Shown here: in pieces, positions 1 to 64,000 of the stretch
Position numbering within the stretch: the stretch's first letter is position 1
Layout of the letters: each line of letters begins with the position of its first letter
Assembly: GCF_030384885.1 (NCBI RefSeq)
Contig: NZ_CP128613.1
Length of the DNA stretch: 64,000 bases
Strand: one strand, 5' to 3'
Source of the DNA: Escherichia coli
GTDB taxonomy: Bacteria; Pseudomonadota; Gammaproteobacteria; Enterobacterales; Enterobacteriaceae
Notes under the pieces: generated by a model
Seen by the model: the letters and a program-made list of their open reading frames with translations, nothing else
Told to the model about the DNA's origin: nothing
The model's database searches: none
Made by a program: the position numbers and the translations under genes

Positions 1-2
1 TG

Positions 3-221
3 CGTTATCGCGATAAAGAAGGCAAAATCCATGCTGATTACAACGCGTTCTGGGAGTCGGTTGGCGGCGTATGTGATGCTGAACGCCATTACCGCCTTCC
101 GGCACAGATAGCACGAAAAGAGATTGCCGAAATCGCCAGTAAAAAACGGGCTGAATATCGTCGGCGCTATGAGATGCTCGACGCTATTCAGCCACAAATG
201 GCCACGATGTTTCGCGGTTAA
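3..221 (+). CDS. ybjX: C-terminal fragment of a protein running in from upstream of the window (likely VirK/DUF535-family YbjX); convergent with ybjD
   Basis: Open frame from window edge to TAA at 219-221; assignment rests on synteny next to ybjD, the protein itself was not recognised. Confidence 0.4.
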   Translation, partial: RYRDKEGKIHADYNAFWESVGGVCDAERHYRLPAQIARKEIAEIASKKRAEYRRRYEMLDAIQPQMATMFRG

Positions 222-1876
222 TCCGCGCGACCGCGCGCCAGCCACAGCACGCGTGAGAACATTTTTTTCAGCAGCGTCGGTACGGAATCCACACCACGAC
301 GGCCGGCCTCCATTGCCACTTCAATGGCAAGATCGGGTTTGGAAGAGCGATGGATCGCTTTCGAGATAATTTTGCGCAAATTCATCGGCACATTTTCCGG
401 GATCTGCGCCACGCGGTGGAACACATCAGAAAATCCCTGGCGATACATAAAATGTTCCATATCCAGCGCCGGTAACGCCGTTAAATGTTCTCGTTCGGCT
501 TCCCGATCGTTATTCAACAGGCTGCGTACCGTAGCGGCATACTTCTTCCCGGCTTCATCGCCATCGACCAGCACATGCCATTCAATCCCCATTCGACGGG
601 CGAATTTAACCAGTGGCTTTAGCCCGGACTGGGCAAACTCAATGACCTTGATCCCTTCGGCATCAAAATGATGTCCACACTGACGCGCCAGTTCATTGAT
701 AACCCAGGTTTCCGTTTCGCCTTCCACCAGCAGCCAGCAGCGAGCAAACAGCGATGACGGACGGTTAAAACGAATGTGGAAAGAGATACGTCGGCTGTCT
801 TCGGTACTCAAGCCACTCGGACCCAGACGCCAGGCTGCAACGCGAGAGGACTCACGTACCAGACGGCAAACATGCTCTACCGGCGTTAACGAAAGCAACT
901 CACCCGAGTTGGTGGTGGCAATGCGCTGCAATGGCAGAAGATTCAACAGATGCCAGGCAACTGAAAGCATAATGGGGTGTAAACGGGTTTCTGGATCTTC
1001 GATCAGCAACAATGGACGGGCGTCTTTATCCAGTCGCAATGTGCCTTTTGCCTGCAATAAAGTAGCAAACAGGCCGAGCAAAATAACCCGATACGAGCGC
1101 CCTCCAGGCCGGTCAATCATCCGGTTGATGATATCCAGATAGCGCCAGCTTCGTTGCTCATTACTGGCTCGCCGCCGCATTAAACGATATCGCGCCTGTC
1201 CGGCCCCCTGCTCAGAGAAATAATGCTCAAGCAGCTGCACCATTGCGGAAAGTCCCTGACGAATCTGTCCATCAGAGAGATTTTGCGGATGTGAGGATAA
1301 TTCACGGGCGAGGAAATCGAGCTGGCGCGCGGTGACTTCCACATTAGGGACATTTGGCACCGTGCCGTTACGAATACGGCGCATAAAACGGGCATCACGC
1401 AAGCGCAACACCGGCATTAAACGCACCAGATGGCGTGCCTGATCGTTAATATCCTCGACATCAATCGGATGTCCGTCTTTATCGAGAAAACTGCGGAGTG
1501 TCATCACACTGCCATCTTCCGCACTCTCCCCTTCCAGGCGATAAAAAATTCGATGATAACCATCGGTGCATGGCGTCCAGCATGCTTCCAACGGTCGATA
1601 GCGGCGTACCCGATGACGGCCTGGCAGCGATTCGCGGAAGGTCAAAATAATATGCAGATGATGTTCCCGCCCGTTGATATCTCCCGGCGGAAACCAGAAA
1701 TCGTCGCGCTCAAAATGGTAGAGATCTGATTCTGGCGATAGCAGCAGGGTTAAGGCGTCCAGCAAGCTGGATTTACCCCACGCGTTCTCCCCAATCAGGA
1801 CGTTGTTTTGTTCCAGCATCAACGATAAACGGTTGATACCGCGAAAACCCACAATTTCAACGCGCTCAAGAATCAT
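218..1876 (-). CDS. ybjD: OLD-family ATPase/nuclease-like protein YbjD (552 aa)
   Basis: ORF translation begins MILERVEIVGFRGINRL with Walker A GENAWGKSS; length matches YbjD. Confidence 0.9.
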   Translation of the reverse strand: MILERVEIVGFRGINRLSLMLEQNNVLIGENAWGKSSLLDALTLLLSPESDLYHFERDDFWFPPGDINGREHHLHIILTFRESLPGRHRVRRYRPLEACWTPCTDGYHRIFYRLEGESAEDGSVMTLRSFLDKDGHPIDVEDINDQARHLVRLMPVLRLRDARFMRRIRNGTVPNVPNVEVTARQLDFLARELSSHPQNLSDGQIRQGLSAMVQLLEHYFSEQGAGQARYRLMRRRASNEQRSWRYLDIINRMIDRPGGRSYRVILLGLFATLLQAKGTLRLDKDARPLLLIEDPETRLHPIMLSVAWHLLNLLPLQRIATTNSGELLSLTPVEHVCRLVRESSRVAAWRLGPSGLSTEDSRRISFHIRFNRPSSLFARCWLLVEGETETWVINELARQCGHHFDAEGIKVIEFAQSGLKPLVKFARRMGIEWHVLVDGDEAGKKYAATVRSLLNNDREAEREHLTALPALDMEHFMYRQGFSDVFHRVAQIPENVPMNLRKIISKAIHRSSKPDLAIEVAMEAGRRGVDSVPTLLKKMFSRVLWLARGRAD

Positions 1877-2301
1877 ATCCCCTCCAGAAATATGTGACTT
1901 ATCCTTTACGCTGGCAGTATAACGGGAAAGGCCTTGCTAATACGTGATGACATCACATTTAAGCATGGCAAATGTCTGAAAAATGAGCGAATAATCGCGT
2001 TATACTCCCTCTTGCTGATAAGTCTGCAAAAACAACAAAATCAAATAATTAGCATGATAAATTATTTTTTATTACGCCTAAAGGATTAAATCTTTTGCTT
2101 GCACTACACTGTCAATCAGACAAATGACTATATGGGGCAACCCGCTGTTGCCCTAAATCAAATTTACTGGATTTATTTATCTGGTGAATGACTCGCCTTC
2201 GTTTTTAAAATAGCCGCGCATTATTTCCGTCGTCACTTTTTTACGACGACCCTATAAAACGACCATATTTTTCACAGGGTCAATTTTTAATTGAGGTGGA
2301 T

Positions 2302-2997
2302 ATGTTCAGAAAATTAGCAGCTGAATGTTTTGGTACTTTCTGGCTTGTTTTTGGTGGCTGTGGTAGTGCCGTACTGGCCGCAGGCTTCCCGGAATTAGGT
2401 ATTGGTTTTACCGGCGTGGCGCTGGCATTCGGTTTAACCGTTCTGACGATGGCCTTCGCTGTTGGTCATATTTCTGGTGGTCATTTTAACCCGGCGGTCA
2501 CTATTGGCTTATGGGCTGGCGGACGTTTTCCGGCAAAAGAAGTCGTTGGCTACGTAATTGCCCAGGTTGTCGGCGGTATTGTTGCAGCGGCGCTGCTGTA
2601 TTTAATTGCCAGTGGTAAAACGGGATTTGACGCGGTAGCCAGCGGTTTTGCTTCTAACGGTTATGGCGAGCATTCACCAGGCGGTTATTCCATGCTTTCC
2701 GCGCTGGTAGTTGAACTGGTATTGAGTGCAGGTTTCTTGCTGGTGATCCACGGCGCAACCGACAAATTCGCTCCGGCGGGTTTTGCACCAATTGCCATTG
2801 GTCTGGCATTAACGCTGATTCACTTAATCAGTATTCCGGTGACTAACACTTCCGTTAACCCGGCGCGCAGTACTGCGGTTGCCATCTTCCAGGGCGGCTG
2901 GGCGTTAGAACAACTGTGGTTCTTCTGGGTGGTGCCAATTGTCGGCGGCATTATCGGTGGTCTGATTTACCGGACTCTGCTGGAAAAACGTAATTAA
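2302..2997 (+). CDS. aqpZ: Aquaporin Z (231 aa)
   Basis: Translation [22 protein letters not shown]; ATG at 2302 preceded by GAGGTGGA RBS; the ORF-track GTG start at 2296 is rejected. Confidence 0.95.
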
Positions 2998-3007
2998 TTA
3001 ACGCAGA

Positions 3008-3035
3008 AGGCCTGGCGCAATGTCAGGCCTTTTTT
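3008..3035 (+). terminator. Rho-independent terminator of aqpZ
   Basis: Stem AGGCCTG / CAGGCCT around a 9-nt loop, followed by TTTTT. Confidence 0.7.
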
Positions 3036-3089
3036 AAATATATTGATTCATCTTCCTGTTGCGCTCCTTGATGTGTTAAGCCACATATA

Positions 3090-3330
3090 GTCACTGGCGC
3101 AGGGAGCGCGCAGGGGGCGGCCAATCGCCGCCGCCCCCTGCACCCCCGGGCTCTGGCGAACAAAATCGCCGCTGCGCGGTGCCCTCGACTTATCCCTTGC
3201 GGCTACCGGGTCGGGCGCGAGGTAACATCCCGGTAAAACGCGCCCTCAGCCCACATCCATGTGGGCTGCCCCGGCCTTCAGGGAACACCTCGGCGATTTT
3301 GACGCCACCAACACCGGTGAGGTTTGTAAT
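3090..3330. repeat. GC-rich structured intergenic element with nested palindromes, class not recognised
   Basis: Perfect 12-bp inverted repeat GCAGGGGGCGGC...GCCGCCCCCTGC and a second palindrome CCCACATCCATGTGGG in a block far more GC-rich than flanking intergenic DNA. Confidence 0.4.
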
Positions 3331-3479
3331 TAAAGCGCAAGAATATCTTTAAATGAAAATGAATACCCTACCGATCCTTATGCATAACATTTCCTTTTAA
3401 TTGCAACTTTACTCGTCCTTCTGCTTTCAGTAGTGTGTCATCGCGCATTTCGAATCTTCTTTGCAAGGACTGGGTTTTC

Positions 3480-4379
3480 ATGTTTTCTGGGCTGTTAATC
3501 ATTCTGGTTCCCCTGATTGTGGGTTACCTCATTCCGCTTCGCCAAAAAGCTGCATTAAAGGTTATTAATCAGCTATTAAGCTGGATGGTTTACCTTATTC
3601 TCTTTTTTATGGGTATCAGTCTGGCGTTTCTCGATAACCTCGCCAGTAACCTGTTGGCGATTCTGCATTATTCCGCCGTCAGTATTACCGTTATTTTACT
3701 GTGTAATATTGCCGCCCTGATGTGGCTGGAGCGAGGCCTACCGTGGCGCAACCACCATCAGCAAGAAAAACTCCCGTCGCGTATTGCGATGGCGCTGGAG
3801 TCCCTCAAGCTCTGCGGTGTGGTGGTGATTGGCTTTGCTATTGGCCTTAGCGGATTAGGTTTCTTACAACACGCTACGGAAGCCAGCGAATACACGTTAA
3901 TTCTGCTACTTTTCCTCGTCGGTATTCAGTTGCGCAATAATGGCATGACCTTAAAGCAGATTGTCCTTAATCGCCGGGGAATGATTGTCGCCGTGGTGGT
4001 GGTTGCCAGTTCATTAATTGGTGGTTTAATTAACGCCTTTATTCTTGATCTTCCCATCAATACCGCGCTGGCAATGGCCTCCGGTTTCGGCTGGTATTCT
4101 CTTTCCGGTATTTTATTGACCGAATCTTTTGGTCCGGTAATCGGGAGCGCGGCGTTTTTTAATGATTTGGCCCGTGAGCTGATTGCTATTATGTTGATCC
4201 CTGGGCTGATTCGCCGTAGCCGCTCGACTGCACTGGGCTTATGCGGTGCGACGTCGATGGATTTCACCCTGCCCGTTCTTCAACGTACTGGCGGGCTGGA
4301 TATGGTCCCGGCGGCGATTGTTCACGGTTTTATTCTTAGCCTGTTAGTGCCGATCCTCATCGCCTTTTTCTCTGCATAA
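3480..4379 (+). CDS. lysO: L-lysine exporter LysO/YbjE (299 aa)
   Basis: Translation from internal ATG MFSGLLIILVPLIVGYLIPL; multi-pass membrane protein. Confidence 0.9.
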   Translation: MFSGLLIILVPLIVGYLIPLRQKAALKVINQLLSWMVYLILFFMGISLAFLDNLASNLLAILHYSAVSITVILLCNIAALMWLERGLPWRNHHQQEKLPSRIAMALESLKLCGVVVIGFAIGLSGLGFLQHATEASEYTLILLLFLVGIQLRNNGMTLKQIVLNRRGMIVAVVVVASSLIGGLINAFILDLPINTALAMASGFGWYSLSGILLTESFGPVIGSAAFFNDLARELIAIMLIPGLIRRSRSTALGLCGATSMDFTLPVLQRTGGLDMVPAAIVHGFILSLLVPILIAFFSA

Positions 4380-4412
4380 TACCTCTCTGGCGGTAGATCC
4401 CTGCCGCCAAAA

Positions 4413-4426
4413 TTGCGCTAAATCAA
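4413..4426 (+). promoter_or_regulatory. Candidate FNR box upstream of hcp
   Basis: TTGCG-CTAA-ATCAA matches the FNR consensus TTGAT-N4-ATCAA at 9/10 positions, about 100 bp upstream of the hcp ATG. Confidence 0.35.
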
Positions 4427-4522
4427 TCTCCCTTAAAGTTGCATGAAAAATCCCTTTTATCCCCGCGTTAAGCGTCTTAACCTTAAACATGTATATTAAA
4501 TATAACTTTAAAAGGTGTGATC

Positions 4523-6175
4523 ATGTTTTGTGTGCAATGTGAACAAACTATCCGTACTCCGGCAGGAAACGGCTGCTCATACGCGCAGGGGATGTGTGGT
4601 AAAACGGCGGAAACCTCTGACCTTCAGGATTTACTCATCGCGGCGCTGCAAGGGCTTTCGGCCTGGGCAGTAAAAGCGCGTGAATACGGCATCATCAACC
4701 ATGACGTTGACAGCTTCGCGCCGCGCGCATTTTTCTCAACCCTGACCAACGTTAATTTCGATTCTCCGCGTATTGTCGGCTACGCCCGTGAAGCAATTGC
4801 CCTGCGTGAGGCGCTGAAAGCACAGTGCCTGGCTGTAGATGCCAACGCCCGCGTCGATAACCCGATGGCTGACCTGCAACTGGTGAGTGACGATCTCGGC
4901 GAGCTGCAACGTCAGGCGGCGGAATTTACTCCCAATAAAGATAAAGCGGCGATTGGCGAAAACATTCTCGGCCTGCGTCTGCTCTGCCTGTATGGCCTGA
5001 AAGGTGCTGCCGCCTATATGGAACACGCGCACGTTCTCGGTCAATATGACAACGATATTTACGCCCAGTACCATAAAATCATGGCATGGCTGGGTACCTG
5101 GCCTGCCGATATGAACGCACTTCTCGAGTGCTCCATGGAAATCGGCCAGATGAACTTCAAAGTGATGAGCATTCTGGACGCAGGCGAAACCGGTAAATAC
5201 GGTCACCCGACGCCAACTCAGGTCAACGTCAAAGCGACGGCGGGTAAATGCATTCTGATTTCCGGTCACGATCTCAAAGATCTCTACAACTTGCTGGAAC
5301 AGACCGAAGGCACGGGCGTTAATGTCTACACTCACGGCGAAATGCTGCCTGCCCACGGCTACCCGGAGCTGCGTAAATTCAAGCATCTGGTCGGTAACTA
5401 CGGCAGCGGCTGGCAGAATCAGCAAGTAGAGTTCGCTCGCTTCCCTGGACCTATCGTGATGACCTCGAACTGCATCATCGACCCAACCGTAGGGGCTTAT
5501 GACGATCGTATCTGGACCCGCAGCATCGTTGGCTGGCCGGGTGTGCGTCATCTGGATGCTGATGATTTCTCAGCAGTTATTGCCCAGGCACAACAAATGG
5601 CGGGCTTCCCGTACAGCGAAATTCCGCACCTGATCACCGTGGGCTTTGGTCGTCAGACGCTGCTTGGCGCGGCGGATACGCTGATTGATCTGGTGAGCCG
5701 TGAAAAACTGCGTCATATCTTCCTGCTCGGTGGCTGTGACGGCGCACGCGGCGAGCGCCACTACTTCACCGATTTCGCCACCAGCGTGCCAGATGACTGC
5801 CTGATCCTGACTCTCGCCTGCGGTAAATATCGCTTTAACAAACTTGAGTTCGGCGATATCGAAGGTCTGCCGCGTCTGGTAGATGCTGGTCAATGTAACG
5901 ATGCTTACTCAGCGATTATTCTGGCTGTCACTTTGGCAGAAAAACTGGGCTGCGGTGTCAACGATCTGCCGTTGTCGCTGGTACTCTCCTGGTTCGAACA
6001 AAAAGCGATTGTTATTCTGCTGACGCTGCTTTCTTTGGGCGTGAAAAATATCGTTACCGGCCCGACTGCACCTGGCTTCCTGACGCCAGACCTGCTGGCG
6101 GTACTGAACGAGAAATTCGGCCTGCGTTCTATCACCACTGTTGAAGAAGACATGAAGCAACTGTTGAGCGCGTAA
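4523..6175 (+). CDS. hcp: Hybrid-cluster protein (hydroxylamine reductase / NO reductase), 550 aa
   Basis: Translation [28 protein letters not shown] with the N-terminal Cys cluster; ATG at 4523. Confidence 0.95.
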
Positions 6176-6186
6176 GGAGTTTGTCG

Positions 6187-7155
6187 ATGACGATGCCAAC
6201 CAATCAATGCCCGTGGCGGATGCAGGTTCATCACATTACGCAAGAAACGCCGGATGTGTGGACGATTTCCCTGATTTGCCACGATTACTACCCGTATCGC
6301 GCCGGGCAATATGCGCTGGTCAGCGTGCGTAACTCAGCGGAAACGCTGCGTGCTTACACCATTTCCTCCACGCCAGGCGTGAGTGAATACATCACTCTGA
6401 CCGTGCGGCGGATTGATGACGGTGTCGGTTCCCAGTGGCTGACCCGCGATGTAAAACGCGGTGACTACCTCTGGCTTTCGGACGCGATGGGGGAATTTAC
6501 CTGCGACGATAAAGCAGAAGATAAATTCCTGTTGCTGGCGGCCGGCTGCGGTGTCACACCGATTATGTCGATGCGTCGCTGGCTGGCGAAAAATCGCCCG
6601 CAGGCTGATGTGCAGGTGATCTACAACGTGCGTACGCCGCAGGATGTTATTTTCGCCGATGAATGGCGTGACTATCCGGTGACACTGGTGGCGGAAAATA
6701 ACGTTACCGAGGGTTTCGTTGCCGGACGTCTGACACGTGAACTGCTGACAAGCGTTCCTGATTTAGCCTCTCGTACTGTGATGACCTGTGGCCCGGCTCC
6801 GTATATGGATTGGGTAGAGCAGGAAGTGAAAGCGCTCGGCGTGACGCGTTTCTTTAAAGAGAAGTTCTTTACGCCAGTGGCGGAAGCAGCAACCAGCGGT
6901 CTGAAATTCACCAAACTGCAACCGGCGCAAGAATTTTACGCACCTGTTGGCACCACACTGCTGGAGGCTTTGGAAAGCAACAAAGTTCCGGTTGTCGCCG
7001 CCTGCCGTGCAGGTGTTTGCGGCTGCTGTAAGACGAAAGTAGTTTCCGGTGAATATACGGTGAGCAGCACGATGACGCTGACCGACGCCGAAATCGCAGA
7101 AGGTTATGTACTGGCCTGCTCCTGCCATCCGCAGGGGGATTTGGTTCTCGCATAA
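6187..7155 (+). CDS. hcr: NADH oxidoreductase for Hcp (322 aa)
   Basis: Translation MTMPTNQCPWRMQVHH...; C-terminal 2Fe-2S ferredoxin motif CRAGVCGCCKT; immediately downstream of hcp. Confidence 0.95.
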   Translation: MTMPTNQCPWRMQVHHITQETPDVWTISLICHDYYPYRAGQYALVSVRNSAETLRAYTISSTPGVSEYITLTVRRIDDGVGSQWLTRDVKRGDYLWLSDAMGEFTCDDKAEDKFLLLAAGCGVTPIMSMRRWLAKNRPQADVQVIYNVRTPQDVIFADEWRDYPVTLVAENNVTEGFVAGRLTRELLTSVPDLASRTVMTCGPAPYMDWVEQEVKALGVTRFFKEKFFTPVAEAATSGLKFTKLQPAQEFYAPVGTTLLEALESNKVPVVAACRAGVCGCCKTKVVSGEYTVSSTMTLTDAEIAEGYVLACSCHPQGDLVLA

Positions 7156-7164
7156 TCGTATTAT

Positions 7165-7190
7165 GCCCGATGATATACCTGTCATCGGGC
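7165..7190 (+). terminator. Hairpin downstream of hcr, possible hcp-hcr terminator
   Basis: Stem GCCCGATGA / TCATCGGGC; weak T tract after the stem. Confidence 0.35.
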
Positions 7191-7287
7191 AGTTTAACCG
7201 TTAGTGCCTCATTTTTCTCCCATCTCTTCCCCCTCCGTCAGATGAACTAAACTTGTTACCGTTATCACATTCAGGAGATGGAGAACC

Positions 7288-9006
7288 ATGAAACAAACGG
7301 TTGCAGCTTATATCGCCAAAACACTCGAATCAGCAGGGGTAAAACGCATTTGGGGAGTCACGGGCGACTCTCTGAACGGTCTTAGCGACAGTCTTAATCG
7401 CATGGGCACCATAGAGTGGATGTCCACCCGTCATGAAGAAGTGGCGGCCTTTGCCGCTGGCGCTGAAGCCCAACTTAGCGGGGAACTGGCGGTCTGCGCC
7501 GGATCATGCGGACCTGGCAACCTGCACTTAATCAACGGTTTGTTCGATTGTCACCGTAATCACGTTCCGGTACTGGCAATTGCCGCTCATATCCCTTCCA
7601 GCGAAATTGGCAGCGGCTATTTCCAGGAAACCCACCCGCAAGAGTTATTCCGTGAATGTAGCCATTATTGCGAGCTGGTTTCCAGCCCGGAGCAGATCCC
7701 ACAAGTGCTGGCGATTGCTATGCGTAAAGCGGTGCTAAACCGTGGCGTTTCGGTTGTCGTTTTACCGGGCGACGTGGCGCTAAAACCTGCACCGGAAGGG
7801 GCAACTACCCACTGGTATCACGCCCCCTTACCCGTTGTCACACCTGAAGAAGAAGAGTTACGCAAACTGGCGCAACTGCTGCGTTACTCAAGCAATATCG
7901 CCCTGATGTGCGGTAGCGGCTGCGCGGGGGCGCATAAAGAGCTCGTCGAGTTTGCCGGAAAAATTAAAGCGCCAATTGTTCATGCCCTGCGCGGTAAAGA
8001 ACATGTCGAATACGATAATCCGTATGATGTCGGAATGACGGGATTAATCGGCTTCTCGTCAGGTTTTCATACCATGATGAACGCCGACACGTTAGTGCTG
8101 CTCGGCACCCAATTCCCCTACCGTGCGTTCTACCCGACCGATGTCAAAATTATTCAGATTGATATCAACCCGGCCAGCATCGGCGCGCACAGTAAGGTGG
8201 ATATGGCACTGGTCGGTGATATCAAATCGACTCTGCGTGCATTGCTGCCTTTAGTGGAAGAAAAAACCGATCGAAAATTTCTGGATAAAGCGCTGGAAGA
8301 TTACCGCGATGCCCGCAAAGGGCTGGACGATTTAGCTAAACCGAGTGAGAAAGCCATTCACCCGCAATATCTGGCGCAGCAAATTAGCCATTTTGCTGCC
8401 GATGACGCCATTTTCACCTGTGATGTCGGCACACCAACGGTATGGGCGGCGCGTTATCTGAAAATGAACGGCAAGCGCCGCCTGTTAGGTTCGTTTAACC
8501 ACGGTTCAATGGCCAACGCCATGCCGCAGGCGCTGGGTGCTCAGGCGACAGAGCCAGAACGTCAGGTGGTCGCCATGTGCGGTGATGGTGGTTTCAGTAT
8601 GTTGATGGGCGATTTTCTCTCAGTGGTACAAATGAAGCTGCCAGTGAAAATTATCGTCTTTAACAACAGCGTGCTGGGCTTTGTAGCGATGGAGATGAAA
8701 GCCGGAGGCTACCTGACAGACGGCACCGAACTGCACGACACCAACTTTGCCCGTATCGCTGAAGCGTGCGGTATTACGGGCATCCGCGTAGAAAAAGCCG
8801 CTGAAGTCGATGAAGCCTTGCAACGCGCCTTTTCCATCGACGGCCCGGTGCTGGTGGATGTGGTAGTCGCGAAAGAAGAGTTAGCCATTCCGCCGCAGAT
8901 CAAACTCGAACAGGCCAAAGGATTTAGCCTGTATATGTTGCGCGCAATCATCAGCGGACGCGGTGACGAAGTGATCGAACTGGCGAAAACGAACTGGCTA
9001 AGGTAA
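7288..9006 (+). CDS. poxB: Pyruvate oxidase (ubiquinone), 572 aa
   Basis: Translation [32 protein letters not shown]; thiamine-diphosphate enzyme. Confidence 0.95.
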
Positions 9007-9042
9007 AAAGGGTGGCATTTCCCGTCATAATAAGGACATGCC

Positions 9043-10044
9043 ATGATTGATTTACGCAGTGATACCGTTACCCGACCGAGCCGCGCCATGCTCGAAGCAA
9101 TGATGGCCGCCCCGGTTGGGGACGACGTTTACGGAGACGACCCTACCGTTAATGCTCTGCAGGACTATGCGGCTGAGCTTTCCGGTAAAGAAGCCGCCAT
9201 TTTTCTGCCTACCGGCACCCAGGCTAACCTGGTCGCGCTGCTCAGTCACTGCGAACGCGGCGAAGAGTATATTGTCGGTCAGGCCGCGCATAACTATCTG
9301 TTTGAAGCCGGTGGCGCAGCGGTGCTGGGCAGTATTCAGCCGCAACCCATCGATGCTGACGCCGACGGTACGCTACCGCTGGATAAAGTGGCGATGAAAA
9401 TCAAACCCGACGATATCCATTTCGCCCGCACCAAATTACTCAGTCTGGAAAACACCCACAATGGAAAAGTGCTGCCGCGGGAATACCTGAAAGAAGCATG
9501 GGAATTTACTCGCGAGCGCAATCTGGCACTGCATGTTGACGGTGCGCGTATCTTTAATGCCGTGGTGGCTTACGGCTGCGAACTGAAAGAGATCACGCAA
9601 TATTGTGATTCGTTCACCATTTGTCTGTCGAAAGGTCTTGGTACGCCAGTCGGTTCATTACTGGTCGGCAATCGTGATTACATTAAACGCGCCATCCGCT
9701 GGCGGAAAATGACTGGCGGCGGGATGCGTCAATCCGGCATTCTGGCTGCCGCAGGGATGTATGCGCTGAAAAATAACGTCGCACGCTTGCAGGAAGACCA
9801 CGACAACGCAGCCTGGATGGCGGAGCAGTTGCGTGAAGCAGGCGCGGATGTGATGCGTCAGGACACCAATATGCTGTTTGTTCGCGTCGGACAAGAAAAT
9901 GCTGCCGCGTTAGGCGAATACATGAAAGCGAGAAACGTACTGATTAACGCCTCGCCGATTGTCCGCCTGGTAACCCATCTTGATGTCTCGCGTGAACAAC
10001 TGGCAGAAGTCGCAGCCCACTGGCGCGCTTTCCTGGCGCGTTAA
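9043..10044 (+). CDS. ltaE: Low-specificity L-threonine aldolase (333 aa)
   Basis: Translation [33 protein letters not shown]. Confidence 0.95.
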
Positions 10045-10054
10045 GGAGCGAAAC

Positions 10055-11485
10055 GTGCCGCAACGCATTTTAGTTCTCGGTGCCAGTGGCTACATTGGTC
10101 AGCATCTGGTGCACGCGCTTAGCCAACAAGGGCATCAGACCCTGGCGGCGGCACGTCACGTCGACAGGCTTGAAAAGCTGCAACTGGCAAACGTCAGTTG
10201 TCATAAAGTCGATCTCAGCTGGCCGGATAACCTTCCGGCCCTGTTGCAGAATATCGATACCGTCTATTTTCTGGTGCACAGCATGGGCGAAGGCGGTGAT
10301 TTTATCGCTCAGGAACGCCAGGTAGCTCTTAACGTCCGCGATGCGCTGCGCGAAGCACCGGTTAAACAATTAATCTTTCTCAGTTCATTGCAGGCCCCGC
10401 CTCACGAGCAGTCGGACCATCTGCGCGCCCGTCAGGCTACGGCGGATATTCTTCGTGAAGCGGGTGTCCCGGTGACCGAATTGCGCGCCGGAATTATCGT
10501 TGGTGCAGGTTCAGCAGCGTTCGAAGTCATGCGCGATATGGTCTACAACCTGCCAGTGTTAACACCGCCACGCTGGGTTCGTTCACGCACCACGCCCATC
10601 GCGCTGGAAAACTTGCTGCACTATCTGGTGGCGCTGTTAGATCATCCGGCCAGCAAACACCGCATCTTCGAAGCCGCCGGACCAGAGGTGCTCAGTTATC
10701 AGCAACAGTTTGAACATTTTATGGCGGTGAGCGGTAAGCGCCGCTGGTTAATCCCCATCCCCTTTCCCACCCGCTGGATTTCGGTGTGGTTTCTTAATGT
10801 GATTACCTCCGTACCGCCCACCACCGCCAAAGCGTTGATTCAGGGGCTGAAACATGATCTGCTGGCGGATGACACCGCGCTACGTGCACTCATCCCACAA
10901 CGGCTGATCGCTTTCGATGACGCGGTACGTCGCACGTTGAAAGAAGAAGAAAAGCTGGTCAACTCCAGCGACTGGGGATACGACGCTCAGGCCTTTGCCC
11001 GCTGGCGACCGGAGTACGGTTATTTCGCCAAACAGGCGGGGTTTACCGTTAAAACGTCCGCCAGCCTTGCGGCTTTATGGCAGGTGGTGAATCAAATCGG
11101 CGGTAAAGAGCGTTATTTCTTTGGCAATATTTTGTGGCAAACCCGGGCGTTGATGGACCGCGCGATCGGTCATAAGCTGGCGAAAGGCCGCCCGGAGCGT
11201 GAATATTTGCAGACCGGAGATGCGGTGGATAGCTGGAAAGTGATTGTCGTTGAACCGGAAAAACAACTTACGCTGTTATTTGGCATGAAAGCGCCGGGGC
11301 TGGGACGACTGTGTTTTACCCTGGAAGATAAAGGTGACTATCGTACTATCGATGTTCGCGCATTCTGGCATCCGCACGGTATGCCGGGGCTGTTTTACTG
11401 GTTACTGATGATCCCCGCGCATCTGTTTATTTTTCGCGGAATGGCAAAACGAATCGCCAGACTGGCAGAACAAAGCACAGATTAA
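10055..11485 (+). CDS. ybjT: Putative NAD(P)-binding oxidoreductase YbjT (476 aa), GTG start
   Basis: AAGGAG RBS at 10043-10048 then GTG at 10055; translation (M)[18 protein letters not shown] with Rossmann GxxGxxG. Confidence 0.85.
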
Positions 11486-11583
11486 TCGACAAAACCTGCG
11501 TTATTCTTTCATGTTTCCCATTGCATCAAGGGGGAAATCACGGAAGAATGCGCACGTCATTTTCTCAACAACAGTGGATTGAT

Positions 11584-21113: not shown

Positions 21114-22239
21114 ATTGCTTCACCAACAGTGTCAGCACTTCATAGTGCGCGGTGTGCGGGAACATATCAAAAAGCTGTACCCGTTCAATACGATAACCTG
21201 ACAGTTCGCGGATATCTTTGGCCATCGTTTGGGCGTTACAGCTGGAGTAGATGATAAAACGCGGTGCCATCGTTGAAAGATAATCACACAGCGGTTTACC
21301 AATGCCGCGGCGCGGCGGGTTAACCAGCACCAGCTCCGGCACCTCCCCCTGAGCGGTGGCAAACTGAGTGGAATCCAGCGCCTGAAATTGCAAACGCGTT
21401 AAGCCCAGTTCAGCGGCTGACTGCTTCGCACAGGCAATGGCCTCTGGCGCAATTTCGATCCCGGTTAACTGCATGTCAGGCGTCGCGCAGTGTAAACCAA
21501 AGCCGCCCACGCCACAGAACAGATCCCACATATGTTTAACCGGCAACTGTCGTACCCAGTCGCGCGCAGTAGCGTACAGCTGGCTGGCGACCACCGGATT
21601 AGTCTGGAAGAAACTTTGTGGACGGATCCACAGCGGCACATCGTTAAAACGCTCAGCCAGCGCCTGTTGTTCGCTCAGATAAATCTCCGTCTCCCCTTCC
21701 ATAATCGCCATATGTACCGGCTGAATATTGACGGTAATAACTTTCAGCTGCGGCAGTTGTGCCTGTAACCACGGCAGCGCCTTACGCAGTTGTGCCAGCT
21801 TAGTGTCAGAACGCAGTACAAAGCGCAGCATCATGCCGCCATCACTTTGGCTTTCAGTCAGCAGAATGTATTTCAGTTCGCCACGCTTACGCGCCACGTT
21901 GTAGGGTGTTAACCCCGCACGGGCGATAAACGGTTTTAACGCCGCAAAAACGGGCGCAAATGAGGAGGGATAAAGCGGACAATCGCAAAGGTCTTCTGGT
22001 GTGCCGTCGCGATGCAGCATACCGAGCAGTGGTTTTTCAACGCTACCACTCACCACCATTTTGGCTTTATTACGAAACCCTTGCTCCGGGCCTGACACCG
22101 GCTCGCACCATTCCTCAACCGAAAAGTCGGCGAGCAGATTTTTAAGATCGGCGGTTTTAGCGGAGAGTTGCTCTGGAATCAGCTGCGTTATCCACTGACA
22201 GGAACGACAGCGACCCGCGTCGTAAAGTGCGCACTGCAT
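21112..22239 (-). CDS. rlmC: 23S rRNA (uracil747-C5)-methyltransferase RlmC/RumB (375 aa)
   Basis: Translation [24 protein letters not shown] with the Cys cluster. Confidence 0.9.
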
Positions 22240-22279
22240 ACATTGACCTTCACATCATCAGGGGCGACGATTATACACA

Positions 22280-22768
22280 TTATTGCAACTGGAAGAACCG
22301 CCGACTGGTCGAGGGAACGAACAGTAGCAACAGGATGAGCATATCCGGCAACTTCTGCAGCATCAGGCTATGGAAGATTTCACGTTTTGATTCACCGGGA
22401 ATGCTGAACAGCTCCGGATAACCATACCCCAGCGAAGCCGCCCACAAATAACTGGCGGCCGTGATTTGTGTCAACAGATACAGCCAGCGCGCCCAGCGAC
22501 GCCCTTTCACCAGTGAAAACGCACACCAGATCTCAATGAAAACCAGCACCAGGCTGCTTAAAAAGACCAGTGTTAAACTCCAGGTTTGTACGCTGCGATG
22601 AATGAACTCGCCAATACCGCGCACGCCCAGCGTATTGAAAATCATCAGCACGTCGAGGCCACGGATCATAATAATGGCGAGCGCCGCCACCTGCACCAGC
22701 GCAGGCACATTCAGACGAGCATGAGATGAAGATGTTTTCTTAAAAAATCCCAACGTTTCGTCTTCCAT
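22280..22768 (-). CDS. ybjO: Inner membrane protein YbjO (162 aa)
   Basis: Translation MEDETLGFFKKTSSSHARLNVPALVQVAALAIIMIRGLDVLMIFN. Confidence 0.85.
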   Translation of the reverse strand: MEDETLGFFKKTSSSHARLNVPALVQVAALAIIMIRGLDVLMIFNTLGVRGIGEFIHRSVQTWSLTLVFLSSLVLVFIEIWCAFSLVKGRRWARWLYLLTQITAASYLWAASLGYGYPELFSIPGESKREIFHSLMLQKLPDMLILLLLFVPSTSRRFFQLQ

Positions 22769-22827
22769 GAAAACAATGCCGCGACATGCGCGGCATTATG
22801 TAGCCAGGTTGGCAAATTTTAGTGTCT

Positions 22828-23673
22828 TCAGCCACGTCTTGCACGCTGGATGTCGCGTATCCGCTGTTTTTCTGCGCGCGCCATCAGATACCAGGCGATA
22901 AATCCGACAATTCCGACCGCACCGAGGATCAATGTTGCCAGGGCGTTGATTTCCGGATTCACCCCCATCCGCACGCTGGAAAAGACCAGCATCGGTAACG
23001 TGGTGGCTCCCGGCCCGGAAACAAAGCTGGCGATAACCAGATCATCAAGCGACAAAGTAAAAGCCAGTAACCAGCCAGAAATGATCGCGGGCATGATCAT
23101 CGGTAGCGTAATGACGAAAAACACTTTCAGCGGCGTCGCACCGAGATCCATCGCTGCTTCTTCAATGGAACGGTCCAGCTCCCGCAGACGCGACGAAATA
23201 ACGACTGCCACATAAGCCGTACAGAAAGTGACATGCGCCAGCCAGATGGTGAGCATGCCTCGCTCCGCAGGCCAGCCGATGGCATGTGCAAGTGCGACGA
23301 ATAACAACAACAGCGACAAGCCCGTGATCACATCCGGCATTACCAATGGCGCAGTGATCATAAAGGCAAAGCCATTTGATCCGCGAAACCGACCAAAGCG
23401 TACCAGTACCACTGCCGCAATCGTCCCGAGGATCGCCGCCGCCGTTGCCGCACAGGCAGCTATTGTCAGGCTTAAACCAACCGCACTCATCATCGCGTCA
23501 TCGCGCAATAATTCGCCATACCAGCGCGTTGACCAGCCGGCCCACACCGTCACCAGCTTCGAGCTGTTGAATGAATAGATCACCAGCATCAGCATTGGCG
23601 CGTAGAGAAAGGTGAAGCCCAACAGCAAAATCACAATTCGCCAGGGCGAACGAACCACCGGTAAATTATTCAT
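22828..23673 (-). CDS. potI: Putrescine ABC transporter permease PotI (281 aa)
   Basis: Translation MNNLPVVRSPWRIVILLLGFTFLYAPMLML from internal ATG; ATGA overlap with potH. Confidence 0.9.
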   Translation of the reverse strand: MNNLPVVRSPWRIVILLLGFTFLYAPMLMLVIYSFNSSKLVTVWAGWSTRWYGELLRDDAMMSAVGLSLTIAACAATAAAILGTIAAVVLVRFGRFRGSNGFAFMITAPLVMPDVITGLSLLLLFVALAHAIGWPAERGMLTIWLAHVTFCTAYVAVVISSRLRELDRSIEEAAMDLGATPLKVFFVITLPMIMPAIISGWLLAFTLSLDDLVIASFVSGPGATTLPMLVFSSVRMGVNPEINALATLILGAVGIVGFIAWYLMARAEKQRIRDIQRARRG

Positions 23674-24623
23674 CCGTGTTCTCCCACGCTTTTTTGCTGA
23701 TGCTTGTGGAACCACATTATCGGCACAATTAACAGCAACAACATGATGATCGCTACCGCCGAGGCCACCGGCCAGTCGCGGTTATTGAAAAACTCCTGCC
23801 ACAGCACGCGCCCGATCATGATGCTGTCCGGGCCACCGAGCAGTTCAGGGATCACAAACTCGCCCACAGCCGGGATAAACACCAGCATCGATCCGGCAAT
23901 AATCCCGCCTTTGGTCAGCGGCACGATCACAGTAAAGAACGTTTTCAGCGGTCGTGCACCGAGATCCAGTGCCGCTTCCACCAGCGAATAATCAATACGA
24001 ATCAACGCGGTATAAATCGGCAGCACCATAAACGGTACATAGGCATAAACAATGCCGATATAAACAGCCAGGTTTGTATGCAGAATGGTCAGCGGCTGGT
24101 CGATAACTCCCAGCCATAGCAGAAAGTTATTCAGCACGCCGTTATTTTTTAATATTCCCATCCAGGCATAGACGCGGATCAGAAACGAGGTCCACGACGG
24201 CAGGATCACCAGCAGCAATAAGATATTGCGGGTCGAAGGCTTACTGTGCGCCACCGCCCACGCCAGCGGATAGCCGATCAGTAAACAACAAATTGTCGAA
24301 ATCGCCGCCACCTGTAACGACTGGAGATATGCATCGAAATAGAGCGGATCGTCAGTCAGTTGCAGGAAATTACCAAGATTGAGGGTGATGGAAAGTTGCC
24401 CGTCAGCCCACTCCATCAGTTCGGTATAAGGTGGAATAGCGCGCGCCATCTCCGCCAGACTTATTTTAAAGACGATCAGAAATGGCAGCAGAAACAGTAA
24501 GATCAACCAGATATACGGCAACGCAATGACCAGTTTTCTCCCATGCTTCATTTGCAGCTGCGACAACCACAGCTTAAATCCGCCCGGCGGTTTCGACTGG
24601 GCAGCAGGTTCAAGTGTACTCAT
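23670..24623 (-). CDS. potH: Putrescine ABC transporter permease PotH (317 aa)
   Basis: Translation MSTLEPAAQSKPPGGFKLWLSQLQMKHGRKLVIALPYIWL. Confidence 0.95.
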   Translation of the reverse strand: MSTLEPAAQSKPPGGFKLWLSQLQMKHGRKLVIALPYIWLILLFLLPFLIVFKISLAEMARAIPPYTELMEWADGQLSITLNLGNFLQLTDDPLYFDAYLQSLQVAAISTICCLLIGYPLAWAVAHSKPSTRNILLLLVILPSWTSFLIRVYAWMGILKNNGVLNNFLLWLGVIDQPLTILHTNLAVYIGIVYAYVPFMVLPIYTALIRIDYSLVEAALDLGARPLKTFFTVIVPLTKGGIIAGSMLVFIPAVGEFVIPELLGGPDSIMIGRVLWQEFFNNRDWPVASAVAIIMLLLLIVPIMWFHKHQQKSVGEHG

Positions 24624-24632
24624 CTTTGCTCC

Positions 24633-25766
24633 TTAAACCGTCAGCACCACACAACTGTCCACTTCCCAGCACAAACGCACTTCGTCGCCCCAGGTCGGTA
24701 ACCCTTTGCGATAACGATGGGCGTTTTGTAGCTGGGCGCTAATCATCTGCCCGCTTTTTAGACGAACGTGATAGACCGAAAGATCGCCGAGATAGGCAAT
24801 GTGCATCACCTCCCCTACCGCGAAGTTACAACCATTGGCGGGCGGCTCCTCGCAGAGCATGATTTTTTCCGGACGCAGCGCCACATGCACCGGCACGTTA
24901 TCGACCACCGAAGCATCTACATCAACTTTCAGTGGATGCACCAGCCCCGGCGAATAAAGCACCAGACCATCTTCCTGACGCTCTTTGAGTACACCTTCAA
25001 AGACGTTTACCGAACCGATAAATTCAGCGCTATAGCGGGTGGTCGGATGCTCGTAGATCTCTTCCGGCTCGCCAATCTGGACAAATTTCCCACGATTCAT
25101 AATGGCAATACGCCCCGCCATGGTCATCGCCTCTTCCTGATCGTGGGTGACCATCACACAAGTCACACCAACGCGCTCCAGAATATCCACCACTTCAAGC
25201 TGCATCCGGTCACGCAGTTTTTTATCCAGCGCGCCCATCGGCTCGTCGAGCAGTAATAGTTTCGGACGTTTGGCGAGGCTTCGGGCCAGCGCCACACGCT
25301 GTCGCTGACCGCCGGAAAGCTGGTGCGGTTTGCGTTTGGCGAACTCCTGCATATGTACCAGGTCGAGCATCTCGTTGACCCGGCTGGCAATTTCTGCTTT
25401 CGGCAGTTTGTCCTGTTTCAGGCCAAAGGCGATGTTCTGCTCCACGGTCATATGCGGAAACAGCGCGTAAGATTGAAACATCATATTGATGGGACGCAGA
25501 TAAGGCGGCACCTGTGACAAATCGACGCCATCAAGCATAATCTGCCCGGCAGAAGGTTGTTCGAAACCTGCCAGCATACGCAGTAGCGTGGACTTGCCAC
25601 AGCCGGATGCGCCCAGCAGCGCGAAGATTTCGCCTTTATAGATGGTCAGGCTGACATCATCGACCGCATGCTGACCATCGTAAGATTTAGTCAGATTACG
25701 GATTTCTAATAGCGGCGTCAGCGCCTTACGGGTTTTCGCCTGGGGGCGAGGGATAGCGTCATTCAC
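24633..25766 (-). CDS. potG: Putrescine ABC transporter ATPase PotG (377 aa), GTG start
   Basis: Translation (M)NDAIPRPQAKTRKALTPLLEIRNLTKSYDG with Walker A GASGCGKST; the 404-aa ORF-track frame is trimmed to match the known length. Confidence 0.85.
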   Translation of the reverse strand: MNDAIPRPQAKTRKALTPLLEIRNLTKSYDGQHAVDDVSLTIYKGEIFALLGASGCGKSTLLRMLAGFEQPSAGQIMLDGVDLSQVPPYLRPINMMFQSYALFPHMTVEQNIAFGLKQDKLPKAEIASRVNEMLDLVHMQEFAKRKPHQLSGGQRQRVALARSLAKRPKLLLLDEPMGALDKKLRDRMQLEVVDILERVGVTCVMVTHDQEEAMTMAGRIAIMNRGKFVQIGEPEEIYEHPTTRYSAEFIGSVNVFEGVLKERQEDGLVLYSPGLVHPLKVDVDASVVDNVPVHVALRPEKIMLCEEPPANGCNFAVGEVMHIAYLGDLSVYHVRLKSGQMISAQLQNAHRYRKGLPTWGDEVRLCWEVDSCVVLTV

Positions 25767-25860
25767 GGCTGCTCTCCGGCATTGAATGTGTGCAAGCGCA
25801 CCCTGATGGTGCGAATTGCCGGCGGGTGTGGTGCGCCCGTCCGGCATCTACGGCTGCGGA

Positions 25861-26973
25861 TTATTTTCCGCTCTTCACTTTGGTCCACGCGCGGGTGCGC
25901 ACACGGTCGATTTTCGGATCCTGCACTTTCAGAGTGAACAGCTTCGCACGGACATCCGCAGGCGGGTAAATACCGGGGTTATCACGCACTTCCGCGCTTA
26001 CCAGCGACGTAGCTTCTTTGTTCGCGTTGGCATAGAACACATGGTCAGAGATATGCGCTACGACATCCGGACGCAGCAGGTAATTCAGGAACTGATAAGC
26101 TTCGTCTTTATTTTTGGCATCCGCAGGCATGGCAAATACATCAAAGAATGCCATCGCCCCTTCTTTCGGAATCGAGAACGAGACATTCACGCCATTCTTT
26201 GCTTCCTTCGCGCGGTTTGACGCCTGCCAGACATCGCCCGCCCAGCCAATAGCGACGCAGATATCGCCGTTTGCCAGGTCGTTAATGTATTGAGATGAAT
26301 GGAAATAACGAATGTTCGGGCGCAACTTTAACAGCAGATCGGTTGCCGGTCCGGTGTAATCATCTGCTTTAGTGCTGTTGGGATCTTTACCGAGATAATT
26401 CAGCACGGTAGCAAACACTTCTTCCGGTGCATCAAGGAAAGAGACGCCGCAGCTTTTCAGTTTTTCCAGATTTTCAGGTTTGAGGATCAAGTCCCAGCTA
26501 TCGACGGGCGCGTTTTCGCCCAGCACCGCTTTAACTTTATCGACGTTATAACCAATCCCGGTCGTCGCCCACATATAGGGCATAGCAAATTTATTGTCGG
26601 GATCGTGTTTGGCGACCAACTTCAGCAGTTCCGGGTCGAGATTCTTCCACTCCGGCAATTTGCTTTTATCCAGCGGCTGGAAAACTCCCGCAGTCAACTG
26701 GCGCTCCAGAAAGCTGGCAGATGGAACCACCAGGTCAAAGCCGGTGCTCCCTGCCATTAATTTGCCTTCCAGTACTTCGTTAGAGTCGAAAACATCGTAG
26801 ACGACTTTAATACCGGTTTCTTTTTCAAAATTGGCCACCGTGTCCGGGGCGATATAATCAGACCAGTTATAAATGTGGAGTGTTTTTTGTTCAGCCGCGA
26901 GCGTGCCGACAGAGACGGCCATCAGAGCACCCGCAACCAGACCCGATAGCCATTTTTTATTTAAGGCGGTCAT
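25861..26973 (-). CDS. potF: Periplasmic putrescine-binding protein PotF (370 aa)
   Basis: Translation MTALNKKWLSGLVAGALMAVSVGTLAAEQKTLHIYNWSDYIAPDT; the ORF-track N-terminal extension is rejected. Confidence 0.95.
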   Translation of the reverse strand: MTALNKKWLSGLVAGALMAVSVGTLAAEQKTLHIYNWSDYIAPDTVANFEKETGIKVVYDVFDSNEVLEGKLMAGSTGFDLVVPSASFLERQLTAGVFQPLDKSKLPEWKNLDPELLKLVAKHDPDNKFAMPYMWATTGIGYNVDKVKAVLGENAPVDSWDLILKPENLEKLKSCGVSFLDAPEEVFATVLNYLGKDPNSTKADDYTGPATDLLLKLRPNIRYFHSSQYINDLANGDICVAIGWAGDVWQASNRAKEAKNGVNVSFSIPKEGAMAFFDVFAMPADAKNKDEAYQFLNYLLRPDVVAHISDHVFYANANKEATSLVSAEVRDNPGIYPPADVRAKLFTLKVQDPKIDRVRTRAWTKVKSGK

Positions 26974-27254
26974 ATCTCTTTCCTTCTGAAAGTTCGTTAA
27001 CAAACGAACAAAAGTTGTCACACTGAAAGATATGCAATATTCGTGCATATTTTTTATCGGCTCGGTGTAAGAAAAGAGAACTCTCTCCCGGCCAGCACTG
27101 CTCGCTATATAAAAGCATCGCAAGAATAACTTTAGCCAGGGTTTGAGACTATAGCTCGGATTAAAAAACGGTATTTAACAAATTTTTATGCGTATTTGCT
27201 CTATGTGATAAAGCCAAATCGGCACAAGGGAAGTGAAATAATCTTTAAGAAAAG

Positions 27255-27308
27255 GTTAAAAACAGCAGATAATTTTGCAGCACGCAGTCACTGCGGCAGC
27301 GACTGCGT
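27255..27308 (-). terminator. Candidate terminator downstream of ybjN
   Basis: Imperfect palindrome ACGCAGTCACTGCGGCAGCGACTGCGT followed on the minus strand by a U-rich tract. Confidence 0.4.
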
Positions 27309-27323
27309 ACTCGAAAGGAGTTA

Positions 27324-27800
27324 TCAGTGGAGGAAATAGTTTTCGGTAACGTTGTTTTGCCCTTCATCGTCAGTCGGTAACAGCAGTTGATGGGCATTAG
27401 CTTCAAGAATGACCATCGAAATCTGCTCTTCGCTCTGACGCACGAACCATGCAAACTGCTCATAGGTTACGCCCTGCATAACGGATAAAGACTGGCAAAC
27501 CACCAGCTTTGGCAGATTATCATCCTGCATATCAAGAAATGCTTTCACGGTCAGCGAACTGGCATTGATGGCTGATAAATCCGCCGCCAGCGGCAATACG
27601 GCTGAAGGTCGGACTTCCGCCATGGCAGAAAACAGGATCGTGTTATCGATCAGATCGATTTTGGCATCAAAGACACCGTCGAAATTCTGCATATGGGGCA
27701 GATGCAGAGCCTGACAGTTATCACATTCAAAAAAACTCATCCCCAGGTCATCGAGCCATTGACGCAACGTATCCAGACCAGGAACGACCAGCGATGTCAT
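27324..27800 (-). CDS. ybjN: Putative sensory transduction regulator YbjN (158 aa)
   Basis: Translation MTSLVVPGLDTLRQWLDDLGMSFFECDNCQALHLPHMQNFDG. Confidence 0.9.
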   Translation of the reverse strand: MTSLVVPGLDTLRQWLDDLGMSFFECDNCQALHLPHMQNFDGVFDAKIDLIDNTILFSAMAEVRPSAVLPLAADLSAINASSLTVKAFLDMQDDNLPKLVVCQSLSVMQGVTYEQFAWFVRQSEEQISMVILEANAHQLLLPTDDEGQNNVTENYFLH

Positions 27801-27887
27801 AATTTTGTACAACCTCTTCCGATAAAAAGACCGGCACAGCTTACGCAAAAAGCGCAGGCAAAACCATGATCAGTAATGTGATTGCGA

Positions 27888-28790
27888 CTAACCACCCGTT
27901 TTCAGGCAATATTCTGTCGTGGCGTGGCGTTCGATCCAACGGATCATTTTACTCGCGATGTCGATACCGGTGGTTTTTTCTATTCCTTCCAGCCCCGGCG
28001 ACGCATTCACCTCCATCACCAATGGCCCGCGATTAGCACGCAGAATATCCACACCAGCAACGTCCAGCGCCATCGTTCGCGCGGCTTTTATCGCGATTTC
28101 ACGCTCCTGTGGTGTGATACTGGCGACGCTTGCCGCGCCTCCACGATGCAAATTGGAACGAAAATCGCCCTCTTTCGCCCGCCGTTCAATCGCAGCGACC
28201 ACTTCATCGCCAACAACCAGACAGCGGATATCGCACCCTTGCGCCTCTTTGATATATTCCTGCACCAAAATATGCGCGTTCAGACCGCGGAAAGCGTCAA
28301 TCACGCTTTCCGCCGCCTGACGCGTCTCCGCCAGCACGACACCAATTCCCTGCGTACCTTCAACCAGCTTAACCACCAGCGGCGCACCACCGACCATGTC
28401 GATTAAATCGCTGGTATCATCCGGCGAATGCGCAATGCCCGTGACAGGCAGGTCGATGCCCTGACGCGCCAGCAGTTGCATGGAACGCAATTTGTCACGC
28501 GCCCGGGCAATGGCGACCGACTCATTGAGCGGATAGCTCCCCAGCATCTCGAACTGGCGCAGTGCCGCCGTCCCATAAAAGGTAATGGCGGTGCCAATAC
28601 GCGGGATCACTGCGTCAAAATGGGGTAACTTGCGGCCTTTGTAGTGAATAGAAGACGCCGCAGGATTTATGTTCATGTAGCAAGAAAGCGGATCAAGAAT
28701 TTCAACCAGGTGACCACGCTGTATAGCGGCTTCACGCAGCCGCTTACACGAATAGAGCGTTCCATCCCGGGACAATATGGCAATTTTCAC
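27888..28790 (-). CDS. rimK: Ribosomal protein S6 glutamate ligase RimK (300 aa)
   Basis: Translation [34 protein letters not shown]; ATP-grasp. Confidence 0.95.
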
Positions 28791-28850
28791 CCTGCACCTC
28801 TCTGTCAGACCTGGTCAAAAGCCCGCGTATCATACATCGGCGTGGCGGTT

Positions 28851-29573
28851 TTAGCGCGTAGCCCAACCCTGTTTGTGCAAATAATCCAGTATAAATGGGC
28901 GGCTTTCTTTAATGATTGTTCGGCGGATATGATCGCTCCAGGTATCCCGGCGATTATTGCTGCCACGGGTGAGGTAATATTCCGCCAGCTGCTCGTCATA
29001 CTGCGCCAGTGCGTCTTTATCCAGCGGTTGATAGCTGTTTTCATGCACCAAAATGGAAGCCGGTAAACGCGGCTTAAGATCCGGATTATCCGCAGGCCAG
29101 CCAAGGCACAGCCCAAACAGCGGCAGAACATGCTGCGGTAATTTCAGCAGTTCCGTCACCGCTTCAATATTATTGCGCAGGCCGCCGATATATACCCCGC
29201 CCAATCCCAGCGATTCCGCTGCGGTTAACGCATTCTGCGCCATCATTGCCGTATCAACGACACCGAGCAACAGTTGTTCCGCCAGGCCAAGTTGTGCATC
29301 CGGACAGATCTGTAAATGGCGGTTAAAGTCGGCACAGAACACCCAAAACTCCGCCGCTTTCGCTACGTGTTTTTGCCCGCCGGTCAGCGTCACCAGTTCA
29401 TCACGTAACGCTTCGTCGGTAATGCGAATAATGCTACTGCACTGCAAAAAACTGGAACTGGACGTCGCACGGGCGCTGTTAATAATCGCCTCACGCTGCG
29501 CTTCGGAAATGGGTTCATCAGTGAAATGGCGAATGGAGCGATGGCCACAAATAAGTTCAATGGTTGGCGTCAT
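28851..29573 (-). CDS. nfsA: Oxygen-insensitive NADPH nitroreductase NfsA (240 aa)
   Basis: Translation MTPTIELICGHRSIRHFTDEPISEAQREAIINSARATSSSSFLQ. Confidence 0.95.
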   Translation of the reverse strand: MTPTIELICGHRSIRHFTDEPISEAQREAIINSARATSSSSFLQCSSIIRITDEALRDELVTLTGGQKHVAKAAEFWVFCADFNRHLQICPDAQLGLAEQLLLGVVDTAMMAQNALTAAESLGLGGVYIGGLRNNIEAVTELLKLPQHVLPLFGLCLGWPADNPDLKPRLPASILVHENSYQPLDKDALAQYDEQLAEYYLTRGSNNRRDTWSDHIRRTIIKESRPFILDYLHKQGWATR

Positions 29574-29844
29574 TATCTTTTTCTCTTTCTGAACGTGAAT
29601 ATTGCGGTGGACGGTTCATCAGCTGTGGGGCAAGACGTTTTGCCACCTGAAGAATAACCACCACCGCAGCGGGAAGCATGAGCAAAACACCGAGAAAAAT
29701 CATCAGAATCTGCACCTCTGGCCGAGAAAATGGCTCAGGCAGCGACAGGGAGCCGCTTACCGACAGCAGCGCCACCGCCAGCAACATCATTCCGATAAAT
29801 TCCAGTATCAACACGCTTTTAGGCAATTTACCGATCGCGCGCAT
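29557..29844 (-). CDS. ybjC: Small membrane protein YbjC (95 aa)
   Basis: Translation MRAIGKLPKSVLILEFIGMMLLAVALLSVSGSLSL; 3' end overlaps the nfsA start by 17 nt. Confidence 0.85.
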   Translation of the reverse strand: MRAIGKLPKSVLILEFIGMMLLAVALLSVSGSLSLPEPFSRPEVQILMIFLGVLLMLPAAVVVILQVAKRLAPQLMNRPPQYSRSEREKDNDANH

Positions 29845-30003
29845 ACGCTTCCCTCTGCAAAGTGAGCCTTCAGTCTAAAACTTTTCACTGTACTGTGTTT
29901 AACAGTTATAGCTTTTAGCAATTAATGCAACAGGTTAAACCTACTTTCAGCGAATACATTTTAGCGTGATCATTACAGGCATAAGTCTATGAGGAGAGAA
30001 ACA

Positions 30004-30261
30004 ATGCAAACCGTTATTTTTGGTCGTCCGGGTTGCCCTTACTGTGTGCGCGCAAAAGATCTGGCTGAGAAGTTGAGCAATGAACGCGATGATTTTCAGT
30101 ATCAGTATATAGATATTCGTGCGGAAGGGATCACTAAAGAAGATCTACAACAAAAGGCAGGTAAACCCGTAGAAACCGTGCCGCAAATTTTTGTCGATCA
30201 GCAACATATCGGCGGCTATACCGATTTTGCTGCATGGGTGAAAGAGAATCTGGACGTCTGA
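30004..30261 (+). CDS. grxA: Glutaredoxin 1 (85 aa)
   Basis: Translation MQTVIFGRPGCPYCVRAKDLAEKL with CPYC active site; ATG at 30004. Confidence 0.95.
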   Translation: MQTVIFGRPGCPYCVRAKDLAEKLSNERDDFQYQYIDIRAEGITKEDLQQKAGKPVETVPQIFVDQQHIGGYTDFAAWVKENLDV

Positions 30262-30270
30262 TCGTCTGAT

Positions 30271-30302
30271 AAGCCCTCGTGTTGAGGGCTTCATTGATTT
30301 TT
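30271..30302 (+). terminator. Hairpin terminator after grxA, overlapping the ybjM 3' end
   Basis: Stem AAGCCCTC / GAGGGCTT, then CATTGA and a T run. Confidence 0.55.
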
Positions 30303-30668
30303 TCTGTGCTGTGATTTAAACAAACTGCTGATAAATAAGAAACACAATGCCCCCAACGCACACCAGAACACCGCACTTAATAACCATGCCAGCTCTTGCC
30401 AGAATGAGCGCGTTGGTGAAAAAAACAGCCGCATTATGAGCATCGAACAGGGTGCCGCCAGCATTGCGCCAAATAGAGGTTTCAGGACTTCTCTACGCTG
30501 TGAAAAGAAGCTGGCAACCGCTCCAGGAAGAATGAAAAACAGCAAGCCAATTTCAGGATGCCCGGCAGCCCGAAAAGCGCCTTTCATGTGCGTCGCCAGA
30601 AAAAGGCACACCACAATGAAGAGGACAAAACAGCAGATTGCCCCCGCCCAACGTTGTTTATGTTTCAC
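30291..30668 (-). CDS. ybjM: Inner membrane protein YbjM (125 aa)
   Basis: Translation MKHKQRWAGAICCFVLFIVVCLFLATHMKGAFRAAGHPEIGLLFF. Confidence 0.85.
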   Translation of the reverse strand: MKHKQRWAGAICCFVLFIVVCLFLATHMKGAFRAAGHPEIGLLFFILPGAVASFFSQRREVLKPLFGAMLAAPCSMLIMRLFFSPTRSFWQELAWLLSAVFWCALGALCFLFISSLFKSQHRKNQ

Positions 30669-30937
30669 TCGTTCCTCCTGACACTGCGTCTATCGAACAC
30701 ATTTTTCGCCAGTGTGGCGTTCAGTAAGATAAAGCCGCTTCGCATTCCATGCTAATATAGGCCAACGCAATTCATATAGCCGTTGATACCTAATGTGATT
30801 ACACTAGTAAAATATATTGTTACTTTACTATCGTTTAGGTGCGCTGAATGAATCTGCGCCCTGAATTCTGGTAAAAAACATTATCGTAAATTACCATTTC
30901 TTTCAACAGCTTACTAGTAAACAAGAAGTTAGCCTCC

Positions 30938-32623
30938 GTGAATATAAACGTCGCCGAATTGTTAAATGGGAATTACATTCTGTTATTATTTGTGGTCCTC
31001 GCGCTTGGGCTATGTCTCGGAAAATTACGGCTTGGTTCGATCCAACTGGGTAATTCCATTGGCGTTTTAGTCGTATCGCTGTTATTAGGCCAACAACATT
31101 TCAGCATTAACACCGACGCGCTTAATCTTGGCTTTATGCTGTTTATTTTCTGCGTCGGGGTCGAAGCTGGACCGAACTTTTTTTCCATTTTTTTTCGCGA
31201 TGGGAAAAATTACCTAATGTTAGCACTGGTGATGGTTGGCAGTGCGCTGGTGATCGCCTTAGGGTTAGGTAAGCTGTTTGGCTGGGATATTGGCCTGACG
31301 GCCGGTATGTTAGCAGGCTCTATGACCTCGACACCGGTTCTGGTCGGTGCTGGCGATACACTGCGTCATTCCGGCATGGAAAGCAGGCAGCTCTCACTGG
31401 CACTGGATAATCTGAGCCTCGGGTATGCCTTAACCTATTTAATTGGTCTGGTGAGTTTGATTGTTGGTGCGCGTTACTTGCCGAAATTGCAGCATCAGGA
31501 CTTACAGACCAGCGCCCAGCAAATCGCCCGCGAACGTGGCCTGGACACAGATGCCAACCGTAAGGTTTATTTGCCGGTGATCCGCGCCTACCGCGTCGGC
31601 CCGGAGCTGGTAGCCTGGACCGACGGCAAAAATCTGCGTGAACTGGGTATTTATCGACAAACTGGCTGTTACATTGAACGTATTCGGCGTAACGGGATTC
31701 TGGCAAATCCAGACGGTGATGCCGTGCTGCAAATGGGCGATGAAATAGCGTTGGTAGGCTATCCCGACGCCCACGCCCGACTCGATCCCAGTTTCCGTAA
31801 TGGCAAAGAAGTTTTTGATCGCGACCTCCTCGACATGCGTATCGTCACTGAAGAAGTGGTCGTTAAAAACCATAACGCTGTTGGCAAACGTCTCGCACAA
31901 CTGAAGTTGACCGATCACGGTTGCTTCCTTAACCGCGTCATTCGTAGCCAGATTGAGATGCCGATTGATGACAACGTCGTGCTTAACAAAGGTGACGTTT
32001 TACAAGTCAGCGGCGATGCCCGTCGCGTAAAAACCATCGCCGATCGCATCGGCTTTATCTCGATTCACAGCCAGGTCACTGACTTGCTGGCATTCTGCGC
32101 CTTCTTTGTTATTGGGCTGATGATCGGGATGATCACCTTCCAGTTCAGCACATTCAGCTTCGGCATGGGGAACGCTGCCGGTTTGCTATTCGCCGGAATT
32201 ATGCTGGGCTTTATGCGTGCTAACCATCCGACATTCGGTTACATTCCGCAGGGTGCGTTAAGTATGGTGAAAGAGTTCGGCTTGATGGTATTTATGGCAG
32301 GTGTTGGACTAAGCGCTGGTAGCGGTATTAATAACGGCTTGGGCGCAATTGGCGGTCAGATGTTGATTGCCGGATTGATTGTCAGTCTGGTGCCAGTGGT
32401 TATCTGCTTCCTGTTCGGTGCTTATGTATTGCGAATGAACCGCGCACTGTTGTTCGGCGCAATGATGGGCGCACGCACCTGCGCGCCGGCAATGGAGATC
32501 ATCAGTGATACAGCTCGCAGTAATATCCCGGCGCTGGGCTATGCGGGCACTTACGCAATCGCCAACGTCCTGCTGACGCTGGCAGGGACAATCATCGTCA
32601 TGGTATGGCCAGGATTAGGATAA
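30938..32623 (+). CDS. ybjL: Putative AAE-family transporter YbjL (561 aa)
   Basis: Translation [46 protein letters not shown]; two membrane domains around a central TrkA-C-like region. Confidence 0.9.
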
Positions 32624-32666
32624 AACTGAAGTTGCCCTGAAAATGAAATTTTTTTGCACAACCGCA

Positions 32667-32695
32667 GAACTTTTCCGCAGGGCATCAGTCTTAAT
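32667..32695 (+). promoter_or_regulatory. Candidate sigma-E promoter of rybB
   Basis: GAACTT as -35 at 32667-32672 and TCTTAA-like -10 at 32688-32693, correctly spaced before the RNA 5' end at 32700. Confidence 0.55.
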
Positions 32696-32699
32696 TAGT

Positions 32700-32778
32700 G
32701 CCACTGCTTTTCTTTGATGTCCCCATTTTGTGGAGCCCATCAACCCCGCCATTTTGGTTCAAGGTTGGTGGGTTTTTT
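32700..32778 (+). ncRNA. rybB: RybB small regulatory RNA (Hfq-dependent, sigma-E regulon, represses OMP mRNAs)
   Basis: GCCACTGCTTTTCTTTGATGTCCCCATTTTGTGGAGCCCATCAACCCCGCC... matches the RybB sequence as recalled, ends in a terminator hairpin plus T run, and lies in the expected ybjL-rcdA gap. Confidence 0.85.
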
Positions 32779-32797
32779 GTTATCTAAAATTTATCTA

Positions 32798-33334
32798 CTA
32801 CCCGGCAACCCTCTCAACCATCCTCAAAATCTCCTCGCGCGATAGCGGCTTACGGTCGGTGACAAAATGCAGCGTCATCCCCTCAATAAACGCATCAAGC
32901 GCGCGGGCGGTTCCGGGTTCAAACCATTGTTCGAGCGTTTGCTGACTGCGCTGCATCCAGTTTTGCATTACCGTTTTTAATAGCGGTTTTCGGCTAGCCA
33001 GCGCGTAGAGCTGGTACATCAGCTCCATGTTATCCGGCGTTGCAACCTGTGAGCTGTAGATCATATCGGTGATAGCCTGGCATGCGCCCGGAGCATCACT
33101 AACATCGCTAAAAAATGCCTGATATTGCCGGGACATGATCTCGGTAAAACTGCTGAACGCCTCCAGCAACAACTCATCAATCCCTGAAAAATAGTAGGTC
33201 ATCGATCCTAATGGTACCCCGGCAAGGGTAGCGATTTTGCGGTGCGTAACGGCATGTATTCCGTAAAGTTTCACCGCCTCCAGTGTGGCCTGGATGATTT
33301 TTTCTCGCCGTTGCGGATCGTTAGCGCGACGCAT
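32798..33334 (-). CDS. rcdA: TetR-family regulator RcdA/YbjK (178 aa)
   Basis: Translation [49 protein letters not shown] with TetR HTH. Confidence 0.9.
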
Positions 33335-33417
33335 GTCATTTCCTCTCTCTGCAATTGTGTACAAATGTACACAACCTTGCTAATGTTGTCTTCCCTCTTC
33401 TTATTTTGACGTGATCT

Positions 33418-34626
33418 ATGACCGTAAATTCTTCACGTAATGCATTGAAACGCCGAACCTGGGCGCTGTTTATGTTCTTCTTTTTGCCGGGCCTGTTAAT
33501 GGCGTCCTGGGCAACTCGTACACCTGCTATCCGCGATATTCTTTCTGTTTCGATCGCTGAAATGGGCGGAGTCCTCTTTGGTCTGTCGATCGGTTCAATG
33601 AGCGGTATTCTCTGCTCGGCGTGGTTAGTGAAACGCTTTGGGACGCGTAATGTCATCCTGGTCACGATGTCCTGCGCATTGATCGGGATGATGATATTAA
33701 GTCTGGCACTCTGGCTGACATCGCCCCTGCTCTTTGCCGTTGGTCTCGGCGTCTTTGGGGCAAGTTTTGGTTCTGCAGAAGTGGCGATAAACGTTGAAGG
33801 TGCCGCCGTTGAGCGAGAAATGAATAAGACGGTTTTGCCGATGATGCACGGTTTTTATAGCCTGGGCACGCTGGCAGGCGCTGGTGTCGGGATGGCACTG
33901 ACGGCCTTTGGCGTTCCGGCAACGGTGCACATTTTATTGGCGGCGCTGGTAGGCATCGCGCCTATTTATATCGCCATTCAGGCAATCCCTGACGGTACGG
34001 GCAAAAATGCTGCCGATGGCACCCAGCATGGTGAAAAAGGCGTACCTTTTTATCGCGATATCCAGTTGCTGCTGATTGGTGTCGTGGTTCTGGCGATGGC
34101 CTTTGCCGAAGGTTCTGCCAACGACTGGTTACCCTTATTAATGGTTGACGGTCACGGTTTTAGCCCTACTTCCGGCTCGCTGATTTATGCCGGTTTTACC
34201 CTGGGGATGACTGTTGGACGCTTTACCGGCGGTTGGTTCATCGACCGTTATAGTCGCGTTGCCGTGGTTCGGGCCAGTGCACTGATGGGAGCGTTGGGTA
34301 TTGGGCTGATTATTTTTGTCGATAGCGCCTGGGTCGCTGGGGTGTCTGTTGTACTTTGGGGACTGGGTGCCTCGCTGGGCTTCCCGCTGACCATTTCTGC
34401 CGCCAGCGATACCGGCCCCGATGCACCGACCCGCGTCAGCGTGGTAGCAACGACCGGTTATCTGGCTTTCCTCGTCGGGCCGCCGCTGCTGGGCTATCTC
34501 GGCGAACATTATGGATTACGTAGTGCAATGCTGGTTGTACTGGCGCTGGTTATTCTTGCGGCTATTGTCGCGAAAGCCGTCGCCAAACCCAATACCAAAA
34601 CGCAGACGGCGATGGAGAATAGTTGA
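33418..34626 (+). CDS. ybjJ: MFS transporter YbjJ (402 aa)
   Basis: Translation [42 protein letters not shown]; divergent from rcdA. Confidence 0.9.
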
Positions 34627-35441
34627 TGAGCATTAAATTAATTGCGGTAGACATGGATGGTACTTTCTTAAGCGATCAAAAAACCTATAACCGTGAGCGG
34701 TTTATGGCTCAGTATCAGCAGATGAAAGCACAAGGCATTCGCTTTGTGGTCGCCAGCGGGAATCAATATTATCAGTTGATCTCTTTCTTCCCTGAAATTG
34801 CTAATGAAATTGCCTTTGTGGCTGAAAACGGCGGTTGGGTTGTAAGCGAAGGCAAAGATGTTTTTAATGGCGAGCTGTCGAAGGATGCGTTTGCTACTGT
34901 GGTGGAACATTTACTGACGCGCCCAGAAGTGGAAATTATTGCCTGCGGAAAAAATAGCGCCTATACCCTCAAAAAATATGACGATGCCATGAAAACGGTG
35001 GCGGAAATGTATTATCACCGTCTGGAATACGTCGATAACTTTGATAATTTAGAAGATATCTTCTTTAAGTTTGGCCTGAATCTTTCCGATGAACTGATTC
35101 CACAAGTGCAAAAAGCATTACATGAGACCATCGGCGATATTATGGTGCCGGTCCACACCGGCAACGGCAGCATCGATCTGATTATCCCCGGCGTACATAA
35201 AGCGAATGGCCTGCGCCAACTTCAGAAATTATGGGGAATAGACGACAGCGAAGTGGTGGTCTTCGGCGATGGTGGTAACGATATTGAGATGCTGCGTCAG
35301 GCAGGCTTTAGTTTTGCGATGGAAAATGCCGGCAGCGCGGTCGTCGCAGCGGCAAAATACCGGGCAGGCTCCAATAATCATGAAGGTGTACTGGATGTGA
35401 TCGATAAAGTTCTTAAACACGAAGCGCCTTTTGATCAATAA
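34626..35441 (+). CDS. ybjI: HAD-superfamily phosphatase YbjI (FMN / 5-amino-6-(5-phospho-D-ribitylamino)uracil phosphatase), 271 aa
   Basis: Translation [26 protein letters not shown] with HAD motif I DMDGT; ATGA overlap with the ybjJ stop. Confidence 0.9.
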   Translation: MSIKLIAVDMDGTFLSDQKTYNRERFMAQYQQMKAQGIRFVVASGNQYYQLISFFPEIANEIAFVAENGGWVVSEGKDVFNGELSKDAFATVVEHLLTRPEVEIIACGKNSAYTLKKYDDAMKTVAEMYYHRLEYVDNFDNLEDIFFKFGLNLSDELIPQVQKALHETIGDIMVPVHTGNGSIDLIIPGVHKANGLRQLQKLWGIDDSEVVVFGDGGNDIEMLRQAGFSFAMENAGSAVVAAAKYRAGSNNHEGVLDVIDKVLKHEAPFDQ

Positions 35442-35526
35442 AAACGGTAGCACGCCCGGCAACACAAAGCCTGAATGAAGGCTGCATAATTCGCAGAAAT
35501 TAACCCGCTGCATTATTTCAGGCAAA

Positions 35527-35811
35527 ATGATTATGAAAAATTGTCTACTGTTGGGCGCGCTTTTAATGGGCTTTACTGGTGTGGCGATGGCGCAAAGTGT
35601 CACCGTCGATGTGCCGAGTGGATACAAAGTGGTTGTGGTCCCTGATTCAGTCAGCGTTCCACAAGCAGTCAGCGTCGCGACTGTGCCGCAAACCGTCTAT
35701 GTGGCTCCTGCGCCAGCTCCGGCTTACCGCCCGCATCCGTATGTTCGCCATCTTGCCAGCGTAGGTGAAGGGATGGTTATCGAACACCAGATTGATGACC
35801 ATCACCATTAA
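35527..35811 (+). CDS. ybjH: Secreted small protein YbjH (94 aa)
   Basis: Translation MIMKNCLLLGALLMGFTGVAMAQSVTVDVPSGYKVVVV with signal peptide. Confidence 0.8.
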   Translation: MIMKNCLLLGALLMGFTGVAMAQSVTVDVPSGYKVVVVPDSVSVPQAVSVATVPQTVYVAPAPAPAYRPHPYVRHLASVGEGMVIEHQIDDHHH

Positions 35812-35817
35812 TTTGAA

Positions 35818-35853
35818 AATGCCTGATTGCTTTACGCAACCAGGCATTTTTTT
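35818..35853. terminator. Bidirectional terminator between ybjH and mdfA
   Basis: 13-bp stem AATGCCTGATTGC / GCAACCAGGCATT (one mismatch) flanked by an A run upstream and a T run downstream. Confidence 0.7.
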
Positions 35854-37084
35854 ACCCTTCGTGCGAATTACCCATCTGTTTATCTTTTAAAAAGATAACC
35901 ATCAGCAGCAGCCACAAAATCCCGTTGGCAAGGTTGAAGAGATTAAACAGGCCGTTGCCCCCATTCAGCCAGGCATGTTTGCTGATTTCAATACCGACGG
36001 TAAAAATAAGCATTTGCAACATTCCCATCGCCGCAGAAACCGTACCTTTACTCATATCGCTGGCAAACAGGGTCAATCGCACCAATCCCGCATTCGCCAG
36101 GCCAATACCGAAAGCATAAATACTTAACCCGGCGGTCATCCACAAATACGCGTGCGATGAGATAACCGTTGCCGCAGCAGCGACCAACAGGCCAATCATA
36201 ATCGGCCAGCCGCCCATAATAATCAACGAACGTACGGTGCGGCGCGAGGTCAGACGCGCTAGCAGCAAGTTACCCGCAATTAATGCCCCGAAAATAGGCA
36301 CTTGCAGCAAGCCATATTCATAGCTACTCAACTGCTCGCCGGTAATGATGATAATCGGCGACTGGGCGATCCACGCCAGCAACGGCAGGCTAACAAAACC
36401 CAGCGCCAGTGCCCCTGCCACAAAGCGACCGTTCTTCAGCACCAGCTTATAGTCACGACCGAGTTCTTTCAGCGACAGTTTCTCGCCTATACGCGTGGCG
36501 GTTTCAGGCATGGCTCGTTGCAGACCGAAAAAGGAGATCGCTGCCAATGAGGCAAACAAGACGAACATCCCTTCCCAGGGCAGCACATGGATCCACGCCG
36601 CGCCCACCAGCGGACCAAGTAGCGGAGCAATCAGCGCCACGTTCGCCATCAGCGCGGTGATCTTGATACAAACCGCCTCTTCGAAGGACTCCTGAATTGC
36701 GGCGTAACCCACAGCGCCAATGAAACAGAGGCTTATGCCCTGCAAGAAGCGCAACAGCGTGAATTGTTCAATGTTTTGCGCCAGTAATATCGCCAGACAA
36801 GTGATGATAAACCACACTACTCCCGCCAGCATCACCGGACGGCGACCAATACGATCCGACAGTGGTCCCAGCAGCCACTGTAAAAACATCCCGCCCGCCA
36901 GATACGCGGTCATCGAAGTAGGAACCCAATCAATGCCCGCCTGATATTGTTCCACCACGGCCAACATACCGGGTTGAATCATATCGTTGCCGATATAGGT
37001 TGAAAATTCGTAAAGCACCAGACAGAGAGGGAAAAGTAACGCCTGACGTCCAAGCCTGGCACCGGAAGCTAATCTATTTTGCAT
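35852..37084 (-). CDS. mdfA: Multidrug efflux MFS transporter MdfA/Cmr (410 aa)
   Basis: Translation [41 protein letters not shown] from internal ATG. Confidence 0.95.
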
Positions 37085-37369
37085 GCAATTTCTTCGCCAA
37101 TAATAATCGCGCAAAGTTTAATAAAAGCGCAGCTAACGAGAAAGCGAATTTTGTAGCTGAAACTTCGGTTAAGCACATTCTTACATTATTGCGAGTATAG
37201 CTACGCTTTCTTTAAGTTTTATTTAACCTATGCTCGTTACAATCAGCCACCGTAAACAGGGCCGCTTGAGGGAAATAAGACGATGCCGCTTTACCCAGTT
37301 TAACCTGCACTTTATTCTCAACGACTTGCCTGTATTGGCTCCCTTTTAATCACTTTGCGTCGGGAAGTT

Positions 37370-37966
37370 ATGCTGGAAAATTTGAATCTCTCTCTATTCT
37401 CTCTTATTAACGCGACGCCAGACTCGGCTCCGTGGATGATCTCGTTGGCGATTTTTATTGCTAAAGATTTGATTACCGTGGTGCCGCTGCTGGCCGCAGT
37501 ACTTTGGTTGTGGGGGCTTACAGCACAACGGCAACTGGTGATAAAAATCGCTATCGCGCTGGCGGTCAGCCTGTTTGTGTCCTGGACGATGGGGCATCTT
37601 TTTCCGCACGACCGACCCTTTGTCGAGAATATCGGCTATAACTTCCTGCATCATGCGGCGGATGACTCATTCCCGAGCGATCATGGTACGGTAATTTTCA
37701 CCTTTGCACTGGCATTTTTATGCTGGCATCGCCTGTGGTCCGGTTCCCTTTTAATGGTACTGGCTGTTGTCATTGCCTGGTCGCGCGTTTATCTTGGCGT
37801 GCACTGGCCGCTGGATATGCTCGGTGGATTGCTGGCAGGTATGATTGGCTGCCTTAGCGCTCAGATTATCTGGCAAGCGATGGGGCATAAACTCTATCAA
37901 CGTCTGCAATCGTGGTATCGTTTCTGTTTTGCATTACCGATCCGCAAAGGCTGGGTGCGTGACTGA
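37370..37966 (+). CDS. ybjG: Undecaprenyl-pyrophosphate phosphatase YbjG (PAP2 family, 198 aa)
   Basis: Translation MLENLNLSLFSLINATPDSAPWMISLAIF; PAP2 motifs PSDH and SRVYLGVHWPLD. Confidence 0.9.
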   Translation: MLENLNLSLFSLINATPDSAPWMISLAIFIAKDLITVVPLLAAVLWLWGLTAQRQLVIKIAIALAVSLFVSWTMGHLFPHDRPFVENIGYNFLHHAADDSFPSDHGTVIFTFALAFLCWHRLWSGSLLMVLAVVIAWSRVYLGVHWPLDMLGGLLAGMIGCLSAQIIWQAMGHKLYQRLQSWYRFCFALPIRKGWVRD

Positions 37967-38023
37967 TCTCTGCTAAAAAGTGTAGTATTGAGCGGCTCGC
38001 TTCAATAACTATTCAGAGGGATT

Positions 38024-38782
38024 ATGGAAACACGTCGCGAAGAGCGTATCGGGCAGCTGCTGCAAGAATTAAAACGCAGCGATAAGTTACATCTTAAAGA
38101 CGCCGCCGCCCTGCTTGGGGTTTCGGAGATGACGATTCGTCGCGATCTGAACAACCACAGTGCGCCCGTCGTTTTGCTCGGCGGCTATATTGTTCTGGAA
38201 CCGCGCAGCGCCAGCCATTACCTGTTAAGCGATCAAAAATCCCGCCTGGTGGAAGAAAAACGCCGGGCGGCAAAACTGGCTGCGACGCTGGTAGAACCCG
38301 ATCAGACCCTCTTTTTTGACTGTGGCACCACCACACCGTGGATTATTGAAGCGATTGATAATGAAATCCCTTTCACCGCCGTTTGTTATTCGCTAAATAC
38401 CTTTCTGGCACTGAAAGAGAAACCTCATTGCCGCGCGTTTCTTTGCGGTGGTGAATTTCACGCCAGCAACGCCATTTTCAAACCCATCGATTTTCAGCAA
38501 ACGCTGAATAATTTTTGCCCGGATATCGCTTTTTATTCCGCGGCGGGGGTGCATGTCAGTAAGGGCGCTACCTGTTTTAATCTTGAAGAGTTGCCGGTAA
38601 AACACTGGGCCATGTCGATGGCGCAAAAGCATGTGCTGGTTGTCGACCACAGTAAATTTGGCAAGGTGCGTCCGGCACGCATGGGTGACCTGAAACGCTT
38701 TGATATTGTAGTGAGCGATTGTTGCCCGGAAGATGAGTATGTGAAGTACGCGCAGACGCAGCGTATTAAGTTGATGTATTAA
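38024..38782 (+). CDS. deoR: Deoxyribose operon repressor DeoR (252 aa)
   Basis: Translation METRREERIGQLLQELKRSDKLHLKDAAALLGVSEMTIRRDL with HTH. Confidence 0.95.
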   Translation: METRREERIGQLLQELKRSDKLHLKDAAALLGVSEMTIRRDLNNHSAPVVLLGGYIVLEPRSASHYLLSDQKSRLVEEKRRAAKLAATLVEPDQTLFFDCGTTTPWIIEAIDNEIPFTAVCYSLNTFLALKEKPHCRAFLCGGEFHASNAIFKPIDFQQTLNNFCPDIAFYSAAGVHVSKGATCFNLEELPVKHWAMSMAQKHVLVVDHSKFGKVRPARMGDLKRFDIVVSDCCPEDEYVKYAQTQRIKLMY

Positions 38783-38790
38783 CAACGAAT

Positions 38791-38819
38791 AACCGGATGA
38801 CGTTTCGCGCCATCCGGTT
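38791..38819. terminator. Hairpin shared by the convergent deoR and dacC; weak U tracts
   Basis: Stem AACCGGATG / CATCCGGTT with an 11-nt loop. Confidence 0.4.
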
Positions 38820-38828
38820 ATCAGAAGA

Positions 38829-40031
38829 TTAAGAGAACCAGCTGCCGAACCACTGATGGAATTTCATCATCACGAAATCCCACATCCGACCAAAGAATCC
38901 GCCCTCTTCCACATTTTCCATCACGATCAGCGGACGCTGCTCAATGGATTTACCGTTAAGCTGGAAATCAATGGTGCCGACAACCTGACCTTTTTTCAGC
39001 GGTGCGGTAAGCTGCGGTTCCGTTAACGTATAACTCGCTTTCAGGTTTTTCAGCTGCCCACGCGGTATGGTCACGGATCCCGCTTCGCCTGCCCCGAGAT
39101 TCACTTCGCTCTTATCACCAAACCAGACGTGCTGAGTCACAAAGGTGGCATCAGGTTTAATTGGCGTCACGGTTTCAAAGAAGCGGAAACCCCAGGTCAA
39201 TAATTTCTCAGACTCATTAAAACGGATACGGTCAGTTTTCGCACCCAGTACTACGGAGATCAAACGCATATCGCCCTGGGTAGCCGAAGCAACCAGATTA
39301 TATCCCGCGCCTGCCGTGGTTCCTGTCTTCATGCCATCAACATTCAGATTGCTGCTCCATAGCAGACGGTTACGGTTAGGCTGACGAATTTTGTTGAAGG
39401 TGAACTCTTTCTCTTTATGAATGGCGTACTCTTCTGGCACATCGTGGATCAATGCTTTACCCAGCAATGCCATATCGCGCGCGGTACTGAACTGCCCCGG
39501 CGCATCCAGACCGTGCACCGTCTGGAAGGTCGTGTTGGTCAGCCCCAGTTTTTTGGCATAACCATTCATCAAACCAATAAATGACTCCTGGCTCCCGGCA
39601 ACGTAATCAGCCAGCGCAATACAGGCGTCATTACCGGACTGGATAATCACGCCTTTGTTCAAGTCTGCCACCGAAACCTGATCGCCTGGTTTGAGGAACA
39701 TTACCGACGAACCACGCAGTGCCGGGTTTCCCGTCGCCCAGGCATCTTTACCGACCGTCACCATATCGGTGAGTTTAATCTTATCGGCCTTAAGCGCCTG
39801 CCCAACCACATAGCTGGTCATGATTTTAGTCAGGCTCGCGGGGTCCAGTTTCTCATCCGCATTGCCTTCTGCCAGCACTTTACCGCTGGCGTAATCCATT
39901 AAAATCCATGCACGCGCATCCACGCTTGGCGCTTCAACGGTTTGTTCCGCCGCGAATGCCGTTGGGGCAAAAAGGAATAAAAATGCAGAACCCGCTGCAA
40001 GACCACGAAGGAGAGAGGAGTATTGCGTCAT
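38829..40031 (-). CDS. dacC: D-alanyl-D-alanine carboxypeptidase PBP6 (400 aa)
   Basis: Translation [30 protein letters not shown]...; SxxK motif ASLTK, SGN and KTG motifs. Confidence 0.95.
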
Positions 40032-40277
40032 AAATGCCACCCGAGTATCCATTCAAAAAAAATACGTTATATCGCCGTATGATAAGTTCGGTGATTAATA
40101 ACGCACACACAAACTTAAAGAAACCGTAAGTTGGTAAAGTTTTTAAAGTTTATGCAATATCCTGCCGCTTCGCTGCTTCTGCCGTCATTTTTTTGTCAGC
40201 TGTTGCTTAAAAGTTAACTTTACTTCACCATCAAAGTCCTGTTCAGCCTGTGGCTGCCTGTCGGAAAAGGGGTAAGT

Positions 40278-40904
40278 ATGATTACGCTGTGGGGTCGGAA
40301 TAATTCAACCAACGTAAAAAAAGTATTGCTGACGCTCGAAGAACTGGAACTACCTTATGAGCAAATTCTCGCGGGCCGTGAGTTTGGGGTAAACCACGAT
40401 GCTGATTTTCTGGCGATGAACCCTAACGGGCTGGTGCCGTTGTTGCGTGACGACGAAAGTGATCTCATTCTTTGGGAATCAAACGCCATTGTCCGCTATC
40501 TGGCGGCACAGTATGGGCAAAACCGCCTGTGGATCGACTCACCGGCACGCCGTGCAGAAGCGGAAAAATGGATGGACTGGGCAAACCAGACGCTCAGCAA
40601 TGCCCATCGCGGGATCCTGATGGGATTGGTCAGAACCCCCCCCGAAGAGCGCGATCAGGCCGCCATTGATGCCAGTCGCAAAGAGTGCGACGCCCTGTTT
40701 GCCCTGCTCGATGCTGAGCTGGCAAAAGTAAAATGGTTCTCTGGCGACGAGTTTGGTGTGGGCGATATCGCTATCGCACCGTTCATCTACAATTTGTTTA
40801 ATGTTGGCCTGACCTGGACACCGCGTCCAAATCTGCAACGCTGGTATCAGCAACTCACCGAACGCCCCGCAGTGCGCAAAGTGGTGATGATCCCCGTTAG
40901 CTAA
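40278..40904 (+). CDS. gstB: Glutathione S-transferase GstB/YliJ (208 aa)
   Basis: Translation [56 protein letters not shown]. Confidence 0.9.
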
Positions 40905-42016
40905 TTGCGTGGGCTAACTTTAAGTAATTCCCCACTGGACTCGTCGGTGAGAACGTATAAATAACCGTCGGGTCCAGTACGAACATCACGAATTCGCTGC
41001 CCTCTGTCCGTTAAAATACGGCCATCTTCTGTCACTTTGTCGCCGTTGACGCTCATCACAATGACATCTTTATCTTTCAGCGCGCCAATAAATAATTTTT
41101 GCTGCCACTGGGGGAATTTATCGCTGTTATAGAAGGCCATGCCGCTCACGGCGGGCGAATCTTTCCAGTAAAAAACAGGTTGCTCGGTCCCGGCGACGAT
41201 CTCCCCTTTCGCTTCCGGTATTTTAAAGCCTGAATAATTGATTCCCCAGGTTGCCAGCGGCCAGCCGTAGTTTTTGCCTTTTTGCGGGATATTAATTTCA
41301 TCACCACCGCGGGGGCCATGTTCATTTAGCCACAGTGCATTACTCCACGGATTCATCGCCATTCCTTGCGGGTTACGAATACCATAAGACCAGATCTCGG
41401 CGCGTGCATCGGATCTCCTGGCAAAAGGATTATCATCCGGGATCTCGCCCTGGTCAGTAAGACGCACCAGTTTGCCCTGTAATTTATCCAGATCCTGCGC
41501 CGTCGGGCGCTGATTGTTTTCGCCCAGAGCAATAAAAAGATAACCTTTACCGTCGAATACCAGCCGCCCACCAAAATGGTTGCCGGTAGACAGTTTTGGC
41601 ATCTGGCGAAAAATAGTGCGGAAGTCGGTCACTTTTGAGAGATCATCACTTAAACGACCATACCCCACGGCAGTTCCGGCTTTGCCATCATCGCCAACTT
41701 CGGAATAGCTTAACCAGATGCGGCGCGACTGGGCAAAATCAGGTGCTAAAGCCACATCCATTAAGCCGCCCTGCCCGTGCGCCCAAACTTCCGGCACTCC
41801 GGAAAGCGGCGCAGATAATCCTTTTCCTGCTTGCCAGCGACGCAACTCACCGCCGCGCAGAGTGATTAACATACCGTGATTATCGGGTAAAAAGGCCAGC
41901 GCCCAGGGGTGATCAAGTTTGTCTTGCAGTACTTCGACATTTACCGTTGCAGGAGCTGCCCAGAGAGCAGAAGAAAGACAGATAAGGGGCACAAGGAAAA
42001 AGGATTGTCTCTGCAT
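40901..42016 (-). CDS. yliI: Soluble aldose sugar dehydrogenase YliI, PQQ-dependent, periplasmic (371 aa)
   Basis: Translation [45 protein letters not shown] with signal peptide. Confidence 0.9.
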
Positions 42017-42084
42017 AACGCCTCCAGATTGACTCTGGCTTAAAGCGTAGTCAGTGGAGGAGATAACAAATTCATTTTTACAAA

Positions 42085-42120
42085 AACTTAAACATGAAGG
42101 GGGAGACGCTTTCTCCCCCT
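42085..42120 (-). terminator. Terminator hairpin downstream of bssR
   Basis: Stem GGGGGAGA / CTCCCCC with a 6-nt loop; U-rich tract follows on the minus strand. Confidence 0.55.
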
Positions 42121-42126
42121 TAGTTT

Positions 42127-42510
42127 TCAGGCCTTCTCAAGCATGGCGTGCTTCTGCAGGCTCTGGATACTCAGCGTTAAGCTCATCAGACAATTTTCAA
42201 GCTTATCGGCGTTGACGGTAATAACAGTCGGGCAATCATGGTGCCCACTCATCAAACATACTGCGGCTGTCGCTAATGCTTCTTCAGCATGATGAAGAGC
42301 ACTCCACTCTTCCTGATCCAGATGAAGATTCAACCGCAGCGATTTATCGTGCAGTTCGCGATTCAGTTTAAAAAAGTTATCTCGTAGATGATTGCTTTCG
42401 CTGACGGACATGTATCCTTTTGCCTTCCTCAGTTGCACGTATGCAGCGAGGTCAACGCGTGCGTCGATCAACCGGTTCAGCAGATCGATTCGCTGTCTGT
42501 CAACGAACAT
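42127..42510 (-). CDS. bssR: Biofilm regulator BssR/YliH (127 aa)
   Basis: Translation MFVDRQRIDLLNRLIDARVDLAAYVQLRKAKGYMSVSESNHLRDNFF from internal ATG. Confidence 0.9.
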   Translation of the reverse strand: MFVDRQRIDLLNRLIDARVDLAAYVQLRKAKGYMSVSESNHLRDNFFKLNRELHDKSLRLNLHLDQEEWSALHHAEEALATAAVCLMSGHHDCPTVITVNADKLENCLMSLTLSIQSLQKHAMLEKA

Positions 42511-42722
42511 ACTTCGATCCTCCTCTTTCCAGCCTTGTTGCAATTAAATAGTATGGCTATTTTTTGAGCAAAATGCTGTCCAGGATCAATTCTTCACGCC
42601 GAATTAACAAAATTTACATTTCCTTCGCCTCCGCCAGCGAATGAGATTGCGATACAAATTTTATCCAGAACTCTGTAGAATCCCTGCCCTGACCTTTCCT
42701 GTAACTGAATATTTTTTAAGCT

Positions 42723-44048
42723 ATGAGCAAAGTAACTCCCCAGCCGAAAATCGGCTTTGTTTCCCTTGGCTGTCCGAAAAACCTTGTCGATTCAGAGCGT
42801 ATTCTCACCGAACTACGCACCGAAGGTTATGACGTGGTACCGAGCTATGACGATGCGGACATGGTGATCGTCAATACCTGCGGCTTTATTGACAGCGCGG
42901 TACAAGAATCACTGGAAGCCATTGGCGAAGCGTTGAATGAAAACGGCAAGGTAATTGTGACCGGTTGCCTGGGGGCGAAAGAAGATCAGATCCGCGAAGT
43001 CCACCCGAAAGTGCTGGAAATTACCGGGCCTCATAGCTATGAGCAGGTTCTTGAGCACGTTCATCACTACGTACCAAAACCGAAACACAACCCATTCCTG
43101 AGCCTGGTGCCAGAACAAGGTGTGAAACTGACGCCGCGTCATTATGCCTATCTGAAAATTTCTGAAGGCTGTAACCACCGCTGCACCTTCTGCATTATTC
43201 CGTCTATGCGCGGCGATCTGGTGAGCCGTCCGATTGGCGAAGTGTTAAGTGAAGCGAAACGACTGGTTGATGCGGGCGTTAAAGAGATTCTGGTGATCTC
43301 GCAGGATACTTCCGCCTATGGCGTCGATGTTAAACATCGTACTGGCTTCCACAACGGCGAGCCGGTAAAAACCAGCATGGTCAGCCTGTGTGAACAGTTA
43401 TCGAAACTGGGGATCTGGACACGTCTGCACTACGTTTACCCTTATCCACACGTGGACGACGTCATCCCACTGATGGCGGAAGGCAAAATCCTGCCGTATC
43501 TGGATATCCCGTTGCAACACGCAAGCCCGCGCATTCTCAAACTGATGAAGCGTCCGGGTTCTGTAGATCGCCAACTGGCGCGCATCAAACAGTGGCGCGA
43601 AATCTGCCCGGAACTGACCCTGCGCTCAACCTTTATTGTCGGCTTCCCTGGCGAGACGGAAGAAGATTTCCAGATGCTACTCGATTTCCTGAAAGAAGCA
43701 CGTCTGGATCGCGTTGGCTGCTTTAAATACAGCCCGGTTGAAGGCGCAGATGCCAATGCCCTGCCTGACCAGGTTCCGGAAGAAGTGAAAGAAGAACGCT
43801 GGAACCGTTTCATGCAGCTACAGCAGCAGATTTCCGCCGAGCGCCTGCAAGAGAAAGTGGGCCGTGAAATTCTGGTGATTATCGACGAAGTGGACGAAGA
43901 AGGCGCGATTGGTCGCAGCATGGCAGATGCACCGGAAATCGACGGCGCGGTTTATCTCAATGGTGAAACCAACGTTAAGCCGGGTGATATCCTGCGTGTG
44001 AAAGTCGAGCACGCCGATGAGTACGATTTGTGGGGTAGCCGGGTTTAA
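42723..44048 (+). CDS. rimO: Ribosomal protein S12 methylthiotransferase RimO (radical SAM MTTase, 441 aa)
   Basis: Translation [25 protein letters not shown]; radical-SAM CNHRCTFC motif. Confidence 0.95.
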
Positions 44049-44054
44049 TTAATT

Positions 44055-44084
44055 CAGGCAGGGCAACATCATTTGCCCTGCCTG
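44055..44084. terminator. Hairpin between the convergent rimO and dgcI
   Basis: Perfect 12-bp stem CAGGCAGGGCAA / TTGCCCTGCCTG with a 6-nt loop; flanking A/T-rich but no long T run. Confidence 0.5.
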
Positions 44085-44094
44085 CTAATAATGA

Positions 44095-45423
44095 TTACTG
44101 CCAGCTAATCTGCGCCCTGCCGTTTTTCTTACTCTTATACAGTCGCTCATCCGCCAGCATTTTCAAACGTTCAACGGTGGTACATTCATTTGAATGCGCT
44201 ACGCCGATACTGGTGCTCAAGTTAATACTCCCCACCTGGAAATGGACGATTTCTTTTAGAATCGATAGCAACTCCTCCAGCGTTCCGCCAGTATAAATCA
44301 CCGCAAATTCGTCACCGCCGAAGCGGTAGACTTTACCTTTATCTACCGGGATTTGTGATTTAAGGATTTTCACCACTTTCATCAACACTTCATCGCCCAG
44401 TAAATGACCGAAGGTGTCGTTAATGTTTTTGAATTTATCGACATCAAAAAGACACAGATAGCCCCCTTTTTCCGGCAGGGCTTTTAAATCTTCATCAAAG
44501 GATTTTCTGCCCATTGCTTTGGTCAGGTCGTCCAGAAACGCCGAGTTATACATACTGTAGAGTTTTTTGACATCGGCAGCCGAGAAGAAAAGCCCACCGT
44601 CCAGGACGCGTTCAAAATGGTTATTAATAATGGCTTCTTTCTCCACAATGCCACGATTAATCACTCTGCGCACCAGATAAAGGCAGCTAGCACCCGATAT
44701 CACTGCCACCAATGCAGCAAAGAAAATAATCAACATACATACCTGAAAATAAACGTCTTTTTTATACGAAAATACGTACAATCCGGTCGGCAAATAGGCG
44801 AAGTGCTCCATTGCTTCCGAAACGGTGAAGATGGCGTTTTTAGCATTATATTCATCACCGGTCACCGGTTTACCGTTCTTAAACAGAGAGAACATCAGGT
44901 TCTCGCTATCCATCGCCAGCGATTTTGACAGTAAAGAAAAACGCTCCAGACCAAGCAAAAATATCAGACTGCGATTGTGAGTTACCGGATAGAGGTAATA
45001 GACGAAGGTTTTACCGTCAAAAGAGATAAACCCTGTATTTTTGACATGTCGATACTTAACAACCTGCATAATATCTGCACAATAATTTTTCTCGAACTCC
45101 TTTACCTGAATACATTCGTCACTGGAAATCAGATAAGGACCGACATCGTACAAATAAGAGGGTGAAACCGAGTCGGCGTAAGCTGTGCGCAAGCCAACCA
45201 ACAGCTGTTCCTCCGTGGGATTTAGCGTGTTGATGAGATCAATTGCCACGCTACGCCGATATTCAGCAATATTTGCCACCGCAAAAGCAGTATCAATAAC
45301 GGACTGTTTCAGGCCATACACCCGTTCCTTTACCATTTGAGTGTAGATCCCGCAGGCAACTGCTGAAATCATGATAAAAATCAGCAGACTGACTGTAAGT
45401 ACGAACTTATTGATTCTGGACAT
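44095..45423 (-). CDS. dgcI: Diguanylate cyclase DgcI/YliF (442 aa), membrane-anchored GGDEF protein
   Basis: Translation [25 protein letters not shown]...; GGDEF motif in [10 protein letters not shown]. Confidence 0.9.
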
Positions 45424-45430
45424 ACGTAAA

Positions 45431-47779
45431 CTACTCTTTTACTAATTTTCCACTTTTATCCCAGGCGGAGAACGGCATGGGTTTCTGGTACAGATACCCC
45501 TGAGCCTGAACACATCCTAATTTGATTAATTCGCGCGCAACGTCTTCGCTCTCTACGCCTTCCGCAATCACCGGGATCCGGTTATAGCGTGCCAGATCGA
45601 AAATAATGCGCACAATTTTCCCCGCAGTACCGAAAATATCGCCGGTAAATTGCGAGTCCACTTTTATACTGTCTGGATTAATTTCATAAAAACGTTTCAG
45701 GTTTGACAAACCGGTGCCAAAGTCATCAATCGATATCCGTACCCCTTGTTTACGCAGTTGTTCAATATTGAGATAAAAATGTTCATTAATTCGCTCGATC
45801 ACAGTTTCAGTGATCTCAACACAGAGGCTGTTCGCCTTCAGGCCATTTTCTTTCATGATGGTGGTAAAACGCTCATGAAAGTGTGGTTCGTTTAACTGCC
45901 AGGGCGAAACATTAATATGCAGTAAGAAACCGTCCTTCAGCGACGCACGCTGACTAAAATGTCTGAATTCACCCATCGCGGTTTTAATAATTTGATAACC
46001 CAGCTCATTGATAAACCCGATATCTTCAGCAATGGTAATGAACTTCAGCGGTGAAATGATCCCCCGCTCCGCAGACACCCAACGGCACAACGCCTCCGCG
46101 CCCAGAATGGCGCGGGTGTTAATATCAACAATCGGTTGATAGACCAGGAATAGTTCGCCAATTTCCATGGCATGGCGAATATTACGCGCAATCCAGATAT
46201 TCTCTTCTATTTCGTTGAGTTTCGCGTCATCACAGAAAATAAACTCTGAGAACATATGGTCACGGATACTGGAAATCGCCAGTTTCAGTTTTTCTGCGTA
46301 ACTCCAGGCGTTTTCTCCCTTCAACGGTTCACAAATGGCAGACTTATGGATGCGCAGATTGCGGTAGCCAAAGCTGCTGTCAAAATCGTTTATCATCGCT
46401 ATTTTACGGGTAAATGTCTGTACATTTTCCCGGCACAGAAGTAAATAGAGATCGGCATTGAATGTCACGATATCGCAGCATTGCGCATATTTCTCGGCAA
46501 TTCGCTGACACAATTTCCTGACGATTTTATTGCGTTCATCAACACCAAACACCGCTTCCACGGCTTCCAGACCACACAGTTTGATGATCCCCACAGCCAG
46601 ATACTGATTATTGTTTGACTCAATAATCGCCATATTTTTAATAAAACCGCTTTCCTGATCGTAAGAGATCAGTGAGAGCAATTTATTTGACCGTTCAATT
46701 TCGGCATCTTTCATTTCCGCGATCGAATTTTTGATGCTGATAATCTCTTTCGCATCGCCTTCGCGAATTTTCAGAGCCTCGATTTGATCCGTTGAGTCGG
46801 GCAAAAATGCCAGCGTATTAACCAGCTCGGTCATTTCAGAAAATTGCCGACGGAACACACGAGTGGTCATTAAATAAACCACCAGCAATACGATAATAAT
46901 GAAAGCAAACGGCAGATAAAAAAGTTTATCTGATGCGTTCAATAAATTACCGCCAGGATAATAAAAATAGATTTCGAATAATGCGTTGTTTGGCACCGCT
47001 GATGTTTTTTCGATATATTCAGTATCGACAGAATCAATAATATTATAATTGCCTTCGCTATTATAAATAATCAGTTTTTCACGAGCGAGTTGATTCTTGG
47101 CAATGATCTCATGGCCTTGTTTCAAAAATAGAACTTCATCATTAGCGCTGATTTGATCAAGATACTCGTTCAGATATCGCCAGTTTAAATCGACATGAAT
47201 TTTATCCACCACTAACAAATCGTGATCTTTGCCGTTGATGCGTAGCGTAAAAGAGATACATTTTTTACCCGGACGATCAAAGCAATTGTATGCCGGATTC
47301 CAGCTGTTGTTAGAGTCATCTGAAGCCACAGACCACGGTCGTTTCGATGGGTTAAAATCGGCAAAAATAACCCGCCCTGACTCGTCGACAAGCGGTCCAT
47401 TTACTTGTTCCTGATGATAAACAGCGATTTTATCATTTGCCCTCCGCGAAAAGAGATAATATTTATTATCATCAAGTACCAGTCCCACCGAGTCTAAAAA
47501 TGGCATCATTTCCATTTTAAGGATCACAGCGCGTTGAATCTCCTCTGTATTTTTTAATAAATACAGTGAGTCCTTTAATGTCAGGGCCGAACGTTCAATA
47601 TCTTTAAAGAAATAGCCAACGTTTTTCTGAATAAGTTCAAAGCGGCTATCGGCACGTTTTACCGCGCGTTCCGATACCAGTTGATAGTTAATGATGAAAA
47701 AAAGACCAATAAATGACAGCGCTGCCAATAAAAATAAAATTATCAACCTTATTTTTATCTTTTCGTATAAACTCAGCAT
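45431..47779 (-). CDS. pdeI: c-di-GMP phosphodiesterase PdeI/YliE (782 aa), membrane-anchored EAL protein
   Basis: Translation [33 protein letters not shown] from internal ATG; C-terminal EAL domain. Confidence 0.9.
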
Positions 47780-47956
47780 GTTAATACATTTAACAAAATA
47801 ACTATCTGAACGCCGTGCCGCTGCAAAAACAGTCCCTTGCTGCGGCTTTTTAACCAAATTACCCGATTCTACAAAATCAGCAGAAAGTTACAACACTTGC
47901 TTAGGGCAATAATTTCCTGTGAGGTGATTACCCTTTCAAGCAATATTCAAACGTAA

Positions 47957-48868
47957 CTATCCTTTAATTTTCGGATCCAGCGCATCGCGTAAACCATCAC
48001 CCAACAAATTGAACGCCAGTACGGTCAGAAAAATAGCCAGGGCCGGAAAAACAGCGACATGCGGCGCGATAACCATATCCGCTCGTGCCTCATTGAGCAT
48101 TGCTCCCCACTCTGGTGTCGGCGGCTGCGCACCGAGGCCGAGAAATGACAGGCTGGCGGCAGAGATAATCGAGGTGCCGATGCGCATGGTGAAAAACACC
48201 ACGATAGAAGAGACGGTCCCAGGCAGAATATGACGCAATAAAATGGTCATATCGCTGGCACCAATACTGCGTGCTGACTCAATAAAGGTTTGCTGTTTCA
48301 ACACCAGCGTATTGCCGCGCACCAGTCGGGCAAACGCGGGGATGGAAAAAATGGCAACGGCGATAATCACGTTAGCGATGCCGCTTCCCAACACCGCAAC
48401 AACAGCGATGGCCAGCAAAATACCCGGGAAGGCAAACAGCACATCGCAAATGCGCATGATCAGCCGATCCCACCAGCCTTCATAATATCCCGCCAGCAAG
48501 CCCAGCAACGTCCCGATCGCCGCACCGATAAACACGGCAAACACGCCCGCCGCCAGCGAGATTTGCGCACCAACCAGGACACGGCTGAAAATGTCGCGTC
48601 CCAGTGAATCGACGCCAAACCAGTGCTGCAAAGAAGGTCCGTTATTCAGATTGTCATAATCGAAAAAATTTTCGGCGTCATAGGGGGCGATCCAGCGTGC
48701 AAAAATGGCCACCACAATCAATAAAATGACGAATAATGCGGCGGCCATCGCCATATGCTGATGGCGAAATCGTCGCCAGAATTCATGCCACGGTGTGCGT
48801 ACCTGGTCAGGTTTAACCAATGGCATGGCGTTTAACACCGCCTGACGTCGCCAGTTAAATATTCGCAT
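47957..48868 (-). CDS. gsiD: Glutathione ABC transporter permease GsiD (303 aa)
   Basis: Translation [56 protein letters not shown]. Confidence 0.9.
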
Positions 48869-48870
48869 CC

Positions 48871-49791
48871 TTACTTGTACCTGATAGCCGGGTTAATGGC
48901 GGCATAAAGCACATCCACCACTAAGTTGATAAGAATAAATTCCAGCGAGAAAAGCAGAATTTCCGCCTGAATCACCGGGTAATCGCGCATTTCTACGGAG
49001 TCGACGAGTAAGCGTCCAAGTCCGGGCCAGTTGAAGACTTTCTCCACCACAATGGAACCACCGAGTAAAAAGCCAAACTGTAAGCCCATCATGGTCACTA
49101 CCGGGATCATCGCATTGCGTAACCCGTGTTTGAGGATGACCCAGGTTTCGCTCACCCCTTTCGCCCTCGCGGTACGCATATAATCTTCGCTTAAAACGTC
49201 GACAAACGATGCGCGGGTAAAGCGCGCCATCACGGCTGCCACTGCCGCGCCGAGCGTCAGGGAGGGTAAAATGTAGTGCTGCCAACTGTCTGCACCTACG
49301 GTGGGTAACCAGCCAAGTTCAACTGAGAAAACCTGAATCAACAGTATTCCTAACGCAAATGCCGGGAATGAAATCCCTGATACCGCGATAGTCATACTTA
49401 ATCGATCCGGCCAACGGTTACGCCAGACAGCGGCGATAATACCAGCCCCCATGCCGAACAGCACCGCCCAGGTCATACTGGTAATAGTCAACCATAGAGT
49501 AGGCATGAAGCGGCTGGCAATCTCATTGGCAACGGGACGACGCGACACCATCGACAGGCCAAAATCGCCCTGTACGGCATTGGTGATATAGTGCCAGAAC
49601 TGGTGATACAGTGGCTGATCCAACCCCAGTTGCTGACGCACCAGTTCTATAACCTGCGCATCAGCTTCGGGTCCGGCAATCAATCGCGCTGGATCGCCGG
49701 GGAGCATATGAACAAACAAAAATACCAGCACCGAGACGATAAACAGCGTCGGAATCAACCCCAGTAAGCGTTTGATAACGTAATTAAGCAT
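48871..49791 (-). CDS. gsiC: Glutathione ABC transporter permease GsiC (306 aa)
   Basis: Translation [47 protein letters not shown]. Confidence 0.9.
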
Positions 49792-49808
49792 TCCACTCCC
49801 TGCGTTGC

Positions 49809-51347
49809 TTATTGCAAATCCGCGTCTTCAAAGCTGAAACCGGTGTCTGGCATGATCCAAAAACCGGTCAGGTTTTTACTGTGTGCCGACACCAGTTTTT
49901 CTACCACCAGCGGGATCCACGGCGACTCTTGCCAGATGATATCCTGCACCGCCTTATATAAACGGGTCTTTTCTGCCGGATCATTAGTTTTCAGTGCCTG
50001 AGCCAGGAAGTCATCCACCTGTTTATTGCTGTAAAACGCGGTATTAAACAGCGTCGGTGGCCAGTTCTGCGAGGCAAACAGCGGCGATAGTGCCCAGTCA
50101 GCTTCGCCGGTTGAAGCCGACCAGCCAGTGTAGAACATCCGCACGCCGCTCTCTTTTTGCCCTTTACCTTCAACTTCTGCCGCCCGCTGTCCGGCATCCA
50201 TCGCAGTCACCTGGGCTTTAATCCCGACCTGCGCTAACTGCTGCTGGGTAAATTGCAGCACTTTCTGCGCGGTGCTGTGGTTATGTGACGACCACAGCGT
50301 GGTGCTGAAACCGTTGGGATATCCCGCCTCTTTCAGTAATTCGCGCGCTTTCACTGGATCGTAAGGCCACGGTTTATAACTTTGCGCGTAGGCGATACTC
50401 GGCGGTACCACACCAGTAGCTGGCGTTGCATAGCCCGCGAAGGTTACTTTCACCAGCGCCGGGCGGTTAATGGCGTAATTCAGCGCCTCACGGACCTTCG
50501 GGTTATCGAACGGCTTTTGCGTCACGTTCATACTGATATAACGCTGCATAATTGACGGACTAGCCATCAGCTCGATATTTTTGTTTTTCTCCAGTAGCGC
50601 CGCTTGTTCATAAGGGATGGGAAAAGCAAATTGCGCTTCACCGGTTTGCAGCATTGCCGCACGGGTGTTGTTATCCGCCACCGGACGCCAGGTTATGCTG
50701 TCCAGTTTGGGCAATCCTGGCTGCCAGTACCCCGCGAATTTTTTCACCTTCACAAAATCGGTCTGATTCCAGGTATCCAGTTCATACGGCCCGGTGCCAA
50801 CCGGATGAAAACCAATCTCCTTGCCATATTTTTCCAGCGCTGCCGGTGAAATCATCGCGGTCGCCGGATGGGCAAGAATGTTAATAAACGCGGAGAACGG
50901 CTGTTTGAGGGTAATCTTTACCGTTGTCAGATCGAGCGCTTCCGTTTTCGCAATATTCTTATACAGGTTATAGCGTTTAAGATGATTCGCCGGATCGCTG
51001 GCCCGGTCGAGATTCGCTTTTACCGCCGCTGCGTTAAAGTCGGTGCCATCCTGGAATTTAATTCCTTCCCGCAATTTCACGGTGTAAGTGAGGCCGTCAT
51101 CGGAAACGGTATAACTCTCCGCCAGCACGTTTTTCAGTTTCATCTCTTTATCGAGACCGAACAGCCCCTGGTAAAACGATTTCGCTACGGCCTGAGATAA
51201 CGTGTCATTCGCGTCATATGGATCGAGCGTGGTGAAGTTCGATCCTACCGCCACCACCACATCTTTGGCAGCGAATGCACAAGATGCCATCAACGCTGTC
51301 GCAATGCCCAGCGCCACTAACCCACTACGGTGTACAGCTCTTGCCAT
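49809..51347 (-). CDS. gsiB: Periplasmic glutathione-binding protein GsiB (512 aa)
   Basis: Translation [48 protein letters not shown] from internal ATG; the 601-aa ORF-track extension is rejected. Confidence 0.9.
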
Positions 51348-51366
51348 TTTATTCTCCGCCTGAATG

Positions 51367-53238
51367 TTATCTACGCATGAATGCGTATTCTGATTGTGGT
51401 TGTGCGACGTAATGCCCCGGCCCGACGCATTGCAACGAGACGACTGCAACCTCTTCGCCACGCAGATGAATATTGCTGGGAAGATCGTCCGACAGCAGTA
51501 CACGCTGCGGTCGTTGTCGGGACGGTTCAGCGACCGGAACTGCCGCCAGTAATTTACGCGTATAAGGATGCTGCGGATTTTCAAAGACCGCGCGCCGTGG
51601 ACCAATTTCAACAATTTGCCCGAGATACATCACCGCCACACGATGACTAATCCGCTCTACAACGGCCATATCGTGGGAGATAAACAGATACGCAATGCCG
51701 AAATCACGCTGGAGATCGAGCAACAAGTTGATAATCTGCCCGCGAATAGATACATCCAGCGCCGAGACGGCTTCGTCGGCAATGATCACTTTTGGATTCA
51801 ATGCCAACGCGCGAGCAATGCAGATGCGCTGTCGCTGGCCGCCGGAAAACTCATGCGGGTAACGCCACGCATGTTCAGGTAACAGACCCACGCGCTCCAG
51901 CAACCACGCAACGCGTGCAGCCGCTTCTTTACCTTGCAATAAACCGTGTACGCGCAACGGTTCGATAATCGAATCACCGATGGTCTGACGTGGGTCCAGC
52001 GAAGCGTAAGGGTCCTGAAAAATAAACTGAATATCGCGACGCAATGCCTGAAGTTTGCCGGGTGAAAGGGTATCGATTCGCTGACCGTTAAAGATAATTT
52101 CGCCGCCCTGCGATTCGACCAGGCGCAGCAACGCCCGCCCGGTAGTGGATTTACCGCTGCCAGACTCACCCACCAGCGATAGCGTTTCGCCAGGCCAGAG
52201 ATCAAAACTGACTTTCTCAACGGCATGCACTTCCCGCGTTACGCGATTCAACAAACCGCTGCGCAAAGGGAAACGGGTAACCAGATTACGCACCCGTAAA
52301 ACAGGTTCGCCATCCACCACCGTTTTCTGCTCGATGGGTGGCTCCTGTTTCGCTGGATGTTCAAGCGATATCAATGGGAAACGTCGTGGATAATCTAACC
52401 CTTTCATCGCACCAAGTTGCGGAACAGCAGCTAACAGCGCACGGGTATAAGGATGTTGCGGTGCATTAAAAATCTGTTCGACGCTACCCGTTTCCACCGC
52501 CTCGCCCTGATACATCACCAGTACCCGATCGGCAATCTCTGCCACCACACCCATATCGTGAGTGATAAAGATAACGCCCATCGACATCTCTTTTTGCAAT
52601 ACTTTGATTAATTGCAGGATCTGCGCCTGAATAGTGACATCCAGCGCGGTGGTTGGCTCATCGGCAATCAGCACCGCCGGGCGGCATGACAGTGCCATCG
52701 CAATCATCACTCGCTGGCGCATCCCGCCAGAGAGTTGATGCGGATAACGTGAAAGAATGGTTTGTGCCTCCGGAATGCGTACCTGATCCAGCATCCGCTT
52801 CGCCTCGACCATTGCTTCTTCACGACTGGCGTTTTGATGCAGACGAATTGATTCGGCAATCTGTTCACCCACGGTAAATACCGGGTTCAGCGATGTCATC
52901 GGCTCCTGAAATATCATCGCCATATCCGCACCGCGCACATGGCGCATTTGTGCAGCGCTCTGTTCGCTAAGTTCAATCACCTCACGACTGCGCCGCCGCA
53001 ACAGCATTTGATCGCACTGCACTAAACCGCCCGCCTGTTCCAACAGGCGCATCAGTGCCAGCGCAGTCACTGACTTACCAGAGCCGGATTCGCCAACAAT
53101 TGCCAGCGTCTCACCGCGTTGCAGGCTAAAAGAGAGATTGCGGACCGCAGCTATTTTCTGCTGCTCCTGCATAAAGGCAATATTCAGATTTTCAACCGCC
53201 AGCACATCACCGGCATCAAGTTCATCACTGTGTGGCAA
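51367..53238 (-). CDS. gsiA: Glutathione ABC transporter ATPase GsiA with two ABC domains (623 aa), TTG start
   Basis: Translation (M)[31 protein letters not shown]...; two Walker A motifs; the codon at the expected start is TTG and gives exactly 623 aa. Confidence 0.85.
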
Positions 53239-54190
53239 CGGTGTCCCCTTTTTCACGGTAGATACCGGTGGTTGGCGTATCGCCTGCGTAGCCCCAGGCG
53301 CGATACATTCCTTCGGTGTTAAACGGTAGCGCGACGTTACCTTCATGGTCGATAGCGATTAAGCCACCGCTACCGCCAAGCGCAGGGAGTTTTTCCATTA
53401 CTACCCGCTCGCAGGCTTCCGCGAGACTTAATCCGCCGTAATCCATTAACGCGGCGATGTCATATGCCGCCAGCGCGCGGATGAAGACTTCGCCCGTGCC
53501 GGTACATGAAACCGCCACACTGGCGTTATTGGCGTAGCATCCGGCGCCCACTAAGGGACTATCGCCAACTCGTCCGGGTAATTTATTGGTCATTCCGCCC
53601 GTGGACGTGGCTGCCGCCAGATTGCCGTTTAAATCCAACGCCACGGCACCCACGGTGCCCATTTTCTGTTTTTCATCCAGTGGCGCACCGCTATGGTCGA
53701 GAACCGTTGCCCCTTCCTCGCGCGCTGCCAGGAGTTGTTCATAACGCAAAGGCGTGGAGAAAATCTCCGGCGAGACGCGCTCCATGCCATGAGCAAATGC
53801 AAAATTTTCTGCCCCTTCGCCAATCATCATCACATGCGGGCTTTGATCCATCACCAGGCGGGCAGCAAGAACCGGATTACGCAGATGACTCACGCCCGCC
53901 ACCGCACCGGCTTTCAGGGTGTTACCATCCATCACACAGGCGTCGAGTTCATGGGTTTCATCTCGCGTAAAGACTGCGCCAATTCCGGCGTTAAACAGTG
54001 GACACTCTTCCAGTAGACGCACCGTTTCCGTCACCACATCCAGCGCACTTTCGCCCGCTTCCAGCATTTTCTGCCCGGTTTCAACAATGGCAGACAACGC
54101 CTCAATGTAGCGTAATTCCTGTTGCAGACTCATCTGCGCGCGGCTAATTGCACCTGCGCCACCATGAATTGCAATGACTGCTTTGCCCAT
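53225..54190 (-). CDS. iaaA: Isoaspartyl peptidase / L-asparaginase IaaA (Ntn hydrolase, 321 aa)
   Basis: Translation [32 protein letters not shown]; 3' end overlaps the gsiA start by 14 nt. Confidence 0.95.
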
Positions 54191-54393
54191 AGTATTCGTC
54201 CATTAAGGGTGGCTCGCCACTTTTGCTATAAATATCAGAATTTTTATGAATTACTCATTCAATTTTTGAATATAGAAAGATGGATATGGCATGTAAAGGC
54301 AGGAGCCAGCGCTACGCCCGAGGTGGCATACAGTCTGTGGCGTTTTTCTGACATAATAGGCAAATTCGATTTTGCCTCCGCAGGAGTGTTTTC

Positions 54394-55629
54394 ATGGAAT
54401 TTACCACCGGATTGATGTCGCTCGACACCGCGCTTAATGAGATGCTTTCTCGCGTTACCCCACTGACCGCCCAGGAAACGCTGCCACTGGTACAGTGTTT
54501 TGGTCGTATTCTGGCGAGCGATGTCGTTTCGCCACTGGATGTCCCGGGGTTTGATAACTCCGCTATGGACGGCTACGCGGTGCGTTTAGCCGATATTGCC
54601 TCCGGGCAACCGCTGCCCATTGCTGGTAAATCCTTTGCCGGTCAGCCGTATCATGGTGAATGGCCTGCGGGCACCTGCATTCGTATTATGACCGGCGCAC
54701 CAGTGCCGGAAGGCTGTGAAGCTGTGGTCATGCAGGAACAGACAGAACAGACTGACGCTGGCGTGCGTTTTACCGCTGAAGTGCGTAGCGGACAAAATAT
54801 TCGCCGTCGCGGTGAAGATATTTCTGCGGGTGCGGTTGTTTTTCCAGTAGGTACTCGCCTGACTACCGCAGAGCTGCCAGTGATTGCTTCGCTGGGAATT
54901 GCCGACGTTCCGGTGATTCGTAAAGTGCGTGTAGCGCTGTTTTCTACCGGTGATGAACTCCAGTTGCCAGGCCAGCCGCTGGGCGACGGCCAAATCTACG
55001 ATACCAACCGTCTCGCCGTGCACCTGATGTTAGAACAGCTGGGTTGCGAGGTAATCAACTTAGGGATTATTCGCGACGATCCACACGCCCTGCGCGCCGC
55101 TTTTATTGAAGCCGATAGCCAGGCGGATGTGGTGATCAGTTCCGGCGGTGTTTCAGTGGGTGAAGCGGATTACACCAAAACCATTCTTGAAGAGCTGGGG
55201 GAGATCGCCTTCTGGAAGCTGGCGATTAAACCAGGTAAACCGTTCGCGTTCGGTAAACTCAGCAATAGCTGGTTCTGCGGCCTGCCGGGCAACCCGGTTT
55301 CAGCAACGCTGACCTTCTATCAACTGGTACAGCCTTTGCTGGCAAAACTAAGCGGCAATACCGCCAGCGGCCTGCCAGCGCGTCAGCGCGTACGCACGGC
55401 TTCTCGCCTCAAGAAAACGCCTGGTCGCCTTGATTTCCAACGTGGTGTGCTGCAACGTAATGCTGACGGTGAACTGGAAGTCACCACCACCGGGCATCAG
55501 GGCTCACATATATTTAGCTCTTTTAGCCTCGGCAACTGCTTTATCGTACTGGAACGCGAGCGCGGCAATGTAGAAGCGGGCGAATGGGTGGAAGTAGAAC
55601 CGTTTAACGCGTTGTTCGGAGGCCTGTAA
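54394..55629 (+). CDS. moeA: Molybdopterin molybdenumtransferase MoeA (411 aa)
   Basis: Translation [63 protein letters not shown]. Confidence 0.95.

Positions 55630-64000: not shown

Follow-up and report, generated by a model that had tools for sequence, protein, structure and literature searches.

The Escherichia coli core gene ybjD encodes a stand-alone OLD-family protein with a predicted GajA-type C-terminal half

Background

The described proteins most like YbjD belong to the OLD family. The GajA proteins of PADLOC subfamily PDLC00094, which are Class 2 OLD proteins and include the GajA of the Gabija pair at locus L093, share the DUF2813 and OLD-like_TOPRIM domains with YbjD. The L093 GajA also has the VEGETE, DGD, D-x-E and S-K-P motifs and the C-terminal helical domain of YbjD, and the two align from end to end. 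GajA of this type is nevertheless only 31% identical to YbjD and has a His in the H-loop where YbjD has an Asn. It is encoded with GajB in a defence island, whereas ybjD is in a fixed housekeeping locus, with no GajB adjacent to it or elsewhere in the window (the whole 64-kb stretch of E. coli DNA that was analysed).

The top full-length structural match to YbjD is the GajA of Bacillus cereus (PDB 8sm3, 8x5i and others; Foldseek E 7.5e-19, TM up to 0.60), although identity is approximately 13–15%. This GajA is a nucleotide-sensing nickase in which the ATPase domain regulates cleavage and does not power it, which fits the published behaviour of YbjD K35A. It acts as a 4:4 complex with GajB. Overexpression of GajA is non-toxic, whereas that of YbjD is toxic. 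The solved Class 2 OLD CTRs of Burkholderia pseudomallei and Xanthomonas campestris (PDB 6nk8 and 6njv/w/x) have only 15–21% identity to YbjD.

The Class 1 proteins P2 Old and Thermus scotoductus OLD (TsOLD) have the stand-alone context, the family-level domain order and the metal-A ligands in common with YbjD, and an Asn in the H-loop is often seen in Class 1 as well. Class 1 OLD proteins lack a C-terminal helical domain and have their catalytic basic residue in a loop approximately 7 residues after the metal-B Glu (PMC7049728). P2 Old is phage-borne, whereas relatives of YbjD are virtually absent from viral contigs, and YbjD, unlike P2 Old, does not kill recBC cells. A further comparison, of domain type, inheritance and phenotype, is with Cran1 of the Sulfolobales (archaeal OLD clade U11), an ATPase-nickase that is inherited vertically across the whole order and, like YbjD, is apparently not a defence protein. 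The toxicity of overexpressed Cran1 depends on its ATPase domain, as does that of YbjD. However, Cran1 is essential and cell-cycle regulated whereas ybjD is dispensable, and the two belong to different clades and domains of life.

That YbjD is an OLD protein encoded on its own has already been published, as has a first study of it under phage challenge. YbjD was the search seed used in defining the OLD classes (Schiltz et al. 2019, PMC6755086). In May 2026, phage-challenge and deletion experiments were reported by Atahualpa et al. (PMC13261556), who proposed the name oldB and a Class 1 assignment. Knockout of ybjD left susceptibility to 68 BASEL phages unchanged, while induction of YbjD at a non-toxic inducer level reduced the plating of Bas18 and Bas20 and made the plaques of T7-like phages smaller (PMC13261556). 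Toprim point mutants and a deletion of the full Toprim (aa 1–377 retained) behaved like wild type in the phenotypes measured, deletion of the ATPase domain abolished the phenotypes, and K35A kept the phenotype and was more toxic (PMC13261556). In the same study overexpression was toxic, there was no recBC-dependent killing, and the gene was described as non-essential, its Keio deletion having no reported growth phenotype (PMC13261556). DNA-repair papers in which ybjD is mentioned use the region between aqpZ and ybjD only as a site for insertions, with no functional link. The prevalence of Class 1 OLD published for DefenseFinder is 0.45% of genomes. Almost all E. coli genomes have ybjD, which is hard to square with this figure, and therefore YbjD is probably not counted in it.

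Results

The ybjD locus

The RefSeq annotation names the locus ybjD, 'ATP-dependent endonuclease'. The features of the gene and its surroundings are collected in Table 1.

Table 1. Positions of ybjD, its sequence features and its neighbours in the window
Feature	Position	Strand	Basis
3' end of ybjX (VirK/YbjX family), convergent neighbour	1..221	(+)	translation and annotation
TTAA, overlapping stop codons of ybjD (-) and ybjX (+)	218..221	both	stops of both strands
ybjD coding sequence, OLD-family ATPase-Toprim nuclease (predicted)	218..1876	(-)	ATG-start ORF, 552 aa and stop; Pfam; RefSeq annotation
C-terminal helical domain (aa 468-552) with D472-M-E474 and S-K513-P	221..475	(-)	Class 2 type architecture
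Toprim domain (aa 376-467), metal-A/B ligands E385, E389, D438, D440	476..751	(-)	Pfam PF20469, conservation
H-loop TTNS (aa 321-324), Asn323 replacing canonical His	905..916	(-)	alignment
Walker B / D-loop stretch LLLIEDPETRLH (aa 289-300; E293, E296, H300)	977..1012	(-)	conservation and alignment
Helical insert in ATPase domain (aa ~177-277)	1046..1348	(-)	AF2 secondary structure
Walker A / P-loop GENAWGKSS (aa 29-37, K35)	1766..1792	(-)	read directly from sequence
N-terminal ABC-type ATPase region (aa 1-375, DUF2813), including helical insert	752..1876	(-)	Pfam, AF2 model, alignment
ybjD-aqpZ divergent intergenic region, AT-rich, ~44% GC	1877..2301		composition
aqpZ (aquaporin Z), divergent neighbour	2302..2997	(+)	ORF and annotation

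The initial annotation described ybjD as a backbone gene, convergent with ybjX and divergent from aqpZ, without an obvious partner gene, its product being placed in the OLD family on a Walker A motif. Each of these points holds. The reading frame of ybjX terminates at 219–221 in the window translation, within the TTAA shared with ybjD, and the ybjD/ybjX pair has been catalogued as a convergent excludon (PMC12288877). No terminator-like site was found between the two genes in a scan; the terminator-like matches that the scan did return fall within coding sequence and are not meaningful. The promoter of ybjD must be in the intergenic region upstream of the gene, though none is recognised there, and a scan of 1–2400 returned no sigma-70 consensus site. 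Regulation of ybjD by the SOS response was rejected, since a search of the upstream region for a LexA box (CTGT-N8-ACAG, one mismatch allowed) was empty.

The 9 kb to each side of ybjD are free of helicases, mobile elements and defence genes, and the whole window has no GajB-like sequence. The GC content of ybjD is approximately 53%, the same as that of its flanks, and a foreign origin of the gene was rejected on this basis.

The ATPase half

DUF2813 matches YbjD over aa 1–375 (E 2e-160), Pfam AAA_15 is also above its cutoff, and the N-terminal region aligns to the ATPase domains of TsOLD and GajA. In the AF2 model the beta-sheet lobes are at aa 2–28, 72–131 and 289–350. The helical insert is modelled at lower confidence, with pLDDT <50 at aa 172–176 and 224–241. 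TsOLD has a four-helix dimerisation domain inserted in its ATPase fold (PMC7049728), and the insert in YbjD appears from the model to occupy the equivalent position.

The Walker A motif is invariant in 81/81 Enterobacteriaceae sequences. Across the wider clade the position of K35 is Lys in 100 of the 114 representatives and is replaced in 14. The LLLIEDPE at aa 289–296 is a Glu-variant Walker B, and the Walker B/D-loop stretch aligns to LIEEPEISLH in GajA and IEEPEMYLH in TsOLD. It is invariant in the Enterobacteriaceae, save that aa 292 is I or V, and its key residues are conserved in the clade (E293 in 62/68, E296 in 63/68 and H300 in 67/68). The H-loop aligns to T-H320-S of GajA and T-H310-S of TsOLD. 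N323 is invariant in the 81 Enterobacteriaceae sequences, while the residue varies in the clade (n=68), being Asn in 43, His in 11, Gln in 8 and Tyr in 4. Class 1 homologues, too, commonly have Asn in place of the H-loop His, therefore the Asn is not diagnostic of class. A His at this position was considered as a mark of helicase-linked members; it is present in both Gabija-linked proteins, but also in the stand-alone proteins P0212 and P0253, and as a marker of helicase linkage it is a weak lead.

The Toprim and C-terminal helical domains

A search for a C-terminal Toprim, proposed in the initial annotation as the check on the family assignment, identified OLD-like_TOPRIM (PF20469) at aa 376–440 with E 3.8e-16 and 59.8 bits against a cutoff of 23.2. 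The Pfam domain matches of YbjD are far beyond chance. The invariant Glu and DxD that make up metal site A of OLD proteins are present as E385, D438 and D440. The second metal site would be formed by E389 and D472-x-E474, with K513 as the catalytic Lys, an assignment that comes from the motifs and from superposing the model on 6nk8. All seven residues are invariant in the 81 Enterobacteriaceae sequences and are kept in 113–114 of the 114 representatives, down to approximately 30% identity. The initial annotation gave lack of a Toprim or of catalytic residues as grounds for rejecting its proposal, and neither is lacking.

Attempts to align the helical domain residue by residue with the sequences of the solved Class 2 CTRs ended at the DxD, and structure was relied on beyond this point. 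By superposition of the predicted structure and motif logic, D472, E474 and K513 would correspond to T506, E508 and K562 of the B. pseudomallei protein; the equivalence of the metal-B ligand and the Lys therefore does not come from sequence alignment. In the AF2 model four helices span aa 473–547, and K513 is within this helical bundle, 39 residues past E474. Position +7 after E474 is a conserved Gly, G481.

Class 1 or Class 2

Sequence and model both indicate that the C-terminal region of YbjD is of the Class 2 (GajA/BpOLD) type, not Class 1. The spacing from the metal-B Glu to the catalytic basic residue is 7 in P2 Old and TsOLD and 30–54 in GajA and BpOLD, and at 39 residues that of YbjD is within the latter range. 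In place of the Class 1 arrangement, YbjD has a helical domain with K513 at +39, and it thus has the Class 2 combination of a Toprim with a helical C-terminal domain that would supply the catalytic Lys. Only in its gene context is YbjD Class 1: ybjD is isolated, without an adjoining UvrD/PcrA/Rep-like helicase, in the window and in 80 species. Loci L093 and L094 have such a helicase in tandem. A complete Gabija system is GajA with an adjacent GajB, and at this locus there is a GajA-like gene only.

The scores against the PADLOC HMMs, from which the Gabija and Old calls were made, follow the same division. YbjD scores 267 bits (E 7e-80) with the GajA model PDLC00094 against 84 bits with the Old model, which covers only aa 252–473. 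P2 Old itself goes to the Old model, at 712 bits, and PDLC00094 claims the L093 GajA (3.9e-228), which adjoins a GajB (8e-266). In hhalign the YbjD clade aligns to the L093 GajA over 540 columns (E 3e-112) and to P2 Old over 191 columns only, at aa 254–449, ending just past the DxD. TsOLD is likewise a poorer structural match to the C-terminal region than are the Class 2 CTRs. With the full-length YbjD profile searched against the PDB, TsOLD (3.6e-22) and GajA (3e-20) are approximately equidistant; the Class 2 affinity is therefore mainly in the C-terminal half. P2 Old and GajA had been named together as relatives in the initial annotation. As members of one family both stand, but the GajA type is far closer to YbjD than is P2 Old.

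True Gabija GajA-GajB pairs occur within the Pfam/PADLOC subfamily of YbjD, and among defence systems it is true Gabija GajA proteins that are most closely related to it. Descent of YbjD from Gabija through loss of GajB is not supported, as YbjD and the Gabija-linked proteins part at the root of a midpoint-rooted NJ tree without outgroups and are on opposite sides of it. Long relatives of 1,000–1,900 aa were considered as OLD-helicase fusions and rejected, there being no helicase domain detected in them.

Inheritance and selection

Among 5426 complete genomes of E. coli, 5424 have the 2.4-kb ybjD locus. The gene is intact in 80/80 Enterobacteriaceae species sampled, in the synteny hcp-lysO-aqpZ-ybjD-ybjX, and Yersinia has the same locus with 65% identity. 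ybjD is thus inherited vertically, in one syntenic slot across the Enterobacteriaceae and Yersinia, and the identity of YbjD decays in step with taxonomy out to Vibrio. Carriage by phages or plasmids was rejected: matches are limited to 2 of 2.9 million viral contigs and 34 of 72,556 plasmid records. One of the viral matches has the same sequence as the window protein and presumably comes from E. coli DNA, and most of the plasmid records are Mb-sized replicons. The patchy distribution, defence-island or mobile context and horizontal spread of mobile defence genes are not seen for ybjD.

Purifying selection on ybjD (omega 0.047) is equal to that on its housekeeping neighbours AqpZ (0.044), LysO (0.048) and Hcp (0.033). 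The Toprim core (aa 376–450) is the most constrained segment, with dN 0.012 and omega 0.008, compared to dN 0.07–0.14 elsewhere in the protein.

The neighbourhoods of 11 stand-alone relatives from diverse organisms have no common neighbour gene and no linked helicase, and a conserved partner gene in distant relatives was rejected for want of any that these neighbourhoods share. No neighbour is kept outside the Enterobacterales. Genes for PolB, PolA or a beta-CASP nuclease adjoin some relatives of YbjD.

Discussion

It is likely that ybjD (oldB) encodes a chromosomal stand-alone OLD-family enzyme with a GajA-like C-terminal half, acting, by analogy, as an ATP-gated Toprim nickase or nuclease. 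Such an enzyme would form homo-oligomers and would nick or cleave DNA under nucleotide control. Bound to the ABC domain, ATP would restrain it, as in GajA, where ATP binding inhibits and H320A relieves the inhibition. Hydrolysis of ATP would probably be slow, Asn standing for the H-loop His; in TsOLD, H310A abolishes ATPase activity. Relatives of YbjD are the source of what is proposed here on its nuclease activity, its substrate (DNA or RNA), its oligomeric state and the way in which ATP affects it. Against use of the nuclease are the published Toprim mutants and deletion, which made no difference, and the knockout, which had no phenotype against the 68 phages (PMC13261556).

The function of this enzyme in the cell can be read in several ways. 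One, proposed in PMC13261556 (oldB), is that YbjD is a true anti-phage effector of Class 1 which, at its native level, senses infection and stops phage by itself, as P2 Old or the OLD of Vibrio cholerae does; this is unlikely. The phage challenge proposed in the initial annotation had already been published (PMC13261556): overexpression does reduce some phages, Bas18 and Bas20 and the T7-like plaques being affected at a non-toxic inducer level, but the knockout is unchanged against the 68 BASEL phages. The characterised bacterial members of the family are defence proteins and the gene context of ybjD is isolated, and both points favour this reading. However, the phenotype needs neither the Toprim nor K35, whereas P2 Old and V. 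cholerae OLD need both activities, the recBC-dependent killing is absent, and the C-terminal architecture and sequence are not of the Class 1 type. A fixed, syntenic, vertically inherited gene that is outside any defence island and virtually absent from phages and plasmids is also atypical for defence, and the DefenseFinder prevalence of Class 1 OLD likewise counts against this reading. The dependence of the phenotypes on the ATPase domain, with Toprim deletion and point mutants like wild type, could instead mean that the ATPase domain is the sole functional part and the Toprim a vestige, YbjD binding or sequestering DNA or a host factor under the control of ATP. A vestigial Toprim would show the opposite of the pattern found, in which the Toprim core has the lowest dN of the protein and its catalytic residues are invariant over 114 representatives at approximately 30% identity while the Walker A Lys is replaced in 14; the constraint therefore counts against this reading, which is extremely unlikely.

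YbjD might also be half of a split Gabija, with an SF1 helicase of the core genome (UvrD, Rep or HelD) acting in trans in the place of GajB. YbjD shares its PADLOC subfamily with a GajA that is translationally coupled to a GajB, and according to 10.1101/2023.05.02.539174 GajA alone requires GajB for defence. This proposal is purely inferential, however, no helicase is encoded in the window, and the sampled stand-alone relatives are also without a linked one, making it very improbable. Another reading is that of a domesticated housekeeping enzyme and not a defence protein, a Toprim nickase or RNase of chromosome or RNA maintenance and the bacterial counterpart of Cran1, which is tentatively possible. 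A clade tracking the species tree is the signature that led to Cran1, and here one locus runs from Escherichia to Yersinia with identity falling with taxonomy as far as Vibrio. The omega equal to that of housekeeping neighbours, the value for the Toprim core and the PolB, PolA or beta-CASP nuclease genes beside some relatives are in keeping with such a role. On the other hand, ybjD is non-essential and its Keio deletion has no reported growth phenotype, there is no SOS box upstream and no neighbour kept outside the Enterobacterales, and no interaction or expression data tie YbjD to replication or repair, the repair papers using the intergenic insertion site only.

YbjD could, as a tentative suggestion, be a helicase-less nuclease of the GajA type (Class 2 architecture), domesticated as a vertically inherited core gene of the Enterobacterales and probably of the Vibrionales too, with a function in the cell that depends on the Toprim, for example nucleotide-gated nicking to maintain the genome or RNA. 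The function kept by selection would require the Toprim active site. Since the Toprim core is the most constrained segment, the anti-phage effect published for overexpression, which is independent of the Toprim, is probably not the native activity of YbjD. The nuclease site is what selection protects, and assays that are Toprim-independent therefore probably miss the real function.

As a discovery the locus matters little, given the existing literature; what is new here is that the nuclease half of YbjD appears to be built like GajA and not like phage P2 Old, and that within this vertically inherited enteric gene it is the nuclease half that is conserved most. The 'Class 1' label invites comparison with P2 Old, with its tRNA cleavage and RecBC sensing, whereas the predicted architecture suggests sensing of nucleotides and nicking of DNA in the style of GajA. 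If the GajA-type housekeeping reading is true, 'Class 1 oldB' would be right by gene context only and the Toprim-independent anti-phage effect would be a side-effect of overexpression. YbjD, one of the remaining uncharacterised core genes of E. coli, would then be a bacterial analogue of archaeal Cran1 and would be a case from the bacteria for the view, prompted by Cran1, that some OLD clades serve housekeeping and not immunity.

The ybjD gene and its locus

The Walker A motif reported for the ybjD product in the initial annotation is present by direct reading of the sequence, and a search for the C-terminal Toprim domain was positive. In Pfam, aa 1–375 match DUF2813 (E 2e-160) and aa 376–440 match OLD-like_TOPRIM (PF20469, 59.8 bits; cutoff 23.2). 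The plus-strand frame of ybjX (1–221 in the window) ends at 219–221, therefore the overlapping stop codons of the convergent ybjD and ybjX genes share the TTAA at 218–221. On the other side, the divergent gene aqpZ occupies 2302–2997 of the plus strand, so that the described gene orientations were correct for both neighbours. The description of ybjD as a backbone gene also holds, as 5424 of 5426 complete E. coli genomes contain the 2.4 kb locus with the same three annotated genes. Only housekeeping genes are present in the 9 kb on either side of ybjD, and its GC content is unremarkable.

Coordinates and divergence of ybjD features
Feature	Position	Strand	Details
ybjD ORF	218–1876	minus	ATG start, 552 aa
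Walker A GENAWGKSS	aa 29–37 (window 1766–1792)	minus	direct sequence reading
YbjD Toprim core	aa 376–450		dN 0.012, ω 0.008
Other four YbjD segments			dN 0.07–0.14, ω 0.03–0.07

Neither a sigma-70 consensus site nor a LexA box was found upstream of ybjD, and no terminator was found in the ybjD-ybjX junction. The gene pair appears as a convergent excludon in a list based on RNA-seq (PMC12288877). Its end-to-end layout is retained in the Escherichia, Citrobacter, and Salmonella loci; in Yersinia there is a 137 bp gap. Window positions 1–2400 match E. coli strain 2013C-4282 at 100% identity and a further 5422 complete E. coli genomes at only 95–99% (approximately 97.5% among the matches listed), therefore this is a relatively divergent E. 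coli lineage. In the complete genome of E. coli GABEEC10 the match is interrupted at approximately 1973, in the aqpZ-ybjD intergenic region, and resumes elsewhere, in two places in the record, which suggests an insertion or rearrangement.

Previous work on YbjD

The initial observation was real and its interpretation right, with both already in print: the OLD identity of ybjD is known and this is not a new kind of system. E. coli YbjD (b0876) was the query of an OLD family census, which placed the E. coli protein among the isolated, 'Class 1' homologues (Schiltz et al. 2019, PMC6755086). The gene is expressed, and the name oldB, for a Class 1 OLD, has been proposed (Atahualpa et al. 2026, PMC13261556). 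The phage challenge suggested in the initial annotation is part of the same study: the ybjD deletion of the Keio collection left susceptibility to 68 BASEL phages unchanged, while arabinose-induced expression lowered plating of Bas18 and Bas20 and gave smaller plaques of Bas64–68 (PMC13261556). These phenotypes persisted on deletion of the Toprim domain or mutation of its acidic residues, were lost on deletion of the ATPase domain, and were kept, with higher toxicity, in K35A (PMC13261556). P2 Old kills recBC(ts) cells and YbjD does not (PMC13261556).

Inheritance and distribution

When one genome per species was scanned, 166 relatives were identified. The best 80 of these, from about 30 Enterobacteriaceae genera, are 80–99% identical, full length, and free of internal stops. 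They have the hcp-lysO-aqpZ-ybjD-ybjX arrangement in common, even after loss of aqpZ or ybjX. The same locus is found in Yersinia pseudotuberculosis (poxB-hcr-hcp-lysO-ybjD-ybjX-macAB-cspD), with a ybjD product that is 65% identical. Identity drops with taxonomy, through Serratia (64%), Proteus (56%), and Aeromonas (45%) to Vibrio, Salinivibrio, and Photobacterium (40–43%), and the distant relatives are also stand-alone genes amid housekeeping genes. Salmonella diarizonae, one Escherichia sp., Yersinia, and a number of further genera lack aqpZ or have a truncated copy (loci L022, L004, L099, and others), and ybjX was undetected in Klebsiella and Raoultella. Since ybjD is intact in all of the loci with such losses, it is the most stable of the three genes.

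YbjD relatives are encoded on only two of 2.9 million viral contigs. One of the two proteins matches that of the window exactly, and its contig is presumably E. coli DNA. Matches to plasmid records are likewise few (34 of 72,556), mostly on Mb-sized replicons, and several of the Mb-sized PLSDB 'plasmid' records are evidently chromosomes. Four E. coli 'plasmid' records of 42–88 kb (NZ_CP134387.1, NZ_CP148399.1, NZ_CP148584.1, and NZ_CP148327.1) carry ybjD-ybjX at 99.6–99.8% identity. These could be chromosomal segments captured by plasmids, or artefacts of assembly or labelling.

Active site residues and OLD class

Walker A, the Walker B and D-loop residues E293, D294, E296, and H300, the Toprim residues E385, G386, E387, E389, D438, and D440, and, downstream of these, D472-M-E474 and S512-K513-P514 are invariant in 81 Enterobacteriaceae sequences. 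In a wider sample of 114 representatives of 50%-identity clusters, which share about 30–54% identity with YbjD, all have E385 and D440, 113 have E474 and K513, and only 100 have the Walker A Lys. The ABC-type nucleotide-binding site of YbjD is intact, with a non-canonical H-loop, and the two-metal Toprim site is complete, accompanied by a Class 2 type helical domain.

The H-loop residue is Asn323, which aligns with GajA H320 and TsOLD H310. It is invariant in the Enterobacteriaceae, and Asn is found in 43 of 68 clade members. An H-loop Asn has been noted as common among Class 1 homologues, and ATPase activity is abolished in TsOLD H310A (PMC7049728). In GajA H320A, inhibition by ATP is partly relieved (PMC8136825).

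The position of the catalytic basic residue differs between the classes. In Class 1 it is a loop residue, 7 positions past the Glu of metal site B (Ts E480 to R487, P2 E543 to K550), whereas the Class 2 Lys belongs to a helical domain of its own (Bp E508 to K562) (Schiltz 2020). GajA D511 and K541 are each essential (PMC8136825). In YbjD, K513 is 39 residues past E474, the +7 position is a conserved Gly, and AlphaFold models have four helices at aa 473–547 (pLDDT 88.4 for full-length YbjD and 94.6 for aa 356–552 alone). The PADLOC GajA model PDLC00094 scores 267 bits on YbjD and covers the entire C-terminus; the PADLOC Old model scores 84 bits, with the match ending at aa 473, against 712 bits on P2 Old. 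P2 Old can be aligned to the YbjD-clade profile only over aa 254–449. Gene context alone thus makes YbjD 'Class 1'; the sequence and predicted structure of its nuclease half are of the GajA/Class 2 type. In a published phylogeny, Class 2 is nested inside Class 1 diversity (PMC12796447).

Gabija-linked and other relatives

On one contig from a viral collection (L093), a DUF2813-Toprim protein 31% identical to YbjD over aa 1–548 is encoded ahead of a UvrD-family helicase gene, with a 4-nt overlap. PADLOC identifies the pair as GajA (PDLC00094, 3.9e-228 over the full length) and GajB (PDLC00114, 8e-266). This GajA and the YbjD clade, D-x-E and S-K-P motifs included, can be aligned over 540 columns (E 3e-112). 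P0264, on locus L094, is a second case with an overlapping UvrD-type gene downstream; eleven further sampled relatives are stand-alone. With YbjD and the Gabija-linked pair on opposite sides of the root in a midpoint-rooted NJ tree, the difference may stem from helicase loss in YbjD or from helicase gain on the Gabija branch.

The L093 pair lies in a defence-island-like cluster (135–10163 of this IMG/VR contig), flanked by a 1,120-aa HEPN_Swt1 and DUF499 protein and an Eco57I/MmeI-like N6 methyltransferase. Among the 114 representatives, both Gabija-linked members retain the H-loop His, within a small all-His NJ clade, and 47 of 63 on the YbjD side have Asn at position 323. The correlation between His and helicase linkage is not strict, because the stand-alone proteins P0212 and P0253 also have His.

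Six relatives (P0149, P0162, P0163, P0165, P0175, and P0196; locus L089, 392–4360) are 1,000–1,900 aa long, with a large internal insert in the DUF2813 ATPase and an OLD Toprim. Their C-termini are extended by several hundred to more than 1,000 aa, in which no Pfam match was found. On L089 and L090 the long OLD gene adjoins a 1,020-aa gene without a Pfam match, followed on L090 by a DNA polymerase I gene. On L087 (162–4882), and also on L088, a DUF2813-OLD gene shares its strand with a PhD/PIN toxin-antitoxin pair and a family-B DNA polymerase gene, at spacings of 26–47 bp. This arrangement may be an operon tying the OLD nuclease to PolB. A beta-CASP/RMMBL metallo-beta-lactamase-fold nuclease gene adjoins a stand-alone DUF2813-OLD gene on two contigs, convergent with a 4-nt overlap on L097 (1858–4883) and upstream on the same strand on L103 (810–4047). 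This is possibly a recurrent association.

Selection and the role of YbjD

Nei-Gojobori estimates from up to 78 orthologues gave a median ω of 0.047 for YbjD, with 0.044 for AqpZ, 0.048 for LysO, and 0.033 for Hcp. Because dS is near saturation, the comparison between YbjD segments is robust mainly in dN. The Toprim core is lowest in both dN and ω, therefore the domain that was dispensable in the 2026 study is the one most protected by selection. A vestigial domain would be expected to have the opposite pattern. We infer that YbjD uses its nuclease site in its native function, of which the overexpression phenotype is not a readout. The Toprim-independent effect might, speculatively, reflect binding of DNA or a host factor by the ATPase domain.

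On the model of GajA, BpOLD, and TsOLD, YbjD oligomers would form through the helical insert at aa ~177–277. ATP would be bound and, because of N323, hydrolysed slowly, and nucleotide binding would keep the protein inactive until this restraint is lifted, leading to DNA nicking or cleavage. The greater toxicity of K35A agrees with inhibition by ATP, as in GajA. Two putative roles seem roughly equally likely: conditional defence, and a housekeeping or domesticated function like that of Cran1, a vertically inherited and apparently non-defence archaeal OLD-family protein. What is added here to the known features of YbjD is incremental: its C-terminus is of Class 2 type, its subfamily includes Gabija proteins, its Toprim core is under extreme constraint, and its synteny is family-wide. 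These points help in the design of experiments.

Follow-up and report, generated by a model that had tools for sequence, protein, structure and literature searches.

The DNA analysed here is a 64-kb stretch of an Escherichia coli genome, referred to below as the window. Near its start the aqpZ gene ends at position 2997 and lysO begins with an ATG at 3480, which leaves a spacer of 482 bp. An earlier note made from the letters of the sequence had singled out this spacer for its length, for a clean aqpZ terminator and for a GC-rich block with two palindromes, and every one of these features is present. The terminator has arms at 3007-3014 and 3024-3031 followed by TTTTTT, and it lies outside the repeat that is the subject of this report. 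The features of the locus are listed by position, with the evidence for each in brackets.

2302..2997, plus strand: aqpZ coding sequence, the upstream neighbour (ORF list; aquaporin Z in the annotation of three collinear E. coli records).
3007..3035, plus strand: intrinsic terminator of aqpZ, a hairpin of AAGGCCTG and CAGGCCTT followed by a run of T (inverted-repeat search, sequence).
3058..3322, minus strand (the G-quadruplex strand, "RRS-G4"): TRIP1a repeat, equal to the extended RRS-lysO (MG1655 identity, collinearity and the position given by Li et al. 2024).
3061..3109, no strand assigned: terminal helix GCGCTCC / GGAGCGC with arms 3061-3067 and 3103-3109 and a variable AT-rich segment inside (consensus helix 12).
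3091..3312, minus strand: core 222-bp RRS-lysO (the definition of Pham et al. 2024, 168-389 bp upstream of the lysO start codon, applied to the ATG at 3480).
3110..3141, no strand assigned: perfect 12-bp GC hairpin of GCAGGGGGCGGC and GCCGCCCCCTGC, arms 3110-3121 and 3130-3141 (inverted-repeat search; consensus helix 11, 4 covarying pairs).
3128..3147, minus strand: published G4-forming motif 5'-GGGGGTGCAGGGGGCGGCGG-3' (exact match, single occurrence in the window, 0 expected by chance).
3161..3301, no strand assigned: long-range helix, a perfect 11-bp inverted repeat of CAAAATCGCCG and CGGCGATTTTG, arms 3161-3171 and 3291-3301 (consensus helix 1, 3 covarying pairs).
3213..3245, no strand assigned: hairpin H2 (GGGCGCG ... 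CGCGCCC), the minus-strand loop of which contains GGGAU (folding and alignment).
3247..3268, no strand assigned: hairpin H1 (CAGCCCAC ... GUGGGCUG), containing the perfect 10-bp repeat CAGCCCACAT / ATGTGGGCTG with arms 3247-3256 and 3259-3268.
3299..3330, plus strand: predicted lysO sigma-70 promoter, TTGACG at 3299-3304 and TGTAAT at 3325-3330 (genomic-SELEX hexamers for ybjE, PMC3946193, located in the sequence).
3480..4379, plus strand: lysO (ybjE) coding sequence, the downstream neighbour (ORF list; collinear records annotate the L-lysine exporter LysO).

The G+C content is 67.2% in 3090-3330, against 42% and 37% in the flanks and 50.4% in the whole window. The homologous unit is slightly wider than this interval and extends from approximately 3058 to 3322, or from approximately 3047 to 3335 when the weakly conserved ends are counted. 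The GC-rich block as first drawn, at 3090-3330, is close to the core RRS-lysO, the coordinates of which are accurate to 1-2 bp given indels relative to K-12, but it falls short of the full unit. The block at 3058-3322 is strongly self-complementary at 67% G+C. The perfect 12-bp inverted repeat described earlier was confirmed, and on the minus strand this hairpin overlaps the G4 motif. The second palindrome is also present, and its exact form is the perfect 10-bp repeat of H1. The perfect 11-bp long-range inverted repeat had gone unmentioned in the earlier description; its helix surrounds approximately 125 bp that are absent from the short, TRIP1b-type form of the repeat. In the stem of H2, TRIP1d-type copies carry a compensatory change from G-C to A-U.

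We are highly confident in identifying the GC-rich block between aqpZ and lysO as TRIP1a, or RRS-lysO, an element that has already been described and is not new; no observation speaks against this identification. TRIP1 repeats were found by Rudd 1999, and the element between aqpZ and ybjE is TRIP1a in Li et al. 2024 (Genes 15:236), who gave K-12 coordinates for TRIP1a, b and c and defined TRIP1d and e. That the "replication risk sequences" (RRS) and TRIP1 are the same is explicit in Pham et al. 2024, TRIP1a being RRS-lysO and TRIP1c being RRS-dusC (Pham et al., NAR 2023, 2024). TRIP1a ends 158 bp upstream of ybjE/lysO (Li et al. 2024), a distance that corresponds to position 3322 of the window, and the K-12 RRS-lysO of Pham et al. 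aligns to 3091-3312 of the window, which is nearly the interval 3090-3330. The sequence is 94.6% identical over 314 nt to the lysO-locus spacer of MG1655 (L004:2989-3302, which is NC_000913.3 914988-915301), and TRIP1a, at 915016-915281 in NC_000913.3, lies inside the matched spacer. A K-12-derived genome is 96.4% identical over the 251-nt block, and the whole spacer is collinear with those of MG1655 and CFT073. The window copy shares with the K-12 element its locus, its orientation to the flanking genes, the exact G4 motif and the hairpins, and it is the same element in another strain; the two differ only by strain-level substitutions and by a 10-bp difference between the aqpZ terminator and the repeat. 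Our own analysis establishes the identity with the published element, the position in the spacer, the exact G4 motif with its strand, and a conserved, covarying fold.

The repeat is widespread in E. coli. By blastn it was matched in 5425 of 5426 complete genomes at 18,854 places, the median genome having 3 places and the maximum being 9, so that the copy count proposed in the earlier note finds the block not to be unique. A copy number of 1 to 5 was given for TRIP1 in E. coli by Li et al. 2024. The best match was the aqpZ-lysO spacer in three inspected E. coli records, and the window itself holds a single copy. Other E. coli copies lie at putP-efeU, beside dusC/yohP and at alx-sstT, next to genes unrelated to lysO. 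At the aqpZ-lysO locus no feature is annotated for the repeat in MG1655 and four other inspected RefSeq records, and this missing annotation explains why the block was flagged in the first place.

Outside of Escherichia, one chromosome-sized record of Klebsiella pneumoniae has 13 matching places. The identity between genera is 83-86% in what is non-coding DNA, and near-identity of the element in Kluyvera was reported by Pham et al. 2023. The sites of the repeat are 3' intergenic regions, many of them between convergent genes, which is also where the Klebsiella copies sit. The Klebsiella and Citrobacter copies came from chromosome-like records in a plasmid collection; the matches in that collection were such records, and no association with a transposase or phage was found. 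The 50,697 phage records gave no match to the repeat. In a scan of a genome collection the exact 20-mer GCGGCGATTTTGTTCGCCAG found true homologues in Escherichia only, plus chance matches in unrelated MAGs, this pattern being too strict for genera beyond Escherichia. Two short ORFs within the block (3179-3352 on the plus strand, 57 aa; 3023-3163 on the minus strand, 46 aa) were considered as coding and rejected because indels of 1 and 2 nt, and an internal deletion of 125 bp, separate the copies from one another.

The earlier note left three explanations for the block: a structured RNA in the lysO leader, a protein-binding array and the remnant of a small mobile repeat. The first two amount to a cis-regulatory element of lysO, acting either as a leader RNA or as an operator array. 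The unusually long spacer upstream of lysO would suit such an element, as would the genomic-SELEX sigma-70 site for ybjE, since this predicted promoter overlaps the lysO-proximal edge of the repeat at 3299-3330; the overlap suggests that the repeat may incidentally supply the -35 hexamer. However, this is the sole promoter proposed in the spacer, and transcripts begun at it would lack the repeat. The block matched neither a riboswitch nor a leader family, with no plus-strand Rfam match of weight in 2900-3600, and the sequence common to both alleles of the spacer begins at approximately 3377, downstream of the repeat. Moreover, the repeat is inverted or internally deleted at this locus in approximately 24% of genomes, its paralogous copies adjoin unrelated genes, and deletion of RRS-lysO alone caused no measurable stress or growth defect (Pham et al. 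2024). A lysO-leader RNA is unlikely on these grounds. The protein-binding array finds no support, the published function being that of a single-stranded DNA fold that blocks lagging-strand synthesis. Control of lysO by the block, in either form, seems to us hardly credible. The view that the block is not simple promoter DNA holds good, and the block is a structured repeat present in several copies. A promoter and terminator scan of 2900-3550 reported no sites, the predicted lysO promoter included, and it also misses the aqpZ terminator because of its 9-nt loop.

We prefer, with a probability of approximately 0.9, to read the block as the member of the enterobacterial TRIP1 family that sits at lysO, RRS-lysO, acting as DNA rather than as a gene or a leader. 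The functional side of this reading, namely polymerase blockage, gap formation, conditional essentiality and the effects on supercoiling, is taken from the literature. Prominent single-stranded-DNA peaks, occupied by RecA and SSB, on the lagging strand start at each RRS and are gone after deletion of the RRS (Pham et al. 2023). One RRS strand carries the G4 motif; it is an in vitro block to Pol I, II and IV and reduces synthesis by Pol III, and the RRS is also functional at ectopic sites (Pham et al. 2024). The double RRS deletion was recovered only with amplification of the insH7-insH8 region (Pham et al. 2024), and deletion or inversion of both RRS copies alters supercoiling genome-wide (Pham et al.). 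At the level of single molecules, the G4 strand as lagging-strand template gives a gap at nearly every encounter with the replisome, and the C strand in that position at approximately 66% of encounters (Kusi-Appauh et al. 2026, preprint).

RRS-lysO and its inverted partner RRS-dusC each lie approximately 650 kb from dif, and the RRS authors proposed a "strand-exposure" model together with a topological relief valve near Ter, the latter as a hypothesis. According to this scheme, the lagging-strand template would become transiently single-stranded as a fork passes, and the exposed repeat would fold into a G-quadruplex and several GC-rich hairpins. The lagging-strand polymerase would be stopped at the fold and restart downstream, leaving a gap of approximately 0.3-2 kb that would be coated with SSB and RecA. 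Such transient programmed gaps, in the proposal of the discoverers, could serve as swivels and relieve topological stress near the Ter macrodomain.

In the window copy, the motif at 3128-3147 scores -1.84 in a G4Hunter-type scan, second in strength within the 64 kb, and a regular-expression scan concurs. In each of the eight 8-kb bins the plus strand has a negative GC skew, which points to the G-rich minus strand as the lagging-strand template. The origin and terminus of replication lie outside the window, and it is from the GC skew together with the K-12 gene order that we infer that the G4 strand is the lagging-strand template, in the native orientation as in K-12. The same assignment was reported for K-12 (Pham et al. 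2024).

The fold of the repeat is exceptional for its composition. Folded as single-stranded DNA, the minus strand reaches -78.6 kcal/mol (z = -5.3) and the plus strand -74.9 kcal/mol (z = -5.1), and for either strand 0 of 200 shuffles folded as well, which bears out the earlier expectation of a structured block. Copies from E. coli, E. albertii, E. whittamii, two other Escherichia species, K. pneumoniae and K. aerogenes, 26 distinct ones in all, were aligned; their consensus fold has 12 helices with 73 pairs, and 98.7% of the cells are paired. Fifteen of the 73 pairs change on both sides, compared with 8.7 +/- 1.5 in shuffles, none of which (0/500) reached 15; controls with slid partner columns gave 0-4 pairs. 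The covariation is located in the long-range helix, the junction helices, H1 and the hairpin that overlaps the G4 motif. To judge from this covariation, the fold is under purifying selection. In K. aerogenes the G-run is interrupted (GGGAGTACAGAGGG; GAGGG) and compensating change(s) keep the hairpin, so that selection is demonstrable on the hairpins and not on the G-quadruplex itself.

Selection also appears to act on particular letters. The H1 loop CATGGATG (AUGGAU on the minus strand) is identical in 26 of 26 copies while two of its stem pairs covary, and the segment AGGGATAAG is invariant in all 26 Escherichia and Klebsiella copies. A selected fold fits the view of the repeat as a foldable obstacle to replication, and the fixed loop letters are left unexplained by that model. 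Indeed, a purely physical polymerase obstacle would need no fixed loop letters, and the invariant CATGGATG and AGGGATAAG thus count against a purely physical mechanism. Together with the compensated fold they suggest that a dedicated partner could exist. The repeat may then also be read sequence-specifically, by a protein on the folded single-stranded DNA or by a CsrA-type protein on a TwoAYGGAY-like transcript, possibly along with a cassette-like spread; we consider this extension doubtful.

A related proposal is that the primary product of the repeat is a structured RNA from the minus (G4) strand, related to TwoAYGGAY, and that the replication effects are secondary. TwoAYGGAY (RF01731) has GGA in hairpin loops and was proposed to bind CsrA (Gardner and Eldai 2015). 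It is the best Rfam match of four E. coli copies, and cmscan places it at the same strand and position in each of them, scoring 27.7 bits for the window copy and 30.6-33.1 bits for the other three. The architecture is alike, with an outer helix around two adjacent hairpins. The invariant first loop AUGGAU on its covarying stem agrees with the family, and there are further conserved unpaired segments that contain GGA (AGGGAUAAG; GGAGCGCAA). However, the scores are below the 43-bit gathering threshold, with E-values of 0.05-0.4 in small searches, and six Klebsiella homologues have no TwoAYGGAY match at E <= 1. The second loop deviates from AYGGAY in Escherichia, where it reads CGGGAU, AGGGAU or AGGAC; in Klebsiella it reads ACGGAC, AUGGAC or AGGGAC.

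The scan of 2900-3550 gave no promoter-like or terminator-like site for such an RNA, and the repeat occurs in both orientations relative to its neighbouring genes. In the gene tables of an E. coli CsrA CLIP-seq and multi-omics study, which cover genes, the entries for dusC and ybjE are unbound and not significant. Counts of G.U against A.C pairs favour no strand: the two kinds number 5 and 4 in the shared set, and a first tally of 13 against 5 was skewed by the prediction of the structure on that same strand. The compensatory changes are equally well explained by a fold of single-stranded DNA. We regard a primary role as RNA as very improbable. Membership in TwoAYGGAY was rejected on the sub-threshold score and the Klebsiella homologues, and what is left is a resemblance. 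In the Rfam scan suggested in the earlier note no family reached threshold for the block. Matches to miRNA families were also set aside, as they reflect the long GC hairpin only.

Comparison of the spacer among strains, collinear for MG1655 and CFT073, breaks down for an O157-type allele that lacks the aqpZ terminator and holds the repeat inverted, and which is present in 1283 of 5426 E. coli genomes (approximately 24%). Approximately 460 of these 1283 carry an internally deleted short form. Li et al. 2024 counted 1255 reversed against 3448 forward orientations. In O157:H7, strain 104 and strain E69 the whole aqpZ-lysO repeat is inverted and 90-91% identical to the window copy, with different private sequence on both sides and without the aqpZ terminator. 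The lysO and dusC copies are both flipped in E69. E. whittamii and Escherichia sp. E1V33 have, of this pair, the dusC copy alone flipped, and in E. whittamii the copy at alx-sstT runs opposite to TRIP1d. Both orientations thus occur at three loci (aqpZ-lysO, yohP-dusC and alx-sstT) with the gene flanks intact, and each orientation allele has 40-80 bp of private sequence on either side of the repeat. Recombination between copies is unable to turn one of them round with respect to the flanks on both sides; the flipped alleles therefore look like independent insertions or exchanged cassettes.

These alleles bear on the published model. [quoted passage not shown] The conflict is softened by the finding that the C strand also triggers gaps (2026 preprint). 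The RRS pair is described as two inverted copies approximately 1.3 Mb from each other and symmetric about dif. In K-12 the TRIP1a and dusC copies form such a pair; in strain E69 the two copies are 1.21 Mb apart and inverted. A copy number that varies from 1 to 5 in E. coli and reaches 13 in a K. pneumoniae record does not look like that of a dedicated pair flanking Ter.

The same observations raise the alternative that the repeat is primarily a selfish or mobile, MITE-like intergenic cassette and that its replication effects are by-products of its foldability. Its occurrence in either orientation at three loci with private flanking sequence speaks for this, as do the variable number of copies, with up to 9-10 places in some E. 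coli records, and their 3' intergenic sites, often between convergent genes. The identity of 83-86% between genera in non-coding DNA and the near-identity in Kluyvera (Pham 2023) point the same way. Deletion between imperfect direct repeats has repeatedly given rise to the short form, and in K-12 the alx-sstT slot is occupied by a different palindromic repeat; since it is not an empty site, K-12 is unsuitable as the empty-site reference for insertion boundaries at alx-sstT. However, neither the sequence nor the alignment of copies gave convincing terminal inverted repeats or target-site duplications of the MITE kind. An inverted 7-nt TTGCGCT at both ends is found in the alignment at the K-12-type lysO copy only, and a direct repeat of 8 nt, GTAATTAA, has the aqpZ terminator between its two halves as well and is absent at other copies.

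Further evidence weighs against a cassette that serves chiefly itself. No association with transposases or phages was found in the collections searched, all but one of the 5426 complete E. coli genomes keep at least one copy, and deletion of both RRS copies is tolerated only along with a compensating amplification. The covariation argues for purifying selection on the fold, yet a mobile element could need its fold too. We consider this alternative improbable and retain the reading of the block as RRS-lysO acting as DNA. Of the three guesses in the earlier note, the remnant of a small mobile repeat came nearest: the block does belong to a repeat family (TRIP1/RRS), but no convincing terminal repeats and duplications such as a MITE would have were found.

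What is added here to the published account is a covarying fold, an invariant H1 loop, flips at three loci and a sub-threshold likeness to TwoAYGGAY. Selection can be shown for the folding of the hairpins and for certain letters of the loops, beyond the G-quadruplex. The selection on hairpins and loop, the frequent natural flips and the many Klebsiella copies all bear on whether the repeat is a dedicated device flanking Ter or a foldable repeat that has been partly co-opted.

The closest relatives of the window copy are the paralogues TRIP1c (RRS-dusC), TRIP1b (putP-efeU), TRIP1d (alx-sstT) and TRIP1e (copA-ybaP), which are 82-94% identical and lie at different loci. The full-length paralogues have the same fold as TRIP1a. 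TRIP1b is without the internal 125 bp that hold H1 and H2, and in TRIP1d H1 has been rebuilt through three compensatory pair changes.

Like REP/BIME, ERIC (IRU) and Box C, TRIP1 is intergenic and palindromic, stands outside genes and is a possible substrate for rearrangement. We take it to be unrelated in sequence to the REP, ERIC and Box C consensus and to be much longer than REP. REP elements are present in hundreds of copies; TRIP1, unlike REP, has only 1-5 copies per E. coli genome. Membership in REP/BIME or ERIC was accordingly rejected, as the earlier note had also judged, on the median of 3 places per genome and the absence of an annotated repeat feature in MG1655. The G-quadruplex upstream of pilE in Neisseria gonorrhoeae is presumably short, unrelated in sequence and in the service of pilin antigenic variation, and we assume that it is not a 260-bp multi-hairpin repeat around Ter. 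It is, according to the RRS authors, the only other sequence in bacteria for which G4-driven, programmed gap formation is known. Reports of bacterial sequences that programme single-stranded gaps in the course of replication are limited to two, the repeat between aqpZ and lysO being one of them.

A sigma-70 'constitutive promoter' of ybjE/lysO, with the hexamers TTGACG and TGTAAT, has been listed by genomic SELEX (PMC3946193). The hexamers can be located in the window:

Window 3299-3330: TTGACG / TGTAAT hexamers, at the edge of the repeat that faces lysO

Given this position, a lysO promoter of the window allele may take its -35 element from the repeat. Other strains carry an alternative allele of the aqpZ-lysO spacer in which the repeat is inverted:

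L006:1501-1957: alternative spacer of O157:H7
L007:1501-1956: alternative spacer of strain 104
L019:3840-4205: alternative spacer of strain E69

In this allele, approximately 45 bp separate the aqpZ stop codon from the start of the repeat, and the spacer lacks the terminator hairpin that follows aqpZ at window 3007-3035. The strongest G4Hunter-type score in a scan of the whole window (-2.0) comes from a C-run elsewhere, which is G-rich on the minus strand, the strand shared with the G4 of the repeat (RRS G4):

Window 10748-10775: C-run CCCCATCCCCTTTCCCACCC, C-rich on the plus strand, inside the ORF at 9980-11485

The alx-sstT spacer, which holds the paralogous copy TRIP1d in other strains, is occupied in K-12 by a different palindromic repeat, which resembles the Box C family:

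L041:3047-3444: palindromic repeat CTCCCTCTCCC...GGGGTGAGGG...CCCTCACCC, MG1655 alx-sstT spacer

The alx-sstT spacer is thus a single intergenic slot filled by strain-dependent repeats. In K. pneumoniae, 13 places in CP125156.1 (5.37 Mb, filed as a plasmid) match the repeat. At all five annotated Klebsiella loci that were fetched (within L035-L040), it lies between convergent genes and 85-210 bp past a stop codon.

Copies were also recovered from two further contigs:

L014:5-116 and 432-691: full copy and partial inverted copy of the repeat, 2.8-kb MAG contig JAFAEO010000008.1
L032: TRIP1d-like copy, 583-bp contig (0.7x coverage) with the label Bacillus sp. EB106-08-02-XG196

The copies on JAFAEO010000008.1 are spaced by approximately 300 bp, and the pair could be either an assembly artefact at the repeat or a real head-to-head arrangement. 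The TRIP1d-like copy is flanked by Escherichia-type sequence, and its contig is almost certainly a contamination of the Bacillus assembly.

A short form of the repeat is found on a record labelled as a plasmid:

L005:2822-3142: short inverted form, NZ_CP148327.1 (42-kb 'plasmid')

This record includes the genes hcr-hcp-lysO-aqpZ-ybjD-ybjX and looks like a chromosome fragment with a plasmid label. In the short form the internal ~125 bp are missing, and the GC hairpin is 11 nt shorter. Two imperfect direct repeats, GTTCCCYGAAGGCCGGGGCAG and GTTCGCCAGAGCCCGGGGGTGCAG, bound the deletion, which is of the same kind as that of TRIP1b, the paralogous copy at putP-efeU.

Follow-up and report, generated by a model that had tools for sequence, protein, structure and literature searches.

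Which signals control the hcp-hcr operon of this Escherichia coli strain, and through which sites in the short region upstream of hcp do they act? The window (the whole 64-kb stretch of DNA that was analyzed) contains a 143-bp intergenic region, 4380-4522, between lysO and hcp. An initial annotation made from sequence had pointed to two elements in this region, a near-consensus FNR box and an AT-rich partial palindrome reminiscent of NsrR operators, and had noted that hcp-hcr is anaerobically induced and responsive to nitrosative stress. We conclude, with a probability of about 0.93, that the region is the E. coli hcp-hcr promoter (Phcp) and that it integrates two or three signals. As a promoter element it is already known in detail.

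The lysO-hcp intergenic region is base-for-base the same as that of K-12 MG1655 when aligned from the lysO stop codon through the hcp ATG. The sole nearby difference from K-12 is synonymous and falls in the last lysO codon (GCA vs GCG at 4376). Because the promoter sequence is identical, the mapping published for K-12 can be applied here base for base. Searching with 501 bp around the region gave a 100% match to E. coli strain 2013C-4282 and hits in 5424 of 5426 complete E. coli genomes, in which the annotation likewise reads lysO and then hcp; across the 143 bp, 4090 of these 5424 genomes are at least 99% identical. Open reading frames and family models give the gene order ybjD(-), aqpZ(+), lysO, hcp, hcr, poxB, which is the K-12 order in reversed orientation. 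The features of the region and the genes that flank it are collected in Table 1.

Table 1. Features of the hcp-hcr promoter region, with positions in the window and, where applicable, relative to the transcription start
Feature	Position	Strand	Remarks
lysO (ybjE)	3435-4379	+	Open reading frame; named by annotation in matching E. coli genomes
lysO stop codon, TAA	4377-4379	+	Upstream edge of the regulatory region
Putative NarL/NarP-type 7-2-7 site, TACCTCT-CT-GGCGGTA = TACCTCTCTGGCGGTA	4380-4395		Centre 4387.5 = -104.5; directly after the lysO stop
GC-rich stem-loop, TGGCGGTAG-atcc-CTGCCGCCA	4388-4409	+	Inverted repeat between the lysO stop and the FNR box
FNR binding site, TTGCGCTAAATCAA	4413-4426		Centre 4419.5 = -72.5; class I activator position
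Conserved A/T-rich stretch, FNR box to -35 region	4433-4450	+	TTG 4439-4441, AAA 4448-4450
Candidate -35-like element (poor), CTTTTAT	4454-4460	+	Conserved CTTTT; 1.1-1.8 bits
Candidate -10 hexamer, TAACCT	4478-4483	+	TAnnCT across Enterobacterales; T, A and final T conserved
NsrR operator, 11-1-11, AACATGTATAT-T-AAATATAACTT = AACATGTATATTAAATATAACTT	4486-4508		-6 to +17
Transcription start, T	4492	+	Experimentally mapped (Rodionov 2005, Fig. S1); 31-nt leader
Shine-Dalgarno sequence, AAGGTG	4512-4517	+	Judged by its sequence and its distance from the ATG (4523)
hcp, hybrid cluster protein / hydroxylamine reductase	4523-6175	+	NCBIfam equivalog NF003658, 815 bits; hcp in matching genomes
hcr, NADH oxidoreductase of Hcp	6187-7155	+	Co-transcribed with hcp; NCBIfam NF007964, 640 bits; start (about 6187) placed from the profile alignment

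Conservation of the region was assessed in a comparative set in which one genome per species was scanned for the conserved start of hcp (TGTGTGCAATGTGAACA), giving 120 loci. Both boxes are present at 92 Enterobacterales loci from about 35 genera (from Escherichia to Yersinia, Serratia, Pectobacterium, Providencia and Proteus), with a centre-to-centre spacing between the FNR and NsrR sites of 75.5-83.5 bp, mostly 77.5, and both are kept in 93 distinct Enterobacterales hcp upstream regions. Conservation profiles, whether aligned or ungapped and anchored on the FNR box, peak on these two boxes, with further peaks at the TTG and the A-run of the A/T-rich stretch, at CTTTT (4454-4458), and at TAnnCT. 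Among five aligned Escherichia variants (four from E. coli and one from E. albertii), no substitution affects the NsrR operator, the FNR box or the -10 hexamer. When 4200-4700 was scanned against Rfam, nothing matched at an E-value of 1 or less, which argues against a riboswitch or small RNA behind the conservation.

The AT-rich segment quoted in the initial annotation, AAACATGTATATTAAATATAAC, is a partial palindrome located at 4485-4506, exactly where it had been placed. It had been described as lying just upstream of the ribosome binding site, which is only part of the picture: the operator overlaps the transcription start, as expected for a repressor. Of the 11 positions in each operator arm, 7 are complementary to the other arm; 16 of the 22 positions agree with the NsrR consensus, and the dyad was also picked up by an inverted-repeat search. 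Counting consensus matches does not go beyond chance; GATGYATN5ATRCATC with up to three mismatches occurs 11 times in the window, against 10.4 expected. A weight matrix built from the 33 non-hcp sites of Rodionov 2005 gives CATGTATATTAAATATAAC (4488-4506) a score of 21.15 bits, rank 1 in the 64 kb, with a runner-up at 9.5 bits, and this score was reached in none of 100 random 64-kb sequences and in none of 20000 composition-matched intergenic shuffles.

Published work places NsrR at the same position. For hcp, the NsrR site predicted by Rodionov 2005 is cATGtATaTTAAATatAaC, and with an alignment of enterobacterial hcp upstream regions that study predicted exactly the FNR and NsrR boxes described here. 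In strain CFT073, the NsrR ChIP-seq data of Mehta 2015 show a 12-fold enriched peak between hcp and ybjE. Its summit, 22 nt ahead of the hcp start codon, corresponds to window position 4501, within the operator. The 23-mer reported there, AAGTTATATTTAATATACATGTT, is the reverse complement of 4486-4508 and was the second-best 11-1-11 site in the genome (ln P -23.87). The same study reported that hcp was up 43.7-fold in nitrate-grown cultures, and noted that ChIP-chip in K-12 had likewise shown binding of NsrR at hcp. Thus the prediction of Rodionov 2005, the ChIP-seq summit of Mehta 2015, and the first rank by weight matrix all identify the AT-rich palindrome as the NsrR operator that the initial annotation had suspected.

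The palindrome might instead be the target of a different regulator (the paralogue IscR, OxyR, or a nucleoid protein), or might simply be AT-rich promoter and leader DNA. The region is indeed AT-rich, hcp is said to be induced in an OxyR-dependent manner under nitrosative conditions, and the best intergenic match to the OxyR consensus (11 of 20 positions) overlaps the palindrome. However, 0.3% of all window positions match the OxyR consensus at least as well, and consensus scans of 4330-4522 for CRP, IHF and OxyR gave background-level matches only. Against such a reading stand the distance of the NsrR score from the next in the window, the outcome of the shuffles, and the NsrR ChIP-seq summit inside the palindrome. 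In addition, conservation between genera traces the pattern of NsrR half-sites. We consider it very unlikely that the palindrome serves something other than NsrR, and treat it as the NsrR operator in what follows.

A further NsrR-like 11-mer, AAGTTGCATGA, occupies 4436-4446, in the A/T-rich stretch upstream of the -35 region, and Mehta 2015 lists AAGTTGCATTA as what might be a third NsrR 11-mer for hcp. The GCAT core is not conserved across genera, so the NsrR reading of this 11-mer is doubtful, and we did not adopt it as a second conserved NsrR target. Position 4445 is polymorphic within E. coli: it is G here and in K-12, and T in CFT073-like strains and in most other genera. This polymorphism alters the 11-mer of Mehta 2015, AAGTTGCAT(G/T)A.

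The mapped transcription start agrees with the position of -72.5 that Table 1 of Myers 2013 gives for the FNR site. The start lies 9 nt past the -10 hexamer, which is slightly unusual, and it could be off by 1-2 nt. We assign the -35-like element and the -10 hexamer from their position and conservation; the two would be separated by 17-18 bp. Upstream of them, the A/T-rich stretch carries 2.0 bits of information at T4439 and 1.8 bits at A4448-4449, and we infer that it is a docking region for the C-terminal domains of the RNA polymerase alpha subunits. A generic scan of 4300-4600 for sigma-70 promoters and terminators called nothing. The lack of a sigma-70 call is attributable to the weak core, as expected for a promoter that depends on an activator.

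Among 36 genus-level groups, TAnnCT begins 57.5-58.5 bp from the centre of the FNR box at all loci listed but one, a Dickeya locus with 59.5. The NsrR site follows the -10 hexamer after a gap of anywhere between 3 and 10 bp in all Enterobacterales loci. A rigid FNR to -10 spacing together with a floating NsrR gap is what would be expected if the geometry of the activator is rigid and the repressor has only to cover the start.

If the operon were transcribed mainly by an alternative sigma factor, sigma-E, from a different start, the geometry of -72.5 and +1 would be irrelevant. Table 1 of Myers 2013 shows no sigma-70 ChIP peak at hcp and labels the promoter a 'sigma-E site'. However, the main text of Rhodius 2006, the source cited for this label, contains neither hcp nor ybjW. 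Moreover, sigma-E-like and sigma-54-like promoters in 4330-4522 do not rise above background (best matches 7/11 and 8/11, respectively), and the conserved TAnnCT is placed at a nearly fixed distance from the FNR box. The missing sigma-70 signal could be accounted for by NsrR repression in the nitrite-free medium of Myers 2013, which we infer to be the simpler explanation. We therefore regard transcription mainly from a sigma-E promoter as extremely unlikely and retain the sigma-70 promoter that starts at T4492.

Two observations concern the core promoter itself. A sigma-70-like pair, TTAACC-N18-TATAAC, is found at 4477-4506, within the NsrR operator; it matches at 9 of 12 positions, which puts it in the top 0.03% of window positions, and its predicted start would adjoin the Shine-Dalgarno sequence. 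Secondary hcp promoters have reportedly been described, and this pair may be one of them. In E. coli O169:H41 strain 2014EL-1345-2, the IS4-like element IS421 lies inside the hcp promoter at the equivalent of window position ~4463/4464. The insertion is between the FNR box and -35 region on one side and the -10 hexamer and NsrR operator on the other, and should uncouple hcp from activation by FNR.

Of the 10 defined positions of TTGAT-N4-ATCAA, the FNR box has 8; its right half is perfect and its left half reads TTGCG. We scored it with an independent weight matrix built from 61 ChIP-bound sites in part of Table S6 of Myers 2013, from which the hcp and aqpZ sites were excluded to guard against circularity. 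With this matrix the box scores 12.7 bits and ranks fourth in the 64 kb. The chance rate at this score is ~1.06 per 64 kb, or roughly 0.002 per 143-bp intergenic region, and the score is significant for a promoter of 143 bp. Among ChIP-bound FNR sites the box falls at the 8th percentile, the weak end. The placement of the site at 4413-4426 was exact to the base, and calling it 'near-consensus' is slightly generous.

The entries of Myers 2013 for K-12 agree with this placement. The site predicted there at an FNR ChIP-seq peak, TTGATTTAGCGCAA, is the reverse complement of the FNR box, and its PatSer score of 13.11 (ln p -11.6) exceeds the cut-off of that study. Table 1 of Myers 2013 classes hcp-hcr as 'Activated' and cites Filenko 2005 for the site at -72.5, and FNR-dependent expression of hcp has been found in published experiments on the identical sequence. 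The centre of the box and the mapped start give the same -72.5, which fits the class I positions near -61.5, -71.5 or -82.5, all on one face of the helix. We conclude that the FNR box is a weak, asymmetric site at a class I position.

It is extremely unlikely that the FNR box is a functionless chance match and that anaerobic control of hcp comes from elsewhere. The window holds 55 matches to TTGATNNNNATCAA with up to two mismatches, where 34 are expected (a count not beyond chance), and the score is among the lowest 8% of bound sites. Yet the box coincides with an FNR ChIP-seq peak on the identical K-12 sequence, shows the strongest conservation of any block here across 93 distinct Enterobacterales sequences (2.0 bits per position for ATCAA and 2.0 for TT), and keeps its nearly fixed spacing to the -10 hexamer.

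The left half of the FNR box is unusual in that its departure from consensus is itself conserved. The non-consensus bases at 4416-4418 (TTGCGC rather than TTGATN) carry 0.8-1.3 bits in most Enterobacterales, and TTGCG is conserved across Enterobacteriaceae, Yersiniaceae and Pectobacteriaceae. This pattern may reflect selection to keep the site weak, or else a second constraint on the same bases.

The Aeromonas loci of the comparative set form a natural control. At all 13 the FNR box is of consensus type: 11 loci share TTGATCTGCATCAA (18.9 bits), L025 and L039 carry other consensus variants, and the scores span 18.9-19.6 bits overall. The box sits at a distance from the hcp ATG similar to that in E. 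coli (-106.5 to -108.5 vs -103.5). No NsrR operator was found at any of the 13; the best scores by the NsrR matrix were at most 12.6 bits and overlapped the FNR box. In Aeromonas, then, a strong FNR box goes with no NsrR gating.

The FNR matrix also draws attention to other sites in the window. Its best match, TTGACGCACATCAA at 57283-57296 (16.15 bits), lies in the divergent gap between the open reading frames 56557-57291(-) and 57323-58249(+), and Myers 2013 lists its reverse complement as the ybiY/fsaA site at an FNR ChIP-seq peak. The second-ranking match, TTGCCCTAAATCAA at 2148-2161 (13.6 bits), lies in the divergent ybjD/aqpZ intergenic region and is one base off the hcp FNR box. Its reverse complement, TTGATTTAGGGCAA, is at an FNR ChIP-seq peak in Myers 2013, where its target and effect are given as unknown. 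The flanks of this site and of the hcp box are unrelated, and we rejected the idea that one is a duplication of the other. A third site, GTGATTTGTGTCAA at 22461-22474, scores higher than the hcp box (13.3 bits) and falls inside a 162-aa minus-strand open reading frame. It does not appear in the first of the two parts of Table S6 of Myers 2013, and is probably a chance or unbound site.

A third input to Phcp could come from the nitrate- and nitrite-responsive regulators NarL and NarP. The initial annotation had proposed scanning for NarL/NarP, and the 7-2-7 site directly after the lysO stop is absent from it. The site fits TACYYMT-NN-AKRRGTA at 12 of 14 positions, a level of agreement that does not stand out from chance, with 8 such matches in the window against 2.7 expected. 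NarL/NarP is reportedly placed at -104.5 at hcp, in agreement with the geometry here, and we regard the assignment as putative. The site is conserved only in Enterobacteriaceae sensu stricto, where the left heptamer keeps TACYnC and the conservation of the right heptamer is confounded by a stem-loop that shares its bases. Induction of Phcp has been cited as NarL/NarP-dependent (Rodionov 2005). According to MotifAdjuster, the NarL sites annotated for hcp make up a 7-2-7' pair; hcp is not among the entries of the MotifAdjuster supplements.

The stem-loop in question has a 9-bp stem with a predicted stability of -16.5 kcal/mol (RNAfold), and its left arm is also the right NarL/NarP heptamer. It is found in essentially all Enterobacteriaceae sensu stricto. 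Over 44 distinct Enterobacteriaceae sequences, 98.2% of cells in the stem are paired, and the loop varies in both sequence and length. Stem pair 18-29 is U-G, U-A or C-G and never C-A, and the loop-closing pair 20-27 co-varies (G-C, A-U, C-G). We did not accept the structure as a canonical intrinsic terminator; it has the GC-rich stem, and directly after the stem there is AAAATTG in place of a T-run, in keeping with the empty terminator scan. It is probably a hairpin at the 3' end of lysO, and it may be an insulator element. In more distant Enterobacterales (Rahnella and some Serratia and Dickeya), unrelated GC hairpins often lie upstream of the FNR box, and two Aeromonas loci (L025 and L114) have, ahead of the FNR box, a GC hairpin with a T-run behind it. 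An element at the 3' end of the upstream gene thus seems to be common ahead of Phcp.

Two aspects of the region might go beyond what has been described, and the novelty of both would be modest: the dual use of the stem-loop as a NarL heptamer, and the conserved weak half-site of FNR. We suggest, tentatively and with more doubt than confidence, that the stem-loop and the NarL heptamer share their bases functionally and that the FNR site is deliberately weak where NsrR gates the promoter. If so, the same DNA would act both as a 3'-end or insulator element of lysO and as the target of a response regulator. Likewise, there would be selection for a weak FNR site wherever NsrR gating is present, and Aeromonas, without the operator, has the consensus box.

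On the most probable account, which is the accepted one, Phcp works as follows. In the absence of oxygen, [4Fe-4S]-FNR binds its asymmetric box at -72.5 and, from this class I position, activates a weak sigma-70 promoter (candidate -35-like element CTTTTAT, candidate -10 TAACCT, start T4492), presumably by recruiting the alpha C-terminal domains to the A/T-rich stretch before the -35 region. NsrR, an Rrf2-family Fe-S repressor, would block initiation from its operator across the start, presumably by steric hindrance. Nitric oxide formed from nitrite or nitrate would damage the NsrR cluster, NsrR would leave the operator, and the FNR-activated promoter could fire. Phospho-NarL or phospho-NarP at the 7-2-7 site could add a further nitrate/nitrite input. 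Both boxes are statistically significant and deeply conserved, with a nearly fixed spacing between the FNR box and the -10 hexamer. Published experiments on the identical sequence have found occupancy by FNR and NsrR, FNR-dependent expression, repression by NsrR, and strong up-regulation in nitrate-grown cultures.

The locus is also useful as a calibration. Both operators had been placed correctly, to the base, from raw sequence, and both agree with the mapped elements of the hcp promoter. Consensus matching alone cannot justify calls of this kind; weight matrices, promoter geometry, conservation or experimental data are needed as well.

Phcp is a textbook-level example of combined control by oxygen (FNR), nitric oxide (NsrR), and nitrate/nitrite (NarL/NarP), and the fusion Phcp::lacZ is a routine and standard NsrR-dependent reporter of cytoplasmic NO. 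The K-12 version, the insert of the reporter plasmid pNF383, has the same sequence, with the FNR box at -72.5, the NsrR operator, and the mapped start. There is no promoter difference between the two, and the region described here is the same element in another strain. Among NsrR targets, the operators of ytfE and hmp (AAGATGCATTT-N-AAATGCATCTT) have the same inverted-repeat layout and the same repressor, and all are bound by NsrR in ChIP-seq. The hcp operator is more degenerate than these, with GTAT/ATAA instead of GCAT/ATGC, and its 21 bits are near the bottom of the range of the training sites, 19.6-31.3 bits. Among promoters that respond to both FNR and NarL/NarP, those of nirB, nrfA and napF combine an FNR box with an upstream 7-2-7 site, as Phcp would with its putative one. 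There, FNR binds either at -41.5, the class II position, or at -64.5. Phcp differs from them in having FNR at -72.5 and a dedicated NO-sensing repressor over the transcription start.

Follow-up and report, generated by a model that had tools for sequence, protein, structure and literature searches.

Operon ybjC-nfsA-rimK-ybjN and divergent grxA in an Escherichia coli chromosome: a known stress-responsive locus with an invariant gene overlap and a conserved 3′ hairpin

Introduction

The closest described system is the operon of E. coli K-12 MG1655 (b0850–b0853) with the divergent grxA gene (b0849; RegulonDB/EcoCyc). In literature derived from RegulonDB, ybjC-nfsA-rimK-ybjN is listed as one operon, with SoxS as activator under paraquat and OxyR as repressor, and further literature based on the same database places the four genes under SoxS/MarA/Rob together with OxyR. 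nfsA is described as part of an operon driven by the ybjC promoter, which is itself a standard oxidative-stress reporter. A review of the work of Paterson et al. (2002) states that a transcription start and a SoxS site were mapped, that ybjC and nfsA are coordinately regulated, and that the promoter was assigned to class I. SdsN has been reported as a stationary-phase repressor of both nfsA and ybjC, and grxA is an established OxyR-activated gene.

Here, we describe the corresponding locus in a 64-kb stretch of E. coli DNA, called the window below. It is 100% identical to the chromosome of E. coli 2013C-4282 and belongs to the E. coli core chromosome: at least 80% of the 3.1-kb locus is carried by 5402 of 5426 complete E. 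coli genomes, and the spacer between ybjC and grxA was found in 5412 of them.

Results and Discussion

The gene coordinates agree between the open reading frame listing, the minus-strand sequence and the annotation that RefSeq gives for the identical record. The elements of the locus are as follows.

from 26973, minus strand: potF, downstream of ybjN
27324–27800, minus strand: ybjN, 158 aa, YbjN family (RefSeq annotation and Pfam)
27888–28790, minus strand: rimK, 300 aa with a GTG start, ribosomal protein S6 glutamate ligase of the ATP-grasp type
28791–28850, minus strand: nfsA–rimK spacer, 60 bp, candidate internal rimK-ybjN promoter (gSELEX)
28851–29573, minus strand: nfsA, 240 aa, NADPH nitroreductase A (Pfam Nitroreductase)
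29557–29844, minus strand: ybjC, 95 aa, DUF1418, small two-helix inner-membrane protein (Pfam PF07214, E=7.5e-42)
29845–30003, no strand assigned: ybjC–grxA divergent regulatory region, 159 bp
30004–30261, plus strand: grxA, 85 aa, glutaredoxin 1, divergent from ybjC
30291–30668, minus strand: ybjM, convergent with grxA

Six of the proteins match the Pfam families expected of them (DUF1418, Nitroreductase, RimK with a pre-ATP-grasp domain, YbjN, Glutaredoxin and YbjM), the first five above the gathering score. The remaining gaps are 87 bp between rimK and ybjN and 350 bp between ybjN and potF. A preliminary description of the locus had named four co-directional minus-strand genes divergent from grxA, and the open reading frames, the RefSeq annotation and the K-12 layout all bear this out. 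The divergent region, put there at about 160 bp, measures 159 bp, and the 17-nt overlap of ybjC and nfsA is exact. To call the four genes tightly packed is fair in view of the gaps of 60 and 87 bp, although ybjC/nfsA is the sole junction at which two of them overlap.

Compared with K-12, the genes, their order and their strands are the same, and the 17-nt overlap and the spacer lengths (159, 60, 87 and 350 bp) are identical, at a nucleotide identity of 97–99% per segment. The OxyR site and the marbox discussed below have identical sequences, and the three substitutions in the ybjC–grxA spacer all fall outside their core. At the protein level there are six changes in NfsA, three in GrxA, two in YbjC and one in RimK. 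The 350-bp ybjN–potF spacer has 12 differences, five of which are located within the hairpin that follows ybjN, with the pairing kept. The differences from the K-12 locus are thus allelic only. The locus is the known, curated E. coli operon, and there is no departure from the published description.

An Rfam search of positions 25000–32000 returned no curated RNA family, only one spurious sub-threshold lncRNA match. An 18-nt inverted repeat within rimK, picked up by the repeat search, was rejected because its complementarity is not kept across genera; it is a by-product of an invariant peptide.

Concerning the continuity of the operon, the terminator scan called no terminator-like site in either the nfsA–rimK or the rimK–ybjN spacer. 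The curated K-12 Term-seq table of 3′ ends has no entry for ybjC, nfsA or rimK, and the one 'primary' 3′ end that it gives for ybjN is the only mapped one among the four genes. The earlier proposal of a co-directional operon is thereby supported by the internal spacers as well as by the RegulonDB-derived literature and the reported control by the ybjC promoter. A transcript started at this promoter would cover ybjC and nfsA and then read through into rimK and ybjN, since there is no terminator between them.

One can also consider that the genes do not form one functional operon but are expressed from separate promoters, either as a ybjC-nfsA and a rimK-ybjN unit or each gene alone. gSELEX studies have located binding of the RpoD and RpoN holoenzymes in the nfsA–rimK spacer and attribute this binding to a rimK-ybjN unit. 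At 60 and 87 bp, the spacers are roomy enough for promoters, and rimK and ybjN each have a good Shine-Dalgarno sequence of their own. Gene content also varies, Erwinia having no rimK between nfsA and ybjN. However, in the RegulonDB-based literature the four genes form a single operon under SoxS/MarA/Rob and OxyR, neither internal spacer contains a terminator-like structure, the sole mapped 3′ end lies after ybjN, and read-through is compatible with an internal promoter. We therefore regard a division into separate units as very improbable.

The gSELEX binding in front of rimK does imply that the operon is probably not fed from the ybjC promoter alone. A search with the sigma-54 consensus gave no credible −24/−12 element in the nfsA–rimK spacer, the nearest matches being inside rimK, and the RpoN signal can for this reason not be tied to a sequence. 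The same search found a sigma-54-like element of potF at 27033–27048. A constitutive internal promoter before rimK would probably supply basal expression of rimK and ybjN, and the best reading of the locus is probably a stress-inducible four-gene transcript combined with such an internal basal promoter. That the operon and the divergent grxA work here as described for K-12 is very likely. For this assessment, the layout, the overlap, the motifs, the hairpin and the conservation were observed directly, and co-transcription, the regulators and the 3′ end were taken from the literature. The core promoter hexamers, the competition between OxyR and the marbox, the translational coupling and the mode of termination are what we infer ourselves.

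The preliminary description had further placed oxidative-stress promoters of both transcription units in the divergent region. The elements recognised there are listed below.

29851–29855, minus strand: ybjC Shine-Dalgarno sequence GAGGG, read from the sequence
29872–29901, minus strand: putative ybjC core promoter, read from the sequence; −35 TAAACA (29896–29901), 18-bp spacer, −10 TAGACT (29872–29877)
29908–29944, no strand assigned: OxyR-type site ATAGCTTTTAGCAATTAATGCAACAGGTTAAACCTAC, differing at 3 positions from the 37-bp consensus with its four quarter sites
29912–29931, minus strand: marbox, core GCATTAATTGCTAAA at 29914–29928, wholly within the OxyR site
29944–29973, plus strand: putative grxA core promoter, read from the sequence; weak −35 CTTTCA directly next to the OxyR site, −10 GATCAT (29968–29973)

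For OxyR, the whole 64 kb was scanned with the consensus form ATAGnTnnnAnCTAT-N7-ATAGnTnnnAnCTAT, allowing at most 3 mismatches. There is a single match, 29908–29944, compared to 0.01 expected by chance, so that the scan proposed for positions 29845–30003 gives one site and this site is unique in the window. It abuts the putative grxA −35 element. In this respect the region resembles OxyR-activated promoters of the katG, ahpC, oxyS and grxA type, where the site is 37 bp long, comprises four ATAG-type quarter sites and adjoins a weak −35 element; the difference is that the site is here common to a divergent promoter that is reported to be repressed by OxyR.

For the marbox, the 15-mer core GCATTAATTGCTAAA is identical to the site that MEME gave for the grxA<>ybjC peak in MarA ChIP-seq. 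In vitro, MarA binding to the fragment of that name was scored +++, and the grxA<>ybjC locus is also among the SoxS ChIP-exo targets. With the unique OxyR match, this exact ChIP-seq site and the OxyR activation of grxA, the presence of oxidative-stress promoters in the divergent region is supported. The marbox consensus AYnGCACnnWnnRYYAAAY has two matches with 3 mismatches between 29845 and 30003, one of which (29913–29931, minus strand) contains the ChIP-seq site; over the whole window, matches at this stringency are at chance level (145 vs 143.8 expected). Because the consensus scan is in itself uninformative, the marbox is assigned solely by its identity to the published ChIP-seq motif. The second match, at 29897–29915, overlaps the putative −35 element; it has no experimental support and was not adopted. 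This marbox-like match is better conserved in Citrobacter and Salmonella than the adopted marbox.

The arrangement resembles that of the mar/sox/rob promoters in that a 20-bp asymmetric marbox would be located upstream of the putative −35 element at a distance of about 10 bp, and in that the site is bound by MarA both in vivo and in vitro. As we read it, the marbox consensus runs the same way as ybjC, its GCA element being distal, and it ends about 10 bp upstream of the putative −35 element. The earlier promoter mapping, by contrast, reportedly placed the ybjC marbox in reverse orientation, class I. Both the class of the marbox and the hexamers of the two promoters are here putative assignments from reading the sequence.

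With this geometry, MarA, SoxS or Rob at the marbox (about −47 to −66) would activate a single stress-responsive ybjC promoter. Oxidised OxyR on the 37-bp site would activate grxA, and its occupation of the marbox would at the same time damp ybjC-nfsA. Since the marbox is nested in the OxyR site, occupancy by OxyR would explain the recorded repression of ybjC-nfsA, and occlusion of the marbox would be a simple model of this repression, suggested by the nested sites.

A generic sigma-70 scan missed the ybjC promoter as well as that of grxA. Its three promoter-like matches do not exceed the shuffle level; the two promoters would be missed because they are activator-dependent and have poor −35 elements. 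In a cross-genus alignment of 39 spacers, the blocks of OxyR quarter sites and both −10 hexamers are conserved, the ybjC −10 aligning with conserved TAnAnT hexamers of other genera, and for the grxA promoter the ATnAT and GAAAG blocks are conserved. The marbox sequence of E. coli is conserved neither in Citrobacter, Salmonella and Klebsiella nor in some other Escherichia species in this alignment. An apparent spacer of 285 bp at one locus (L005) turned out to be an artefact of a truncated tblastn match to GrxA and was discarded.

Where ybjC is deleted, as in C. sedlakii and Enterobacter, the same block of OxyR site and −10 element stands directly before nfsA. In C. sedlakii the deletion is clean, with the promoter block still in place before nfsA together with the final ~45 nt of ybjC, and the layout in Enterobacter is the same. 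As the block is kept before nfsA without ybjC, the comparison indicates that the ybjC promoter would serve as the nfsA promoter throughout the family, with ybjC being dispensable.

The junction of the two genes is a single feature.

29557–29573, minus strand: ybjC/nfsA overlap, 17 nt, ATGACGCCAACCATTGA, the same in K-12

The TGA stop codon of ybjC is formed by the nfsA codons for Ile5 and Glu6 (ATT GAA). For a comparative view, species-representative genomes were searched with NfsA, which gave 80 Enterobacteriaceae loci. A YbjC homologue is present at 42 of the 80; each of these 42 has an overlap of exactly 17 nt, with YbjC identities down to 41–65%. The stop is TGA in 40 of the 42 and TAA in two C. 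amalonaticus-type genomes, where residue 6 of NfsA has become Asn. At the other 38 loci no YbjC-like open reading frame was found and nfsA is directly divergent from grxA; Enterobacter, Lelliottia, Leclercia, Kosakonia and Siccibacter are among them.

The predicted Shine-Dalgarno–anti-Shine-Dalgarno energy of nfsA, −2.9 kcal/mol, is the weakest in the operon, the values for ybjC, rimK and ybjN being −6.3, −10.1 and −7.0 kcal/mol, respectively. Because ybjC ends 17 nt inside nfsA and the nfsA Shine-Dalgarno sequence is very weak, the synthesis of NfsA would probably be coupled in part to ribosomes that finish ybjC. The upstream stop inside the downstream frame, the weak downstream Shine-Dalgarno sequence and the conservation of the overlap are all features of translationally coupled overlapping pairs. 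The present case differs in that such overlaps commonly measure 1 or 4 nt rather than 17 nt, that many genera can do without the upstream gene, and that the coupling is predicted.

The overlap could on the other hand be functionless, a passive by-product of the conserved N-terminus of NfsA (MTPTI-D/E), whose codons ATT GAN hold a stop in the ybjC frame. The nfsA codons dictate the last residues of YbjC. ATTGA is still found at the same place in 29 of the 38 genomes without ybjC, which means that the stop is to a large extent present by default, and repeated losses of ybjC have left nfsA in place. What a passive overlap accounts for less well is the distribution of the Ile5 codon: it is ATT in 42/42 genomes with ybjC compared to 29/38 without it, ATC or ATA thus occurring in none of the former and in nine of the latter (Fisher p = 0.0007, a statistic that ignores shared ancestry). 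In C. amalonaticus, moreover, the stop has changed from TGA to TAA without moving, the price being a change to Asn in NfsA. The weak nfsA Shine-Dalgarno sequence is also stronger in lineages where ybjC is absent (median −4.9 vs −2.9, p=0.001, phylogenetic non-independence being ignored). A functionless overlap is in our judgement quite conceivable, although somewhat less likely than not. The comparative results on the codon and on the Shine-Dalgarno sequence point toward translational coupling of ybjC and nfsA. Such coupling is clearly not essential, because species without ybjC express nfsA with a Shine-Dalgarno sequence that is still weak.

At the other end of the operon, the preliminary description had noted a terminator-like palindrome after ybjN. 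It is given here together with the terminator of grxA.

27279–27311, minus strand: hairpin 3′ of ybjN, 15 bp with a GC-rich stem and a CCG loop, 12 nt beyond the stop codon of ybjN
30271–30291, plus strand: grxA terminator, intrinsic and canonical, with a T-run after the 9-bp stem; it overlaps the convergent ybjM at the 3′ end of that gene

The grxA terminator coincides with the primary 3′ end that K-12 Term-seq gives for this gene. As to ybjN, the palindrome is real. The 101-nt stretch after the ybjN stop has a folding energy of −29 kcal/mol (z = −5.3), and none of 200 shuffles was as stable. In 68 distinct sequences, from many genera of the Enterobacteriaceae, pairing within the core stem is kept in 92.5% of the cells, compared to 17–49% for slid controls. 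Two pairs show alternation among GC, AU and GU, and four pairs have changes on both sides. The covariation score is 0.210 versus 0.169 for shuffles, a value reached by 0 of 500, the effect being modest and the sequences related. The frequent U-G pairs of the hairpin correspond to C-A mismatches on the opposite strand. Taken together, the hairpin is a conserved sense-strand RNA structure that marks the 3′ end of the operon.

The resemblance to a terminator goes less far. The stem is followed by GCAAAAUUAUC, which is not a U-tract; the nearest U-run comes ~14 nt later, and the situation is the same in other genera. The terminator scan did not call the hairpin because it has no U-tract, and a repeat search with exact seeds did not detect it because G-T wobbles break the seed. 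In K-12, Term-seq maps the 3′ end of ybjN to 893482, which is 4 nt past the hairpin stem and equivalent to position 27275 of the window. This 3′ end is absent from the table of Rho-termination regions in the Term-seq paper.

The palindrome noted earlier is thus conserved and coincides with the mapped K-12 3′ end, but it has no U-tract. Since none adjoins it, the hairpin is not a canonical intrinsic terminator. It may still be asked whether it is an ordinary Rho-independent terminator, considering its stable GC-rich 15-bp stem, its sense-strand conservation across genera and a 3′ end that lies 4 nt downstream and is not among the listed Rho-termination regions. The sequence after the stem, with the U-run only ~14 nt on in E. 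coli and likewise in other genera, is difficult to reconcile with this, as is the missing call in the terminator scan. In addition, the 3′ end precedes the U-run, as expected for exonuclease trimming to a protective stem. An ordinary Rho-independent terminator is accordingly doubtful. The hairpin would probably be either a stem that protects the 3′ end after termination further downstream or a terminator without a U-tract, and of these two we prefer the first as the probable one, with the transcript being trimmed back as far as the stem.

Conclusions

The operon, its regulators (SoxS/MarA/Rob, OxyR and the sRNA SdsN137) and its promoter have been known for more than 20 years, and the window adds an allelic variant only. 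The refinements are small: the overlap is invariant, ybjC has repeatedly been lost with its promoter kept, the marbox lies inside the OxyR site, and a hairpin without a U-tract is conserved. These are useful at most as hypotheses for a study of translational coupling or of the 3′ end.

Two separate readings, both tentative and rather unlikely, go one step further. One concerns the ybjN hairpin, which may be a dedicated 3′-end or stability element, or control read-through towards potFGHI, instead of being a plain terminator. The other starts from the invariant 17-nt overlap and the very weak nfsA ribosome-binding site, which may mean that the main determinant of NfsA output is termination and reinitiation by the ribosomes that translate ybjC. 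Since nitrofurantoin and related prodrugs have NfsA as their main activator, the regulation of NfsA is clinically relevant. If this second reading were true, the ybjC open reading frame would be a translational gate for this nitrofuran-activating enzyme, and mutations in ybjC would be a possible route to nitrofurantoin tolerance.

Gene overlap and promoter region

We begin with the overlap between ybjC and nfsA (window 29557-29573), for which 80 nfsA loci from Enterobacteriaceae species-representative genomes (L003-L082) were compared. In all 42 representatives that carry ybjC the overlap is exactly 17 nt, and this length stays constant throughout, with YbjC identity falling to 41-65%. In two C. 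amalonaticus-type genomes (L039 and L040) the ybjC stop codon is changed from TGA to TAA at an unchanged position, and residue 6 of NfsA is consequently Asn.

The remaining 38 of the 80 representatives lack ybjC (compared with window 29557-29844; L014, L015, L017, L023-L031, L035 and others), among them members of Enterobacter, Lelliottia, Leclercia and Kosakonia. The distance from nfsA to the divergent grxA is about 175-190 bp in these loci, and nfsA is preceded by the conserved OxyR-site/-10 block that stands before ybjC in the other loci. In C. sedlakii (L035) the deletion of ybjC is clean, and the final ~45 nt of the gene remain.

Two regulatory elements are nested in the ybjC-grxA spacer:

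29908-29944, OxyR site
29912-29931, minus strand, MarA/SoxS marbox, entirely inside the OxyR site

Unlike the OxyR quarter sites, which are conserved, the marbox sequence is restricted to E. coli proper and is kept neither in other Escherichia species nor in other genera.

NfsA allele

Compared with E. coli K-12 MG1655, the NfsA of the window (28851-29573, minus strand) has six residue differences, K54E, E58D, Q72K, I117T, K141E and G187D. The RefSeq accession number of this protein lies far above those of the proteins of the neighbouring genes, which suggests that the allele is an uncommon one.

RNA structures and terminators

The following features were considered for the RNA level, the last three being Rfam matches above the gathering score:

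28280-28320, inverted repeat within rimK, 18-nt arms, -30.7 kcal/mol as RNA
30271-30295, intrinsic terminator of grxA
32703-32781, plus strand, RybB sRNA
56391-56468, minus strand, naRNA4 (REP-derived nucleoid-associated RNA)
20985-21027, minus strand, ES036

The 15-residue peptide encoded at the rimK repeat is invariant in 78 loci, but the complementarity of the arms drifts to 9-14 of 18 pairs. Most likely the repeat arises merely from the amino acids that are encoded there.

The grxA terminator reaches into the 3' end of the ybjM coding sequence, which converges on grxA. The K-12 Term-seq entry located there assigns the 3' end to grxA as primary and to ybjM as antisense.

Region between ybjN and potF

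We now turn to the minus-strand elements downstream of ybjN:

27279-27311, ybjN 3' hairpin
about 27236-27262, block TTCTGCTG..TTTAACCTTTCTTTAAAGAAT, close 3' of the hairpin
27033-27048, sigma-54-type -24/-12 element ATGCACGAATATTGCA before potF

The hairpin persists from genus to genus, with compensatory substitutions and G-U changes in its stem, but an adjacent U-tract is never present in the genera compared; in K-12, a Term-seq 3' end lies 4 nt past it. The sigma-54-type element agrees with a strong RpoN peak in the ybjN-potF spacer in the published RNA polymerase holoenzyme binding data (gSELEX), and two bases of its spacer set it apart from K-12 (AA vs TT). The block, also upstream of potF, is strongly conserved across genera; at the same position Enterobacter has a perfect palindrome, TTCTTTAAAGAA, which is imperfect in E. 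coli. This palindromic block may be a protein-binding site.

Follow-up and report, generated by a model that had tools for sequence, protein, structure and literature searches.

RybB small RNA gene in the ybjL-rcdA gap of an Escherichia coli genome: a minor natural allele with a sigma-E promoter and an empty prophage attachment site at its 3′ end

The gap between ybjL and rcdA in the 64,000-nt stretch of Escherichia coli DNA analyzed here (hereafter, the window) raises the question whether it holds a gene where automated annotation marks none, and, if so, whether the bases in which that gene departs from the K-12 sequence matter. RefSeq/PGAP records have no annotated feature under the rybB match described below, whereas the curated K-12 record does annotate rybB, and thus the gene is invisible to routine ORF/CDS annotation. 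This agrees with the original prediction, made from the letters alone, which had placed the RybB sRNA in this gap, unseen by the ORF track. In short, what lies there is the well-known RybB sRNA gene with a sigma-E promoter, present as a minor natural allele, and in this respect it is ordinary.

The whole 64-kb window was scanned against Rfam 15, yielding three matches, by far the strongest of which is to the RybB model: RF00110 matches positions 32703-32781 of the plus strand with 104.8 bits (E = 1.7e-20), far above the gathering score of 40, and is covered from model position 1 to 79 of 79. The 79-nt segment itself starts with GCCACTGCTTTTCTTTGATGTCCCC at 32700, contains GGTTGGTGGGTTTTTT in its 3′ part, and has GGGTTTTTT as its last bases at 32778. 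The RNA is identical at 77 of 79 positions to the annotated K-12 rybB (b4417), and the 80 nt upstream of the transcription start are 100% identical. The scan and the alignment are two of the checks that the original prediction had proposed; together with synteny to K-12, they bear out its assignment. Indeed, the curated K-12 record has rybB in the ybjL-rcdA gap too, in the orientation of ybjL, and the location between ybjL and ybjK has been described for both Salmonella and E. coli (PMC1804206). The 801 bp around the site have a match in 5,422 out of 5,426 complete E. coli genomes, the flanks being always annotated as ybjL and rcdA. Coordinates of all features are given in Table 1.

Table 1. 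Features of the rybB locus in the window (positions are those of the whole stretch).
Feature	Position	Strand	Basis or remark
ybjL (aspartate:alanine antiporter), upstream flank, 561-aa ORF	30938-32623	+	ORF list, annotation
Sigma-E -35 element GAACTTT, positions -33 to -27	32667-32673	+	K-12-identical; conserved
Sigma-E -10 element AGTCTTAA, positions -13 to -6	32687-32694	+	K-12-identical; conserved
rybB gene, 79-nt RybB sRNA	32700-32778	+	Rfam RF00110 and end-to-end alignment with K-12 b4417
5′ target-pairing (seed) region	32700-32724	+	nt 1-16 published seed domain; nt 1-25 invariant
Rho-independent terminator: 12-bp stem 32734-32745/32763-32774, inner 3-4-bp stem, U6 tail 32773-32778	32734-32778	+	ViennaRNA, identical to Rfam consensus structure
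Variant T (K-12 C), RNA nt 56, apical loop	32755	+	K-12 alignment
Variant G (K-12 A), RNA nt 69; U41-A69 to U41-G69; first base of the prophage att core	32768	+	K-12 alignment, fold
Empty attB core (GTGGGTTTTTTGTTATCTAAAATTTAT) of P2-like/Felsduovirus prophages; overlaps the last 11 nt of RybB	32768-32794	+	27-nt direct repeat in lysogens
rcdA (formerly ybjK), convergent downstream flank	32798-33334	-	ORF list, annotation
Short ORF, 43 aa, TTG start	32714-32845	+	
Short ORF, 71 aa	32730-32945	+	
Short ORF, 45 aa	32615-32752	-	

Several observations concern the window beyond this gene. Five differences over the first 50 kb separate it from strain 2013C-4282 (NZ_CP027579.1), to which it is nearly identical. 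At 32300-35441 the window lineage is an outlier: identity of at least 99% over the 801 bp is seen in only eight of 5,429 records, and in the rcdA-ybjJ-ybjI flank the window differs from each of 14 other strains by 66-88 out of 2,644 nt, which exceeds the divergence between most of these strains. The Rfam scan also matched naRNA4/CssrE at 56391-56468 on the minus strand in the moeB-fsa gap (74.3 bits, gathering score 59.5), which we take to be probably a REP-type repeat element, and ES036/CssrF at 20985-21027 on the minus strand in the artJ-rlmC gap, barely above the threshold (38.8 bits, gathering score 37.6). A gene for a pentapeptide-repeat protein (13954-15755, minus strand) lies between ybjQ and ybjP, and is given as a frameshifted pseudogene in the 2013C-4282 annotation; K-12, we assume, has no gene at this spot.

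Upstream of the RNA, GAACTT (32667-32672) and GTCTTAA (32688-32694) are separated by a 16-nt spacer, with the end of the -10 element 6 nt before the start at 32700. The published sigma-E consensus has GGAACTTTT at -35 and GTCAAA at -10 (PMC1804206); GTCTTA of the window departs from the latter at two positions, and the K-12 sequence is the same. At the level of sequence, the arrangement expected of a RybB promoter (-35 GGAACTT, a spacer of about 16 nt, -10 GTCNAA, start at nt 1) is found here. As stand-alone statistical evidence the motif is weak and was rejected in that role: the strict form GAACTT-N15-17-GTCNNA occurs once in the 64-kb window against 0.25 expected, and 22 out of 100 shuffles contain at least one match. 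Its weight derives from position and conservation rather than from motif count. In 107 distinct upstream sequences from other Enterobacterales, anchored at +1, the GAACTTT block at -33 to -27 is 98-100% conserved, G-12, T-11, C-10, A-7, and T-1 reach 100%, A-13 and A-6 are conserved at 94% and 93%, respectively, and the spacing between the two elements is fixed, while the 13 nt between them vary freely. Judged by sequence, this pattern is the footprint of the published sigma-E consensus, and the GAACTT -35 and TCTTAA-like -10 noticed in the original prediction at the sigma-E distance have proved to be both K-12-identical and phylogenetically footprinted.

The 5′ seed GCCACUGCUUUUCUUU begins at the transcription start and is identical to that of K-12. 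Within the RybB 5′ region, CACUGCUUUU has been described as a conserved seed common to MicV and VrrA, the seed core CRCUGCUUUU being shared by RybB, MicV, and VrrA (PMC6694218). The first 25 nt have an exact match in genomes of at least 120 species, from Escherichia, Salmonella, and Citrobacter to Yersinia, Serratia, Proteus, Providencia, and Xenorhabdus, and each of the 25 columns is without variation when 64 distinct RybB sequences are aligned; the original prediction had identified the seed correctly. Over at least 113 Enterobacterales species, this 25-nt start, the -35 GAACTTT, and the -10 AGTC..AA vary hardly or not at all. Single-sequence folding proposes a 5′ helix between nt 2-5 and nt 31-34, which was rejected: the pair A4:U32 is broken in 19 of the 64 sequences without compensation, and this fits a free, single-stranded seed.

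The terminator is supported by covariation. In the 64 distinct sequences, seven out of 12 pairs of the terminator stem show compensatory double changes and 97.1% of stem cells are paired; neither the observed covariation nor the observed pairing was reached in any of 500 shuffles. Together with the predicted fold and the U6 run, this substantiates the hairpin followed by TTTTTT that had been read from the letters. A simple terminator scan gave no match, which is due to its limit to loops of 3-8 nt, the apical region of RybB being 17 nt; hence, this null result was rejected as evidence against a terminator. The 13 nt that follow the U-tract (32779-32791; ancestral GTTGCCTGAAATT) are also conserved in Enterobacterales (67-100% per column), including genomes with other genes downstream, and beyond them conservation collapses; the window and K-12 both carry derived changes at 32782, 32783, and 32786. 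Candidate reasons for this conservation past the 3′ end of RybB are the termination context and the use of the att site.

The original prediction had suspected that one stem position differs from K-12 and would be kept as a G-U pair, and such is the case at nt 69 (GGTTGGTGGG in the window, GGTTGATGGG in K-12), whose partner U41 lies at 32740; the loop difference at nt 56 had gone unmentioned. A third difference from K-12, T for C at 32790, falls 12 nt past the RNA. The predicted fold has -25.0 kcal/mol in the window against -25.2 kcal/mol in K-12, a net change of +0.2, to which A69G contributes +0.6 taken alone and C56U, also alone, -0.4, the latter gain because one A-U pair is added to the inner stem. 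Position 56 of the loop varies between genera. Of the distinct sequences, 40 have U-A at 41:69, 16 have A-U, and three have U-G, two of these three being from other species. Among 113 sequences (112 other species and the window) GGTTGGT is seen only in the window and GGTTGAT in 78; since G69 is present in none of the 112 other species compared, it is derived within E. coli.

By exact match in 5,420 E. coli records, the K-12 allele C56/A69 is found in 4,497, C56/G69 in 739, the window allele U56/G69 in 151, and other rybB alleles in about 33. G69 in total accounts for 890 records, about 16%, and is a well-established minority allele, which is at odds with a crippling mutation. From these sequence comparisons, we read U56 and G69 as neutral natural polymorphisms. 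The lack of G69 in the 112 other species leaves room for a subtle effect, and G69 may slightly influence termination or Hfq binding. In the same set of 5,420 records a single one, E. coli AR_0017 (NZ_CP024886.1; L006:2001-2070), falls into the 80-90% identity band; its rybB has a 9-nt deletion (GTGGAGCCCATCAACCCC to GTGAACCCC) by which the greater part of the 5′ arm of the terminator stem is lost, pointing to a likely defective allele or else to an error in the assembly. Seven of the rybB matches are on plasmid-typed records, and in some genomes the copy number reaches three.

The 3′ end of rybB is also an integration site. The rybB prophage hotspot has been published, as E. coli hotspot #29 (PMC10121019) and as the Klebsiella island Kpn38RybB (PMC4048246), and P2-like prophages have been listed in E. 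coli HS, ATCC 8739, and CFT073 (Nilsson et al., 2011). In lysogens, the prophage is bounded by a 27-nt direct repeat, (G/A)TGGGTTTTTTGTTGCCT(G/A)AAATTTAT, which begins with the 11 nt that end RybB. In about 1,130 of 5,426 genomes, an ogr/Delta-like gene adjoins rybB and the match to the 801-bp query breaks at window position ~32794; overall, a prophage or its remnant occupies the site in about 1,085-1,130 of 5,426 complete E. coli genomes (~20%), including CFT073, REL606/B, and APEC O78. The prophages between rybB and rcdA are P2-like with a 186-type regulatory region (CI, CII, Fil), and int adjoins rcdA. In the window the site is empty, as rcdA starts 19 nt past the end of RybB, with neither int nor ogr between them. 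The reconstructed int-attP-ogr junction is contiguous in Klebsiella phage KP12. The phage arm forms a hairpin of its own, in which the RybB 3′ end is copied by the 3′ arm and the U-run. As attP carries a copy of this end, the gene stays intact after integration. The GCC..G bases downstream of the gene were considered as phage-derived, and this was rejected by cross-species comparison, in which GTTGCCTGAAATT is the ancestral enterobacterial state and ATC..A of K-12 and the window is derived.

The rybB-site prophages sampled here (L130-L141, L144-L146) carry varied defence-type cargo at two fixed positions, beside int/cI and beside the portal gene, e.g., retron St85 (in REL606), retron Ec67, AIPR, DUF4041/SNIPE, GmrSD, SIR2, TIR, KAP NTPase, PIN, and Sie-B, in agreement with the published description of the hotspot (PMC10121019).

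Since nt 69 is the first base of the att core, the allele can be compared with the phage arm. Both junctions were read in 16 lysogens (L007, L130-L141, L144-L146), and in all 16 the base of the host at nt 69 (attL) is also that of the phage arm (attR): five G/G, 11 A/A, and no discordant pairs (Fisher p = 0.0002, uncorrected for relatedness, in a small sample). G goes with the phage arm ...CCCATTTAGATAAG, and A with ...CCCGTTTACATAAA or, in one case, with ...CCCATTTACATAAA; with the G-type phage core, the window core agrees at 24-25 of its 27 nt. In 10 out of 11 A/A lysogens, and in the G/G lysogen GN02461, attR is host-type and attL is phage-type at core positions 15, 16, and 19, which places the crossover within (A/G)TGGGTTTTTTGTT. 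The attR of GN02461 preserves exactly the attB type of the window (G with GTTATCTAAAATTTAT), and hence this type of site has already been used by a G-type phage. Four G69 hosts (L007, L132-L134) have 24-46 differences per 2,644 flanking nt, about as many as separate them from A69 hosts, and are not a clone; several A69 hosts are near-identical, so that the first 13 lysogens represent approximately four G and five A independent backgrounds. Among the integrases, the four compared from the G-type differ from one another by 1-4 aa and group as a tight clade; 14 substitutions, confined to residues 41-191, are fixed between them and the A-type.

A mismatched crossover followed by heteroduplex segregation would give discordant pairs, and therefore the concordant bases must have matched before integration. 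The concordance could be caused by a homology requirement at the core edge or by the population structure of phages and hosts. We tentatively suggest, with more doubt than confidence, that A or G at nt 69 defines two attB alleles, each used only by the matching P2-like phage lineage, so that the polymorphism would matter for integration and not for RybB function; if so, the window would have the minor "G" attB, accepting only G-type phages. A literature search on rybB, attB, and P2-like phages found no paper describing attB/attP matching at nt 69. A different idea, that G69 marks lysogeny or is a scar left by a phage, was rejected, as most occupied sites have A69: junction queries gave 1,087 records (93 exact) for A69 and 453 records (18 exact) for G69, and in an allele-blind sample seven out of eight lysogens had A69, the first three lysogens, all with G69, having been chosen for similarity to the window allele.

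Taking all this into account, we consider it very probable (about 95%) that positions 32700-32778 of the plus strand are a functional copy of rybB with a neutral two-base variant, acting by the RybB mechanism as in K-12; against chance, the comparative evidence is decisive. The readings that compete with it explain parts of the data. If the G69 wobble, together with U56, weakened the terminator or the Hfq-binding module, the RNA would be under-produced or unstable, and a decaying gene of this kind would accord with the absence of G69 from the 112 other species, 78 of which keep GGTTGAT, and with the cost of the A-to-G change taken singly. We regard such impairment as very unlikely given that the net predicted change is just +0.2 on a fold of -25 kcal/mol, the U-G pair at 41:69 recurs in two distinct sequences of other species, about 16% of complete E. 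coli genomes have G69, the seed, promoter, and U-tail are intact, and the truly damaged comparator, AR_0017 with its stem deletion, is a singleton.

It could also be supposed that the block is kept mainly as a phage att site or as a terminator shared by ybjL and rcdA, its resemblance to RybB being incidental; the prophage att core does consist of the RybB 3′ end and 16 nt downstream, and the 13 nt past the U-tract are conserved across genera. However, no more than 11 nt at the 3′ end of the RNA belong to the att core, the 25-nt seed and the sigma-E promoter are the most strongly conserved parts, for which an att site or a terminator gives no explanation, and the hairpin on the opposite strand is not followed by a U-run and thus is not an obvious terminator of rcdA, which makes this supposition even less credible than an impaired allele. 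Least of all do we expect an overlapping short ORF to encode a small protein. The three ORFs in Table 1 exist mechanically, but nt 1-25 are invariant at every position without codon periodicity, and the plus-strand ORFs have non-ATG starts and run antisense into rcdA; moreover, sequences more than ~13 nt past the U-tract are unrelated between genera, so that none of the plus-strand ORFs is conserved, and the short ORFs were rejected as genes.

For a functional rybB copy, much of the expected behavior has been described elsewhere. It has been demonstrated that rybB transcription is strictly sigma-E dependent (PMC1804206), and that the 5′ seed pairs with many omp mRNAs while the 3′ hairpin and U-tail form an Hfq-binding scaffold (PMC6694218); a transcript of ~80 nt that is rpoE-dependent, Hfq-associated, and omp-repressing is established in K-12 and Salmonella (PMC1804206; PMC6694218). 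As the promoter and the first 55 nt of the window copy are identical to those of K-12, the published findings should transfer directly, and we infer from the K-12 and Salmonella work that this copy depends on sigma-E, binds Hfq, and has the same targets and physiological role. Under envelope stress, sigma-E RNA polymerase would initiate at G32700 from the GAACTTT/GTCTTAA promoter, and transcription would end at the hairpin and U6, producing an RNA of ~79 nt. The 3′ hairpin and U-tail would bind Hfq, and the unstructured 5′ end GCCACUGCUUUUCUUU would pair with many omp mRNAs, including those of ompC, ompA, and ompW, whose translation would be blocked and decay accelerated. The load of unfolded outer-membrane proteins would then fall, providing feedback on sigma-E.

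As an sRNA call, this adds nothing new, RybB being a textbook sigma-E-dependent regulator and the window copy a natural allele. A practical point for annotation is that rybB is left unmarked by automated RefSeq annotation in nearly all E. coli genomes, and so a scan of raw sequence that recovers it works correctly. The research value is confined to a side observation, the co-variation of the single stem polymorphism of E. coli rybB, at the edge of the att core, with attP and integrase lineages, which is a modest lead from a small sample. Were it mechanistic, an sRNA gene would here provide a clean natural case of paired attB/attP specificity, with consequences for which strains are able to take up the prophages of this hotspot and their defence systems.

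Fels-2 and SopE-phi integrate at ssrA, and 186 at a tRNA-Ile gene. Similarly to these phages, Felsduovirus phages use the 3′ ends of RNA genes, and the 3′ end of rybB in the window carries an attB core of the Felsduovirus type; the window differs from the genomes with rybB-site Felsduovirus prophages in that the site is empty. Its attB is derived: core position 1 is G, and positions 15, 16, and 19 read AT..A, as opposed to the ancestral and phage-type GC..G. With respect to the RNA, the window copy has the same locus, 79-nt length, 5′ seed, terminator architecture, and U6 tail as RybB of K-12 (b4417) and Salmonella, and the promoter is identical to that of K-12, from whose RybB the copy differs at two bases, one in the loop (U56) and one in the stem (G69), the latter replacing U-A by U-G. 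Other sigma-E-dependent sRNAs are MicA and MicL in E. coli, and MicV and VrrA in Vibrio cholerae. They share the regulon logic with RybB and differ from it in genes, loci, and scaffolds; the window sequence is RybB itself and not a relative such as MicA, MicL, MicV, or VrrA.

Follow-up and report, generated by a model that had tools for sequence, protein, structure and literature searches.

Two anciently diverged Cof-type phosphatases of Escherichia coli, YbjI and YbiV, and their separate genomic contexts

YbjI and YbiV, encoded 26.2 kb apart on the same strand of a 64,000-nucleotide stretch of E. coli DNA (contig NZ_CP128613.1; the whole stretch is called the window here), are, as judged from their sequences, the two E. 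coli members of one narrow Cof-type (HAD-IIB) subfamily. The duplication that separates them is old, preceding the radiation of Enterobacteriaceae. We are highly confident in the reading as a whole, according to which these ancient paralogues keep their catalytic motifs and would have diverged in the cap, come under separate control and adopted differing substrates. The pair is real, was correctly named in the initial annotation, and is ordinary and already known: both genes have been named, annotated and biochemically characterised, and crystal structures are available for one product, so the discovery value is small. What is quantified here is the distance of the subfamily from five other paralogues and the age of the duplication.

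Both genes lie on the plus strand, ybjI at 34626..35441 and ybiV (supH) at 60827..61642, and each codes for 271 amino acids. RefSeq describes the first product as 5-amino-6-(5-phospho-D-ribitylamino)uracil phosphatase and the second as sugar phosphatase; both belong to the Cof-type HAD-IIB class. The open reading frames initially given these names, about 26 kb apart, have the coordinates of the RefSeq coding sequences, and annotation, profile scores and BLASTP bear out the names, the enzyme class and the paralogy assigned to them. The window matches E. coli strain 2013C-4282 (NZ_CP027579.1) with 100% identity, and in that record RefSeq annotates the two coding sequences as ybjI and ybiV. Sequence, synteny and position in the Enterobacteriaceae YbjI clade identify ybjI as the same gene as K-12 b0844: the proteins are 98.9% identical, with three substitutions (A168T, S175P and R252H), the genes are 96.2% identical in nucleotides, the order rcdA-ybjJ-ybjI-ybjH-mdfA is shared, and the divergence is at strain level only. 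The same kinds of evidence (sequence, synteny and clade) make ybiV the orthologue of K-12 YbiV/SupH (b0822), with 96% protein identity and 11 substitutions. In both strains the gene follows ybiW, has the same CRP site and occupies a matching slot, ybiW-ybiV-(ybiU)-ybiT, in which K-12 also carries ybiU.

In a pairwise BLASTP alignment, YbjI and YbiV are identical at 140 of 269 residues (52%), with 67% positives, no gaps and an E value of 2e-102. The literature groups both with YidA, YbhA, YigL, Cof and YedP, making seven Cof-like phosphatases in all (PMC3040653). The family is a textbook example of redundant enzymes in E. coli. The five others belong to the same TIGR00099/PF08282 family and have the same four catalytic motifs, but YbjI and YbiV are each only 17-29% identical to them and score 23-69 bits against them, values that mark the level of motif-only likeness, compared with 287 bits for the YbjI-YbiV pair. 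The YbjI/YbiV subfamily stands apart from the other four Cof paralogues of an NJ tree in 100% of bootstraps. The likeness that had been claimed for the pair thus extends well beyond motif level, and with such an ungapped alignment, such a distance in bit scores and such bootstrap values it is scarcely credible that YbjI and YbiV have only generic HAD motifs in common, as any two HAD enzymes do.

The N-terminal likeness could also be the trace of a recent duplication, or of gene conversion between the two loci. Residues 1-80 are 71% identical, blastn aligns 212 nt at the 5' end of the window's ybiV with K-12 ybjI at 72% identity, and the window's YbiV has S16 and E24, as YbjI does, where K-12 YbiV has N16 and P24. 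However, the two genes are 57% identical in DNA and 39% identical at third codon positions, and their longest exact run in register is 14 nt; this saturation of synonymous sites, together with the lack of a long identical tract, rules out a recent event for practical purposes, and we hold it to be very improbable. The tree points the same way, since each clade is monophyletic across genera (bootstrap values of 95% for the YbjI clade, 99% for the YbiV clade and 100% for the YbiV core clade), and Franconibacter helveticus has one gene from each clade. The conservation of the N-terminal part is accounted for by purifying selection on a core that carries motifs I and II. Micro-conversion was also considered for S16 and E24 of YbiV and rejected, as both positions vary among 91 YbiV orthologues, with E24 the commonest residue at its position (25/91) and S16 present in 12/91.

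As to the deeper origin of this ancient pair, the homologues from Bacilli (Bacillus, Paenibacillus) are 47-51% identical to YbjI, but their gene neighbours are unrelated and heterogeneous. The deep nodes of the NJ tree, which bear on timing relative to Bacilli and Yersiniaceae, reach bootstrap values of only 16-25%. The duplication may have taken place inside Enterobacterales, or one copy may have come from Bacilli or be common to both groups.

Membership of the family is clear from profile searches. Against TIGR00099 (NCBIfam), YbjI scores 193.9 and YbiV 214.5 bits at a cutoff of 137, both matching the full length of the model (1-256 of 256), and against PF08282 (Pfam) they score 187.1 and 177.1 bits at a cutoff of 20.9. 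The second-best NCBIfam model for each protein is NF045966, a YcsE-related equivalog. The YcsE-type ArPP phosphatases of B. subtilis are thus relatives of both proteins, but neither YbjI (98.1 bits) nor YbiV (104.9 bits) belongs to this equivalog, because their scores are far under its cutoff of 220 bits. Among proteins of solved structure, the best match of YbjI is YbiV itself (1RLM; 297 bits, E value 7.4e-88, residues 1-270 aligned to 1-270), whose K-12 form has been solved as 1RLM, 1RLO, 1RLT (bound to a transition-state analogue) and 2HF2. Next comes SMU.1108c of Streptococcus mutans (3L7Y) with 178 bits, while YidA scores 55 bits.

The motifs DMDGT, VVASGN and HKANG are intact in both proteins, and GDGGND of YbjI aligns with GDSGND of YbiV as initially annotated; the N-terminal strings quoted for the pair at that time, and FVAENG, also occur in both. 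All four HAD motifs are kept in at least 90% of the orthologues of both clades, with the exception of position 216 in motif IV, which is fixed as G in the YbjI clade and as S in the YbiV clade. The Asp nucleophile (DxDGT), the Ser of motif II, the Lys of motif III and the acidic GDxxND motif are therewith all in place in both enzymes. Because the complete HAD catalytic apparatus is retained, both are predicted to be phosphomonoesterases that require Mg and form an aspartyl-phosphate intermediate; the activity itself is known from the literature. Ser44 and Lys192 are about 147 residues apart in both proteins, which, with the full-length homology of both to 1RLM, agrees with a large C2-type cap inserted between motifs II and III.

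Divergence is spread unevenly along the proteins. With borders of core and cap that are approximate, being set by where the motifs fall and by the usual layout of the fold and not by coordinates, identity is 71% in residues 1-80 but 40% in residues 81-186 and 48% in residues 187-271. In all, 48% of positions differ between YbjI and YbiV, most densely in the central region, at about residues 71-140. This segment, which in this fold would form the cap over the active site, appears to have diverged most, and its divergence may underlie a difference in substrates. There are 15 clade-fixed differences between YbjI and YbiV, eight of them in the central region. Those in or close to the cap are W71/L71, E75/H75, N81/H81, H95/E95, K109/L109, Y118/A118, Y129/H129, V174/K174 and S182/F182. 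Enrichment of the cap in such differences was considered as a sign of diverging specificity and is not relied on, being a trend (8% of cap against 4-5% of core positions) that is not significant (8/106 vs 7/165, Fisher p = 0.28).

The two genes lie in quite different surroundings. Upstream of ybiV, the gene for fructose-6-phosphate aldolase, fsa (56557..57219, minus strand), is divergent from ybiY (57350..58249, plus strand) and ybiW (58255..60687, plus strand), which RefSeq annotates as a glycyl-radical enzyme activase and a glycyl-radical enzyme of 810 amino acids; orthologues of YbiY have the Radical_SAM Pfam domain. YbiW is reported to cleave 1,5-anhydroglucitol-6-phosphate (Ma et al. 2024, as cited in PMC12441222). 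By position, ybiV does follow the glycyl-radical operon, as had been stated: ybiW ends at 60687, and 139 nt separate it from ybiV, which has the same orientation. The ybiW stop codon is immediately followed by a hairpin with a 13-bp stem and without a U-run (60693..60722, plus strand). It folds at -24.4 kcal/mol (z-score -5.8), a value that none of 200 shuffles reached, and its arms are kept in K-12 despite substitutions. It may act as a terminator or as a stabiliser.

Between this hairpin and ybiV, 63 nt upstream of the ATG, there is a CRP-binding site, TGTGCTCCGCGTCACA (60764..60779, plus strand), an exact TGTG-N7-TCACA. Because the number of CRP consensus matches in the window is not significant alone (two found, 0.6 expected; at least two in 11/100 shuffles), the case for this site rests on conservation and on published binding. 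It falls within the best-conserved block of the ybiW-ybiV spacer and is found at -63/-64 of ybiV in K-12, in Enterobacter kobei and in the inverted gene of Salmonella, where it has moved along with ybiV. The CRP site detected by Footprint-seq at K-12 position 860084 (PMC12871828) is the same site, and ybiV is a CRP target in genomic SELEX (PMC3105977). A scan of the plus strand of the window for the sigma-70 consensus gave no promoter match for ybiV or for ybjJ. On this reading, ybiV would be a self-standing gene, served by a CRP-bound upstream region of its own, in a conserved slot moeB ... ybiT, within which the glycyl-radical module fsa/ybiY/ybiW is variably present. The hairpin and the separate CRP-bound region suggest a ybiV transcript distinct from that of ybiYW, although, given a hairpin that lacks a U-run and a promoter scan that gave no match, read-through from ybiYW in E. 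coli is also conceivable.

Alternatively, ybiV might be a dedicated part of the fsa-ybiY-ybiW pathway for 1,5-anhydroglucitol; it could, for example, serve as a relief valve by removing the phosphate from 1,5-anhydroglucitol-6-phosphate or 1-deoxyfructose-6-phosphate. Such a role agrees with the adjoining and co-oriented ybiYW genes in E. coli, Enterobacter kobei and Yokenella, with a reported YbiW substrate that is itself a sugar 6-phosphate (PMC12441222) where YbiV is a sugar-phosphate phosphatase, and with CRP control, which would suit a pathway for a carbon source. We nevertheless consider it decidedly unlikely, as adjacency and co-orientation are not conserved across orthologues. In Salmonella the gene is inverted with respect to ybiW, in Kosakonia 823 nt lie between the two, and in Siccibacter and Klebsiella sp. 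RIT-PI-d it is present without adjacent ybiYW; Cronobacter and Mangrovibacter carry their YbiV-clade genes at a different locus. The strong hairpin and the upstream element that belongs to ybiV also stand between it and ybiW. As a neighbour of ybiYW, fsa is variable across genera, being absent there in Salmonella and Kosakonia. The proximity of ybiV to the recently characterised 1,5-anhydroglucitol glycyl-radical genes is thus positional and does not represent a conserved operon, which calls for caution when the substrate of YbiV is deduced from its context.

The context of ybjI is of another kind. The gene follows ybjJ (33418..34626, plus strand), which codes for an MFS transporter of 402 amino acids (PF07690 MFS_1, E value 1.7e-33) and is the first gene of the ybjJI operon. 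YbjJ has no close relative that is characterised: a sequence search of the PDB gave no match to it, and its NCBIfam matches were all below threshold. Divergent from the operon is rcdA (ybjK; 32798..33334, minus strand), annotated in RefSeq as a TetR-type regulator, and the 83-bp spacer between rcdA and ybjJ contains the RcdA-box palindrome TTGTGTACAAATGTACACAA (33355..33374), the reverse complement of the palindrome TTGTGTACAttTGTACACAA of the ybjJ-rcdA spacer (PMC3535384). RcdA represses the ybjJI operon, which is derepressed in an rcdA mutant and co-transcribed according to Northern blotting (Shimada 2012, PMC3535384).

At the junction of the two genes, TGATG (34624..34628, plus strand; AGT TGA TG AGC in context), the stop codon of ybjJ (34624-34626) shares one base with the start codon of ybjI (34626-34628). 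K-12 is annotated with the same 1-nt overlap, the end of ybjJ and the start of ybjI both being at 886131. The ATGA overlap proposed in the initial annotation has to be corrected to this extent, since the ATGA at 34626-34629 has its TGA outside the ybjJ frame; the coupling to the transporter gene that it was meant to describe is real and conserved. ybjJ is upstream of ybjI in all 46 assessable Enterobacteriaceae loci. The genes overlap or abut in 38 of them: they share 1 nt in 21 loci and the 4-nt ATGA in 14, and they directly abut in 3; a spacer of 11-28 nt with GGAG is found in 5, and the distance is at most 28 nt in 43/46. Of the Enterobacteriaceae loci that carry ybjJ, all but two have a homologue of rcdA next to it. 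Both an RcdA operator and stop/start coupling are thus present in the window, and ybjI would be the distal, translationally coupled gene of an RcdA-repressed operon, behind its MFS transporter. In Yersinia the YbjI-like gene is preceded by an MFS gene, which was considered as a deeper instance of the ybjJ-ybjI linkage and set aside; the product of this MFS gene is only 28% identical to YbjJ and probably unrelated, and 183-195 nt with a terminator-like hairpin and a T-run lie between it and the phosphatase gene.

Because this translational coupling is conserved under a dedicated repressor, one may speculate that YbjJ and YbjI act on the same molecule, for instance that YbjI dephosphorylates a metabolite and YbjJ exports the product, though we regard the proposal as doubtful. 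ArPP converted to 5-amino-6-ribitylaminouracil, or FMN converted to riboflavin, are possible examples. If the proposal were true, ybjJI would be a regulated overflow or secretion route for an intermediate of the riboflavin pathway. As the coupling to ybjJ is conserved and the exact overlap is not, the substrate of YbjJ is the most useful question at this locus.

Published work assigns YbjI to the riboflavin pathway, redundantly with YigB, and YbiV to the dephosphorylation of sugar phosphates. YigB is a member of HAD subfamily IA and differs from YbjI in both subfamily and cap type. YbjI and YigB are alike in that dephosphorylation of ArPP and FMN is reported for both in PMC7017516, and single deletion of ybjI or of yigB causes no riboflavin auxotrophy (PMC7017516). 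YbiV is used as a sugar-phosphate phosphatase in PMC12801476. The initial proposal that the two contexts indicate distinct physiological substrates agrees with this literature, and the ybjJ-ybjI link on which it drew is real; the link of ybiV to the glycyl-radical genes, however, is positional only, and that of ybjI to ybjJ names no substrate. On the strength of the literature, distinct substrates of YbjI and YbiV are plausible. They are not more than that because the seven Cof-like enzymes have substantially overlapping substrate ranges in vitro (PMC3040653), and a distinct physiological role falls short of proof because of the lack of auxotrophy in the single deletions.

These two observations would also be expected if YbjI and YbiV were redundant, promiscuous "housekeeping" phosphatases whose contexts are historical accidents without bearing on substrate. 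The neighbours of ybiV do differ between genera, and heterogeneity also marks the contexts of distant members of the subfamily, where 113 neighbours represent 155 Pfam families. Yet both genes are near-universal in the core genome (ybjI is present in 5422 and ybiV in 5425 of 5426 complete E. coli genomes), they have been retained across Enterobacteriaceae as separate clades with their fixed differences, the coupling of ybjI to ybjJ is maintained in every assessable locus, and the regulators differ, RcdA for ybjI and CRP for ybiV. Overexpression of ybjI lowers the riboflavin titre by 89.6%, while that of yigB raises it by 7.6% (PMC11731478), and from these opposite effects it follows that the enzymes are not interchangeable in vivo. 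We therefore take general redundancy to be rather unlikely, and prefer ancient paralogues with separate control and differing substrates. The contexts of the distant members (Yersinia, Erwinia, Bacilli, Erysipelotrichia) were also considered as a clue to ancestral function. They lean weakly towards sugar/PTS functions, and their 25 commonest neighbour families include no riboflavin genes; given their heterogeneity, no conclusion was drawn from them.

Two minor observations concern the downstream side of ybiV. Four of the substitutions that distinguish the window's YbiV from that of K-12 are within the last six residues, and they adjoin the breakpoint of the presence or absence of ybiU. Between ybiV and ybiT, where K-12 has ybiU, the sequence reads as dispersed repeats of REP/BIME type (61684..61781), a label for which we presume GCCGGATGCGGCGTGA...TTATCCGACCTAC to be the REP motif. 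A query containing these repeats has a median of 18 match places per E. coli genome.

ybjI (34626..35441) and ybiV (60827..61642) are, as the initial annotation had claimed, two open reading frames on the plus strand, each of 271 codons, 26.2 kb apart. [quoted passage not shown] Compared with the annotation of the same region in K-12 MG1655, the window runs in reverse orientation. Both are E. coli core genes: the ybjI stretch is matched in 5422 of 5426 complete genomes and the ybiV stretch in 5425. Identity of at least 99% is found in 12 of these genomes for the ybjJ-ybjI stretch (95-99% in 5410) and in a single one for 56800-62000 (90-95% in 5369), which places the strain in a rare lineage. 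The fsa-ybiY-ybiW-ybiV segment (56510-61634) is 94.6% identical to K-12, against 96.5-96.8% for its flanks; the extra divergence of this glycyl-radical segment possibly comes from recombination.

The proposed paralogy is confirmed by a gapless BLASTP alignment with 140 of 269 residues identical (52%; 67% positives; E 2e-102). Both proteins score above the 137-bit cutoff of TIGR00099 (Cof-type HAD-IIB), YbjI with 193.9 and YbiV with 214.5 bits, and the PF08282 match of each runs end to end. The baseline came from the five remaining Cof-like paralogues of E. coli K-12 (Cof, YbhA, YedP, YidA and YigL): YbjI and YbiV share 51-52% identity (~287 bits) with each other, but 17-29% (at most 69 bits) with any of these. 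Among PDB entries, YbjI matches best YbiV itself (1RLM, 297 bits), followed by Streptococcus mutans SMU.1108c (178), with YidA at 55. As the similarity lies well above that to the other Cof-like paralogues, the reading that the two share only motif-level similarity is ruled out by the alignment, the baseline and the PDB scores alike.

Recent duplication, or a conversion tract between the genes, can also be dismissed. The two coding sequences share 57% nucleotide identity overall and 39% at third codon positions, with no in-register exact run longer than 14 nt; synonymous sites are therefore near saturation. The window YbiV carries S16 and E24, as does YbjI, where K-12 YbiV has N16 and P24; because both positions vary among 91 YbiV orthologues, E24 being the most frequent state, this is ordinary polymorphism. 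In a bootstrapped neighbour-joining tree of 52 sequences, the Enterobacteriaceae YbjI clade is recovered with 95% support, the YbiV clade, including Cronobacter, Franconibacter and Mangrovibacter, with 99%, and the common subfamily is set apart from the other four Cof paralogues with 100%; deeper nodes (Yersinia/Erwinia group; Bacilli) reach only 16-25%. Franconibacter helveticus has one gene of each clade (locus L042 for YbjI, P0109 for YbiV), which, together with the clade supports, shows the duplication to be older than the Enterobacteriaceae radiation.

Mg-dependent phosphomonoester cleavage via an aspartyl-phosphate intermediate is established for the HAD superfamily. All four HAD motifs (DMDGT, VVASGN, HKANG and GD(G/S)GND) are intact in both proteins, and with these confirmed, YbjI and YbiV would work in this way, the aspartyl-phosphate forming on Asp9. 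Identity by region (boundaries approximate) is 71% in residues 1-80, 40% in 81-186 and 48% in 187-271, with a sliding-window minimum of 5-8 identical residues per 20 in 71-140. Comparison of 46 YbjI with 91 YbiV orthologues revealed 15 clade-fixed differences (conserved to 90% or more in each clade, differing between them), of which 3, 8 and 4 fall into the same three regions. The GDGGND/GDSGND pair already noticed is one of them: G216 in YbjI and S216 in YbiV, inside motif IV. The excess of such differences in the central cap falls short of significance (Fisher p = 0.28), and cap divergence is for this reason put forward by inference, as a possible basis of a difference in specificity. Substrate profiling is reportedly found in Kuznetsova et al. 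2006, the discovery of ArPP phosphatases in Haase et al. 2013 and the YbiV structure in Roberts et al. 2005. ArPP and FMN are dephosphorylated by both YigB and YbjI, and single deletions cause no auxotrophy (PMC7017516); riboflavin titre changed by -89.6% upon ybjI overexpression versus +7.6% upon that of yigB (PMC11731478). YbiV is employed in metabolic engineering as a hexose-phosphate phosphatase (PMC12801476).

The ybjJ/ybjI junction reads AGT TGA TG AGC, the ybjJ stop occupying 34624-34626 and the ybjI start 34626-34628; the fusion described initially is thus a real stop/start overlap, but a 1-nt TGATG one and not ATGA. When 100,044 species-representative genomes were scanned with YbjI, the best 80 loci were kept. 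Among these, all 46 Enterobacteriaceae loci with an assessable upstream region have a ybjJ orthologue upstream of ybjI and co-oriented with it, and all but two have an rcdA homologue beside ybjJ. The junction is a 1-nt overlap in 21 of the 46, a 4-nt ATGA overlap in 14, abutting in 3, an 11-28 nt spacer with GGAG in 5, an apparent frameshift in a draft assembly in 1 and a 1.64-kb insertion in 2, so it is the coupling that is conserved and not the exact overlap. The insertion, shared by Franconibacter helveticus (L042) and Enterobacter pulveris (L044), is the sole clear break among the 46 loci; in the former (L042 2366-3835) it carries an opposite-strand flagellin gene with Flagellin_N and Flagellin_C domains. 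Positions 33355-33374, within the 83-bp rcdA-ybjJ spacer, hold the published RcdA-box palindrome; in an rcdA mutant, derepression of the "ybjJI operon" was shown by Northern blot and lacZ fusion (Shimada et al., PMC3535384). YbjJ matches solely the generic MFS_1 model, and a PDB sequence search found no relative of solved structure; given the strictly conserved coupling, its substrate is one question worth noting. YbjI-like genes of Yersinia (L055, L056, L060, L074; 54-55% identity, HAD gene at 4001) are preceded by an MFS gene (~2640-3815) with 28% identity to YbjJ, across a gap of 183-195 nt with a GC hairpin followed by T8. This pairing may have arisen independently, or it may be what is left of a much-decayed tie to ybjJ. 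Downstream of ybjI, the small gene ybjH (35527-35811; compared with loci including L012, L014, L022, L024 and L026-L030) accompanies the operon variably: it is found in Escherichia and many Citrobacter loci, with no tblastn match in Salmonella, several Citrobacter and more distant genera.

ybiV does follow the glycyl-radical genes, starting 139 nt beyond ybiW on the same strand. Gene order in Yokenella is as in E. coli; Kosakonia lacks fsa and has a ybiW-ybiV gap of 823 nt; in Siccibacter and Klebsiella sp. RIT-PI-d, ybiV adjoins moeB without ybiYW; in Cronobacter and Mangrovibacter the YbiV-clade gene adjoins smrA/fnr. In Salmonella enterica (L089), ybiV (6001-6810) is inverted and converges on ybiW (6888-9320). 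These varied arrangements therefore present ybiV as the holder of a stable chromosomal slot, next to a glycyl-radical module whose presence varies; judged by gene order, it is not the conserved third gene of a ybiY-ybiW operon. The Salmonella change is a single-gene inversion relative to ybiW, ybiY and ybiU that carried the CRP-site block along, and no fsa lies there between ybiY and moeB. YbiW itself is described, in what PMC12441222 relays of Ma et al. (JACS 2024), as cleaving 1,5-anhydroglucitol-6-phosphate to 1-deoxyfructose-6-phosphate.

A CRP site, TGTGC-N6-TCACA (60764-60779), lies within the best-conserved block of the ybiW-ybiV spacer. Footprint-seq placed this same site at K-12 position 860084 (PMC12871828), and genomic SELEX lists ybiV as a CRP target (PMC3105977). 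It is found at -63/-64 from the ybiV ATG in the window, K-12, Enterobacter kobei and Salmonella; as its position is kept beside the inverted Salmonella gene, the upstream block travels with ybiV. The window's one other exact TGTG-N7-TCACA match (TGTGTACGAAATCACA, 63540-63555, minus strand) is a candidate CRP site in the divergent spacer between ybiT and ldtB. Right after the ybiW stop, a hairpin with a 13-bp stem and no U-run (60693-60722; -24.4 kcal/mol, z -5.8) keeps its stem in K-12 although both arms have several substitutions there, suggesting that the structure is under selection; it may act as a terminator, an attenuator or an mRNA stabiliser.

The pair is most likely explained by an old duplication followed by subfunctionalisation. 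The ybjI copy, tied into an operon that RcdA controls and that includes a transporter, would act on ArPP/FMN, and the ybiV copy would be an autonomous, CRP-bound sugar-phosphate phosphatase. We hold the identity, paralogy and described architecture of the genes to be very probable, and lean moderately towards non-redundant physiological substrates. The initial annotation was correct overall, but it erred on the ATGA overlap and read too much into the ybiV context. Names, family, activities, YbiV structures, RcdA and CRP regulation and membership among seven Cof-like paralogues are already known; the finding is an ordinary one, its essentials being available in databases and papers.

In K-12, ybiU (DUF1479/Gig2-like, 421 aa; 4719-6221 in locus L008) lies between ybiV and ybiT. 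It is absent from that interval of the window (61643-61841), ~1.5 kb being replaced by ~45 nt. This junction without ybiU is a common polymorphism: 1053 of 5426 complete genomes match it, among them Nissle-derived EcN_Sk and the type strain, ATCC 11775, in whose annotation the order ybiW-ybiV-ybiT is confirmed. The breakpoint abuts the ybiV 3' end, and YbiV departs from its K-12 counterpart at four of its six C-terminal residues (T266K, S267P, N270T, S271L). Downstream of ybiV, 61684-61781 holds what we take to be REP/BIME-type repeats (GCCGGATGCGGCGTGA...TTATCCGACCTAC and AGGCCTGATAAGCGTAGCGCATCAGGC), which explain why the ybiV-region query matches each genome at a median of 18 places.

Follow-up and report, generated by a model that had tools for sequence, protein, structure and literature searches.

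Plasmid bcs clusters have homologues of YliE and YliF next to them more often than any other c-di-GMP genes (preprint 10.1101/2025.05.09.653004), and in E. coli both yliE and yliF rise together at 37 °C (PMC12890032) and go up with BolA (PMC5605933). The chromosomal pdeI-dgcI (yliE-yliF) pair lies far from bcs. In the E. coli window analysed here, a stretch of 64,000 nt of contig NZ_CP128613.1, the region 42127–47779 matches E. coli 2013C-4282 (NZ_CP027579.1) at 100% identity, and RefSeq labels the corresponding genes of that strain bssR, rimO, dgcI and pdeI. It is an already well-known and well-annotated chromosomal locus and no chance pattern: 5425 of the 5426 complete E. coli genomes contain the region, and PdeI and DgcI are identical to their K-12 counterparts at 776/782 and 436/442 residues, respectively. 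All four genes were found where a first-pass annotation had placed them (Table 1), with dgcI convergent with rimO (46 bp apart), as it had stated, and bssR divergent from rimO; the DgcI motif it quoted and the 7-bp spacing between the two minus-strand genes, counted from stop codon to ATG, proved exact.

Table 1. Features of the bssR-rimO-dgcI-pdeI region (positions in the 64,000-nt window).
Feature	Position	Strand	Details
bssR (yliH)	42127–42510	-	127 aa; Pfam YliH E 1.9e-82; RefSeq annotation; biofilm regulator
rimO	42723–44048	+	441 aa; Pfam UPF0004, Radical_SAM, TRAM_2; ribosomal protein S12 methylthiotransferase
Perfect 12-bp inverted repeat	44056–44085		CAGGCAGGGCAA-N6-TTGCCCTGCCTG; between convergent rimO and dgcI
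dgcI (yliF)	44095–45423	-	442 aa; Pfam GAPES2 4.6e-141, GGDEF 2.9e-25; membrane diguanylate cyclase
DgcI GGDEF catalytic domain, aa 295–437	44113–44541	-	GGDEF motif proper at 44305–44319
DgcI periplasmic GAPES2 domain, aa 27–223	44755–45345	-	AlphaFold2 pLDDT 79.8, pTM 0.72
DgcI cysteine pair C104 and C115	45079–45114	-	Invariant in 9/9 sequences; coordinates confirmed by translation
pdeI-dgcI junction	45424–45430	-	7 bp, TAG tttacgt ATG
pdeI (yliE)	45431–47779	-	782 aa; Pfam CHASE9 1.2e-62, EAL 2.5e-69; membrane c-di-GMP phosphodiesterase
PdeI EAL catalytic domain, aa 532–767	45479–46186	-	Aligns with solved EAL phosphodiesterases 5yrp and 2r6o (TBD1265)
PdeI middle domain, aa 366–520	46220–46684	-	Divergent GGDEF domain in the literature; contains G412; translation confirmed
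PdeI periplasmic sensor, aa 31–285	46925–47689	-	AlphaFold2 pLDDT 84.9, pTM 0.82
Amino-acid-sensor-like motif, PdeI distal sensor module	47189–47356	-	F142-x4-R147-x-W149-S ... Y164-x-C166-x7-C174 ... D197; translation confirmed
Pfam CHASE9 in PdeI, aa 35–150	47330–47677	-	Pfam
Candidate sigma-70 promoter of pdeI(-dgcI)	47866–47893	-	TTGTAA-16 nt-TAGAAT, 87–114 bp upstream of ATG

The phosphodiesterase-then-cyclase order recurs, at 25–40% identity, in E. fergusonii, E. albertii, about 70–100 Escherichia plasmids and one Salmonella plasmid, the two genes being separated by 7–9 bp (32 bp in one copy) or overlapping by 11 bp. In E. fergusonii (9-bp gap) and E. albertii (7-bp gap) the full-length genes occupy the same chromosomal site as in E. 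coli, and E. marmotae holds a partial PdeI. On plasmid NZ_AP025221 the pair, with the 11-bp overlap, is followed by IS1, bcsA and bcsB, and at the loci L011 and L012 by IS200, bcsA and bcsB; on the Salmonella IncFII plasmid the two genes are 9 bp apart, one pair lies in a mobile-element context near an integrase and a TraI_2 relaxase-family gene, and one is on a metagenomic plasmid. Among the matches listed in both tblastn searches, both genes showed the same strand and identical spacing in 41 of 41 plasmids, and a GAPES2-GGDEF gene adjoins every distant PdeI-like match whose locus extends downstream of the gene. A HMMER search of 1.84 billion representative proteins returned only 51 matches to the two sensor domains. 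This adjacency, kept in distant mobile homologues, argues strongly on evolutionary grounds for a joint action of the two proteins. We therefore propose, with a probability of about 0.55, that pdeI and dgcI constitute a two-gene cassette of low-GC origin, co-transcribed, which sets c-di-GMP in response to periplasmic cues. Small molecules and/or redox conditions in the periplasm would cause the pair to move c-di-GMP up or down, its likely target being a nearby c-di-GMP receptor; for the plasmid copies, the PilZ domain of the cellulose synthase BcsA would be the obvious candidate.

It is also conceivable, though rather unlikely, that the two enzymes are independent, adjacent and perhaps co-transcribed through shared ancestry, each following its own signals and acting on the global c-di-GMP pool with no specific coupling. 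No sequence similarity is detectable between the sensor domains of PdeI and DgcI, DgcI was below detection in K-12 while other GGDEF/EAL proteins were quantified (PMC5635695), and in strain CFT073 deletion of yliF altered adherence, while yliE is missing from the mutants for which a change of motility or adherence is reported (PMC3484386). Moreover, by tblastn a DgcI-like gene is carried by 98 plasmids and a PdeI-like N-terminus by 68, so that the cyclase, present on about 30 more, can persist alone. However, at least five unrelated genomic contexts preserve the order, the strand and the near-zero spacing of genes whose proteins are 25–40% identical, with the same arrangement in all the plasmids compared, and passive linkage would not survive so much divergence and so many IS-mediated rearrangements. 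The local make-and-break balance that the first-pass annotation had suggested is doubtful: DgcI overproduction is toxic (PMC5635695), which, together with the undetectable protein, counts against balanced co-expression, and the rise of c-di-GMP on PdeI overexpression (see below) further argues that the pair is no simple stoichiometric couple under laboratory conditions.

The organisation of the pair is consistent with expression of the cassette as a unit. The junction, with a weak AAGAG Shine-Dalgarno-like sequence in the adjoining pdeI 3′ end, is kept in K-12, E. albertii and E. fergusonii, and neither a promoter-like nor a terminator-like site was detected at it or just upstream. A genomic SELEX study found a binding peak of the RpoN holoenzyme where yliE meets yliF (PMC8743547), hence dgcI could have its own promoter; a sigma-54 motif was looked for at this boundary and not found. 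Upstream of pdeI, the candidate promoter matches the consensus at 9 of 12 positions in a consensus scan. Sequence conservation across E. coli, E. albertii and E. fergusonii covers the block GATTTTGTAGAATC together with most of its -35 hexamer, while the remaining spacer diverges among the three species. Downstream of dgcI, the inverted repeat shared with rimO folds as RNA at -24.4 kcal/mol (z = -5.5 versus shuffles) and is probably a two-way transcript-end hairpin; since neither side bears a U tract, intrinsic termination at this hairpin can only be inferred. A bare 7-bp junction, a conserved promoter-like site upstream and a strong hairpin after dgcI make an operon-like layout, and on this layout the two genes would most probably be co-transcribed as a single mRNA from the promoter upstream of pdeI, with dgcI translation probably dependent on the junction.

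The base composition of the pair also sets it apart. GC content is 41.5% and 43.6% for the two genes of the E. coli chromosomal pair, ranging from 37 to 46% along the pair, versus 51–54% in the flanking genes, and the low-GC block coincides with the borders of dgcI and pdeI; in the mobile copies GC is 31–35%, both genes being alike within each cassette. Most likely the cassette entered the Escherichia ancestor in one piece, from a low-GC source, between gsiD and rimO, and its diverged copies would still be circulating on plasmids. Such an origin, the very low expression of yliF, whose product is undetectable and toxic when overproduced (PMC5635695), and the few phenotypes from single deletions (PMC3484386) could all belong to a horizontally acquired pair that has been silenced and survives as a relic, doing little in E. 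coli today. We consider this improbable. Both genes are under strong purifying selection (dN/dS 0.045–0.073 for pdeI and 0.034–0.046 for dgcI) with every catalytic residue kept, 5380 of the 5426 complete E. coli genomes hold 80% or more of the pair's DNA (a score of DNA presence, not of reading-frame integrity), and the genes are full-length in E. albertii and E. fergusonii. Furthermore, both 37 °C and BolA induce their expression, and pdeI marks a surface-attached subpopulation (PMC11651652).

As anticipated by the first-pass annotation, both enzymes have large sensor regions (about 200–255 aa) flanked by two hydrophobic segments (aa 12–30 and 286–304 in PdeI, aa 8–26 and 224–242 in DgcI). 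The resulting architectures are TM, CHASE9/dCache-like sensor, TM, linker, degenerate middle domain and EAL for PdeI, and TM, GAPES2 periplasmic sensor, TM and GGDEF for DgcI; neither sensor is of the CSS type that the first-pass annotation had named for checking, PdeI carrying CHASE9 and DgcI GAPES2. Compared with the PDB by Foldseek, the PdeI sensor model gave 62 matches at E ≤ 1e-3 and, among the matches listed (50 of the 62), all were dCache/tandem-PAS ligand-binding domains (examples at TM 0.5–0.63), the fold resembling 7k5n (a diguanylate cyclase with proline), Mlp37 with serine and Tlp3 with leucine. A plasmid homologue of PdeI matches Pfam dCache_1 at E 8.8e-8 (32.4 bits, short of the 45-bit cutoff), and no dCache_1 match was obtained for aa 35–285 of chromosomal PdeI even at E ≤ 10; the domain models as a dCache-like, divergent dCache_1 sensor. 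An amino-acid-sensor-like pattern is present in 7 of 8 PdeI-like proteins, the plasmid copies showing the exact YxxxxRxWY, whereas chromosomal PdeI has F142 and S150 at the tyrosine positions of the canonical AA_motif. The W to Y spacing of 15 residues falls within the 13–17 of the AA_motif rule (PMC8915833), and C166, C174 and W160 are invariant among the aligned homologues. Judging from sequence, the motif residues may be equivalent to those of solved sensors, in which case PdeI would have an amino-acid-type ligand pocket adjoining a cysteine-stapled hairpin. The GAPES2 domain of DgcI, whose Foldseek matches in the PDB include the tandem-PAS/dCache sensors KinD, CqsR and LuxQ (E 8.5e-5 to 4e-3, TM 0.51–0.56), also models as a dCache-like fold; DgcI would bring a second sensor, unrelated in sequence, again with a conserved cysteine pair. 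The cysteines of both proteins may have a redox role.

Both catalytic sites are intact, with no sign of degeneracy. The DgcI GGDEF domain aligns with the active cyclases DosC and DgcZ, and D327, D329, K332, N335, D336, H340, D344, R367 and GGDEF 369–373 are invariant in nine homologues of 32–40% identity; no RxxD inhibitory site was found in DgcI, which would be an active-type cyclase. In PdeI, E562-A-L, R566, N623, E655/E658, D685-D686, K706, E740/E743 and Q760 are invariant in seven homologues of 31–36% identity, and such invariance at 31% identity points to selection for hydrolysis. Nevertheless, PdeI overexpression raised c-di-GMP about 11-fold, the signal of a c-di-GMP sensor tracked the PdeI-BFP level and G412S, in the middle domain, abolished the effect (PMC11651652), the opposite of what is expected from a simple phosphodiesterase. 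The eLife 2024 proposal based on these data holds that PdeI in effect synthesises c-di-GMP by means of its divergent GGDEF domain, which would make the pair two makers. This appears very improbable, because the middle domain gives no GGDEF-family signal, either by Pfam (no match even at E ≤ 10) or by hhalign against the DgcI GGDEF profile (probability 0.4%, E 0.16). The best alignment, which is in the GGDEF register, replaces every cyclase catalytic position, and homologues differ freely at the GGDEF position (NADLY, NSNTY, SSDLY, NKNKY, SPYKY, SDKRF), in contrast with the invariant EAL residues. G412 itself is kept in 6 of 7 homologues, and G412S, as cited in PMC11651652, was first isolated as a c-di-GMP-lowering mutation (Reinders 2016), the decrease being seen in a strain mutated in pdeH. 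The rise may be an indirect one, as the overexpression strain kept chromosomal dgcI along with the remaining cyclases. In the two-gene cassette that we favour, PdeI would be a membrane EAL phosphodiesterase whose degenerate middle domain holds EAL off until the signal comes.

The broader claim of a single biofilm and c-di-GMP module comprising all four clustered genes, bssR, rimO, dgcI and pdeI, is hardly tenable: adjacency, a gene order common to E. coli and E. fergusonii and the biofilm-regulator annotation of BssR speak for it, but bssR (GC 48.4%) and rimO (GC 52.6%) are unlike the pair in GC, conservation and orientation, the low-GC block ends at the pair, and neither gene was seen beside it in any mobile copy looked at. 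The functional unit is, with strong support, the two-gene pdeI-dgcI, with bssR and rimO as neighbours outside it. bssR is a separate, divergent unit, and rimO, convergent with the pair, is a housekeeping gene for a conserved ribosomal-protein modification enzyme, with dN/dS of 0.001–0.009 and a product 98.4% identical to that of E. fergusonii and 99.8% to that of E. albertii, where an extra ORF intervenes between dgcI and rimO.

The region 42127–47779 was examined for ORFs and Pfam domains and compared by megablast with a set of 5,426 complete E. coli genomes. It proved to be a stretch of the E. coli core genome, matched in 5425/5426 genomes and identical (100%) to strain 2013C-4282. Four genes were identified (see table), with gsiABCD lying upstream of pdeI on the shared strand. 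The first-pass annotation, made from the sequence alone, had described a diguanylate cyclase and an EAL phosphodiesterase as membrane enzymes with large sensor regions, 7 bp apart, and this description was borne out: the 10-letter motif containing GGDEF is present in the DgcI translation, the gap measures 7 bp, dgcI and rimO are convergent as claimed, and hydropathy places in each enzyme two membrane segments flanking a periplasmic region of 200–255 aa.

Genes of the region 42127–47779
Gene	Position	Strand	Basis
bssR	42127-42510	-	ORF listing, Pfam, megablast
rimO	42723-44048	+	ORF listing, Pfam, megablast
dgcI (yliF)	44095-45423	-	ORF listing, Pfam, megablast
pdeI (yliE)	45431-47779	-	ORF listing, Pfam, megablast

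The locus is textbook E. coli. PdeI (YliE, b0833) and DgcI (YliF, b0834) of K-12 are the same genes, their products being 99% identical to those described here (776/782 and 436/442 residues, six amino acid substitutions in each), with gsiABCD as upstream neighbours, rimO and bssR as downstream ones, and an identical 7-bp junction. The two pairs differ by ~2.6% at the nucleotide level, mainly at synonymous sites, and as far as can be judged from sequence no functional difference from K-12 is expected. At the DNA level the pdeI-dgcI allele (44095–47779) is unusual: only 6 of 5423 E. coli genomes are at least 99% identical to it, most showing 96–97.4% identity, and the dS of dgcI versus K-12 (0.19) is above that of the neighbouring genes, with the proteins still as conserved as stated. 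A truncated DgcI allele (P0004, 399 aa), at first taken for a widespread pseudogene, was dropped from the analysis, its source assembly being frameshift-ridden and having rimO in three pieces.

The four genes had also been read as one biofilm and c-di-GMP module. This grouping was rejected, because the low-GC block (37–46%) coincides with pdeI and dgcI, while rimO, gsiD and the other flanking genes have a GC content of 51–54% and bssR of 48.4%; because RimO is far better conserved with respect to E. fergusonii (98.4% identity) than PdeI (69%) and DgcI (78.5%); because rimO, a housekeeping enzyme, lies on the strand opposite to the pair and bssR is a separate divergent unit; and because E. albertii CP043271.1 carries an extra 237-aa ORF between dgcI and rimO, overlapping the dgcI 3' end (10672–11385 of the extracted locus, L006). 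The earlier interpretation stands for a functional phosphodiesterase-cyclase pair and falls for the inclusion of rimO and bssR, while a local balance between the two enzymes is no more than a possibility. As minor observations, the additional E. albertii ORF gave faint HEAT-repeat matches, yliI is missing between bssR and gstB in the same species, and in E. fergusonii CU928158.2 (positions 1–3451 of the extracted locus, L004) moeA and gsiA are not separated by iaaA, a gene present there in E. coli and E. albertii.

Cyclase and phosphodiesterase genes also lie side by side in the DosC-DosP (DgcO-PdeO) operon, where the two enzymes are co-transcribed and form a sensor-controlled make-and-break couple (Tuckerman et al. 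2009, as cited in PMC5635695). DosC and DosP, however, are oxygen-sensing haem proteins of the cytoplasm, encoded with the cyclase gene first, whereas PdeI and DgcI, as read from their genes, are membrane proteins with predicted periplasmic dCache-like sensors, the phosphodiesterase gene coming first. The pair has an operon layout, both genes lying on one strand with a 7-bp gap and a conserved junction, and a consensus scan did not retrieve anything resembling a promoter or a terminator at this junction or immediately before it. A candidate promoter-like site (TTGTAA-16-TAGAAT) was found 87–114 bp upstream of pdeI, with a -10 block invariant in three species and an otherwise diverging spacer, and a hairpin of -24.4 kcal/mol was predicted 3' of dgcI (44056–44085). 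The ribosome-binding sequence of dgcI is weak and located inside pdeI, thus suggesting translational coupling and a lower DgcI output. These elements suggest a single transcription unit, running from the upstream promoter to the 3' hairpin, in which translation of dgcI would be coupled to that of pdeI. No operon mapping of pdeI-dgcI was found by literature search; the two genes have been reported to rise together at 37 °C (PMC12890032) and with BolA (PMC5605933). A SELEX peak for RpoN located where yliE meets yliF (PMC8743547) makes an internal promoter possible, although no sigma-54 motif was found near the dgcI start. A sigma-54 promoter of pdeI itself (AGGGACtgtttTTGCA, 47822–47837, minus strand, 9/11 match, 43 bp upstream of the pdeI ATG) was rejected, since the 64-kb window contains eleven matches of equal quality and neither E. 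albertii nor E. fergusonii has kept the site. A further sigma-54-like GG-N10-GC match (GGGCACcatgaTTGCC, 42231–42246, minus strand, 9/11) falls inside the 3' part of bssR, and a terminator-like hairpin pair is present at 42099–42119, between yliI and bssR.

Catalytic residues, whose degeneration would speak against a working pair, were inspected as the first-pass annotation had proposed, and both the GGDEF and the EAL sites are non-degenerate and invariant at 31–40% identity. In DgcI, the RFGGDEF motif (aa 367–373) and residues D327, D329, K332, N335, D336, D344, R427 and K432 are invariant in 9 homologues, and an alignment of the GGDEF domain with DosC and DgcZ, both active cyclases, shows that no active-site residue is missing. 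The RxxD allosteric inhibitory site, frequent among GGDEF cyclases but dispensable for membership, is absent from DgcI, the four residues at that position being VDKG. In PdeI, the residues that stay invariant across 7 homologues are E562-A-L-C-R566, N623, E655/E658, D685-D686-FGTG, K706, E740/E743 and Q760, and the EAL domain aligns to the solved active phosphodiesterases 2r6o and 5yrp with metal-binding, substrate-binding and loop-6 residues all present. In agreement, the table published for strain CFT073 reports the full KNDHDRGGDEF site for YliF, with 'GE' in place of 'DR' at the inhibitory site, and an EAL with all consensus residues for YliE (PMC3484386). In CFT073, deletion of yliF produced an adherence phenotype that was complemented by the foreign cyclase WspR (Spurbeck et al., PMC3484386), an indirect indication that DgcI may synthesize c-di-GMP. 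In K-12, DgcI has been described as undetectable as a protein and toxic if overproduced (Sarenko et al., PMC5635695). A cysteine in the second transmembrane helix of DgcI, C229 (44737–44739), is also invariant, in 9/9 homologues at 32–40% identity.

Overexpression of wild-type PdeI has been found to raise c-di-GMP and to promote persisters, an effect abolished by G412S, and in young biofilms the protein has been connected with antibiotic persistence and with heterogeneity of c-di-GMP (PMC11651652); G412S was first isolated as a c-di-GMP-lowering mutation, according to the citation of Reinders 2016 in PMC11651652. On hydrolysis of c-di-GMP by PdeI the published results are thus conflicting. That the middle domain of PdeI (aa 366–520) itself synthesizes the nucleotide is contradicted by its sequence: Pfam finds nothing in it with a cutoff as loose as E ≤ 10, its hhalign probability against the DgcI GGDEF profile is 0.4%, and the position corresponding to GGDEF reads NADLY in E. 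coli and varies freely among relatives. With such features it cannot be a canonical cyclase, which argues that the c-di-GMP rise would be indirect and not due to PdeI's own middle domain; the lack of a cyclase sequence signal there points to a different origin, either DgcI or some other cyclase. Most likely the middle domain serves to regulate the protein by holding the EAL domain off, and the most interesting possibility is that it acts on DgcI also.

As for the sensors, for which a check for CHASE/CSS-type domains had been proposed, PdeI carries a CHASE-type domain (CHASE9, 209.7 bits, cutoff 27) and DgcI a GAPES2 domain (467.9 bits, cutoff 27), while no CSS-motif domain was detected by Pfam. 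AlphaFold2 models, built on small family alignments, were judged confident enough for use (pLDDT 84.9 for PdeI 33–290 and 79.8 for DgcI 28–228). In a Foldseek search of the PDB, the PdeI model gave 62 hits with E ≤ 1e-3; of these, 50 were listed, all of them dCache/tandem-PAS ligand-binding domains, led by amino-acid-bound sensors. The periplasmic domain is thus predicted to adopt a double-Cache fold, the class defined by a long helix and two PAS-like modules. The DgcI model matched KinD, CqsR and LuxQ. The two modelled sensors share only the fold class, no homology between them being detected by BLASTP (E 0.53). At the sequence level, a plasmid-borne PdeI homologue matches Pfam dCache_1 (E 8.8e-8, 32.4 bits, below the cutoff of 45), the match ending at RPWY, and the PdeI sensor region (aa 35–285) did not match it at E ≤ 10. 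Profile and single-sequence searches against solved structures gave nothing useful for either sensor, thus leaving no residue-level alignment to known ligand-binding sites.

The best matches of the predicted PdeI sensor fold are dCache_1AA sensors (PctA, Mlp37, Tlp3 and the Aeromonas dCache cyclase 7k5n), and PdeI has residues, suitably spaced, that tentatively resemble their AA_motif. The published motif reads Y121, R126, W128 ... Y144 ... D173 in PctA numbering (PMC8915833). PdeI-like proteins follow the pattern [Y/F]xxxxRxW[Y/S]-x14-Y-x-C-x7-C-...-D, and in PdeI F142, R147, W149 ... Y164 ... D197 are candidate equivalents, with compatible spacing and the first Tyr replaced by Phe. Plasmid copies retain the exact N-terminal half of the motif, again at fitting spacing, whereas chromosomal PdeI has F142 and S150 at two tyrosine positions. 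The comparison departs from dCache_1AA sensors also in that Pfam dCache_1 is reached only by the plasmid homologue, below cutoff, and in an extra cysteine-stapled hairpin beside the predicted pocket. The motif is thus a lead for ligand screening rather than a demonstrated specificity; the resemblance to an amino-acid-type dCache pocket, with a candidate disulfide adjacent, would indicate the ligand class for such screens.

The cysteine pairs C166/C174 of PdeI and C104/C115 of DgcI are invariant, and in the AlphaFold2 model the former lies at the base of a beta-hairpin directly after Y164. By analogy with PdeC and the other E. coli phosphodiesterases that have a CSS domain, which like PdeI are membrane EAL proteins with a conserved periplasmic cysteine pair, a disulfide or redox role of these residues is plausible; disulfide formation is said, in work by Herbst and colleagues from 2018, to control PdeC activity. 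PdeI, however, has no CSS-motif by Pfam, and its cysteines are predicted to sit in a dCache-like fold; a redox function would be no more than a hypothesis.

Word-index searches for homologues of the two sensor regions returned matches only in Escherichia and Shigella, and the mobile copies came to light only when 1.84 billion representative proteins were searched exhaustively with HMMER. With both periplasmic domains concatenated as the query and matches assigned to PdeI or DgcI by query coordinates, only 51 matches were found in total, a few at 25–35% identity. A GAPES2-GGDEF gene lies immediately 3' of every distant PdeI-like match whose locus extended that far, the contexts being a mobile element that also has an integrase and a gene of the TraI_2 relaxase family, contigs carrying IS200, bcsA and bcsB, and a metagenomic plasmid. 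By tblastn against PLSDB, 98 true plasmids were found to carry a DgcI-like sensor and 68 a PdeI-like N-terminus, all matching records but one being from Escherichia; among the matches listed, the 41 records with both genes all have them on one strand at identical spacing. In NZ_AP025221 the pair overlaps by 11 bp and is followed by IS1, bcsA and bcsB, and on a Salmonella IncFII plasmid it is separated by 9 bp with no bcs nearby. The chromosomal pair occupies the same site in E. fergusonii (gap 9 bp) and E. albertii (gap 7 bp).

YliE/YliF homologues beside transferred plasmid cellulose clusters, and their adjacency, have already been noted in a preprint (10.1101/2025.05.09.653004), so that the plasmid part of our data is confirmation and extension, not discovery. 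Plasmid and chromosomal pairs have the same gene order and domain architectures, with catalytic residues and cysteine pairs invariant in both. On the contrary, their identity is only 25–40%, the junction is an 11-bp overlap or a 9-bp gap on plasmids and a 7-bp gap in the window, PdeI-like sensors of plasmids have an exact YxxxxRxWY where chromosomal PdeI has FxxxxRxWS, and some plasmid pairs directly adjoin bcsA-bcsB, genes from which the pair on the chromosome is widely separated. The GC content of mobile copies is 31–35%, matching between both genes within each cassette, and that of the chromosomal pair (41–44%) is intermediate between these and the flanking genes, as would be expected if the pair had been acquired long ago and its composition had since drifted towards that of the host. 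A dN/dS of 0.03–0.07 for pdeI and dgcI shows that both genes are maintained by selection. Having stayed together through 60–75% divergence and repeated transfer between replicons, they are to be treated as one unit. For its output, cellulose synthase would be a reasonable first candidate.

A more ambitious reading, to which we assign a probability of only about 15%, is that PdeI and DgcI are obligate partners in a physically coupled sensor switch and pass from replicon to replicon as an independent 'c-di-GMP set-point' cassette. The divergent dCache_1 domain of PdeI would bind an amino-acid-like ligand beside a redox-sensitive disulfide hairpin, and the degenerate middle domain would control the EAL domain of PdeI as well as DgcI, its partner cyclase, thus explaining how an overproduced 'phosphodiesterase' raises c-di-GMP. 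Cellulose synthase might then be the local target of the pair, as suggested by the location next to bcsAB on plasmids.

The chromosomal locus and its plasmid relatives have been described before. Incremental additions of this analysis are a fold assignment for GAPES2, the lead from the amino-acid motif, the cysteine pairs conserved in the two sensors, the finding that both sensor families are extremely rare, and the data on composition and selection.

Some irregular copies were also encountered. In one locus with a PdeI-like gene (L010), the first ~150 bp (1–154) match IS256/Tn3-family element ends, and the 5' truncation of the gene appears due to mobile-element insertion rather than to the contig end. 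In the metagenomic plasmid locus (L013, 8001–10304), the PdeI-like gene is split in three ORFs (CHASE9, 195 aa; 295 aa; EAL, 248 aa) upstream of an intact DgcI-like gene, representing either a pseudogene or an assembly error. Finally, six PLSDB records of 0.7–4.9 Mb (CP088669.1, NZ_CP141089.1, NZ_OL790696.1, CP099174.1, NZ_CP134663.1 and CP061270.1) carry the chromosomal pdeI-dgcI at ~98% identity and look like mislabelled chromosomes or chromosome fragments; two 55-kb 'single cell' records contain the chromosomal pair too.

Follow-up and report, generated by a model that had tools for sequence, protein, structure and literature searches.

In Escherichia coli K-12, gsiA (b0829, formerly yliA; U00096.3) starts at TTG, encodes 623 amino acids and overlaps the 3′ end of iaaA by 14 nt. 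These features, and the 40-mer spanning the junction, are all the same at the locus described here, and the two GsiA proteins differ by strain-level substitutions only (98% amino-acid identity; for example, N11 in K-12 and D11 here). Initiation sites in K-12 have been mapped by tetracycline-inhibited ribosome profiling (TetRP; Nakahigashi et al. 2016, PMC4909307), and row 8 of Table S2 of that study reports a new initiation site for yliA (gsiA) at TTG, 33 nt 5′ of the 2006 start. Read depths in K-12 were 46.3, 140.5 and 70.6 at the TTG versus 0, 0 and 3.0 at the old GTG (PMC4909307). The detected site agrees with the 2014 re-annotation, whereas the 2006 record had GTG (PMC4909307); the coordinates in TetRP Table S3 place that older start at codon 12, a GTG from which the product has 612 aa (PMC4909307). 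UUG is one of the three canonical start codons, initiates ~3% of E. coli genes and reaches 10–100% of the activity of AUG in reporters. RefSeq gives the same two coding sequences, the same 14-nt overlap and the same 1,872-nt gsiA in strain 2013C-4282 and in K-12 MG1655. The TTG start and the overlap are standard E. coli annotation, already known, and nothing about them is new in kind.

Here we analysed this junction in a window of 64,000 nt, a single stretch of E. coli DNA. GsiA is very probably translated as a 623-aa protein from the UUG by way of a Shine-Dalgarno (SD) sequence lying inside iaaA, an accessible, SD-dependent start to which the overlap is secondary. The small addition made here is evolutionary: the overlap appears to derive from the loss of a stop codon that gave IaaA eight extra residues.

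Identity of the locus and layout of the junction

A 701-nt stretch of the window is 100% identical to E. coli strain 2013C-4282 and was found in 5,425 of 5,426 complete genomes. RefSeq features of this identical strain show the operon context iaaA-gsiA-gsiB and onwards. GsiA is assigned to the NCBIfam equivalog NF007613 (1,375 bits versus a cutoff of 1,077), with protein residues 1–623 aligned to profile positions 1–623, and IaaA to the equivalog NF007589 (710 bits versus a cutoff of 567; 1–321 of 321). IaaA also matches E. coli crystal-structure chains. GsiA consists of two fused Opp/Dpp-type nucleotide-binding domains and matches Rv1281c OppD, DppD/F and OppD/F, with the alignment beginning at residue 12; in all solved or profiled homologues, the ABC fold opens at V12. 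The 11-residue N-terminal extension lies outside this conserved fold, and homology alone would therefore miss its loss. Such a blind spot may be how the GTG start entered annotation. The role of GsiA in glutathione uptake rests on published genetics of yliABCD in K-12, and the operon, which is CysB-dependent, would be expected to be induced in cells limited for sulfur and grown on glutathione.

Read directly on the minus strand in the iaaA frame, the junction is ...TAC CGT GAA AAA GGG GAC ACC GTT GCC ACA CAG TGA (Table 1). The original prediction had placed the gsiA TTG inside the 3′ end of iaaA, with a 14-nt overlap and a 623-aa product, and both the direct reading and RefSeq bear this out. 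It had also stated that the open frame reaches 36 codons 5′ of the TTG, as it does in the 659-aa entry of the ORF list, and that there is no ATG at the right position. It is correct that no ATG yields 623 aa, but an in-frame ATG does exist, at the 5′ end of that longer frame. The last eight residues of IaaA, KGDTVATQ, are encoded by the gsiA SD, the spacer and the first four gsiA codons. The 14-nt overlap is unvarying in the six Escherichia and Citrobacter loci compared (L001–L006).

A consensus scan upstream of iaaA returned one candidate operon promoter (TTTACA-17-TATATT). The candidate is weak, because two matches were obtained in a region where 3.0 are expected by chance.

Table 1 Features of the iaaA–gsiA junction and neighbouring sequence, in window positions
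Feature	Position	Strand	Basis
iaaA CDS, isoaspartyl/beta-aspartyl peptidase, 321 aa	53225..54190	-	ORF list, RefSeq, NCBIfam NF007589
iaaA stop TGA	53227..53225	-	direct reading
gsiA CDS, 623 aa, 1872 nt, fused double ABC ATPase of glutathione importer	51367..53238	-	
gsiA start codon TTG	53236..53238	-	in frame of long ORF ending at 51367
iaaA/gsiA overlap, 14 nt; gsiA codons 1-5, iaaA codons 318-321 + stop	53225..53238	-	
gsiA Shine-Dalgarno AAAGGGGA, 5 nt 5′ of TTG, within iaaA codons 314-316	53244..53251	-	
Lineage-specific iaaA tail, 8 codons, AAA GGG GAC ACC GTT GCC ACA CAG = KGDTVATQ	53228..53251	-	
Rejected start: in-frame ATG, 36 codons (-108) upstream, 659-aa ORF	53344..53346	-	
Rejected start: GTG at codon 12 (+33), 612 aa	53203..53205	-	2006 K-12 record
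Rejected start: ATG at codon 23 (+66), 601 aa	53170..53172	-	
Candidate operon promoter 5′ of iaaA, TTTACA-17-TATATT	54269..54297	-	consensus scan only

A strong and open ribosome binding site at the TTG

The sequence AAAGGGGA pairs with the 16S tail at -7.8 kcal/mol and a spacing of 5, the best value among the 175 ATG, GTG and TTG triplets in iaaA and gsiA. Anti-SD energies at rival starts are -1.5 kcal/mol (ATG at -108), -2.3 kcal/mol (GTG at +33) and +0.4 kcal/mol (ATG at +66). An equivalent SD, AAGGAG or AGGGGG, is found in relatives. Opening the segment from -15 to +12 at the TTG is predicted to cost 8.0 kcal/mol versus 13.0 ± 4.6 kcal/mol at control positions in the same genes, and 86% of the control positions are harder to open than the gsiA ribosome binding site (RBS). 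Low opening energy is also predicted in nearly all relatives of the TTG type. A low efficiency of initiation at the gsiA UUG is only a general expectation for this codon; here the SD is good and the site open.

A predicted helix flanks the RBS (z = -2.1; 4/200 shuffles). We considered an RBS-sequestering hairpin and rejected it: the RBS proper is open, and neither Citrobacter nor Escherichia albertii conserves the helix arms. We likewise rejected a known cis-regulatory RNA at this junction, as an Rfam search yielded just a chance, sub-threshold snoRNA match.

Published initiation-site data at the TTG

The 40-mer around the TTG is the same in K-12 and in the window, so the site detected by TetRP in K-12 has the same local sequence as the one analysed here. 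The original prediction had named initiation-site profiling as a way of checking the start, and the published TetRP data from K-12 already support the TTG. Two other data sets gave negative results: in vitro INRI-seq with a synthetic gsiA fragment (-30 to about +120) produced no initiation peak in five of five replicates, and in vivo Ribo-RET produced no peak at the gsiA start. These negatives are weak because INRI-seq confirms about 70% and Ribo-RET about 18% of annotated starts. An N-terminal peptide of GsiA is absent from TetRP Table S2, where the column is blank, and from the TRAINSPOTTER entries listed; gsiA is not among the entries in the supplements of Huber 2019. A literature search on the gsiA start codon and on the gsiA–iaaA (ybiK–yliA) pair returned nothing relevant.

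The start codon position is conserved across Enterobacterales

We scanned one genome per species and recovered 80 loci, about 70 of which have iaaA directly 5′ of gsiA, and compared the junction in 38 Enterobacterales loci. At the position homologous to the TTG, 8 loci carry TTG, 11 GTG and 9 ATG (28/38 loci), and a conserved P-H-S comes next; in the other 10, indels have shifted the N-terminus and a start codon is found a few codons off. Codons 2–8 of gsiA (PHSDELD) are conserved as amino acids, with changes that are synonymous. An in-frame stop lies 15–21 nt 5′ of the gsiA start in Enterobacter and Lelliottia, and no earlier start is therefore possible in these genera.

Counts of codons with synonymous-only and with amino-acid-changing differences in the six Escherichia and Citrobacter loci point to the same boundary. 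Over the 36 codons preceding the TTG, 0 are synonymous-only and 25 are changing in the gsiA frame, whereas the iaaA frame has 23 and 4. Downstream, over another 36 codons, the gsiA frame has 11 synonymous-only and 15 changing codons, and the control frame has 0 and 31. Judged by these substitution patterns, selective constraint passes at the TTG from the frame of iaaA to that of gsiA.

Within E. coli, the 40-mer around the TTG is identical in 5,232 of 5,425 complete genomes and carries one or two differences in the remaining 193. Replacement of the TTG by ATG or GTG in that 40-mer context was not found in any complete E. coli genome, and the two most divergent alleles that we retrieved retain the TTG. 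One allele, from strain 23CRST011, has a CAC-to-CAT change that is silent in gsiA and converts CAG to TAG in iaaA, leaving an IaaA of 320 aa and an overlap of 11 nt. This allele suggests that, within the overlap, it is the gsiA frame and not the IaaA tail that is constrained.

The overlap is probably derived from loss of the iaaA stop codon

In most relatives, iaaA ends in ...I-Y-R-E-TAA, followed by AAGGAG or AGGGGG, and gsiA starts about 9–13 nt past the stop. This pattern of TAA before the SD occurs in Enterobacter, Leclercia, Lelliottia, Phytobacter, Siccibacter, Superficieibacter and Pseudocitrobacter. In Escherichia and Citrobacter, the aligned codon (53251..53249 in the window) is AAA, giving YRE-AAA-GGGGA. 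With the ancestral TAA now AAA, IaaA therefore runs eight codons further, to the next in-frame TGA. Among the best 120 matches, which are saturated by E. coli and Citrobacter, a 321-aa IaaA is the usual form in E. coli and the Citrobacter freundii complex; Salmonella IaaA is presumably 313 aa. TTG starts without the overlap occur in Superficieibacter and Pseudocitrobacter; the TTG therefore predates the overlap and does not depend on it. As read from the aligned junctions, the overlap is apparently a derived, lineage-specific stop loss, a by-product and not a conserved design.

Alternative starts and translational coupling

Two other start codons come from the longest ORF and from the 2006 record. 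The ATG at -108 would give a 659-aa product and a 122-nt overlap with iaaA; in its favour, the open frame has no earlier start codon and the codon is an ATG, but we regard it as extremely improbable. The ATG has no SD (-1.5 kcal/mol), is missing in E. albertii and lies in a frame that is closed just 5′ of the gsiA start in Enterobacter and others, and along the 36-codon extension all 25 variable codons change the amino acid in the gsiA frame, with 23 of 27 silent in the iaaA frame. The 612-aa product of the GTG at +33 would remove the overlap altogether. This start coincides with the valine at which the conserved ABC fold opens in all solved and profiled homologues, and the GTG is widespread because that valine is conserved. 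It is nevertheless very improbable as the start: TetRP in K-12 gave 0/0/3 reads there versus 46/140/71 at the TTG, its SD is poor (-2.3 kcal/mol), the codon reads GTA or GTT in L003 and L006, and codons 2–8, which lie 5′ of it, show amino-acid conservation with synonymous changes.

A different proposal accepts the TTG and concerns the ribosomes that reach it. The original prediction inferred tight translational coupling, in which GsiA would be made mainly by ribosomes that have just finished iaaA, through termination and re-initiation by back-scanning 30S or 70S particles held by the SD. Stop and start are indeed separated by 14 nt on a single mRNA, no terminator intervenes, and almost all Enterobacterales keep the stop–start distance between -14 and +19 nt, a pattern suggestive of selection for keeping the two close together. 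A spacing of -14 is, however, outside those favoured for coupling, the enriched spacings being -4, -1 and -8 (review, PMC12548453), and in a reporter series coupling dropped steadily from -4 to none at -25 (PMC12548453). Going by the coordinates, the P site of a ribosome that terminates at the iaaA UGA is 8–10 nt 3′ of the UUG, and such a ribosome would cover the start codon; re-initiation at gsiA would therefore need backward movement. Coupling by RNA unfolding involves an RBS sequestered with the upstream ORF; the gsiA RBS is not so sequestered, and because it is more open than 86% of controls, unfolding by upstream translation is not needed. The SD is also strong enough for de novo initiation. 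The isolated fragment is silent in vitro in INRI-seq, yet the TTG is occupied in vivo in K-12 by TetRP; against this, INRI-seq misses ~30% of annotated starts anyway. Kasugamycin resistance is a feature tied to coupled downstream genes, and in a kasugamycin translatome of noisy microarray values gsiA had an average effect of 0.73 (p = 0.27), whereas iaaA was resistant (>2.0). Finally, the overlap would be the recent product of a stop loss, and in relatives a gap of +10 to +13 suffices. Given the spacing, the open RBS and the lack of a kasugamycin-resistance signature for gsiA, tight coupling as first inferred is not supported, and we consider it unlikely that GsiA is made mainly in this way. 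It is decidedly improbable that the stop loss went further and made GsiA synthesis depend on, and sit below, IaaA translation through SD-anchored backward re-initiation. If it did, ribosomes ending iaaA 11 nt 3′ of the UUG would cover this codon as they terminate, and the contrast between INRI-seq and TetRP would be the first hint of such dependence.

Other candidate products were rejected outright. The ATG at +66 has no SD (+0.4 kcal/mol), occurs in Escherichia only and would remove the first ABC beta-strand, given an alignment that begins at residue 12. An IaaA–GsiA frameshift fusion would need a +1 shift, and the UGA is not preceded by a slippery codon (CAG UGA U); the SD is 14–17 nt from the stop, unlike in prfB. 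An ATG lying out of frame across the iaaA stop (TGATG) begins an ORF of only 13–30 codons, with neither length nor sequence conserved.

Discussion

The reading that we prefer is de novo, SD-dependent initiation of gsiA at the UUG. The AAAGGGGA motif within the last iaaA codons, with its 5-nt spacer, would direct initiation at this codon. The position of the start is probably old, as orthologues put TTG, GTG or ATG at the same codon, and in the ancestor iaaA is likely to have ended in a TAA abutting the SD, about 10–13 nt before the gsiA start. In Escherichia and the C. freundii group, this TAA would have changed to AAA, so that translation of iaaA now continues across the gsiA SD and the first four gsiA codons. 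Most initiation at gsiA probably occurs de novo on the open site, and ribosomes finishing iaaA may add to it at most partly, by re-initiation. On this reading, neither the longest ORF, with its ATG and 659 aa, nor the homology-based GTG start, with 612 aa, is right, and the current 623-aa model is confirmed.

The case matters little outside annotation hygiene. It does caution against taking every gene overlap as designed translational coupling. Should coupling prove true, the iaaA–gsiA pair would lend itself to testing re-initiation at a spacing of -14 with a UUG start.

The closest comparison is with the junctions of Enterobacter, Leclercia, Lelliottia and Superficieibacter, which share with E. 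coli the gene order, the positions of start and SD and the M/V-PHS motif. They differ in having a TAA before the SD, a gap of +9 to +13, a GTG, ATG or TTG start and no overlap. The trpB–trpA and trpE–trpD pairs, with their TGATG junctions, and ATGA pairs resemble iaaA–gsiA in being co-directional, in having the downstream SD inside the upstream ORF and in having the stop near the start. These classical coupled pairs have a spacing of -1 or -4, whereas iaaA–gsiA has a spacing of -14, a UUG start and indirect indicators that do not point to coupling. The coat–lysis junction of MS2 is similar in another respect: the downstream start precedes the upstream stop, and a terminating ribosome must move backwards to reach it. 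The MS2 lysis start is shut by RNA structure and silent without termination of coat translation, whereas the gsiA RBS is predicted to be open and is preceded by a good SD.

Origin and variation of the iaaA-gsiA overlap

In the alignment at codon 314, most other Enterobacterales have a TAA stop where the E. coli iaaA gene carries a lysine codon. The loss of this stop accounts both for the iaaA/gsiA overlap and for the eight extra residues (KGDTVATQ) that IaaA has in the Citrobacter freundii complex as well as in Escherichia. Natural variants of the junction were also observed. The divergent allele of E. coli 23CRST011 (L083, locus 79-89) carries a CAC-to-CAT change that is synonymous in gsiA and ends iaaA one codon sooner, at TAG, giving a 320-aa IaaA and an 11-nt overlap. 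In a metagenome-assembled genome (L050, locus ~2365-2500), gsiA is preceded by just a C-terminal iaaA remnant (residues ~275-316), and the TAA, Shine-Dalgarno (SD) and GTG elements of the junction are whole despite this reduction. Five of the 5426 matching places among complete E. coli genomes lie on plasmid-labelled records, and one complete genome holds two copies of the junction. Two 321-aa IaaA matches labelled Salmonella enterica by NCBI (P0022 and P0024) look Citrobacter-like (89% identity) and could be mislabelled isolates or transfers.

Features at the iaaA-gsiA junction and the downstream gsiB start
Feature	Coordinates	Strand	Remarks
gsiB	49809..51347	minus	Annotated start ATG at 51347
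13-codon ORF from out-of-frame ATG	53184..53225	minus	Classic TGATG: the ATG and the iaaA stop overlap
Long imperfect predicted helix	53189..53298	minus	-39.1 kcal/mol, z = -2.1
iaaA codon 314	53249..53251	minus	AAA; aligned with the TAA iaaA stop of most other Enterobacterales

Translation initiation at gsiA and gsiB

Initiation datasets conflict on the start of K-12 gsiA. Tetracycline ribosome profiling (TetRP; PMC4909307) gives a clear in vivo initiation signal on the TTG equivalent to position 53238, whereas INRI-seq, performed in vitro on an isolated gsiA fragment, gave no signal there in any of five replicates (5/5 negative), and Ribo-RET likewise gave none. The out-of-frame ATG at the iaaA stop opens a short ORF for which neither length (13-30 codons) nor sequence is kept among close relatives, and which therefore probably arises incidentally from the gsiA codons for S-D-E. 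The predicted helix pairs iaaA codons (around ACCACCGGUAUC) with gsiA codons 8-12 (GAUGCCGGUGAU), such that the ribosome-binding site would be looped out between the arms and open inside the loop; neither E. albertii nor Citrobacter conserves these arms. Within the same operon, the annotated gsiB ATG lies 19 nt past the gsiA stop and has a GGAGA SD motif, and the mechanical gsiB ORF overshoots it upstream to a TTG (601 aa). gsiB is another gene of this operon whose longest ORF extends beyond the true start.

Gene order beyond Enterobacterales

iaaA also lies directly upstream of gsiA, at gaps of about 30-130 nt, in loci from Burkholderiales and some Alphaproteobacteria (L041-L082), far outside Enterobacterales, in genera including Achromobacter, Bordetella, Paraburkholderia, Variovorax and Methylobacterium. 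Because adjacency is retained in these lineages, gene order suggests that the peptidase and this transporter have been functionally linked since long ago.
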